Positions 1 through 64,000 of a stretch of DNA of 64,000 nt are shown here, in pieces. The position numbers and the translations under genes are program-made. The stretch lies in the NCBI RefSeq assembly GCF_003704095.1, contig NW_020846447.1:1-64000 (forward strand), in the 5' to 3' direction. The notes beneath the pieces are model-generated. The model searched no databases, was not told the origin of the DNA, and saw only the letters and a program-made list of their open reading frames with translations. Every line of letters starts with the position of its first letter. Within the stretch, counting starts at the first letter, position 1. The stretch is from Pocillopora damicornis (Eukaryota).

Positions 1-189
1 TCTTTTCTAAAATCTTATCTTCTGTGACACTGGAGACGCAGAGGTGACCAGCTATTTACAACCACGTTGGATCTTAAAAACAGAGTTCCTCGACACATCA
101 TTCAGAAAGTTTGATGCGTACAAATGATAAAGATTGGCATCATAAGAGAGTCAATTACTTATGTAACTACTCCACTTGTATTTCAACAG

Positions 190-1034
190 ATCAAACGTGA
201 ATGAACTAGTTTTTCTTCATCTGGGCTCACAGCCAACGACAGTTCTCTGTCGCATGGGAGACTTTGGATGCGGAGATGGGGGATGGACGCCAGTAATGAA
301 GGTTGACGGCAGCAAGGTACTATGTGGAATCGATTTTCTATCCATTGCGTGTCATGATCGACCACCTTAGAGATATTTTTCTACAGCTGCTGACTGATTT
401 ATTGACGACGAGGGCGACTTCTGCTCTCTGTTCACGTCTCCAGCTGACATTTCCTTGAGCAAGGAGACAGAAACTATATACCAAATGTGTCGAAGTTGGG
501 GGAAGGATAAACTGGTCATAAGAGTTTTGGGGACCACATATTTTTCAGGGGGGACCGGGCGGAGATCAGTTGTCACTAACGGAGTATAAAGGGGTGACTA
601 TATAAATTTGACTGCCAATGAGAAGGGATCGTTAGAATACAACAGAGCATAGGAGAGGGGGGATTAAATATATTGCTGTGACACAACAAAATTCCTCCAA
701 CCCCTCCCTGGTGATGAAAAATGACCGCTTCCTAAATTGTCTGTAATTGACTCTGCATTAATATTGATAACGAAATATGCCACACGTTACTTCACCAAGT
801 CATGCATATTTCATGATCACTAGCTTCCTTTCATTGCCTCTTCTTGCTACCTGAAAGCAATTTTAAAGTAAATTTTAGCATAAAACAAACAGCTATTGTG
901 GGAAGAGAAATTTATTATCGTCACAAACTATCTAAAAGCGAGCAGATTTATGCGAGGGATAAATTAGAAACCAGTAATAACTTTTTATCATATTATAAAC
1001 TATTCTCCCAGAGTACCTTTCACTATGATTCTGG
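190..1034 (+). CDS. Internal exons (190-316, 1012-1034+) of a fibrinogen-related / skeletal-organic-matrix-protein-5-like gene; truncated by the window start and the N gap
   Basis: AG|190 ... 316|GT exon encodes SNVNELVFLHLGSQPTTVLCRMGDFGCGDGGWTPVMKVDGSK and joins in frame to STFHYDS. The C-x-M...GGWT motif is typical of fibrinogen-like (FReD) N-termini. Confidence 0.6.
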
Positions 1035-2464
1035 NNNNNNNNNNNNNNNNNNNNNNNNNNNNNNNNNNNNNNNNNNNNNNNNNNNNNNNNNNNNNNNNNN
1101 NNNNNNNNNNNNNNNNNNNNNNNNNNNNNNNNNNCTCTTTATCAAATGAGACAAACGGGAACGAGTTTTGAGTGATATAACTAAGCCAGGTCTGCCACCG
1201 TCATTTTGGATCTCCGCCTGGGTAGATTTTAGTCACGTGCTAGGCAACGTATAATCAATAACAAGATAGAATTTCATTTCAGGCCTATTTATTAATTTTG
1301 TGGTGTATAACTTTCGCATTTTAGTACGTAATATGTATTTTGAATCTTCAAATTGTCTTGAAACTTAGAAGAAAATTGTTCTTTAAAAATTCACTGAAAA
1401 TCGGTCGCTAAAATTGTTTGTTTAGGTGTTATTTGATTTTCGTGTTAACTTGTAATTTCGTTAGTCGCCGGCATCTTCTGTTGTTTCACACAGGAAAAAC
1501 ACACGATACGAAACGTAATGATCGATTTTGTCCTCAATCTCACGCCGTAACAGATAAAGCTTTTGAACATCTGTAAACTCCGAGCGCTTCGCAGTAAGTG
1601 ATATTTTCAATGAATCTTCGGATTGTTTTCAAGTTCAAGGATGGTAAATAACAATTTTATGAAAAGCGAAGGTTGTTCTGTTATTTTACTGTGAATCCTT
1701 GCATGCCGGCCAGTCGCTGGCGCCGCTTGTTGAAACTAAAACGAAAAAAAAAAATTCTTCAAGATTATCATTGGCTTCTTTGTCACCCCACCACTATTCT
1801 TAGCAACAAAGGTCGCCATTTCGTTTGTTTATTGCTCGCCAAAAACTATCAAATGCACTCAAAAGCCTAAAATCGAAAAAGAGTTTACAGGAATCGACCA
1901 ACCGAGCGAGCGAGTGCCATTCCCCACATCGTATTTACAACTCGCTCTTGCGCATGCGCGCAATTTACGAGTTAAAAAGGGCTGATCCGGCAGAAACTAT
2001 TTCATTATTTATTGCAATTTTGTCCATTATAATAAACCTTAAATCATTTACAACATTTCCTTTATATTTGCCTCTTTTGATCACACAAATTGCGCTCTAA
2101 TTAGGAACTGCAGTCACAAGATGTTTTTAATAGACGCCATGCTCTCAAAGATGCATAAGAGACTATATCTCACAATATCACAGAGGTAGACCCCACAAAA
2201 GGAAACATGATTCTTCTCTAAGAACTTTCTTTGATTACTAAGTTCAATACTATAGGCCAGTGCTTTGAACTGTAAAAATAAAGCCTAATTGGCAAATAAA
2301 GATCATTTCAAAAGAGCGAAAAAGAATAATTTCAACTGAATTGTTCCACCCTTTTCGAGCTTGAAAAGCTTTGAGGAGGTATGTCTGTTTTATTTGGAAC
2401 AGTGGGTCTTTTACAGACTTAACTCGTCTGCTCTTAACGAACAAACATTTTTGGATCTTCAGGG

Positions 2465-5400
2465 TCACAGAGAAGGCGGTCCCACATCAACTTGGATAAA
2501 CAACGTGTCGTCCACCAAATACCGCCTCGTTTTCAATTTCTCGTGAGACATGAATCTCGCGTACCCACGACCAGGGTTTTCTTCTGCAGTGGGTCTGGCA
2601 AAGTTCTCTAGTTTCGTATTGGCTCTGAAGAGCATAGTAACGTTCTGACGCTCGTCTAGGCTCTCTTGCTGATCTATAAGCGTAAATGTGACCTTCTGAT
2701 TAAATGGCCAAGGCAATATTGCGTCGTGTTCACCTCTCATGACGATTACGAACGCAGAGAGGTGAGTATTCCTGCCTGATCCGTCGCCGTTGGGATTGAC
2801 GGAAAGTTTTAACTTGTAGCCATACTTTCCAGTGTAAAAGGGATCGCTGTCTATTTTATTGTTCCGGCCAACTTTGGCCTGGTGTAATATATCACCGAAA
2901 CCAGTTATCTTCCATACAAACATCGGAGTTTCCATCTGGCTCTTATGCATTTCTTTCTCCTGTGCTGAAACTTTGAGCAAGAGATTGTTGTTTTCCTTTT
3001 TCAGGTCGTCCAGTTGTTTCTTAAGGGTTTTTTTCTCCTCGTCAAATTCTTGCTGCAGTAGGGCGAGTTTCTTGCAAGCGAAGCTCAAATGAGTAGTCGT
3101 ATCTTCACGAACGTGTGTTTCCAAGTTTCTTCTTTCCACCTGTAAATATAACGCGGCCATTAGGAAACATGTCTCACATTTGCTACGAGTATGGGACAAA
3201 TTCAAATCTGTCTTCCACTCGGTGAAGCTTCGAATCTCAGCTTCTTCAAATTTAGCGGTAGAAAGCTCTACCGAACAAGCTACTTTGTACTCGCCAGCGT
3301 GCTGTGACCTACATCCCTTTTTTAAACTATTAATCACCGAAGGTCCGGTGAATATATTTAAAGTCCTCAAGAGGAAGTCGACGCTATTTTCGACAATACT
3401 CAATGAGTCTGAGGAGGACGATCATTTGTGGTAAAATTGCTCGGGTGATATTAGAAAAATTTCCAGTGGTGGTTTATATCAAATTACACCCGAAGAGGTG
3501 CTATTAGTAATACTTACTTTCATGTTGCACCCCAAGTCATGAAAAGGACAAGACACTGGCGTAAGGCGGCACTCTGTTTCCAAATGCTTTAACATCTACG
3601 AAACAAAAAAAGTTGTTTTGTGTGTAAAAATTCCTCTTACCCTAGGACTATGATGTAGATATTTTGGTGAATATTCAAAACCGAAAAAAAAACAACAAAG
3701 GAAAGTGGCAGGTATTAGTTTGTTGACAGTTTTGTAACATTGGCTGATAGTTATGTAAACAGAGAGAAAAATTTACACAGATTTCAATTCTACTGACATA
3801 CATCTAAGTATGTAGTTTCCAATTGATGTTCTTTTGGGTCTCTTTACGATCTACCCCACCCTTGAGGGGTATTCTGATATACGGTGGGTCTCTTCACGAT
3901 CTACCCCACCCTTGGGAGGTATTCCGATTGATATACGGTGGGTCTCTTCACAATCTACCCTACCATTGAGGTGTATTCTGATTGATATATGGCAGCAAGT
4001 ATCTAAGGATTGAGGAAAATTAATCCCCAGGGAGTTCTCTCATAAATAAACACTTTTCTTATCAGGACAGACAGAAAGCTAAGAAAATAAAAGAAAGGGC
4101 CAGTAGAGTTTGTACCCAAAACAGTGGATCAATATCAGTATCTGGGCAACTGCCCACCTACCCCTTCCCTAACCCAACATTAACCTTAACTCGTTGTCAA
4201 TTAACTGTTGTTGAGTTAGGGGAGGGGTAGGTGGGCAGTTGCCCAGATACTGATATTGATCCAAAACAGTTTCATACCAAAAAGGAAAACAGAGTGGCTC
4301 ATCCCAGAGTTCAGTTTCTTCCCCAGAGTAAGAGGATTGCTGTAGCAGGTACAATGCAGTTTACCCTTAGGATGAAGAGCTATCTTACTTGTAATTTTTC
4401 CTGCACCATTAGAGACCTGTAAAAATTCTGTGGAAATTATTGTAAGGCTTCACTCTGAGTTAAACATCTCTCTTACCTGCTCCCTTGGGACAACTTGTTC
4501 ACAACCATTGGAACAGTTCAGAGGGAACATAGGACAGGTTTCATTGTGAATCTACAAAGTAAAATTAACAGCTGAAACATCATTTTAATCTTACAGTAGC
4601 ATGCATTTGTTGCATAGGAGTTAGTACATAATGGAATAATCCCACTGTTAGTATTTCAACAAACTTCCCTACAAGTTTGCAAATACCTATTCATACCCCA
4701 AGGAAATGAGGGTACTGTTTGATTGACCCCTTCACTCCTAACTGATTCTCCTTAATGTCTACCATACAACTCTTATCATGCTAGTTTGGAGAATTTGGTG
4801 TTGGATCAACTAATAATCCCCTAAGTAATATTTTTTGTTATTTTTGTCAGTAGTCTATTTGATGATGTATTGATATTATAAGAAGAAAATACAGCAGTAA
4901 CTGCAAACTGTGCAAACACCTAAATCCCCTGGAATATAGAGTGCCAGTAAAAACAGCATGGAGACACTTGCATGGAAAATGCCTCTGGAGGGAAGAGGTT
5001 GAAGACAAGGAGGAGTAGTGATACTGATATTGCACAAGAAATGTGATGGGTATTAGTTCAAAGTTAGTAAAACAGCGTTCAGGTTTCTGTCAAACCACAC
5101 ATTAAGACGGCTTATTCAAGTCTGCTCACATCTTCTTCAGCTTTTGGATACTTTTCTGGGCAAAATTGGCAAGAAACAATTCTCCATTGACATGACACGG
5201 CCACATGTTCTTCAATCAGGTTCCTTGCCAGGAACACACGGCAGTTAGAACTTGGACACTGCACAACCTCATAGGGACAAATCTGTTGGTGGTTCTGAAA
5301 GATTCCAACAAAAATAACAATACTTAGCAACAGCACATGGTACATGTATGCACACTAGAATGCAAAACAATGAAATTTGAAAAAGTAAAAAGCAGTTACA

Positions 5401-8102
5401 ATCACCTAAAAATTATCCTTCACACAAGTAGAATTTTATTCTAAAATGAGCTGCTTGTTATACATGTATGTGTAAGAATGGCAACTTTTAAATCTGGTAT
5501 CATCTACATTAGGGTAACCAGTCTGAAAAGCAGATTAAATGTCTTGATGAGACAAGATTAATCTTGTCTCCCTTAGTTTGTAACATCAGACAAGGAACAA
5601 TACGAATAAAGGCAGTAAGTTTCTAAAGAAACTGTATTACTGCATAGGTGAGAGGGTATAACAGGGAAACTTAGTATTATCAACTGAGTTTGTATAATGT
5701 AAATTAGCCACTGTAAAGACTTTCAAAGCTGAATTTTCAAGTGTTAGCCCTACATTAGCGCAGCAAAAGGTGTGCGTAAAAAGGTGTGTGTAAAAAAGCA
5801 TCAGATAAAGACTGTTAACTAATAAAATACAGACAGCTTTGACACTCCTACTCCCTTTTAAATGTTGAATATGAACTTCCATTTCATACCTGTTTAAGCT
5901 GACAAATCAAAGGGATGATGATAGACTGAAAGCATGGATTTCAAGATTTTCATATCCCTAGGACCACGCTTGACTTCATGTGCTTTAAGCTTAAGCACCT
6001 AAAGTTAGGTTTGCTGGTAAATTAGTAGGAAAAGTTTACCAGCAAGCTAGGACTTAATATATCCACCTTATTTTCTTTTTTTTAAGGAAAAAATTCTGAT
6101 TAGCTACCTCCACATCTCTGAGCTCTCCTTCCCACTGGCATCTATTAGGACACTTGACAAAGTAAGAGAGAATCCTTCTCTCACTTGCCTTATCTGGAAA
6201 AATATCCTACAAATAAAATAAGATTGAAATGATGGATACAAAAACAGATCAAAATCAAATTTAATCATTCCTAACTGATTGAGGCTAAGATTAATTTTGG
6301 GATCAATTTTATTGTAGGAAAGTTGTGAACTTAAGTAACATTCTCTCCTCTTCCACTTTCCCTGCTCTTTCACTTTTAGGTACAAGTAGCATATCTGGGG
6401 AACAGAATGAAAGCAGCTAATGTTTCATATATAGAAATTAACTGCAATTACAAAGTTTTAACTTAATATTCAAATAAGTGAGTACATAATGTGACTTTTT
6501 CTAAAGATCTTTGAGCAACTTGACTGAAAAAGGATCTGGTATTAGCCGATGGTTTAAACAAGATATCTTAGTAGTTCATATAGTGTGATCATCCGGGTGA
6601 GTGTAGTTCTGAAAAGAACTGTTGTTGGTGACACTCACCCGGATGATCATGCTATACGAACTACTGATACTCCTGGGTTCAAACCATTTACTTTAAGACA
6701 TCTTAGTTAAGAAAAACCAACTTACTTCGGGAATATAGGCATAACAATTACATGTGTTTTTGGTAAAAATAGCCTTAAAAATTGAGTGAGATGGAGAATA
6801 AGCTTTTTTGTTACAGAAGCACTTGGAATAAACCACTATAGGAAGTACCTTGTCTTTATCCAGTCTTGTTCTGTCTAGTGGGCAGTTAGGATGTTGTATT
6901 CTAAAAAGAGAGAACTCTCGTCAAAAGAAATGCTTCTTTGTGATAAAGTAACATTCAGTGTGTCAACATTCAATGTATATTTTGTAGGGTAATCATCAAG
7001 ATAACGTAGTTGTCCTGAAAATGACCCTGGTTTCATTATGTTGACGAAGAAAACACTGTTTTCGATTGTGAGATCCTATAAAGACACCACTTGTTTTTCA
7101 ACGGTAGTTTTGCAAAAACCCCACTGTGAAAAGCAAAGCAACAAAATTTTGCCCGCATTCACATAATACAGTGACAAGGACAAGAGATTTTACTTCGCGT
7201 TACATGCATCTATCTGTGTATTACCACAAAATAGAAGATTTGTAATAACAAGAGAACCGTTCTTAGTTCACGTAGTGCGAAATTCTGCAGACTCAATGAC
7301 GAAACATTTCTCGCTGGCAATTGTGCAATGTCATCTACCAGAGAATATGCATCCCAAACTTGAAATTAGGGCAAAATTCAAAGTTTTGCCCACCCACTTG
7401 CCAGATTTAGGCTACTCTTTTCGGACCTTAGAGCTGACATATCGCAAATGTTTGCGTTGAAACAAACTATGAATTTAAAACACGACTTTCAAGATACGTG
7501 CAAAGCTTTTAACTGCTCGGTTTGATTCATTATGACCAGAAGGAAGCTAAAACCAATCAGGATGATTTCATTCCTAACAAGGCTTCAATGCCTCATATTG
7601 CTCGACAATAGAAATATAAAAACAACTAGAACTCCACAATTGGACATCAACATGAAGTTTGAAATTGCCTTGCAGCTTGTTTTTGTCTCACGAGGAGCTA
7701 AGTTCTGCATCAGCTGACTTAGATTCGAACATTTGACTACACTTCTAAAAAAGTTGCATTGATGATGGCATTGGCTCTAAGTAATTACAGAATTATCATC
7801 TGTGAAATATGCTTCTTCTTCAAAAATAGGGGTAGTCCTGTTTCATCTATAATTCATTAGGCATTCGAAGATCAATCGATTCACTCAGACGACAGTTCTG
7901 GAATAACCATTCCAACTTACCGTTTGAAATGTTCATTGAGACAGTCATGGCAAAATCTGTGTCCACATCTAGTTAACACAGCATTTCTTAAAGGTAACTG
8001 GCATATCTGACAGACAAAATCTTCATCTAGTTCTGTAACAAAGTCGTAGTCATAGCCCGATGGAAGTGGCGGCGGACGGCCGCTTTGGTCTCGGTCGGCC
8101 AT
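2465..8102 (-). CDS. TNF receptor-associated factor (TRAF4/TRAF6-like): RING + TRAF zinc fingers + coiled coil + MATH, ~441 aa, 7 exons (8102-7921, 6900-6849, 6206-6108, 5294-5130, 4551-4477, 3595-3518, 3139-2465)
   Basis: RING CQICQLPL...CGHRFCHDCL...CPLDR; DIFPDK...VKCPN; H-x3-C zinc fingers; MATH motifs FVWKI, SDPFYTGKYGYKL, LPWPF, DDTLFI. All introns are GT-AG with consistent phase. Confidence 0.93.
3836..3992. repeat. Minisatellite, 3 copies of a 50-54 bp unit in a TRAF intron
   Basis: GGGTCTCTT(T/C)AC(G/A)ATCTACCC... units start at 3836, 3886 and 3940. Confidence 0.9.
4126..4262. mobile_element. 137-bp palindromic MITE with 8-bp TSD
   Basis: ~40-bp perfect TIR GGATCAATATCAGTATCTGGGCAACTGCCCACCTACCCC; AAAACAGT duplicated at 4118-4125 and 4263-4270. 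Confidence 0.92.
6570..6665. repeat. Intronic foldback with 35-bp arms, probably Penelope-derived
   Basis: AGTAGTTCATATAGTGTGATCATCCGGGTGAGTGT (6570-6604) vs ACACTCACCCGGATGATCATGCTATACGAACTACT (6631-6665). Confidence 0.7.
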
Positions 8103-8891
8103 GTTTATGGCAACGAACTAGCGTGACTTTGTCTTGAACCCAGTTTCCTCTCGAAAGAGGAAAGGTATAAGGGTTGAAATTTCCAGGTGTCAATCTGATG
8201 ATCATAGTAACTCAAGCTGTGTTCCCATTACGGAAAACTATTTACTATTTTTATGCTTGTTTATTTATTAATGTTGATTATCGTTCCAATCCGTTCTTAA
8301 CCCTTCAAAATCAAATCTTCCGCTCTACTCTCACTTCGCAAGAACAGTATCACCCGTCGAACCGATACGATACAATATGTCAAGCTGTCCTGGTGGGGTC
8401 GCCACCTTGCAGTGTGGGGAGTATTTTGGCCCTGTTTCACAGAGACACTAAAGATTCGTAAGTTGAATCAACAAGAGATTTATTGTAGCGTAAAAACCTC
8501 CCAACCTTGTCACAGCGATGCTCAAGAATGCAGCGGTTTATTTATATGGCAATTATGCACGCTTGGGAGTAAGCTCTTGCTGGTGAGATCGTTCATTCAA
8601 AACATACATGTATTTTGCAGCTTCGCCCTGCACGTGCACCAGAAATTATTATTTTCTACCCACCTGGGTTGGTGCAAGGTTCAGCCTCAAATTCAAATCA
8701 CTTTTCTTTGCTCGCGAACTAAAATAATGGACTTAAATGTAATTACTTATGGAACCTTCCGTCAGTCTTAAATAAATTCCCGATTTCCTGTTTCCCGTCT
8801 CCTGACAGTTAGAAGCCGGTATGTTGCATAGGATTACTTGAATTGTTGCATAGAAACGAAATGAGTTAGGAGAATTGCTTGACAATTTATC

Positions 8892-9076
8892 ATTATCAAC
8901 TGAGTTGTTAATGTAAATTGGCCACCGCAGAGTTAGAAAGCTAACATCTCGAGCGTTAGCCCTTTGTCAATCGCTCTGACGAAGGGCTGAAGCTCAAAAC
9001 GTCAGCTTTTCGACTCTTTACGGTGGCCAATTAACGCTATCAACTCAGTCGATAATACTAAAATTACCTTGTTACA

Positions 9077-9107
<31 letters not shown>

Positions 9108-9122
9108 AAGAAACTTACCCCC
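8892..9122 (+). mobile_element. Penelope-like inverted terminal repeat fragment with a degenerate minimal hammerhead core; related fragments at ~5610-5760, ~21735-21990, ~22100-22170 and ~55400-55570
   Basis: Inverted arms 8893-8969 / 8977-9055; CTGACGA-agggctgaagctc-AAAAC-GTCAG at 8976-9005, where GAAA has decayed to AAAA. Confidence 0.7.
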
Positions 9123-9818
9123 CTTGTTAACAGAATTGCTACCGGTATTTGGAGAAAGGAATCGCGATTATTCGTGACACGCCCTGGCGTTTTCTAGGTC
9201 TGTTCCTCCTCTAGTTTATCGAGATGTCTGACAAACAGTTCAACAACGCACAATGAAACATTTTAAACACTTTGAACCCCTGCCAGTGATTAGCATCCTA
9301 TTTCTCCTTACTACACCACCCCTGAATCATGCATTGCGGTCATGAGAATAGAGGAAGTGATTCTCCTCGCCAGAAACTTAGGAGATGCACAGAGAACAGT
9401 ATGGAGAATATGTATCCTGATGTTAGACAGTAAAAGGTTGAAACACACCAGGTTACATGTTTGTGACTCCCAAACTAATATTTAGCACCCTCTCCAATCC
9501 GACAGCGATGAAGGAACCTCATTTTGAAGGATCCTGTCTACACCCTTGAACTCGTCAACTAAATGATAATTTAAACACAAAGTATTTCACTCTCTTTAAT
9601 AATATTGAAAGCCAGGAATTCTGAGTAATTCAGTTGCCAAATGTCTCCATTTCATAATGGAGAAACTGGTGACTCAACACTGTGCAAATTGTTCATATCA
9701 AGCTGAACAGTTTATTTTGAGTAGGTTTCGATCTGTTTGTGGTCTTTTTAGTTTCTCCTGTACACGCGCTCGCATCCCAGCGGCACATGGCTTCTTAGTG
9801 ATATCTTTCCTTCGACAT

Positions 9819-12800
9819 TTATCTTGTATTTACCTGTAAAAGAAGATTTCAGAAATTAATTCTTGCTCTGGTTTTTCCAATTTTATACTGCAACGTGTAT
9901 TGTGGCCAGATTTTGGTCGGAGTTCATCTTACTGTGAGGAAGGGATGGTGGAATTAAAAGCTTAAACCTGTGAAAAGCTAAATCAAAAGTTTGGTAATCC
10001 TGTTTTAAACACACTGACCCTAATCTTTAACTTCTGCCATAAAAAATAGCTGTCATTGTATATTGCTGTTTCTAACGCTCCTTGTTACTCTCACTTAACC
10101 TCCGTCATTATGAAACCAGTGGGAAAAATATCCCGGTTGCGTGCGGTCTGCTTAGAATACCTTGTATAACTTGAGGCCGTTAAATTTACCAATGATAGTT
10201 ATTTATACTTACAATGTCATCGATCTTCAGAATGCTACGAACTGTCTCGGATGCCAACTGAATGGCACTGGTTGACACGAGAAGCGGCTGCAGAACGTTC
10301 TCTTCTAGAATATTAGTAATTGTGCCCTGAAAAACAAAGATATGAACAAAAATGAAATATGAAAAAAGAAAACTGAATAAAACTCTGCCGACAAATAGAA
10401 AAAAAAAACGCCATACGAGTGAAACTGCCCGTAGCACACGGCGTTGAGGTTAACAAGTCAATTTCCCAAGAAAATGTTATGAAACAATGTATCTCGCTGT
10501 GCTCAACTTACATTTCTTAAAGATGCCGGGCACAATTCAAAAACCAAACGCCAAAAGGCCAAACATGATAGAAAACGTCAAGCTATTTAAAGAACTATTG
10601 GAGTTGGACAAAGTATAACAAGAATAACAGACTTCTATATGTAACTGTTGTGGAGTAAAAACGGTCCACAAAATAAACATTTGAACACTTGAATAGAATT
10701 TCCAGGATCTCACCTTCCTGACGTTTATTCCTGCGGTAGTTTCGCCCTTTGCATGCCTGTTCCTTAGCTCCGTGACTGTAGCAATAGGATTCAGACCAGC
10801 ATTCTCGGAGAGTGTGTAAGGGATAACTTCCAACGCCTCTGCAAATGCACGGACACAATACGCCTCCATTCCTGTCAACGTGCGCGCATGTTCAGCCAGC
10901 TTGATGGACACTTCGATCTCTGGAGCTCCGCCTCCCGCTATGAGAGCTCTGTTGATATCAAGAATCAGAATGAATTAAATCAACTAATAAAATGAATAAG
11001 AAATGAACCGGTTGAAGAACAAATATGAAAAATGACTCTGTCCCTGTTAATCTAGTACGAAGTGTGTGAGTAACATGCTACGCCTATAAACCTTCTACCA
11101 TACATATAATCATAGCCAACGTTGAAAAAAAGGAATTCTGTCAGAAATCTTCATATATACCTCTTACTACCCTCGCTTTCTTGGCCCGTACTGTAAGTCA
11201 CAGACCGAGTTATTTCCGCTCGGATTTACGGCCCAAGCGCAAGGTTCCGTAATTTAAAGTACAGACCGAGAAAACAAGATTAGTAAGAGGTATGTACGAA
11301 GATTTCTGATAGAAATCTCTTTTTTTTTTATAACGTTGACAATTATTATATATATTTTAGAAGATTTATAAGCATACTGTGTTAGTCACACTTACAGTTG
11401 CATAACTAAGACTCCGGCTAATGAAGGGGAAGATCTCAATTTAAACAAACTTTGAATTTATGGGGCAGTACAGTGAAATTCGGCCCGTTAAACCAATAGA
11501 AACAAGCTCGAAGTATAAAGGAAGTATCAGAGTAAAGAAAAATGTTTAGCAATCATAACAAGCTTGAGAAAAAGGCTTTGGTACTTGCATATCCACACTC
11601 TTCCTCCTTTTGAGTCAATGTTTATGGACATTTTTCCTCCCCTACCACCTTCAAGGGAAATGATCTTCCACTAAGATATCGTTTTCATGATTCACAAGTT
11701 ACCTCTTCTTAACCAAGCATCTCACAACACAAAGAGCATCATGAAGTGATCGCTCAGCCTCTTCCAAGACAAGCTTGTTGGATCCTCTCACCAATATGCT
11801 GACAGTTCGACCAGGATTGGTAACCCCTGTCACCTTGACTACTTTGCTGGTACCCAGGGGTACTTCCTCCACAAGCTCTGCAGTTGCCAACATCTCTGGA
11901 GTGAAGTGATCCAAACTGGCAATTGGTTTACATCCTAAGCTCTGAAATCAAGAAGATAACAAATTTACTGCATTCATCTCGACGCAAAGTTCTGGTAGTG
12001 ACAACCTAAAATTGTTGTTTAAATCACGACTGACTCAAATCAAGATTAATATCAATCTACTTATAAGTTCTAAACACTTTCAGAAAAAAAAACCAGCTTA
12101 CAGTTTATTTTCAGCCGTTTTCCCTCCAATTAAGATTCAACTCTATATAACGTTACAACAAATATACGCTTTCACACAAGAATCTTGAGACAAAAATGTG
12201 CACCACCTTTCCAATAACCTCTACAAACTTCAAAATGGAGTTCTTTGGCTGCATCTTTCTACTATTTGTGACTATTTTCCCCTGGATTGCTTGAATAAAT
12301 TCCTTAGCCCCACAAGGTTCACTTACCTTGCATATGAATTCTATTTCATCTCTCTCTATGTCCCTAACAACAAGAATCTTCATTTTGTTCAAGAAATGGA
12401 GGGCTAAGTCACTGACAGCATCTCTGTAAAACAGAAAACAGCAGAGAATATTAACAGAGAAAGATAAAAACCTCGCAAAAATTTAAACTTGTGCCTTCCC
12501 AGCCTGGTCCTAAAATAACAACCCAATCAACAAGACTACAAATAAACACAAAAGCTGAAAAATGTGCACAACATACCTTAGAATAGATTTTTGGATGAGC
12601 AGAACATTACATCCTGCCTTTTTTATTTTCTTGCAGATATCAAGGATGTACTGACGTTCCTCGCGTAGCACCCTGTCCATCTGTGTGTAGTCACTAACTA
12701 TTACTTGATTTTCCATCTGATAGGAAAACAATTCATAGTCTGGTCAATTAACCCTTTACACCTTAACATCAGTATGCATATTCTCCATACTGTTCTCTAT

Positions 12801-15800
12801 AAATTTCCTAATGTGCTGGCAAGGAGAATTTGTTAAGCAATCTAGAGATTCTTCAGTTTGTTATCATTTCCTTTATTCTCATAACCTTAATGTTTGATTC
12901 AGGGGTGATATTGAAAGGAGAATTTAGATGCTGGTCACTCTCAGGAATTAAAGGGTTAAAAAAGGTTTCTTTAATATGATTACTGTGAATTTTTGGGGTG
13001 ATTTTAACTCTGAATATAGTAAACAGAAAATTGGTCTTGTTTATATTAACATCAGAAATCTGAACAGGCTTATGTTACCTAGCCTATCAGCAAAATCAGT
13101 GCACCCCCATGCTTGAAAAACTGCTTATCTTTTACTAAATTAGATACAGATTTGTGAATTTTACTTGCTATCCACACAAAGTTATCAATCCATTCAAACT
13201 TACATCTGTTTTTGGAGGAGAAATACAGAACTGTATAAGTCCAATTTTGGCTTTCTCCACTTGCGATATTCCTCCAGCCAAATGGCTGATTTTTTGTTCC
13301 AGAACAAGACCCTCCACCAGCTCTGTATCATCTACTGTGCCACTGAAAAACAAAACACAACCATCTCAATGAAGAAGGTAAAAGAATTGTTAACATTGTT
13401 CAAGACCATGCCAAGATGAGAAGAGGAAGCAAGAGTTTCCGAAGATGAGTTAATCAAAGCTTGGAGTTAATTCCACAATTCAAGTTATTTGTCTGACAGT
13501 CATGTCACAGACAGAAATTGTGATATCATGAACATTCAAGATAGAAAATTTTCTGAACCAAAACAGACCAAAAATATTCACTATGGTAAAATATCAACAC
13601 TATACAAGGAAACAGCTCAGACAGCACTCAATGGTGCAGATTGATTAATCACAGAAGAATATTATGGGGGCAATCATTTGGTCATCATAGCTGTACACCA
13701 GAGTCCTTGCACACTGTACCCATCTTTACAAATCTTCTTACAGAGAAGCAATTTTGCAGCTTAATGTTGCTACATGGAATCAGAACTGGGAAAAATTTAA
13801 GCAAATCCATTTTAATGACATACCCTAATTTCTGCACAACTCGGATATCTTTAAGGTTAACATTTTCAGCTGTTGCAGGATCAATGACTCTAAGGACAGC
13901 ATCAACCGTGATTGGTGCCAGAAGATTTGAGTACTGAGAGACAACCTAATGAGGAAATGAAAGGAAATATTAAGACCACAAACAACATCTAAAGAGATGG
14001 CAAAATCTCAAAAAAACACTACTCAGATTTAAAGAAGACAAGAATGTCAAAAAAATGCTTTCATGCTGCTTAAAACCTGCTGGAAGTAGAGTGGAGTAGA
14101 GTTAACTACTGTACGGTACTAAATTAACACATAATTGGTGCCAGCCCCATCACCTTAGAACTGAGGGATGTCATTGCACTTTTCAGTAGAGATGCTCTGT
14201 CACTTAAAGCAACTGGCATAGACATGGTTGTCAGTATTTCCACTGCCTTAGCAGCTGCCTTCTCAAAAGATTCAGATACAGTGGTGGGGTGAATTCCTAC
14301 AATGATGAAGAAAGACTGTTAAAAAAAGATCAATACATCTGATCACTTTAATGTCTTTATTTTTGTGACATCTTTCTTACTCTGGAAGGCAAATTTTCCA
14401 GTCCAAATCTTGAGGTACATTTGTACATTATGCTCTCAGAACAAACTTTAAAGATAAATAATTTGTGAGACTCTAATCAACGTTTTCTTTGACTTTTGTT
14501 TTATCTCTAGGACCACAAGTAATTAAAAAAAAAAACAGGAGGTAAACAAGTTGGTACAGATATACTTTAAGAGTTCTCTGACCAAACCTTTCTCAAATAA
14601 TTTTAAGAGAAGTTGTAGGTTGCCTTAAGTGACCTTAACATTACAAAATTAATGAAAAAGTTGTTGGGGGCAATCATTTTTTTTCTCCCTCTCATCTGAA
14701 TAACAAGCCATTGGTTCAAGCAAGCTATTAAATGAAGAGGGTATAATGTCATTCTTTCCATTACACTAAATGTAAATAACTCAAGAAGATGCTAATGTTG
14801 CTCAAACTATCTAGCCAAGCACATTTAAAGAGATAAATCTTACATGGTGTCTGTATCTAATTTCCACATACAATTAATCCTTTTAAGGTGTATGTAGTAA
14901 AAAGTTACCTTTCTCCAGTAGTTTAGCACTAGCACTGAGTAAGCTCCCAGCAATCACTACTACAGTTGTTGTACCATCTCCAGCCTCTATGTCTTGAGCT
15001 TTAGACAACTCTACCAGCTAAAATCACAATAATAGATATACAATTTTAAATCATGTGGTTTAGATGGTACACAAAAGCTGTCATTAGTATCAAAACCTAA
15101 AACTCATTTATGAGAGAAAAGATAACAAACTTTTTACTGCATAACACACAAAAGCACTAGTTTCATTGCAACTCAAAAAGTCAAGCTTAAAAATGTAGTC
15201 CTGGAAACAAGTTACTGCATGAAAAAAATTTATTACTAAGACTCTCAAGGCATTATATATATGAACACAGCAGAGACATTACTTCATACTTTACAGATGG
15301 TCTAAATGTACAACTGTACACCTAACAAGCCCATGTTGATTGCTTCTATTGACTTTAAACGTATCAGTTACAGTAAAGTTGTTGGAGCAACCATTTGATT
15401 TCTCCCTCCCATCTGAATAACAAGCCAGAAATGTGGGCAAGCTATTTAATGAAGAGGGTAAAAACAAACACTTGGTACAGATTCGCATTTTACATCAGTA
15501 GTGGAGCACAGCATGTAACTCCAGCAAGAAACATTAAATACAAATTTTGCAGTAAAAATTATATGCAGTTTAATGTAATTTAACAGAGTTAACAACAAAG
15601 AGCATCAGCTTTCTCTAGTAGTCTGCTGTTGTTGCATATGCGTGTGCGTGGGAATTCCGTGTACTCTTCATTTAAGGCTTTCTTGTGAAAGCTTTGAGTG
15701 TGAACTTTCAGCATTGTTTGAAGTGCCAGCTCATTATCCAGGTAGTTTTTCTCCCTCTTCCTTCCCTCTTTCCACTGTTTATTCAGTATGACTGGTGCCT

Positions 15801-17005
15801 GTTTCCCTTTCCTGCCTGAGAGCTCATGGCTGAGTTGTCAGGATTTGCCAGCCATGGGAGCAGTCTCCATCTAGGAGCTGGCTGCCAATAGTGAAAGCTC
15901 CTGGATGTCTTGGTCACCCAACCTCCACTTAGTGATGCAGTTGTTAATCATAACTAACTAACTTTTTATATCTTTCCTCTCCCTCCACTAACAAGAAACT
16001 CTACTGTATATCTCAATATGGATAAATAACCACTTTACCATTCTTGCAGCTGGGTGCAACACCTGCATTTGCTTCAAAATTGTGGCACCATCATTGGTGA
16101 TTGTTACATCACCATTTCCACTTTGGATCTAAGACAGTAGCCAAGAACACAAACAACAATAAGTTCAATTTTTTGGAATAAGCATTGTACTAAGCTGTAC
16201 AGAAGGGATTTGTTACAATTCCTTGTAAGTGTGTATGAATTGGAACAGAGACCAGTATCTCATCACCCAAAATATCTATGAAAAAATGCAAGAGAGTATA
16301 TAAGGCTGACTAACTCGCAAAGCTGCAAAGCTTAAGGCTGTGGGGCTTAAAACTTGATTTATAAACCTTTTACATCCTATCATAGTTTGGGTGATCATTT
16401 CCTTAATTCTCATAGGGGGTAATATTGTGGGGAGAAATTAGATGCTAGGAATTATTAAGGGCTCAGAGGGTTAAGAGATGGAAATGGAAACCTCTCAAAG
16501 TTGACGGCTGGAAATCAGTCAAAGATGCCGGCTGACAATCTGGCTGAGTGCCAAAAAAAATTGAAAAATATACTTCAAACCTTTATTTCCAGTCTGGATA
16601 ATTTGTCGTATCAAGTCTGTCATCACTTCAATTTCGAATATGTTACAAAAATTCAACATTTAAGCCAAAAAAAGGCTTTGTGAAACCATACAAAGTGAAA
16701 ACGTTCGTTTCACCAACAACACTCCAATAGTGACAAGTCTGCATAGCTCCATTACTACATGTGGCTGTCACTCACCATTTTGTCCATCCCTTTAGGCCCA
16801 AGACTTGTTCTGATCGCATCTGCAACAGCTAAGAACGCAAAATAGTTCTCTTGTAAATCCTCCTATTGTAGATATTGAATCACAGGCAGAAATACTCACC
16901 TTTTGCTGCTGTGATGTTACTCATACGAATCTCGGTGGGCTTATCCTTGTCTTTGAAAGCCCCTTGTTTATTTCCATCTCCAGCGTTTGTCTTCAACTCA
17001 GGCAT
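9819..17005 (-). CDS. CCT4: T-complex protein 1 subunit delta (CCT4), ~533 aa, 13 exons (17005-16900, 16828-16776, 16128-16039, 15017-14909, 14296-14154, 13945-13824, 13342-13204, 12716-12577, 12423-12327, 11941-11703, 10948-10714, 10326-10213, 9833-9819)
   Basis: [55 protein letters not shown] and a C-terminal KIDDIVNTR; all splice phases are consistent. Confidence 0.97.
11060..11393. mobile_element. Foldback non-autonomous element (~110-bp diverged inverted arms) in CCT4 intron 10
   Basis: Arm ...TCAGAAATCTTCATATATACCTCTTACTA (to ~11168) mirrors TAGTAAGAGGTATGTACGAAGATTTCTGA... (from 11281). Confidence 0.75.
12752..12955. mobile_element. piggyBac-type MITE (TTAA TSD, CCCTT...AAGGG ends); many diverged relatives, e.g. 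~9276-9440, 23271-23471, 24090-24295, 28893-29100, 30432-30620, 51843-52047, 58221-58420
   Basis: TTAA|CCCTTTACAC...TTAAAGGG|TTAA; shared core ATCAGTATGCATATTCTCCATACTGTTCTC and GGAGAATTTG. Confidence 0.85.
13612..13694 (-). ncRNA. Candidate box C/D snoRNA in CCT4 intron 6
   Basis: Sense to the host gene: ACAGC-T-ATGATGA (box C) ... GTGATTA (C'-like) ... CTGA (box D)-GCTGT; 5-bp terminal stem; 83 nt. Confidence 0.75.
14611..14743 (-). ncRNA. Candidate box H/ACA snoRNA, copy 1 (CCT4 intron 4)
   Basis: Hairpin CCCTCTTCAT...ATGAGAGGG, H box AGAAAA, hairpin TTGCC...GGCAA, then ACA + 3 nt; 133 nt; paralogue in intron 3. Confidence 0.75.
15331..15460 (-). ncRNA. Candidate box H/ACA snoRNA, copy 2 (CCT4 intron 3)
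   Basis: Same 5' hairpin (CCCTCTTCATT...TTATTCAGATGGGAGGG), ANANNA hinge (AAATCA), compensated 3' stem GTTGCT/AGCAAT, then ACA + 3 nt; 130 nt. Confidence 0.75.
15589..15947 (+). other. ~360-nt structured element antisense within CCT4 intron 3 (unknown ncRNA or retroelement terminal repeat)
   Basis: Terminal pairings TTAACAAC/GTTGTTAA and GCATCA/TGATGC; internal hairpins with G-U wobbles on the + strand. Confidence 0.45.
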
Positions 17006-17218
17006 TGTGAATAAATTCCTCGATTAATATCCTTACTCTTTAACGTGTAAACTTTACAATCAAGTTCTGTAGCAAGACGATGAAAACGGATTGTATAGGA
17101 AAACCCTAATGCTATGGCTAAAGAGAGCCACACCAGCTGAAAAAAGCTCTGCATAGACTGGTGCTGAATGACTAGAATTCATGCAGGCGTACATAACGTG
17201 TTCAATAAAGCCTACGAT
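17006..17218. promoter_or_regulatory. Putative bidirectional promoter, CCT4 / DMAC1-like
   Basis: Divergent ATGs 213 bp apart; YY1-like ATATGGCG overlaps the DMAC1-like start. Confidence 0.65.
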
Positions 17219-18404
17219 ATGGCGTCTTCCTCTAACTCAGAAGAGAACAAGAAACTTCCTCCGTTAGAAAAGTTACCTGATGTAGTGGAAGAACCAAAAC
17301 CGGTTTATAAGGAGGTATGGGTATCCTTCTTGTCTGTACGTGATAAATATATTTTTATACAGCCTGGATATTATGGAAAGTGGCGTCACCGTATGCAAGT
17401 CACACCGCAATTGAATGTGTACAGAGAGTACCAATTGTACTGTATCGACGTCGTGCGAGTGTGTTACTTTTTGAATTGGTTACCAAGTTGTATTGGTATT
17501 TCTTTAATTGTTATTTAATTATCTCCCAGATCAAATTTGTAATTCTCCTTACTGTCAACCATCCAATTCTTACAGTGTTAGTTCAGAGAATTTACTTTTG
17601 GATTAACTAATTTTCCCCAAATTTATATTTTTCTTTATTCTCATCACTTATCTGGTTGATATTGTATTGATATTGTGAGGAGAAATTCTGTCTTGGTCAC
17701 TCGTGAAAGATGAAGGGTTAAAAAACTAATGAAATAATGTAACTTGATGGTTGTTTTCATCCATAACCTCCTTTTTTAATTTATGCATCTTTTTCACATT
17801 CATCTTCTTTTTCTTACACAGGAAAATACCAATGACAGTTGGTCAGCATTGGTTAGGAAGCTCGACATAGAGTTTAATGAGGATTGTGTGAGTTGTAAGT
17901 TCATTGGTGCATCAGTGTGTTATGTTTGTGGATACATCGCGTTGAATACTGTCAAGACTATCCCAGCTTCGAACATGCCAGCAAAGGTCATGACTGGATT
18001 ATTTGGTGTGGGTATGTGAGACTTTTTCTTTGATGAAAACATGCCAAAATCTTTTCTTAAAAGTAAATGATGAAACAATCCTTGCAGTTGAACTGCATGT
18101 ATTTAGGGGATTGCAATTAAAGAAGCCTGAAAATATTAAGGCATTGACACAGTTTGAAACTGTGCCAACCAGATCATAGTTGGGTACTATTATCAGCATG
18201 AAGAAAACTGAAAAAACGTGCTTCATGGGGTTCAAACCAGAATGCATTCCTCCCTCATTTAGGAACACTGCATCAATGTTACTTCAATTTTTCTTTCACC
18301 TAGGACTTTTTGGGATTGGAACACTCAGACTTTTTAAAAGTCCGGCTGAACTGGCGATCGACAGACCCTCGAACAAGAGCTCAGGCAAGGACAGTTGGTG
18401 GTGA
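17219..18404 (+). CDS. DMAC1: DMAC1/TMEM261-like (DUF4536) small mitochondrial membrane protein, ~128 aa, exons 17219-17314, 17822-18011, 18304-18404
   Basis: DCVSCKFIG motif (cf. CxSCR of DUF4536) followed by two Gly-rich hydrophobic segments; in-frame GT-AG splicing. Confidence 0.65.
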
Positions 18405-19412
18405 CAGTGCTGTTGAAAAATATCCATGAGGGAACAAATTATTGTTACTATAAATGTAACTTCCTTTCACATGTTACTTCATCTGTCAAACCTATAACAC
18501 CTACAAGTGATTAATATGTAATTTCTCCTAGTGATTCAAATACATTATCTGGCTAACAGGTAATGAGAACTGAGAAGTTTATCATTTGGAAGGTGTTATT
18601 TTGATAGAACACCAAATTCTCCAGTCTAGTTCTCAAGGTAATGTATAGCAGTCAGAAGGGAGACTTACTTGTTGGATCTTGGGAGTTAAGGAGGTAATCG
18701 AGGAGAAACATTTGTAACAACTGTAAACCAGAAAACAGCAGCTTGTAAGATTCGATTATAAACTGCTGTTATGGAAATTGCTTTAAGGTACTTTTATGAA
18801 GGGACCCTACAGCTTGTCAGTATTGAAAATAGGACTCCATAATCTGGCTGAAGTCCAATCTACTGGACAAGAGATGTTTTTGGAGAGCTTATGTTACTTT
18901 TGTCTTTAAGTGTGTATGTTAAACATTTCCAATGATGCATAATTTACTCAGCACTACCCAGAAACACAGTGGATATGGACTGTAGATTGTAAAATGCTAA
19001 AAACAATGTTTTCAGTAATTTGATTGTAAGACATATCTCTGTTAAGAAGTTTTGAACAATGGAGTTCTAACTGAACATTTTAAATACTCAGGATAAAGTT
19101 TTTGAACATTTCTTTCTTTCCTTCTTTTTGTAGATGATTCTTGTGATAGCCCTCTCCCACTTTCTCCAGGCCACCTTACCCCTCCCCTAATACACCTACC
19201 CTGCCCATCACTAGCAAAAAAGGTAATTGCTCTTTGATATCACAAGATTTATTCAAGAAATCAAAACTGATATTAGAGATCAAACACTTCCCATGAGAAG
19301 AAGATGAAAAGAGCTTGATTTCCATTCATATCTATCTACTACACCATTAAAATGTGGTTTGGAATTTTACTTTCCTATTATTGTAATTTTTTCTGCAGTT
19401 TATTTCCCCCCC

Positions 19413-19413
19413 C

Positions 19414-19452
<39 letters not shown>
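19413..19452. repeat. (CT)n microsatellite
   Basis: ~20 CT units with one interruption. Confidence 0.95.
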
Positions 19453-19453
<1 letters not shown>

Positions 19454-20184
19454 AAAAAAATAATTTTCAGCCAAAATGCGTTAAAAAAAACTCTTGTGCC
19501 TTGTACTCCTAAAAATTGATCTTAATTTGCGAAACGTAAAAAATTCCTTAAACCATGAGTCTTCTGAAAAGATGAGCTCGGTAATTTAAGCCAATTTGTG
19601 ATGTTCGCGGCCCTATCAAAAATGGGCTTCCGGGTGCCGAAGTGATTTTCCCACTCGTGGCTAGTACGCGCGCGTGAGGTGTTTCAATCATGATCTTGAC
19701 CGGACTGTAACCATATTTCTTTTTCTATTTCCGGTGTATTGAGATCATCCGTTTGAGAGTTTGCGTGGAGGTCTCGTGTCTTTAATCGACTATCCGTGAA
19801 AAGGAGGCATAGAATACTTTTTTGGAAACTGTTTTATAGGTTAGCAACGGTAAAGAAGTGCAAACAGCCTTTTAAAAACTTGTTCAAATTCATGAGCGAA
19901 AGCAAAGTACAGCGCAAACTAAAGCGCAAAGTACAGCGCAAAGTACAAAAATCGACCCGAGATGACCTCCTGAAGATAATTTCCTTTGTTGCCTGTCATA
20001 AATAGAGCGCTCACCCTTTGGGAATCGGTTGTTCAGAGTTCCCCGCTCATCAGGATGCTACCCAATATTACGTCATCAATCACGCAAGAATGGGAATACA
20101 GGGTACGGACAGACTCATCTAAGAAATTTTCAAACTTTCAGAATGGAAAATAATTTCTTGAAAATTCGGGAGTAACTCTGGTTT

Positions 20185-20525
20185 TGTAGATAGAAATAAG
20201 AGAGATGGTAAGTTTTGAGCTCGGTAAATAAAAGATGGTTTTTTTTTTTCGTCTTGTCACGACAACAGAAAAATTTTAGTTTCCCATGAGAAGTCGAAGC
20301 TCAGTCATTCGGTTTACGCGCTCGATACACTAACCACTGAGTCACAAAGACTCCACGGTAAATAAGGCCTTTTACGAAGTTTAGATCACACGCTTCCTGC
20401 ATACTGCTAGGATCTGCACTGTCGAAAGCGTAATGTTTGTAGATAGAAATAAAAGAGATAGTAAGTTTTGAGCTCGGTAAAGAAATAGAGAAAGATGTTT
20501 TTCTATTTCTTTACCGAGCTAAAAA
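20185..20525 (-). mobile_element. tRNA-related SINE-like repeat bounded by ~45-bp direct repeats; a diverged + strand copy lies at ~34735-34925
   Basis: TTTGTAGATAGAAATAA(G/A)AGAGAT(G/A)GTAAGTTTTGAGCTCGGTAAA occurs twice; the minus strand has A-box-like TGACTCAGTGG and B-box-like GCTTCGACTTC; TCCTAGCAGT(A/G)TGCAGG is shared with the 34745 copy. Confidence 0.6.
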
Positions 20526-20880
20526 AAAAATCTTTCTCTAATTCTGGATTTTGTTTCCATGCTGTAGTTTATTAATCGATGAGGAAAATATTTCAGCCTT
20601 GTATTCTGAAAATAAAGTAATAAAGTTTGTACACAATATTGTACAATTCCTGAGAGGAAATCATCCATTTCTGGGTCAGGGAGTCCCCCATTTATCACGT
20701 GTCCTGCAAGTGACCCAGTGTGGCGTGATCATGCATATCCATATTAGGTAAGTTAAGGGTTCGCTTATTTATCACCTGAGTAACCGAGCCTGACCTTCCC
20801 TTGCAAGCAGCCGGCACGTCACACTCCCCTCCGTAACCCCAAATTCTGCTCAAACCAGCTGTGGATTACACTAATTCACA

Positions 20881-23800
20881 ATGCTCAAAGCATTAGGAGA
20901 TCCTTATGTTGTCGCTAAATTCCAACAGACGTTTGGTCTAAGGAGGGTGGACGAAAATGATGACCTCTCCAAGATGCGTGATCAGAACGACTCCTCGTCG
21001 TTAGGAAATGGACATGTTTCCGATGGATATTCTACACACAACAACCATCTTCTCACGAACGGTTCAAATCACGCCCATCAGCGAAACGGATTCGTCAAGC
21101 CTGAGCCACTAGAGAAGTCCAAATCAGCTGGCAAGGAAAAGAAAATCGGCCAGCAGTACGAGTGCAACAGATTTTTCCACGCGCTTTTCGTGTTTGGTTC
21201 AACCCTGGGCTACGAGTCGTTTTATCTCACATTTTTTCCTTTCTTGATTTGGAACATTGACGAATATCTCGCTCGAAGAACTGTTATTTTATGGGCTGTT
21301 ATTATGTACCTAGGTCAGAGTGCCAAAGATGTCATTCAGTGGCCAAGACCGCCATCTCCTCCAGTGATTTCTGTGGAGAAACGTTTCCAAGTGGAATATG
21401 GCATGCCGTCGACCCACGCGATGGTGGGGACTATTATTCCGTTTTGTTTGGTGTATTTTAGTTACGATCGTTACCAGGTAAGCTCATTTTTGTCGTGGTT
21501 TGTACCTGTTACGTTTATTAATATGTTTAGGGTTAGCTCCTTGTACACTTGTTGCAATCAGACCATGTAAATATGTCACTTGAGGTGGGAACATGCTAAT
21601 CAAAGAGATAATTGTCCTAACATCGTTCGTAACGAATCGATGGCTTGCTACACTGTCATGTTAATAACCGTTTTATGCAAACGGGAAATTTTCCACACCC
21701 CTTTGTCTTGATACTGTATACAAGTTTTGTTATGCCAAAGGAAGTAAGTTTCGTAAGAAACTGTGGTGTTGCGTCGGTGGGAGAGTATAACAGGGTAATT
21801 TAGTATGGTAAAATTTCCGCACAGCCCCATAAATAAAACAAATCTGTTTTCTCAACGGCAATGTATTTTTTGTCGTTGTTTTCTCTATCCAAGAACTGAA
21901 TGCATAATGTAGTAGGGAGCTGTGCAGAAAGTTTACCATTTAGTGTGATCAAATGAATTGATAACGTAAACTGGCGACCGTAAGGAGTTTCAGTGCATGA
22001 CTTCTTGGATGTCAGGAAGTGATTCAGCTCAGATCAGACAAAATTCCTGAATATTCTGAAAAGCAAATTTGAGAGATCGGTGGATCACTTGTGATGCTGT
22101 GTTGGTGGGAGAGTATAAGAGGCTAATTTAGTATTATCAAATGAAATGATAACATAAATTGGCAACTGTAAGGAGTTTCAGTGCATGACTACTTGGATGT
22201 CAGGAAGTGATTCAGCTCAGATCAGACAAAATTCCTGAATATTCTGCAAGGCAAATTTGAGAGATCAGTGGATTGCTTGCATCATTTTCTTGATAGCAAG
22301 GTGCTGATAAGGAAATAAAAAATGATCCCTGTAAAAATTAGTGAAATCAAGTACTGTCTCCAGTGTCAAGTGATGTGCTCTAATTTGCTTCATTTTGCGT
22401 ACAAAATACTTCAAGCTCAAATGCAGCCTTTAACAATATGAATTGCATTTTGCCATTATAAAACAATGCTTTACAAATTGCTATCATAGGATCTTCATTG
22501 TCTGTGAAAAGAAGCATGAACAAATTTTGAGTTCCTCCTTGGAATTTGCAGTTCCAGATTATAAGGAAGTTGGACCAGGGTGATAGCATTTATAACCTTA
22601 TTTTCCAAGGAATTCTACTAGCAAAGTCTTCTTGATACCCCATCTTTTAAAAGAAATATTTATCAAGGGGCACAATTATGTAATAACATAAAATTCTACA
22701 ATCTAATAGATTAAAAACAAAACAACTTACTGTTGTTCTCACGTGGATTTTATTTGTTGCAGTATCCCTTATACATTGGTGTTATATTTGGAATATGTTG
22801 GTGTGTTCTGGTATCAACCAGTCGTCTGTACATGGGAATGCACACACTGCAGGTATATACATTTACTTTCAAATATTTCATTGTCAGCACAAGAATGTGA
22901 TTTCTCTAGTCAAGAGGGAAAGTAGTCTCATGCTTCCTGTTATATAGTGTTCCTGTTCCCTCTCACTTTAAGAGTTGATGTCAATTGGAACCCTTGTCAT
23001 TGTTACCTTGTAGAAGAAGTTACTAGGTGCAGCTTAGTTTATATTAACTGTTTATCTCCCAAAAGTAATTGACATGTAAATTCTCCTTGTAATTCTAACA
23101 GGGTATTCATCTTTATCTTGTAAACAGATCGTGAGAACAGAGAAGCTTATCAGAAAGAGGGTGTTGTTTTGGAATAAAACCAAATTCCCCTGTCTAGTTC
23201 ACTAGGAAGATTCAATGGCAACAAGAAGGGAGAATTAGTATTGGGATCTTTAGAGCTTGAGTTGAAGGGTTAGCCCTTTACACCCTAACTTCAGTATGCA
23301 CATTCTCCATACTGTTTTTATACATTTCCTAAGGCGCTGAGAAGGAGAATTTGTTTATTAATCAAGAGAATATTTAGTTTGTGATCATTTCCTTTATTCT
23401 CGTGACCTTACTGTGTGATGCATGGGTTATACTGTTGGGAGAAATAAGATGCTAATCAGTCTCAAGGGTTAAAGGATTAAGATGTAAAAAGAACTTGTGA
23501 CTCTCACTTGGTATAATTTATTTAATGATTAACTTCCAAATGTAAGGTCAAAATAAGAAATTTCAAAATTTGAAGACTTTGGATTTTGGCTTGAGTCAAA
23601 TGCCAAGTCTTATGAAGTGGCATATTTAATTCCTAATCTTTAAAGCGAGTTTGAATTTTCCAATAAGCAGGAAACATAACAGACAAGACAACCCTTCAAA
23701 TTATTTTTTAAATGTGTAGAGGCAGCATGGCTGAGTGGTTAGGGTGCTGGACTTGTAATCTGCTGGTCCCGGGTTCAAGCCCTCCACCCTGTTACTCACT

Positions 23801-24891
23801 GGATTTTTTCTTGGTTGCCCTGAGTTCAACTCCTTGGCTGCGCTGTGTAAGTAGCCAACTGATCTGCCCCCTGCTAGTAGGGATTTTTCAAGCACTTTAT
23901 GTTATTTTGAGACATTTGTTTCTCTCTTTGCACGTATGAGCATAAGTAAATGAATATGTACATGTTATAAATATTAAATTTATTGTTATTTTTAATAACT
24001 GTTGTGGTTATTTTGATTTGTTAATTTTGTTGATTGCTATGTTAAAGTTTATTTTTCCTTTGATCATGAAAAGGAACATGTCTGTTTGATTAACCCTTTA
24101 ACCTCTGGGTGTGATTAGCATCTATTTTCTCACTAAGGTATCACTGCTGAATCAAACATAAGGCTAGTGAGAATTAAAGAAATGATCACCAACTAAACAA
24201 ACTCTTGATTGTCTAACAAATTCTCCTTGTTAGCACTTTAGGAAATGTATGAAAAACAATTTGGAGAATGTGCATATTGATGTTTGAGTGTTAAAACATG
24301 GCAGGGGTAGGGAGAAAGAGCAATGGATTTGATTTGCATTTTGGTATTTTGCAGGATCTTCTTGTTGGCATTGCATTTGCTGTTGTTTTACTTGTCACTG
24401 TGATTCCACTTCTGGATGTGTCTATTGACAAGTGGGTGTTCAGTTCTCCAAACACACCAATTTTTCTCATCGTGGTTCCAATGATCATGATCCTCATGTA
24501 CCCATCACCACCAAAATACACTCAGACAAAGGCAGATACAGCTACCATTATATTTGGAGCCTGTGGAGCACTGCTTGGTACTTGGGGAAGGTTTTACTTT
24601 CAAGGGGTGCCGGACCCTTACCAAGGGGCACCATACCCAATCCGAATTCCTGGTTATGAGGAGATGTTTTGGATGATTGGCAAGTTTTTGTTTGGTGTTG
24701 GAGTGATTATTCCAACGCGTGCAGTGATGAAGTCAACAGTACATGCAGTTGTGCCATGGCTTCTTGCAGAGACTGATCCAAAGAAGATGAAATCTGTTTC
24801 AGAAATCCCCCATCGTTTCCTCACATATATAACGGTTGGCTTCACTGCAGTGTTCTTTGTTCCTCACATTTTTGCTTATGTTGGAGTGTGA
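20881..24891 (+). CDS. SGPP1: Sphingosine-1-phosphate phosphatase (SGPP1/2 co-orthologue, PAP2 family), ~407 aa, exons 20881-21477, 22763-22852, 24355-24891
   Basis: PAP2 motifs KDVIQWPRP, EYGMPSTH and SRLYMGMHTLQD; multiple transmembrane segments. Confidence 0.93.
21940..22280. repeat. Local tandem duplication, ~188-bp period, in SGPP intron 1
   Basis: TAAGGAGTTTCAGTGCATGACT...GATCAGACAAAATTCCTGAATATTCTG at 21981 and 22169. Confidence 0.9.
23719..23990 (+). mobile_element. tRNA-derived SINE (tRNA-Thr(TGT)-like head) in SGPP intron 2
   Basis: A box TGGCTGAGTGG 23728-23738, anticodon loop CT-TGT-AA, B box GGTTCAAGCCC 23772-23782, a non-tRNA body and an AT-rich tail; the acceptor stem is not intact. 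Confidence 0.8.
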
Positions 24892-24934
24892 CCATCTCAC
24901 AGTAGCAGTTCTCTCTGATTACTATTGAAGTCGT

Positions 24935-25071
24935 GGATCAATGTCAGTATCTGAGCAAAAACACCCCTAACCCTACCTTAACCTGATAACAGACAAGTGA
25001 TAACAGGTTAGGGTTAATTTTGGACTGGGGAAGGCATAGACATGCAGTTTTTCAGATACTGGCATTGATCT
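24935..25071. mobile_element. Diverged copy of the 137-bp GGATCAAT MITE, just 3' of the SGPP stop
   Basis: GGATCAATGTCAGTATCTGA...TCAGATACTGGCATTGATCT; degenerate TSD GAAGTCGT/GAAGACAT. Confidence 0.8.
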
Positions 25072-27862
25072 GAAGACATCATTCAAGGAGTAAAGGTATA
25101 ATTGATCCTTAACCTTGTAAACAAAATTTTCATTCTGTGCTACTGTGAGATAAAAGATAAGAATCTTGGAATTTCCTTTTATTGAATTTGTAGTTATACT
25201 CCCAAAGAATTGCATTAACAAAGAGCCAAAAATATAAATATATAAACCAATGTAACTAAGGGCTGGTAAGCAGCATGGCTAAGTGTTTGGTTGAAAACAT
25301 TGATGACATTTGTCATTAGCAATTATAGGCTTCAGATTTTGTGGACTGTTTACCAGCTCTCTATGGTATCAAAAACTGATGGTCTTACCAATTGTTGGTG
25401 TGTTCTGTAATCAATGACTGGCACATGGTAAAGCTGGAATCTTTTTTTATCAAAAGAAAAAGAAAGCAGAGAAAATTTCAAAACTTGCCCAGGAGCTCAA
25501 CTGCCCAGAGATTCCACTGCATATATTTTTCAAGGTCACCAATAACTTCTGTTTTGGTTTATTTCATCTTGATGGTAATCAAGTTCTGCTAAATTATTTT
25601 TCAATGTCACATCCTTTAACTTCAGAGTAATCCTATAAACTTTATTTATACCAAGAACCATGTTGAGCAACTAGGTAAACACATTTCCTATGTAGCCATG
25701 TGTCTATACCTTGACAGATCATTTCAGCAAAGACCAATCACAGAGTGGGTAAAATTCACTTCGCTTAAGTGTATGAACATGTTACTAAGCAACATAAATA
25801 TATCAGAGCTGTCTCATTATTTAGTAAATCATTATAATGATCATCATGTAGGCATAACATCAGCTGCAGAAAAGGGACCAAAAAACAGATGGCAACAATG
25901 TTAAGTGCAATGTCTTCAATTTTTCTGCAACACAAACTTTTCCATTTCTTGGCCTCAAAAAAGTAACCTTTAAGTAAATGTCATGAGCTCATTGATAAGA
26001 TTATGGTTAGGTGCAGTTGGCCATTCAAAATAATTTTGAAGTGTTAAATTTATTTTTTAGGTGAAATTGTGGAAGGTTTTCTCGAAGAACAAACTTGATA
26101 ATTTCCCAGATGAATGATTGAAATACATACTCTCCCACAGTTCTAAACACAATATCATCCATATTAGTTGTAGAAAGGGAATTCAAGGTGCAAGAGAATT
26201 GTAGAGGTGTCAAAGTTGAGCTGTAGCTGATTTCTGTGTATAGTTGTAACGATTTTTTTAAGTTTTTGGACATATTTTCATTTTTTCTTCTTCCAAAAAC
26301 TATTCTTATGCAGGAAGCAAAATACCGGAAAAAATATATTTTGGGTATTACTAATGGTTCGGGATTGATGTCAGTGACAGCTGTTATTTTCATTGTCTAG
26401 TTTAAAAATGGCCTCACTCAACATTGTTCTCAAAAGTTGTGCCCCAAAATAATTTTTTAACTATTTGCCTTTGTTTTGCATTATAAAAATACTCTTTTGG
26501 GTAAGGTAAGGTAAGGATTTTCCAATTAATGTTTTGTTACATTCCATATAAAAATGTGTTTCAAGCTTTGTGAGTTTCATATTGTATTACATCCAAACAT
26601 GTACTTAGTATCTGTTAACTTGTCAGAATTGTTTCTGATCAAAAGCTATGTAAATAATAAGAGTTGCTTCTATTTTACTAGACTGTGCTGTGCACTGCTA
26701 TTAATATCAAATCTTTATTTCTTTCTCTGATAATGTAAAGAACAATGAATTTTTGGGAAGATTTTAGAGATAATCAAGCCTAGTTCTTAGCCTTTTTCTC
26801 TTTGGTGTTATCACTGCACTCAAGGAGAATAAGGATCTGTCATGATTGAGTAGGTTCTAGGTTTAACCCCTAAATCTGCATGATTCCCATTCTCGTTATA
26901 CGTAGACACTTTTTCTTGCAAAACTAGTTGAGCAAACTTAGTGTTTTGAAGATAACTATCTCAGACTGAAGAGTTTATTTACTCTTATCATTTTGCCAAA
27001 GGATGTAATAAATTATAAAGGGTGTTGAGAAACTATGTGTTGGTCAGTTATGGCCAGGGACGTTTTATACAAGCTTTACAAACTGAATCAGAAGTAGGTA
27101 CAAATTAATAGGGGGTTTTACTAAATAACAATTTAACTCTTTTAATAAATATAGTGGGCGCACTGAATTCTTAGATTTTTCAAGACACACTTTGTGTTTG
27201 ACAAGAAACTAATGTCAAGTTGAGTTTTAGTAACATTGAGCAATTGTGTAAGCTCAATCAAAATGTGGTTCATCTCTGTCAATAGATAGAGAAACAAGAG
27301 TAAAGTATAATAAAAACTTCACTAAAAAAGATTCCCTGGCACATGTTTCTTATGTTTGTAATGGATACATAAGGATAAGGAATTATTTTTTTATTCTGGG
27401 AAGAGGTCAAAAATGCATAAACAGTAGTCATGTGATACTATTCTGTTCCTTTTTTTTTAATTTTTGGAAGATCATGGTTTTGAATATTAGATAGGTTGGG
27501 GTAAATTAAATATAAATTCAGATGCAGAACTGACAGCAAAAACTGAAAGAAAACCTCCCAGCAACCCCAGGTGACATAATACTCACAGATCAGATACCAG
27601 TTTATAGCCCTTCCCCCACCTCTCCCAAAATTTTTATAAGCCTTCCCCTAGCAAATCACAGGTTCCCATGAAGAGAGGTACTGTTCGAGTAGTTAATCTT
27701 GCTCAAGAAAAACTTTTATTCATAAATTTGTTTAACAACAGTTTAAAACATCATCAAACAACTCTGTGTGCTGCAATGTTTGAACATCACGTTGCTACCT
27801 ATGTTCTTGTAAAGGTGCATTGCTTCTTCCTTTGTGACCATAATTTTAAGATCAGTGTAGCA

Positions 27863-30800
27863 CTATCTCATGGCAAAGTCAATAATCTGTTCCTACAAAC
27901 AAAAATATAACAGAGAGAATTATTTAACAAATCAATTATATATTCTGGGATTCCAAAAAATTTGAAGAAAAGGGGATATCAAAGTTAGGCAGTTTTAGAC
28001 ACTTGTCTTTCTTCTCCATTCCTCTTTAGTGCTTCTGTCTGATAAAGAGATTACTACAGGGTACCTTTCCTTCTTTTAGAGACAAATTTCAAGAACTTTT
28101 CCAGGACTTTTCTATGGCTCAGATTGACTTTTTCCAGGACCCCAAATTTCACATTAACCTTTTCATTTCCAAGATTTCAAAATCAGTTCAAACATTTCTT
28201 ATCATGGAAATTCTGAAAATTTTATTGCTTGAGGTAAGCAGATTTCCAGGATTTTCCAAGACCTGAAGTCTTTTTCCAAGACTGGATAGTCCTGAAAAGT
28301 GTCAAGATAAAATTCCAGGACTTTCCAGGTTTTTCAGGACCCACGCAAAACCCTTTTAGTAGCAATACTTCTATCAATGCTGGCTTAATTTCTTTTACCA
28401 ATGGTAAGCTTTGTTAATCAAATTAACTATTAAATTTCATTGACTAAAACTGTTTATTTACCTTGATAGGGAGCATAGCACTAGTTGCTATGAGCCCCAC
28501 TGATCGTGCAAGAACTGGGAGAGGACTTGATGTTGAGTAAAGTCTCTTGAGAGCATCAATAGCTGTGATCATAGGGACTACACTCTGCTGCCGTTTTGTT
28601 TCATATGTTAAAAGATGCTCCAAAGATCCTAGAAATGGAAAAAGTGGTCTAAGACGATAGAATCATGACATACAATTCTGAGTAATAAGCCAAGAGATTT
28701 TCTACTTTCTTTGATGGTTATCTTGTTTGTGTTTTTTTTTTATCATGACTGACTGATTTATAAATTAAAGTAGTAAGACTTACAAAAATACTTAAGACAG
28801 CATAGCTATATGTCTCTTCCTGCTTGGGAAAGTTGTGGGGGTCAAGATGGCCTGACGTTTGGCATAAAAGCCAGGTCACTGTGATGGTGTTGTTAACCCT
28901 TTCACTCCCAACATCTTATAAGTAATTCTCCTTACTTTATGTCACACAATTCTTATGATTTTAGTTTGGAGAATTTGTTATTGGATAAACTAATAATTCC
29001 CAGTTGTTTCTCTTTGTTCTCATCACTTGTCTGCTTGATATTGTATCAATGTTGTTAGGACAAATTCTATCTTGCTCACTCATGGGATTTAAAGAGGTTA
29101 AGCTCTCACAGTGAGGTCTCCCTTTGCCCTAAGTTTAACTTGGTACCAAAAAACTGCCAGGACAAGCCTCAGAAAATGGAGTAACAATCCTGATCACTTC
29201 ATGTGACAAGAACCAAGTTATGCACTAGGTACTTAGAGTTACATGTTGACTTATACTAATTATAAATCTTGAGAAAGATTGATTCTTAATTACCAAGATC
29301 TTTTCCTTCCTGTGCAGCCTCAGACAGCACATCTCTTAGACAAGCAACATCTCCAAACCCCATGTTGACACCTTGTCCAGCTAGAGGATGGACTCTATGA
29401 GCAGCATCACTATAAGAGAAATATGGAGAACTCAACATAAATGTTAACTTTGTAGTTAAAACACACAAGGGGAAGCGCTATGCAGTTTTATCCTTCTTGG
29501 GTCTCTATGTTATGTGCAAATTGTCTCAGGACATCTTTAACTAGTGTCACCATTATAACAAAAAGACTAACTCACCCTATCAAAGCCAGTCTTGGTCTGA
29601 CATATTCCATGGCATGCCCAAAGCCATATGGAAACATTGCTCGACTACCTTCCTCAACACCACTCACACTAGGGGGAGACTGGGTACCAGACCCCACCTC
29701 TGAAACAAATTGGCAGCGTAAGAGTTTTTGATACAAAGAATTAGAAGGAGTGACAAAATTAGGAATGATTCAAGCATTGCAGCCCCAACATATAAATTTG
29801 GCCCAGGGTTTTCTATACATATTTTAAAAACCGCCATGTTGTTGATTCATAAATGACTCAGTTGCAAAAAGAGATATAAAATACAAAGAATATTAAACAC
29901 TTCTCTTCCTTAGTGAAAATAAAAGCTAGCCAAGCCAAGGACTAAAAATAATTTCTGATCAATAAATCAGTTTACATAGCCAGAAAATTTAAAATGAGGT
30001 AGACAGGAGGAGAAATGGAAAGGAGAATTGAATACTTGGGAGGAAAGACCTTACTTGTCCATGGCTGAACGAAAGAAGCTAACATATATGATATCCTTGT
30101 GGCTTGATCCACCAAAGGATTGCGGTCCAAGTCTTCCCACTGACAAAAGTTAAGAAAAAAATTATGTAAAAGCTCTAAGCTTACAAAAGAGGAAACATGA
30201 AGGTTTTCATATACTGCAGCCAGGAGGCCAGGCTAATGGTTGGTCTCAATCTGTATCACATGTGTGATAATTATAATAAAGAAAATCTCAAGAAAACATA
30301 AATTTTTTAGATTGTACAACTTGGACATTTCAGTTCTTAATTACAACAATCTTTAAATCAAATTTTGACAAATGATCTACAAAATAGATTTATGAATTCT
30401 GACGCTTCTTTCCATTATGGAATAATACCATGTTAACCCTTTACACCCTAAAATCAGTATGCATATTCTCCACACTGTTCTCTATACATTCCCTCAGATG
30501 CTGACGAGGAGAATTTGTTCAACAATCAATATTAAATTCTAGTGAATTTATTCTTGCGACCCTGCATGATGTGTGATTCCGGGGTGATGGAGACATACAA
30601 TGCTAGTCACTATTTGGGGTAAAATGCTCAGAAAAAGAAAAAAAATAAGCTAAGATGATAGACATATATATTTCATATTTGAAACTTACAAATGCATTGT
30701 TTATAGCATCAACAAATCTATCTTCTTCTAATGAGACCAGCTGTTTAGCATGTTCCAGAGTTGTTGACCACACTAATGAGCTTAAATTGTCTGTGAGCTA

Positions 30801-33800
30801 AACAAAGACCATAAATTAATTTTAAATAATTGTGAAAAAAAATTGGAAAATCATGTAGATTGATAATAAACTAATGGTATCATCTTTTCATTCCTTTTTC
30901 CTGGTATATTCTTTAAACATCAAATAGTTTTCATGTGGGTCTCTACTCTACATGAATCTAAGTCTCTGTTAAAGATTCATAATGGGATCTTTGGAAAGCC
31001 AAAAGATCCCTCTAATTTGGGAAGCAGGAGATAGAGACCATCCAACTTAAGATTAAATTTCATTGATGGTAAATTAATTTTACCCATGGCAATTGATAAA
31101 AGACTGCAATAAATTTACAGTGATTTTGTGAATGCACTGGGATCTGAAAGATCAAGCATTTAACATCATCCCATAGAATTATACTCACTGGTAGAAGAGC
31201 TATTGGTCCTGTGGGCAAAAACTTTTGCCATGCAACAAGGTTATCTGTAATCTACAGCAGAGAAACACGTTTTTAAATTTAAAAAAATCTGACTGTTACT
31301 TGAAGTTCTTCTCTTGAAGAAAACCTCACTCAGGTAGCCTTCACTAGCATCAGTCAGTATTTCTAACAAAGAGCAAGAAAGTTTTTTTTTTAAAGTAAAA
31401 GCTGCATCATCTTTACAGAAGATTACTGCAAAGTCGTAATACTACCTCTCCCAACTGAAGAGTTGCTACAACTCCTGTCTGATCATATTTCCAGGAGAGG
31501 CAATCCATTGATGCTTGTTGCCGCACCAGGGACTGTGGACCATCAGCTCCTATCTTACAAAGGAATGAAATGGATCACTTATTTTATAAACAATACATAG
31601 TCCAAACCCAAAGCTGTGTTCATTGGGTGTCCAGTCACTAGAGGCCATCAACATTTGGCTTTGTATTGTCTCAGCCTACATGATTCCATGTTTTAAGTTT
31701 GGCATGCAGAGAATGTGCAACAAAATTTTAAGTGTTTTAAATTTAGGACTAAAACCACTATTTTAACCTGATTCTAAATGCCAGTTTTAGAATGGACTTG
31801 GAAATTAATAGGTTTCTAAAAACAAGGACTTGGATTTGAATTCTAAAATAAGAGTTACTTCATGGAATGACTTGGTATATGTTCTAGGGCACTTGTTGCT
31901 GTGGTAAAGTGGGAAAAGAAACCACAAATTTTCTCTATATTTACCACATACCACTAGTCTTGAGTGAACTGTCCTTCCATCTTCCAGCTCCAAGGAAGCC
32001 CATGTATGACTAACATCCTTGTTATCCTTCAAAGTCACATGGTTTTTAACAAAGATATCAAGCTAATATTTTTGTGTAAAGCTCTGACAATAATCATGCA
32101 TTGGTCCATGGATTCATTATTTCAAATAAATTAAAATGCTTGTGTGACAGATATGAAATTGGAATCACATCAAAACTCTCCTGAATATAAAATCAATCTA
32201 TGTTCAAGTCCACCAATACTGTTAAAATGGTTTAATTTAATATTTACTTAAAAAAATTACAACCATAGCATGGAAAAGTTGAAAATGAATTTAAATTCCT
32301 AATGATTTTAAACTTCAGCTGACAGTTGACTCGTATTTACTTCTTTGTTGAAGGATTATGGGTAGCAAGTAATCTTTCTGAAGAGATAATAACACTTCAC
32401 ACAAACTTGTTTCTTCATTATGCAAAATTTGTATTAAAAAAAGATAAAATATTAACTTCATATAAATATCCATCCATACCAAATCTTTTGTTAAATCAGG
32501 CAAACTTAATTTCTTGAGCTTTGTTCCATGCAGAACCTTCACTCGTGAGTGAAGCATTTTTAGCTGTTTTCTCAGGGCCTCAAGGGTGACAGGATTTTCT
32601 ACAATGAATCCCATGTCTTTTGAACCATCCAAATCCTTTGAACTTGATTCAAATGTGATGTGTGCATCACTGCAAGCATCCCAAACCTTAACAAAAAAAA
32701 AACCAAAAAAACAAAAGAATGTCATAACCATGAATAAATTACCTCCTGAGACTTTACTCTCTGATTCTCTGCATTGTCTGTTGAACATTTCCCATGTTCT
32801 TAGAATCAAGAATTATGATTTATATCCACAATACCCCCAAGCTGATTATTTTCTTTTCTTCTTGTTATCTTTCTGTTTGAAAATGCATTAGTATTGTGGC
32901 AAGAAATTCCTCCTCAGTCACTCCCAGGATTGCAAGGCTTAGTGGTTATGAAAAAGGCACGTGACCCATTTGATGTGAGAAACAGAGTGAAGCAAAGCAA
33001 CCCTTATATAAGATGAAAATATATATAGCGGTAAGTATAATTTTAATGCTTACCTGCATCCTTCTAAAAGGCTTTTGTCTCATTTCACAAATATGATCCC
33101 AAGCACCAATACCTTACAACAAAAATAATCATACACAACTTAAACAGATCTTTGTATTTACAAGAAATCTAATCATGCATGAATTCAAAATACTTGTTGG
33201 TAGACCATGGTATTGGGATTTTAAGCTCATTAGCTGTCTTGTTTACTAAGGTAAATATTAAAGAAATTATGAGTACGAGTCAGCACCTCAGTAAATGTAT
33301 AGAGAACAGCATGTAGAATATGCATACTGATGTTAACTTTCAGTGTTCAAGTGCAAAGGGTTAAGTTTATAACCTTGGCTATAAAATTATCATCAAATAG
33401 CACTTACTTTCCAGAAGCCTTTTGGAACCAGGTGTGATGTTGCTAACGCGGTTGCTGTATACTGAGGTGATCTTTTGAGGTCTGTCAGGAGCTGCTTCTA
33501 ATAAGAGAATCTTGTGATCATCCAAAGATTTATCTAGTCCTTGAGGAGAAAAAAAAAACACACATATGATTTACAGAACTACCCAAAGACTGTTTGCATG
33601 CAGTGGCTAAATCACTGCATGACATCCCGACAAGAAGAAGTCCACTTTCTCACCTAGAGCACAGGCCAAACTCGAGCCGACCATTCCACCACCAATGATG
33701 GTAACATCATAGAAATCATGTGTATCTTTACTAGCAGCTGTACATAAAGAACACACTCTAAGTTTCAAAAACTGTTTACAGTTCAAAGATTTCCTCACAG

Positions 33801-33810
33801 CTGAAAACAT
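27863..33810 (-). CDS. COQ6: Ubiquinone biosynthesis monooxygenase COQ6, ~13 exons (first 33810-33654, last 27892-27863)
   Basis: Mitochondrial leader; [12 protein letters not shown]; [10 protein letters not shown]; [12 protein letters not shown]; [15 protein letters not shown]; [20 protein letters not shown]; C-terminal EQIIDFAMR. Confidence 0.95.
28057..28355. mobile_element. Non-autonomous DNA transposon with CAGGGT-type ends and TTTCCAGGA subterminal repeats
   Basis: Same family as 62811-63079 in the opposite orientation; flanks TTACTA/TTAGTA. Confidence 0.75.
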
Positions 33811-33921
33811 TGTACCAAGCTGACGGAAGGAAAGATTACATAATGTATGGTACCGCTGGCCAGGTAATTTTGATTTATTGTCATGTATGCTCAACCAAGT
33901 GACGCGCGTTCTAAATCAAAG
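33811..33921. promoter_or_regulatory. Very compact bidirectional promoter, COQ6 / COMMD1
   Basis: 111 bp between divergent ATGs; half-CRE TGACG at ~33900; YY1-like AAGATGGC at the COMMD1 start. Confidence 0.7.
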
Positions 33922-35073
33922 ATGGCTTCAGCTGACAAAAATGTAGTGGGGTTACTAAATGGATTGGCACGAAGGGAATATTTCGGAGAATCGGAAATCA
34001 CTGACGACTTCCTACACCAAGAACTTTTTCCCGACCTAGGAAGAGAGCAATTTGATGCAATGCTGTCGAGATACGAGAATTTAATGCGAAATATTGTATC
34101 TGCGGATATGGATTTCAATCAACTCGAAGCCTTTCTGACATCTCAGACGAGACGAAAACAAGGCTCACTGACCCAGGAACAAGCTGCAGCGTTTTTAAAG
34201 TTCTGGAAATCGCAAAAGGTAAAAATCCACGACGTCTTGGTCCAGAGATCGTCGTGGAATAACAGATTGAAGGACATCAGCTGGAGGATTGATCTGAAGA
34301 GCCAGGGGAGACATCTTCAACAGATCAACACACCTGTAGCTATCGTGGAGATGCAGGTTGAGAAACGATCAACTGAGAATAAGGTAGAGTATTAGTATTT
34401 TAATTTTTTAAATTTTTTAATCGTTTCTATCCTTTCATATCTCCCAATTGTAGAACACATAGCCTTCGGCTGGAACACTGCAGGCATCACCGTCCTGGGG
34501 GAGGGGGGGGGGGGGGGGGGGGTAGCTAAGACGCACATTCCTTTTCTAAGCAACAATTTCCAACTTTAGAAGTGTTCAGAACGAGCACAAAGGGAACTAG
34601 GAATAAATTAAATAATTCGAAGTAGTTTGTCACTTTTTGAAGTCTAAGGGTTACAGTTTTACTTTACATTAACAGCAAGCTCAAAATTAACCATCATCTT
34701 AGTTTCTTATCCTAATTGTACACAACATTTTTGATATCGCTGGTCCTAGCAGTGTGCAGGTTGCATGTCACATGTGAACCTTGTAATGGCCTTGCTTACC
34801 ATTAGGTCGATCTGTGTGGCTCAAAGACTGAGCATTAGAGTGTGGAATCTGAGTTTCTATTCCTCTGTGAGACTCAAACTTTTCTTGCTTTGCTGCATGA
34901 TTGCGACAAGATTAAATAAATCTTTCCCCTTGCCACAATAGTATTGATAAACATTTATACATATTTTTCAGGAAACGGATGTTTTCCAGTTTGAAATGGA
35001 TGAATCTCAGCTCTCAAATATCCTCTCAAGTATTGATGAAATTGAAAAGAAACTCACAAGTTATGCCCAGTGA
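33922..35073 (+). CDS. COMMD1: COMM domain-containing protein 1, 187 aa, exons 33922-34383 and 34972-35073
   Basis: GLLNGLA, IVSADMDFNQLEAFLTSQT, KFWKSQKVKI, WNNRLKDISWRIDLKSQGRH...TPVAIVE. Confidence 0.95.
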
Positions 35074-36063
35074 ATTTTTCACATTCTCTCAATCAGAGAG
35101 TAGTGATACTGATACATAAATGACTACCCACAAAAAGGTCTTCAGTAATGATAAATTGTTGATTCTCAGAACGATTACAGAGTTAGATAGCTTCATTATG
35201 TGAATATTACATTGTAGGTGAGAATTGAATAATAATCAAGCTGAAATAGTTTTTCANNNNNNNNNNNNNNNNNNNNNNNNNNNNNNNNNNNNNNNNNNNN
35301 NNNNNNNNNNNNNNNNNNNNNNNNNNNNNNNNNNNNNNNNNNNNNNNNNNNNNNNNCAGAGTTAAACAAAAGACACACACTCCTTACTAAACTGGTTAAT
35401 TGATTAATATGACTGGTCCTTAAACTTTTGTAAATAAACTCTTGAGCAGCCTGAGAGAAGTTATGGTAAAGTGGAGGGTAGTAAAATTAATTCACTTGAG
35501 TTCTACTCTTAGACTTAGCCTAATCTAGGTATTAACTGACGAATCATTGCTGCATCACCCACCCACCCAAAGATTAAAAAAGTAACCTCTTTCCCCGAGT
35601 GATCTGGAATAATTCTATGATTTAATTTCTCTGTTTAGTTTAGGAAGCCGGGATATGAACATAGTTCAGAAGGAGAGGGCAAATATAAAATTATGAGACA
35701 TATTATTATAGGAGGCCCGAGAATATAATCAAGCTCTTGCACGTATGATCAAAATTTTTGCAAGTGAGTTATTTTAGTAACAAGGGACGATAACTCAGTC
35801 CAAAGTACAAACATATAAACAACATTATTTACACTACTTCATACCCTTCGTCCTTTCCTGATAAAGGTTCTGGTCTTTCTCTTACTGTAGACATATTTTC
35901 AGTCACGATTTTCTTTTTGCAATATCTTCAAAAAATTTATAAAGAACCCGCACTAAAGTGGGTATGTGTCTCCTCACCTGATGATTTAATCGGCGGTAAC
36001 GGTTTTGGGCTGGGAACGAATTTGTTCCCAGTCGATAATAAGAATTCAATATGGCCGATTAAA

Positions 36064-38210
36064 ATGGAAGACGAAAACTTGTCATTTGTTCTTTTGCGAA
36101 ATCATCCTGAATTTCTGGAGGAGACGGCAATTTTATTGAATTCTGAATGGTCAAAAACTCTGGAAGGGAGGTAAGCAGTGAGTAAGATTTCCTTATTTTT
36201 GTAGGAAATAAAAGCTGAAAATGCTCACTTGGAGCAGGGATGTAAGTCACTCCTTTTCAGGTGAAGGGGTGGGGTGGAAGGGGACTTTTTTTTTCCCAAG
36301 CTATTTTCACGCATATTTGGTCCGAGAAACCTACAGACTTCCAAAATTTTACGTGAAATAGGGCTGGTTCCTAAGCATAAAAAATAGTAGAGAAATATTT
36401 ACTTTGTACCAGAAGTTTTATTTATTTGTTAATTTTGTTTATTTCTTTTCCTCTTTTCCTTCATGGTTCTCTGCAATTTGTTAAGAATACTGTGCTTCAA
36501 AATGAGCTCATTATTGTCTTACTTTTATTTGCCTCATTTCTCAAACAATCCAGAGATATCAGTTTTGTACTACATTTTTTAATGTTACTGATAAGAAATN
36601 NNNNNNNNNNNNNNNNNNNNNNNNNNNNNNNNNNNNNNNNNNNNNNNNNNNNNNNNNNNNNNNNNNNNNNNNNNNNNNNNNNNNNNNNNNNNNNNNNNNN
36701 NNNNNNNNNNNNNNNNNNNNNNNNNNNNNNNNNNNNNNNNNNNNNNNNNNNNNNNNNNNNNNNNNNNNNNNNAAGCACATACAAGAGTCATTGGTCACTG
36801 TAGACTCAACAAGGTTCTGGGAAAACCAAAGGCATCATTTTTGACTTGTGGTGAGATAAAGTTTTGAATTTCCTTGCAGTTTTTATTCAATGAGAGCTAA
36901 GTCTAGAAAAGGTATGGTGAAACTCCAAAATTTTGAAAGAATTACCCTGTTTTAGGCTTTGTTTATCCTTTTTTCAGTAATCGTTTTTAGGTTATCTGTT
37001 TTTGGTTATCTTTGTTTTTCCTTTTCTCATGTTCTCCCAACATCTCTCTTGGGTTGTTACATGGGTAAATCAATAGAAAGTGTGGTCTACTGCTTAAATA
37101 ATTCTAGAATGTTTTATGTCTAATACTAACTACTTTTTTGACTTATTAGTGGTGATAGGAAAGGCTTATAGAGGATGTGGACTTGGAAGAAAGCTCATGC
37201 AGCTCACAGAAAGCTATGCATCTCAGTTAGTTTTCAACTCTTTTATTATTAAAGTATGTTTAAATTTATCTGTAGACTTGTTTACAGTTGTGAGAATTCA
37301 TCCTGATCTTCCCTAACTGGAACAGAGTAGTAGTATTATCATTTCACCTGGGAATCCAGACTTCATTGACATTGGAAGAAATCCCATTTGTTGCAGTTTG
37401 TTATTATCTTCTATAAATGTTTAAATGGACTTTTTGTTAGAAATTTTGAAATAATAGATACATGAAAATAATAAAAAATGGTCATGAGTTTTTTTTACAT
37501 ACAATTTAGTAAGAAGATGCATTATTCTTCATATTCACTCACAGACTCTTGCATCTATTCTTTCAATTTTAGGCTAGGATTGACAGCAATTTACCTCTCA
37601 ACATACAATAAGTATGAGTTTTATAAACATCTTGGTTATCATGAATGTACTCAAGTCACTCCAATTAAAGCAAGCTCAAGCCTATTTATTAACTCTCAGG
37701 TAATGAACTATGAATTAAATTGGGAGGAATTAGAATTTAATATTTTCTGGATATGATATTTTGTTAGTTTAGACACATTTTATGTTTTTTTTTCCATTTC
37801 AGCTTAATTTACTAGGTGAGCAGGTTGGAGAAGGGGATAATCTGACAGTAAATCAAGGGGAATATGACTTACCTCATTTCAGTCCTGAAAACTCTGTTTC
37901 AAGGAATCAAGAAGCCATGTTTAATGAATTGAATCAAAGGGAGAAGGAGCAAAATATTCACCAACAACAGCAAGAGATTGACAATGATCATGGAGCCAGA
38001 GAGAGGGAAACAAGTTGTTGCTCATCATCATTGGTTCAACTCACAGAGGCAGTGACACTCACATCATTGCAACAAGCATCCCCACCCCCTCCCCTGCCCC
38101 CTCCTCCTCCTCCTCCCCCTCCTCCACCTCTTTCTCTGCAATCTCCACCTAGTCAATTGAGATCTATTCTTGCAAAATCAACTTGGATGATGAAAGAACT
38201 CATTTCATAA
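36064..38210 (+). CDS. NAA80: Actin N-alpha-acetyltransferase NAA80 (NAT6); exons 36064-36170, [exon(s) probably in the N gap 36600-36772], 37150-37225, 37573-37699, 37803-38210
   Basis: LLNSEW..T..GR; GNAT motif A YRGCGLGRKLM; IYLSTYNKYEFYKHLGY; poly-proline loop followed by a terminal WMMKEL strand. Confidence 0.88.
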
Positions 38211-38914
38211 TTACTAGTGAAATTATTTGTCACAAAGTTGAAATGTCATCAGTGCATTTATGCTAAGTTAATCTCATCAAACCACTTTATTATCTAACCA
38301 TGAATCAGTTCTCTTTTTACTCCATAAATCAAATTTTTAATCAGTTTTATGGCCCATGTGAATCTTTTATACCTCATGGTTTTATTTGGACCTTACCCTT
38401 TTCCTGCGGGATTTTTCATCGATCACACACATTTATAGTATTGCGGACGTATGCGCAATTTATGTGTACATTATATGGGAAGCCATTTGTGCCAAAATTA
38501 TCAACCGCTAGTAACATCATCACCATGTAAGTAGGGGCAGCTGACATATAAAAACGTTACTAATTGTTCTTAAAGGGTATATTCGAGTAATTTCTGAGAG
38601 AAAAATGGATAAAAATAGATCAGTATCTACGCATTTTTAGCGCGTGATCTTTGGCTTCAAGCTAACAGGAAGAGGTGTGTAGGTGTGAAAGTCTTCACGT
38701 ACGATCGCATGCTTCTACAAGCCTCCTTTGAAAGTTTGTGAAGAAAAACTCTGAGGGATTTTTTAATATTCTAAATTAAAAATGGACACAATGGTCATTT
38801 TGGAAACATTTCAGTTTCCTTTCATAGTTATCCTCTATTTTAAAATGTGATTAAAATGATAGAAAAAGTCCCCATCCATATTACCCAATTTAGCAAGCTT
38901 GCGTACATACGAAA

Positions 38915-39010
38915 TCGGCCATGACGTAATCCCTTGACGTCAACATTGCATTAATTAATATTGTATCGTGATTGGCTTGTTTTCAATTTTCTCTACAGAT
39001 GATTGGTTGA
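38915..39010 (+). promoter_or_regulatory. Tandem CRE/ATF sites plus two inverted CCAAT boxes upstream of the SERTA-like gene
   Basis: TGACGTAA 38922-38929; perfect TGACGTCA 38935-38942; ATTGG at 38971 and 39002. Confidence 0.65.
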
Positions 39011-39551
39011 AAACATGATTAAAACCTGTTTATCTAGTTTGACTAGTTAGGTGTTTCTGTACGTAAAGCAAACGTTTATTGCGTTGGTCAGTGTTTGGGG
39101 CACCGCTCGCAACTAGCAGAAGTAAGTCTTCGCGCTGTATATTCTTACTCTTTACATCGCTTTATTACTTAGCCTTAACTATATCTTCGCGAGAAAGATT
39201 TCCATCAAAGAGACGTCTTTGCAATCGATTTTGTGGGTTGTAGTGAAAAGTGTCACGTATCAACGAGTTCGAGCATTCAACAACTTTGCGTCGCTCATAA
39301 AACTTGGTACATCGAATCTGTCTATGTTCAAATAAATTCGGATTGAGAGGGACAACCTTCAGTATCAAGGAAGTCGTAAGAGAGACGAGAAGTCAAAATC
39401 AAGAAGAATAAGACAGCAAAAGCGTGTAAACCAGTTCGAAAGGGTTGAGTTCACCTCAGTATTGGCTAGCGTCGTATTAAGAGGGTCCCTCCGTTGCGTG
39501 GGCAGAGGTAGTAGAACTTAACGTTTTTACTGTTTTCCTTGCGAAAATAGC

Positions 39552-39935
39552 ATGCACAGCCGTCCCATCGTCAAGACTAAACGCAGCAAACACTCCGTGT
39601 ACTCAGACAGAGAATTATGGTCTTTGTTAACGACATCTTTAGAGAAGAAGAAAGCGAACAAAAGGAGACGGGATCCAGACATGTTAAGAAACGCTGTGTT
39701 GGAGTTGACAGTACAAAAACTAAACGAAGAGATCACAGACAGATGTATGAAAAAAGTGAAACGTCGAAAACTGGAGGATTCTTACGAATGGCAAGAGTCT
39801 CCGGACGGACTTGGATGGAACATGACAGCATCCTACCAAGATGATGAAGATCTTTTAGGTATCGACGACTTCTTTCAGAAATTAAGTACTAGCTGTAAAA
39901 CTCGAAATAACTCGTCTACCATTTCTGAGACGTGA
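39552..39935 (+). CDS. 127-aa SERTA-domain-like (SERTAD/TRIP-Br/CDCA4 family) transcriptional co-regulator with a single coding exon
   Basis: WSLLTTSLEK...RRDPDMLRNAVLELTVQKLNEEI resembles the SERTA pattern LLxxSLxK...EPxLxRxVLxxxTxxxIxxE; NLS KKVKRRK; acidic hydrophobic tail DLLGIDDFFQKL; splice acceptor at 39550; AATAAA at ~40248. Confidence 0.6.
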   Translation: MHSRPIVKTKRSKHSVYSDRELWSLLTTSLEKKKANKRRRDPDMLRNAVLELTVQKLNEEITDRCMKKVKRRKLEDSYEWQESPDGLGWNMTASYQDDEDLLGIDDFFQKLSTSCKTRNNSSTISET

Positions 39936-42235
39936 TATCTCATTGTCTGTAATGGCAAGGAAAGCCTGTGAAGGCCCATTGCAGGAAAGAAAATTTAAGA
40001 AATCTTAAGCGGTCGTAGAGGAATATTCCAGTAATTTTTCTAGACTGATAAGATTATTCTTGTAAGTTTGGGTAATTCGCAGTTTTCCCTGATCTGTTTT
40101 TTTTTTCTTTTTTTTTTTTTTAATAAAAAAGGTAAACGAGTGAGTGCAAGTAAGAGTATTTGCAAATGTTTGTACATTTGATAAGTGGTGAAGCGATATA
40201 AACTATTTTTTTTAATTGTAAATATTACTATTTATTATAAATTTGTGAATAAAATTTATGTGAATACATAAGGGTTCAAGGTTTGATAAATTTTCACTTA
40301 TTTATTGATTGCCTTCACAGTCACAGGTTGAACATTATTGTTCTACAGCAGATGTTCCGTCATTAACATCTCTTGCCTAGAGTACATCTAAAGCTTCTGA
40401 GAGAAGGTATTATATTCAGAGTTGTGAAGTACTTAAGATAGAAGCTTTAAGTAGCGAAAAAGGCTTGTGTTCACAAAGAGTTTGCCACAGAATTAAATTA
40501 AAATCAGATCGGCTATAATCTTGTTCTTAAGTTTGATTTGAAAAGGGAATTGCTGCTTGTGGCAAATGGTTTGAAAACAATAGTGTTGCAAATGAAGAGG
40601 AAAAATTGTTATAAATTAGTGATTTTAAATGTAAGTCATTTCTCTTGAAGCCTTGTGCAACACCGATGGTCACATGCTGTCAAGTGACGATTGAGGAAAG
40701 GGAGAAATCAATGGTGTGCACGGAGACAGCTGAAGTCACTGGTAAATGCAATGCATTTGCCTGTTCATTTAAATTGAATGTCTGCAGATGGCTTTTGAAC
40801 TGTTTTCTTGTCAAGCCTCAAATAGAGGAGCTGAAGTAGTTGTTTTTGTCAACTCTCTAGTTCAGCTGCATACCTTCTGAAAATGCACTGGGGGACAAGT
40901 TTAAAGGCAAACGTCAAGGCTTGTTATGTAGTGATATTACGTGCAGTTAGTTAGAGCTAATAATTTGAAGAGGGTAAGCTAGAAATGAGGATTTTAAAAA
41001 ATCAACAAATTGAGGGGTGAAGGTAATATGCTTAGCCCATGTAGCTAAAAATAACATTGACTTCCATTCATTTGACACTGCTGCATACAGGTTCTTGCTG
41101 TTATATTTTAATAGTAGTTATTGTTAGGGTTTGCAACAGTTGTTCCTTTGATTTGATCTTAAGTGGTGCCAAGAAACTGGCAAGCAAGTCCAATTGGAGC
41201 TATCAGACCTTGCAAAGGAAAAAGCAAGAATGTTAAGTACATCTATACAGATAAAAACCTCATTTACTTTAAGTCGTGGTTAAAGGAAGCATTGTCATGT
41301 CCCTCCTTATTCATGGTACAACTATGCTAGTCTTGGAAATGGGTTATGGAACTTGCGTGGATGGTAGATAGTTTGACACCTAAAGAGTACTTTTGAACTA
41401 GTGGAGTGGAAAGCTCAGAGCCAGTATTAGTAGTTATCTTGTTGTTCTCCAAAAGAATGGACAGACATCCCACTTCCTTGTTTCATCACTATGAAGTGTC
41501 TTGAATCCGAGATCAGTGTGTGTGTGTAGATGGATGTTGTGTTGCAGAGTGTTTTGCAGGCATTTCAATTCGTAGTTCAGCAACTGGAATCAGAACATCA
41601 GGTATTTCTGTTATCCAATCGTCTTTTGTCCACTCATAAGATATTCACAGTAGATCAAAAGAAGTATGCGTTTTTTGTAATTGCAGTAGTGTTTTGGGCA
41701 GGGTGTTGTTTGTTTCTCTATTATTATGCAGTCAAGTAGACTTGGCAATACAAGCCAGAGAGAATGATCCCAGAGGGTCATCAGCAATTGGTAGATCATT
41801 GGCATATCAGTGGAAACTGGATTCAAGCAATGTAAGCTGACAAAAATGAATTTATCACAATTCCTGCATTAGATTAGTATCATCAATGTGCCTGGTTTGC
41901 TACTTCAGCACCAAAACTGCACCTATCATGGACAGATTTAACACATCCCTGGGTGTTATGTATGGTGATCAGTGCAAATAAAGTTTACCAAGGATTGTAT
42001 TTGCCATTCAGCCTTAAACAAAAGTTGAGCATCTCTTCCTCTCTTCATGGTTTGGCATCTAGTCATTTGATATTGTTCTTCTCCTCTTCACTACCCTTAA
42101 AGCCAGCCTAGCATTGTATAAAAGCGTTGCCAATGCATTTCGACAGAGAGAGACATTAATTTGCTACCCTAGACAAAACAAATTGACATTTTAGCATAAG
42201 ATGTCAAACATGATACATATGACCTGACTGGACAC

Positions 42236-42441
42236 TGATTCAGCCTAAAGAAAGATGCAAAATGAAGTAGCAACATGAGAGAAAGTAAAAGCTGCCCATT
42301 TAGTCTAGCCCCTGAGGATCTTGAAACCATCTTCCCCTATGATTCAGCCTAAACAAAGATGCAAAATGAAGTAGCAACATGAGAGAAAGTAAAAGCTGCC
42401 CGGTTAGTCTAGTCCCTGAGGATCTTGAAACCATCTACCCC
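42236..42441. repeat. Tandem duplication, 104-bp unit x2
   Basis: TGATTCAGCCTAAA...GAGGATCTTGAAACCATCT at 42236 and 42340. Confidence 0.95.
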
Positions 42442-45400
42442 AGTGATAGGACATGATGTGAGGAGCTGAAATGCTAGTAGTATTCCAGAATTAGCTTTGC
42501 CATCAGTGTAGAAAAGCTTTCACAGCTCCCATTTGATGGAAATAGCAAGCAGTTTTCCCAGTTTGAATGCAGACACTCTTTGGCAAATCTCATAGTAGAG
42601 GTCAGGATGTTTGAATTGCCCAAAGAATGCATGCTTTGAAGCTTTTTCAGCTATTCAGCAAGGAAGCAGCACCAAAATGATGAAATCAAACTGAAATCGC
42701 ACCAAAATCATTACCTGTGGAGTAAGCATATTCATTGTTAGTAGTTCTTGTGGTGCTCTTGGCTCAATATACATGGTGAAGGTAACAAAATTTTTATTCA
42801 GATGAACTTCCTTTAGCAAGGAGAGCTAATCTCACTAGCAGATATTGGTTGTGTGACTTTTGCCCTCCTTGTAAGAGAATGCAACTAGCAATGCAGAAGA
42901 GCTGCTGATAAGGAAGACACACCTTGATTTCCATAAGTGCAATTTTCAGCCCTCCCCCATCATAATGTGGGATCAATGGGACTTTTTTGTCGTTAAAATC
43001 ACATTCAACCATCAGTAGTGGCGAGTAGTAGTTTACAGTTGTACTTTCAAGTTGCAAGCATCTTTTTTGTGGTTAAAAATTTTCAAGCTTCTTTAACAGC
43101 CACTATTGTGATCTTTCCGGTTGTGTTGGATTCATCCTCGATTAAAAAAAGGGACTTAAATCTGTGAACTTCATAGGATCTGAAGAATCACTTAAAGACA
43201 ATTTCCACCCAGCTAGGATTTCTTTTCATTCACTTAGATAGTCACTTCATCACACAAGGCAAGCTTTTGAGAGCGCAATGTTGGAATTTTGAATTTGTTT
43301 TCTACAGTGTGCGTGTGTGTAGCTTTCTCATCAGAGTCAAATGTAAGCAGATGGACCAAGCAGCAGTTGGCTATCCTTTGACTGTCCGCATGTTAGGTTG
43401 TTAAACCAAGCAAAAATGAAAGAAGGACTGATTATTCTGCAAAGAACACCAGTAATTGTATCTATCCTTGGAAATCCATTTTGCCCAAAGTCCCACTTCC
43501 CAAGTAGCGAGAGTACAGCAGCGGGTATTGAATTTCAAACCATCCTTTGATCCTTAGCACACCAAGCCATAGTTGGTTACTTTCTCCACTTCCTAGAAGT
43601 TATCATCAAAGAAAATACCAAGGTCAACAATATGTTTCCACTTGCATTAAGCCACAAGGTAGAGCTTTAGAGGATATTGGTTTTCAAATATACATAGCTT
43701 TGTTAGCAGAATTGGCTTCCAACTCAAGAAATTTGGCAAGAGTTTTGTCGTGATTGCAAATTGACCCAAGAAAATTGATTTGGCCTTTCACCCATGAGTG
43801 GCTTCCTCTTCCCCAGCATACTTTGGATGGATGTGCGTAGTTACTGAAGCTAGCTGGCAATTTGTACTTTCCTCAGCCCTTGGCACCTACTGAAATACTA
43901 GGTGGATGCCTTTGAAAGTAAAGTAACCAATAGAAAATAGAAGAAATTTCTCGGGAAGTCAGATTGGCTGGAGCAAGCATAATATTTAAAGTAACCTGCA
44001 GGATTGATAATATTCTAAGAAATAAGTACTCTTTTGTCAAGGTGATAACCCAACTGATTTCACAGGTAATAGCTTTTTTGAATGTGTTTTCCTTGTTTTC
44101 TGCTTGCTTGATGTGTTTTGTTTTTTTGTTTCTGAGAAAGTTGGGATGATAGAGCTTAGGTGTCAACTTGAAACGTAGCAAAACCCTACTGGTGTCTTCA
44201 AAGCAATGTCAAAAAGTTAATGTTTCTGACCCATTGGTGATAGAGATGACAACGCAGCTGTGGTGCATAATTCTAAAAGTTTAAAGCCCACCCTAAAAGT
44301 CACCTTAAGTTTCTCCTGTGTGATTGGGGACCTGATGTCTTGAGTCCATGCAATTAGATGAGAGAGAGAGAGAGGATTAGTTGTGCTGTATCTGTGAAGA
44401 TGAGGAATCTAAGGAATGGCCTGTTTGCAAATTGAGCAACTGGATTTGTCTGGCAAGTAGTTTTGGATCAATTTTTCATACTATTTTTCTTGTGTGATAA
44501 GCAAATGCTTGCATTCCCTGAGACAGTTTTTTCCAGGACGGTGAAATCAGTGAAACAAGAGTGTGCAGGAGCCTTTATGTTACTAGTGACTCTGAGTAAG
44601 GCCTTCATTTTAGCCCAGCATTGAAGTGGCACTTGTTTAAGTTCTTGGAGAAGTGACTGTAATCAACTGATGACCTCTGCACAGCAGCAAGAACTAGATG
44701 CAGGCACAAGTTTTAAAGCCCCTCAGCTTTGCTCTGTAGCATGCTACTTAAAGTTTTCAGATAGTGAGAATTCATTTGATGGAAGAAGCTAAATCTTTGG
44801 ATTACTATGAGAGTCAGAAAGCAGTGTGTAACATGGGTATTACTCATAATTTCAAAGTATGTCAAGGATTTCATTAAGGTAGTGAACATTTTCTTGAGCT
44901 TTTGAGTCTTTTTTTTTTTTCTCTTGTTTGTTCTGAATTCGGTTTTCAGCAGTTTTGTGGAGGAATCTGTCGGCAATGATCAGTGGTGATTTTCTGCCAT
45001 AGTGGTGGTCTTAAATTTCAATTGGCAACTTCTTGAGGCGGCATTCCAGCTTTTAGCAAGGTGCAAGTTCCACTATCACTTTTAGATGTTAAATCAGCAG
45101 GCAAACCCAACCAATTTGGACATTTCACCATTCACGTGGCTTTCAGAAAAAGGCTTGCAGCATATCAGTAGGACTGGTCTGTATGGGTCTGGCCTCAGGT
45201 AGCTGAATTTAACTGAGATAATCCTGCAGAAAAAAAGAGGACAGAAGTACACGTACAATGACTGTTGGTGGAACTTCCTCAGAAGTGGTAATGTTAGGCA
45301 ACCAAATTCATTCTTCCATTGTTTTAAAGAAAGAATCAGAAACACTTTGCACCATTTCAATTGATATGAGCAGTCCTAATTATCTGGTAAGGAAATATTT

Positions 45401-45954
45401 CAAACAAGTTTATGCATGGACTCAGTTATTTTGGGTATATTTTTTGGATCTTTTTCAAGTGTCTTTCAGAATGTATACAGTCTGTGTACAGTAGCAGTTT
45501 CTTGGAAAAGCATTTTTCTCAATTTTGAACAAGACTTCTTAGCATCCAGCAGCTTTCCCTGGTCCTTGTTAAAAACCTTAAATGTGCATCAAGCACGAAG
45601 GAAGGCCCTGCTAACCCAAAGGTGTGAACTTAATGGGTATTAAATGTTCTCTGCCTTACAATGGGTGCAGTTTGTGTGGAAACTTTTTGCCAGGTTTTCA
45701 GCCCCAGCGTGTGGTTCACAATTCACTCTATTGGTGGAATTAGTGCATTAGGACAAGGGCAATTTTCAGAGTAATCCTAGGGTCAGGAGGCACATTTTCA
45801 GGGTCAAATGTAAGTGCGTGCTGTAATTCTTCTCAAGTGAGTTTTGTCCTATTGGCTACCTTGTCAGTTTTTTTTTTTTGTGAGTTGTGTGTGCATGGTT
45901 TTAAATGACTTTGTTAGGAATATGTATGCAGAGTTAGCAACAATGGTTTTTTAG

Positions 45955-46166
45955 GACTGTATTGTACCCAATTCAAGTCCAAAATGGAATTGTCAGACCA
46001 TAAAGTGGTTTTTCAGAATTTGGCAAGCACCTCGGAGGCAAATTCAGTGGTACACAAAAGACTGTATTGTACTCAATTCAAGTCCAAAATGGAATTGTCA
46101 GACCACCAAGAAATTTTTCAGAATTTGGCAAGCACCTCAGAGGCAAATTCAGTGGTACACAAAAGA
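45955..46166. repeat. Tandem duplication, 105-bp (35-codon) unit x2
   Basis: GACTGTATTGTAC...GTGGTACACAAAA at 45955 and 46060. Confidence 0.95.
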
Positions 46167-49100
46167 AGTGAATATACCACATCCCGGAGAACTTAAACCT
46201 TCTTCAGAAATGCTGAGTAAAGTTAACCACTCTGAAGTCCTTCATCATTTTGGACCAAAACAACGCTTTTACCTGTTTGATATTAATATTTACAATAGTG
46301 CAGACCATCTGGTAAGGGAAACCTTCAAATCAACCATGTATGAGCATGTATTTCCTGTGGATTTCTTTTCTTTTAAGGAGTCTTTTTTCAGGGGATAAGC
46401 CTAGTAATTTCAGCAGCACTTTACCAAACCAACTGAAATTATGGAGCAGCAATAGCTTTGTGCCAGCTTTGAAAATTATCCAAGTCCTTTTGTGCCAAGG
46501 TAGCGTCACTGTGGTAATATCCAGTCCAGTTAAGTGGTTAAAAGTTAACCTCCTAGATCCTCGAAAGAGTTTTGCCATACCTGTCCAAGTTAAGGGCCAT
46601 GTGCTGTCACTCAAGTGTAGCTGAACATGCTGTGTCTTAGAGAACCACATCCCTCTTGTGTATTTATGTGCCAGTGCATTGTCTATACCAGTTTCAGGAC
46701 TGCCCAACGTACCGTGTATTTTGTTGCAACAAATTTATCAGAACTTGTCATTCTGGGGTAAAACAACCAGCATATTGGGTGCATTTTCGACCTGTTCCTA
46801 AAGAGCAAATTCATCTACACACATCTTGTATTCCATGTGTTGTGCCACCTGCCTTTTAGATGTCAAGTGTGTATTGCTTCATGGAAAGTGTCTGTTCAAC
46901 AAAAAACAGCCCACTCATCAACAAACTTTTAAGATGAACATTTCAAAAAATCTGGTTATGTTACTCCTTCAAAGTCTGTGATTGTCTTGCTCCCATGGGC
47001 AGTCCCAAGTCCTAGTCACTGATTCTCTAAGTAGGCTGATCAGAAATTTACCAGTACATTCATGGAGGTGCAATTCACATCTGAATCCTTACTTGGTGGT
47101 TAAAGATTCTTGTAGAAGGTTAAATTAAAGGTTGGTTTTACGTTTTGGTTAATTTGTAGTATTTGTAATTAGACAATTCATATTTCTCAATTAAGTTATC
47201 CAGGGATGAGGTAATATAAAGACCGTACTGTCTCTCAAGAATTGTTCTTATGCTCTTGACTAAGTGACTTAATTAATAAGATATAGAGTTAAGTTTAACC
47301 TAGTAGTATCATCAAAACCAGTACATACTTTGTCAGACCTTACAGATATCGAGTATCACCAAGTAATGGAAGCTTTTTGGCTTCGGCAAGTATTTGTTTT
47401 GGAATGTTGCCTTTTTTGTTGTTAATATGTCTTAACTGTAATCACATGTCTTTCTTGTCATGAAAATCAGTGGAAGGGTTTACTGTGAAATACCATCTAC
47501 TAAGATTTATTTCCCTTAGAAATGCATCATTAACTATTGTTAACATATTAGCTCCATAGCTATTTATGCTTGTGTATAAAGTCGAAACTGTGAAGAGCTT
47601 TGTCTGTGATTGGGGGGATATTTTTGTTCTCTTTTGATTGTTACCAGGCAAATTTGCATTTTTTGGATGGAATGTCAAGAATATGAAAAAGGCAAGCTTA
47701 ACTTTCTGATCCTTAGTTTCATTATAGATTACTCTTTTTTTCATTTTGTAATCTAACATGCATTTTGATAGCGGTAGTTTGTAATTAACCTATTCCACAC
47801 GTTTTTTTTTTAATTTATTTATTTACTGTAACTGAAAATCTTAGTTAGGTTGCAATACTTCATTATGTAATCTAGGATTTATTATGGGCAAACAGTGCAT
47901 ATTTTTGTCAACCTCTATAGCTATTAAGGTTGCTTATGTGATAGATGAAGCTCAGTTTCACTCATTTGGTCTGTGAGCAAAAGCAGCTGGGAATACTTTT
48001 TACAGGATAACAATCAAGGCTTAATCAAAAATTTCTGCTCTGAACTGCAAGTTGTCATCATGCAGCAATCATTTGGTTGATGCAGGTATTGATTTGAACT
48101 GTTGCCTTTTGAATTGTTAGGTCTTTGAAATATTTTGCATACTCTGATTAATTCACAGCGCTTTTTTCTGGATCAACAATTGTTGCCAGGTCATCTTTGC
48201 CCAAAATGGTTATGGCCTTGACTTGCTGTTTGCTGTCGGTCAGTTCAGTAGTTTGTCTTGTTCAAAATTTTTATGCAGAAATCTGTGCATATATCCTCTC
48301 TACACAGTGTTGTAATCTTGTTGGAAATGAAGGGCTTTCAAATGCATCCTCTTCATCCAGTTGATACAGGTATTGATGTGACCATTTGGCATCTGCTTTA
48401 ATTTTTTCTCTGAGATGCATTACATACTTTGATCAATTCATAGTGATTTCTGTTGGAATATACTAGAATTCAACTTAATTTTGAAGTTTTCTTGGCATTG
48501 ACTTTCAAGGCTGAGTTGGTCAGTGATTGAAGTTTAAAATTGTCGCCCAGAATCATTTCATTTCATCTCTTCAAGCAGATTTGTATTTTCACTGGGTGTT
48601 GTCACCCTTCCAAGTGCTGCCTCGTCATTTAGTTTACACAGGTATTCGCTTGACCTTTTGCCACCTGGAGCATTTTTTCTTTGAAATATATTGCATACTC
48701 TGATCTTTTTACAGCATTTTTTATTGAATGTGCTACTGTTGACACCTCAACTTGGCCTAAGATTTTATGGCCTTCGCTTTCCGGCATGCATAGGTCAGTT
48801 CCATGATGTGGCAGTTGAAATCAATGTGTAGAAATCTGTGTACATGTCCTCTATATACAGCTTCGTTAATCGATTGGATGCATATGTCCTTCAAATGCGA
48901 TCTTGTCATTGTGTTGATTCAGGTATTCACTTAACGTTTTGCCTTCTGAACTGTTTTTCTTCAAAATGTATGACATACTCTGGTCAATTCACAGCAATAT
49001 CTGTTTGAATGTGGAACTGTGGACAGCCCAACTTGGTCTTGGAACATAATGGCCGTGACTTCTTTTGTCCATGAACGTTAGTTTTACGATTTGTCTAGTT

Positions 49101-64000: not shown

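What the first reader, a model, noticed from the sequence alone, without database searches (positions are those of the whole stretch)
14611..15460. Duplicated H/ACA snoRNA pair hidden in adjacent CCT4 introns
Seen: two ~130-nt paralogous segments in introns 3 and 4, sense to CCT4, each reading hairpin-ANANNA-hairpin-ACA+3 nt. Stems show compensatory changes (TTGCC/GGCAA vs TTGCT/AGCAA) and apical loops diverge. The 3' pocket 5' strand (CCAACA) is conserved, and its 3' side begins 15 nt before ACA in both copies. Known: chaperonin and translation genes often host snoRNAs (human TCP1, CCT6A), but I know of none in human CCT4. Inference: the 5' pocket (UCAU / AUUCAGAUG) could pair imperfectly with the 28S rRNA segment CAUCUAAUUAGUGA.
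Basis: partly seen in the sequence, partly recalled or inferred. Interest (0 to 1): 0.7.

Follow-up and report, generated by a model that had tools for sequence, protein, structure and literature searches.

The report
Coral CCT4 intronic H/ACA snoRNA pair
Two neighbouring introns of the chaperonin gene CCT4 each hold a conserved, uncatalogued 130-base sequence built like a box H/ACA small nucleolar RNA, predicted to guide pseudouridine marks on ribosomal RNA; this is an ordinary arrangement, and the exact target sites are untested.

Summary
Two paralogous ~130-nt segments (15331-15459 and 14611-14742, minus strand) lie sense to CCT4 in introns 3 and 4, whose splice joints are confirmed by RNA reads. 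They fold as hairpin-hinge-hairpin on that strand only (z -3.4). A DNA search of the genome finds only these two copies. Eleven homologous copies on 10 metagenome contigs all sit in the same two CCT4 introns. Box H (ANANNA) and ACA are kept in 12 of 12 aligned rows while the flanks are unalignable. No Rfam family reaches its cut-off; the best match is nematode ceN38 (27 bits, cut-off 50). The 5' pocket best fits the 28S uridine equivalent to human 3694, the SNORA27 site (rank 1; 2-3% of shuffles), but at 18 nt from box H and on a non-coral stand-in rRNA. The 3' pocket's target is unresolved. Expression as a discrete RNA is untested. Verdict: a real new member of a known class in a known layout.

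The parts
15331..15459 (-). Box H/ACA snoRNA-like gene, intron-3 copy (ends predicted: 1 nt before the first stem to ACA+3)
14611..14742 (-). Box H/ACA snoRNA-like gene, intron-4 copy (ends predicted)
   Evidence: full-length sub-threshold ceN38 match at exactly 14611-14742
15396..15401 (-). Box H (AAAUCA) of the intron-3 copy
15334..15336 (-). Box ACA of the intron-3 copy
14679..14684 (-). Box H (AAAAAA) of the intron-4 copy
14614..14616 (-). Box ACA of the intron-4 copy
15412..15455 (-). 5' hairpin guide region, intron-3 copy (left arm about 15455-15448, right arm about 15419-15412), predicted to pair around the 28S U equivalent to human 3694
   Evidence: prediction on a stand-in rRNA
14695..14738 (-). 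5' hairpin guide region, intron-4 copy (left arm about 14738-14730, right arm about 14702-14695), same prediction
15347..15384 (-). 3' hairpin pocket, intron-3 copy (left CAACA 15384-15380, right CAAUA 15351-15347); target unresolved
14627..14666 (-). 3' hairpin pocket, intron-4 copy (left CAACA 14666-14662, right CACUU 14631-14627); target unresolved
15018..16038 (-). CCT4 intron 3 (host intron)
   Evidence: spliced joints in raw reads and contigs
14909..15017 (-). CCT4 exon 4, between the two copies
14297..14908 (-). CCT4 intron 4 (host intron)
   Evidence: joint read with the cut one place to the right, GT-AG

Best explanation
Introns 3 and 4 of CCT4 each carry one copy of a conserved two-hairpin sequence with boxes H and ACA, likely two paralogous box H/ACA snoRNAs that are released by splicing and predicted to guide rRNA pseudouridylation. 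Shown: location, host splicing, fold, boxes, two copies in the genome, and conservation in the same introns elsewhere. Inferred from the established H/ACA pathway: co-transcription with CCT4, trimming of the excised intron to about 130 nt, loading of dyskerin/Cbf5, Nop10, Nhp2 and Gar1, and pairing of each pocket around a target uridine. Predicted 5' target: the 28S uridine equivalent to human 3694, the site served by vertebrate SNORA27 (about 45%). The 3' target is open. The pair likely arose by duplication into the neighbouring intron before the sampled lineages split. Confidence below is for the class and mechanism, not for the site.
For: Strand-specific fold, z -3.4 versus -1.1 and -0.15. 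Two matches in the 234-Mb genome. The pattern scan gave 11 loci on 10 metagenome contigs, and all 10 carry CCT4 exons that place the copy in intron 3 or 4. Window versus L016: only exons (with the exon 1-2 stretch) and the two snoRNA segments align. The 3' hairpin, which the search pattern did not fix, is 0.68-0.85 identical against 0.33-0.58 for 60-nt flanks, with exon-5 third positions at 0.60-0.70. Box H fits ANANNA in 12 of 12 rows with variable N positions, and ACA is invariant. 96.5% of 339 cells are paired and 4 of 31 pairs have two-sided changes, against 31-55% for slid controls. Sub-threshold full-length sense-strand hits are mostly H/ACA families. The 3694-equivalent ranks 1 of 1659 uridines in 4 of 4 energy scans, with 8 + 9-10 pairs in all 12 rows and 9 of 300 shuffles reaching it; 2 of 100 shuffles reach it by energy. 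An 18-nt spacing has a tested precedent in SNORA22 (PMC6984369, section 10).
Against: No direct sign of a discrete RNA: poly(A) raw reads give depth 0-1 over both copies, and the contigs that cover them span the introns flatly; such libraries are not a fair test. Covariation is weak (8-26 of 500 shuffles, related sequences). The 3694 fit needs 18 nt to box H against the usual ~15 (PMC6049503), 3-4 unpaired target bases and a reshaped upper stem. The 13-18 range was opened after I had noticed the site. The target stretch comes from a non-coral eukaryote (L082), because it is deleted in the genome's own decayed 28S copy, where the remaining letters hint at a mismatch. Discounting one pair raises the null to 11 of 100. 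With 14-16 nt spacing and pair counting the site is not in the top 7. The 3' pocket has no conserved significant target (140 of 300 shuffles).
Confidence: 0.85

Rival explanations
1. Same class, different 5' target: the 28S uridine equivalent to human 3797 (the SNORA48 site), at a canonical 16 nt from box H.
For: Scores 10.5 for all six distinct guides, independent of the variable A/U at the top of the left arm, on the genome's own decayed 28S. Rank 3 and 8 of 1659 at 14-16 nt. The best Rfam match, ceN38 (E 0.0032), shares the left-arm UUCAU and a right-arm UUCAG that by inspection fit this site. The site is fully modified in human (PMC6182160 table passage).
Against: Not above chance (shuffle maxima average 11.4-11.5). 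Needs bulges. The right arm is only -5.4 to -6.0 kcal/mol on the intact context. ceN38 did not appear for the other two copies scanned, and I found no paper giving its target.
Confidence: 0.2
2. Same class; the 5' pocket guides a uridine in the 28S hairpin just after the P-loop (context CAUCUG-U-C-AAAUGA), a site not listed as modified in human.
For: Canonical geometry: 14 nt from box H, 6+6 pairs in 2 of 12 rows and 6+5 in the rest, upper stem left intact. The context is present in the genome's own 28S fragment and matches the Rfam consensus on the 3' side.
Against: 37-72 of 100 shuffles reach the best strict scores of the two window copies. The own copy is decayed with many CG-to-TG changes, so one paired base may be an artefact; laying reads did not settle it. 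The human position I infer for it (about 4180) does not occur in PMC6182160.
Confidence: 0.15
3. The 3' pocket of the intron-3 copy guides an 18S uridine next to human 863 (SNORA24 region), and the intron-4 copy has lost or switched this target.
For: 12 contiguous Watson-Crick pairs at 14 nt from ACA; score 13, 1 of 100 shuffles under strict rules. 7 of 10 homologs still score 9.5.
Against: 21 of 300 shuffles under relaxed rules; 7-7.5 in the intron-4 copy, L017 and L021. By the register of Gm867 in PMC6182160 the predicted U is 862, not the modified 863, and the true 863 position scores 0 in 11 of 12 rows. The invariant C at the top of the pocket would stay unpaired. The target is a fungal stand-in.
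Confidence: 0.25
4. Not a snoRNA: a conserved intronic element of another kind (cis-regulatory hairpins, miRNA-like precursor) or a decayed repeat.
For: No Rfam match at cut-off. No reads showing a discrete RNA. The 5' hairpin alone gives chance-level miRNA-family matches.
Against: Only two genomic matches. Both boxes are conserved at the right places with the pocket top 15-16 nt from ACA. Conservation starts at the first stem and ends at ACA.
Confidence: 0.07

Closest known systems
Vertebrate SNORA27 / ACA27 (Rfam RF00443; guides human 28S 3694 and 4522, hosted in RPL21; PMC6466398 table passage)
   Same: Two-hairpin H/ACA layout. The 5' guide arms align with ours (left UUCAc/uUU, right AUUCA), and in L012/L013 the hinge reads AAAGGA-AAUA as in the family consensus. 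Same predicted 5' target.
   Different: 13 and 11.8 bits against a cut-off of 64, which is chance level. Pocket-to-box spacing is 18 nt here and 14 in the family consensus. The 3' pocket does not fit the 4522 site. Different host gene.
Nematode ceN38 (Rfam RF01628)
   Same: Best Rfam match: full length, sense strand, ends coincide with the predicted RNA, E 0.0032.
   Different: 27.1 bits against 50; seen for 1 of the 3 copies scanned; 5' stems poorly paired in the model; its target and host were not found in print.
Sponge H/ACA snoRNA duplicated in neighbouring RPL13A introns (PMC3412847, section 7)
   Same: One H/ACA snoRNA per intron, duplicated in cis into the next intron of a housekeeping gene in an early-branching animal.
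   Different: Host is a ribosomal protein gene; sequence relationship not tested; the sponge copies are 94% alike, ours 75%.
Human SNORA22 (listed in CCT6P1; PMC6466398, PMC6984369)
   Same: H/ACA snoRNA in a chaperonin-subunit locus; shown to modify a uridine 18 nt from its box.
   Different: Different family and targets; no Rfam similarity seen.

Membership tests
Eukaryotic box H/ACA snoRNA | Hairpin-hinge-hairpin-tail fold | tested here: met
Eukaryotic box H/ACA snoRNA | Box H (ANANNA) in the hinge | tested here: met
   12 of 12 rows, same register, N positions vary
Eukaryotic box H/ACA snoRNA | Box ACA after the second hairpin | tested here: met
   invariant in 12 of 12 rows; conservation ends there
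Eukaryotic box H/ACA snoRNA | Mature 3' end 3 nt after ACA; stable discrete RNA | not testable with these tools
   only poly(A)/cDNA libraries were offered; depth 0-1 in raw reads
Eukaryotic box H/ACA snoRNA | Internal-loop pocket about 15 nt from the box in each hairpin | tested here: inconclusive
   3' hairpin: pocket top 15-16 nt from ACA, met. 5' hairpin: nearly closed in the free fold; best target needs 18 nt
Eukaryotic box H/ACA snoRNA | At least 8 guide-substrate pairs around an rRNA/snRNA uridine | tested here: inconclusive
   met on stand-in rRNA for the 5' pocket (17-18 pairs); 7,183 nt of partial stand-ins and decayed own fragments; no snRNA available
Eukaryotic box H/ACA snoRNA | Bound by dyskerin/Cbf5, Nop10, Nhp2, Gar1 | not testable with these tools
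   needs immunoprecipitation
Intron-encoded animal snoRNA | Sense to an expressed, spliced housekeeping host, one per intron | tested here: met
SNORA27 (RF00443) | Score at or above the gathering threshold (64 bits) | tested here: not met
   13 and 11.8 bits; not listed for the intron-4 copy
SNORA27 (RF00443) | 5' pocket for 28S 3694 | tested here: inconclusive
   rank 1 of 1659 but at 18 nt and on a stand-in
SNORA27 (RF00443) | 3' pocket for 28S 4522 | tested here: not met
   the context is in the own 28S end fragment that was scanned and is not among the top sites
ceN38 (RF01628) | Score at or above the gathering threshold (50 bits) | tested here: not met
   27.1 bits for one copy
H/ACA scaRNA | CAB box (UGAG) in an apical loop | tested here: not met
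   absent from both hairpins in 11 of 11 copies checked
Dispersed repeat | Many genomic copies | tested here: not met
   2 matches (the tool warns that counts are lower bounds)

The most novel reading that the evidence does not exclude
This is the coral counterpart of the SNORA27 5' guide domain, joined to an unrelated 3' domain, and its unusually invariant 5' pocket works in two registers: 18 nt from box H on the conserved 3694-equivalent uridine, and 14 or 16 nt on a second 28S uridine, possibly one not modified in human. It would be a dual-register guide conserved across corals and a direct case of hairpin shuffling between animal snoRNA families.
Probability: 0.12. Interest if true: 0.5.

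Novelty: new member of a known kind. Interest (0 to 1): 0.3.

Why it matters
Rfam does not cover this RNA, and my paper searches showed no coral H/ACA catalogue, so it adds a family and a host gene to a thin record for early-branching animals. It gives testable predictions for where coral rRNA is pseudouridylated and for how far the ~15-nt ruler can stretch. The layout itself (one guide per intron, duplicated next door, housekeeping host) is already described in sponges and would not surprise a specialist.

Tried and rejected
Rfam at cut-off: nothing in the window or in the homolog loci; E-value mode over 12000-20000 gave only chance hits. Intact rRNA of this animal could not be obtained. The assembly holds only decayed fragments and a mitochondrial rRNA. 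Two viral-contig scans gave chance matches only. Reads laid on the 28S fragment were none or uninformative. Fungal and protist rDNA found as contaminants in prokaryote assemblies served as stand-ins. U2 was not found by family or motif, so snRNA targets are untested. A genome search for SNORA27 gave three chance-level hits elsewhere, which says nothing either way. The structure string given was off by one column in the 3' hairpin: one search is void, one search is the corrected count, and model R1 (no third copy in the window or loci) carries the error. Whole-intron global alignments failed for intron 4, where the shuffled control gave the same values, and were replaced. The tree of copies has one supported fork only. 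L016 (same contig as L015) and L020 (same copy sequence as L013) were left out of alignment A1. Small word shares were not used as evidence.

Full report
Observation. The stretch 14611-15460 lies in a minus-strand gene whose exons translate to TCP-1 delta/CCT4. Raw poly(A) reads and RNA contigs join 16039 to 15017 and 14909 to 14296, which defines introns 3 and 4. The numbering assumes the two upstream coding exons read are exons 1 and 2. Each intron holds one copy of a ~130-nt segment; the copies are 75% identical. On the minus strand both fold as hairpin, single-stranded hinge, hairpin and tail, with z -3.36 and -3.40 (1 of 200 shuffles each). The plus strand gives -1.11 and -0.15. A DNA search of the 234-Mb genome with the intron-3 copy returns only these two places (the tool treats counts as lower bounds).

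Conservation. A gapped 24-letter pattern from the 5' hairpin found 11 loci on 10 metagenome contigs, holding 11 copies. All 10 contigs carry CCT4 exons that put the copy in intron 3 (five copies) or intron 4 (six), and one contig has both. These hosts are distant from the window: exon-5 third codon positions are 60-70% identical, and against L016 only the exons, the exon 1-2 stretch and the two snoRNA segments align. Because the pattern fixed part of the 5' hairpin, the fair test is the 3' hairpin: 0.68-0.85 identity against 0.33-0.58 for 60-nt flanks. Alignment A1 has 12 rows, 11 distinct; L016 and L020 were left out as duplicates. In it box H fits ANANNA in every row, in one register 2 nt after the first stem, with the N positions free, and ACA is invariant. 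The consensus fold is paired in 96.5% of 339 cells, with 4 of 31 pairs changed on both sides; slid controls give 31-55% and 8-26 of 500 shuffles reach the observed values, so covariation is supportive but weak. The window's intron-3 3' hairpin is closer to other intron-3 copies (0.81-0.85) than to intron-4 copies (0.71-0.73). This suggests the duplication predates these lineages, although the tree itself is mostly unresolved.

Class. The features named in PMC6049503 (abstract, introduction and discussion read) are two hairpins with pockets, boxes H and ACA, about 15 nt from box to target, and at least 8 guide pairs. Fold and boxes are met. No Rfam family reaches its cut-off. In narrow E-value scans the full-length sense-strand hits are mostly H/ACA families: ceN38 at 27.1 bits (E 0.0032), whose ends coincide with 14611-14742, and SNORA27, SNORA75, SNORA41 and others at chance level. 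There is no CAB box in 11 of 11 copies checked. Expression as a discrete RNA is untested: the one raw run is poly(A)-selected, about 12% of it was read, and depth over the copies is 0-1 against 12-55 on exons; contigs that cover the introns do so flatly.

Targets. The assembly has no intact nuclear rRNA by my searches and no U2. I therefore scanned 7,183 nt: decayed own fragments plus partial fungal and protist rDNA, 1659 uridines, with gaps in coverage and no snRNA. With strict 14-17 nt spacing, and before the L080-L082 stand-ins were added, no 5' site of the window copies beat chance (37 and 72 of 100 shuffles). After noticing that the weak SNORA27 alignment matched pocket to pocket, I allowed 13-18 nt and up to two extra unpaired bases. 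One site then stood out: 14.25 against 11.25 for the next, 8 + 9-10 pairs in all 12 rows, 9 of 300 shuffles. It ranks first of 1659 in all four energy scans, with 2 of 100 shuffles, or 11 of 100 if the last pair is discounted. Its neighbours at -20, -14, +3, +9 and +15 in L082 are U, C, A, A and U (by inspection). These match the modified bases listed at human 28S 3674, 3680, 3697, 3703 and 3709 (PMC6182160, table passages), so the site is human 3694, 100% pseudouridine and assigned to SNORA27 (PMC6466398, passages). Against it: the spacing is 18 nt; the range was widened after the fact; the stretch is deleted in the animal's own decayed copy, where the leftover letters and the Rfam consensus hint at a C opposite a guide U; and the upper stem must partly open. 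An 18-nt spacing was shown to work for SNORA22, and the same section warns that an added U-G pair in the frog substrate went with loss of activity (PMC6984369, section 10 read); our pairing also starts with a U-G. Two canonical-spacing rivals remain, the 3797-equivalent and a uridine just after the P-loop, neither above chance.

The 3' pocket is unresolved. The intron-3 copy makes 12 Watson-Crick pairs with 18S next to human 863 (1 of 100 shuffles strict, 21 of 300 relaxed). The predicted U is 862 by the Gm867 register, four rows fall to 7-7.5, and across guides the best site is no better than chance (140 of 300).

Mechanism. Shown: position, splicing of the host introns, fold, boxes, conservation. 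Inferred from the established H/ACA pathway: co-transcription with CCT4, release by splicing and trimming, assembly with dyskerin, Nop10, Nhp2 and Gar1, and pseudouridylation of rRNA. Predicted: the 5' pocket acts on the 3694-equivalent (about 45%), the 3797-equivalent (20%), the post-P-loop uridine (15%), or something unseen.

Comparison and novelty. It works like a standard two-pocket H/ACA guide. It is not a scoring member of SNORA27 or ceN38, and its 3' pocket does not fit SNORA27's second site. Duplication of an H/ACA snoRNA into the neighbouring intron is described in sponge RPL13A (PMC3412847, passages and first part of section 7 read). Movement of snoRNAs among broadly expressed hosts is the general rule (PMC3511168, passages), and independent evolution of the two domains is documented (PMC6984369, section 10 and first part of section 6). 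Paper searches for snoRNA with CCT4, Nematostella, coral, SNORA27/ACA27, ceN38 and modification maps (listings and abstract starts only) showed no report of this RNA. Several nematode and fly snoRNA papers were not held, one of two supplement files of PMC1474057 was not searchable, and bioRxiv supplements are closed, so ceN38's target and fly guides remain unchecked. Earlier scan notes report other snoRNAs in CCT4 of other genomes (unchecked leads); look-ups by sequence, place and relatives found nothing. Verdict: real, a new member of a known kind, interest 0.3.

Noticed in passing
window 15548-15947: A ~400-nt repeat inside CCT4 intron 3, just upstream of the snoRNA: many diverged RNA reads and contigs from other loci lie on it, and it has no match in the homologous introns. 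Family not identified.
   Followed up: partly
window 12748-12959, with related pieces at 16391-16446 and 17622-17694: A ~210-nt element with short terminal inverted repeats, MITE-like by appearance.
   Followed up: no
L017:1-430: This intron-3 copy has an intron-4-type 5' flank and 5' hairpin but an intron-3-type 3' half and downstream flank: gene conversion between the paralogs or a metagenome misassembly.
   Followed up: partly
window 17219 onward, + strand: A spliced-looking gene starts about 215 nt from the CCT4 start codon, head to head, suggesting a shared promoter. Not identified.
   Followed up: no
window about 7920-8102, - strand: A coding exon with a C3HC4 RING-like motif downstream of CCT4; TRAF-like by recall only.
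   Followed up: no
G000 (L003, L005, L006, L070, L071): The searches found only decayed nuclear rDNA fragments, one interrupted by a ~950-nt high-copy repeat, and no U2: multicopy RNA genes seem to be missing from the assembly.
   Followed up: partly
L023-L041, L080-L082: Prokaryote assemblies in the genome collection carry contaminant eukaryotic (mostly fungal-type) rDNA contigs.
   Followed up: partly
window 14627-14631 and L021: The window's intron-4 copy and L021 share a changed 3' pocket strand (CACUU for CAAUA) and a U at the top of the 5' left arm, and form the only supported fork (96/97): a possible lineage-specific target switch of one paralog.
   Followed up: partly
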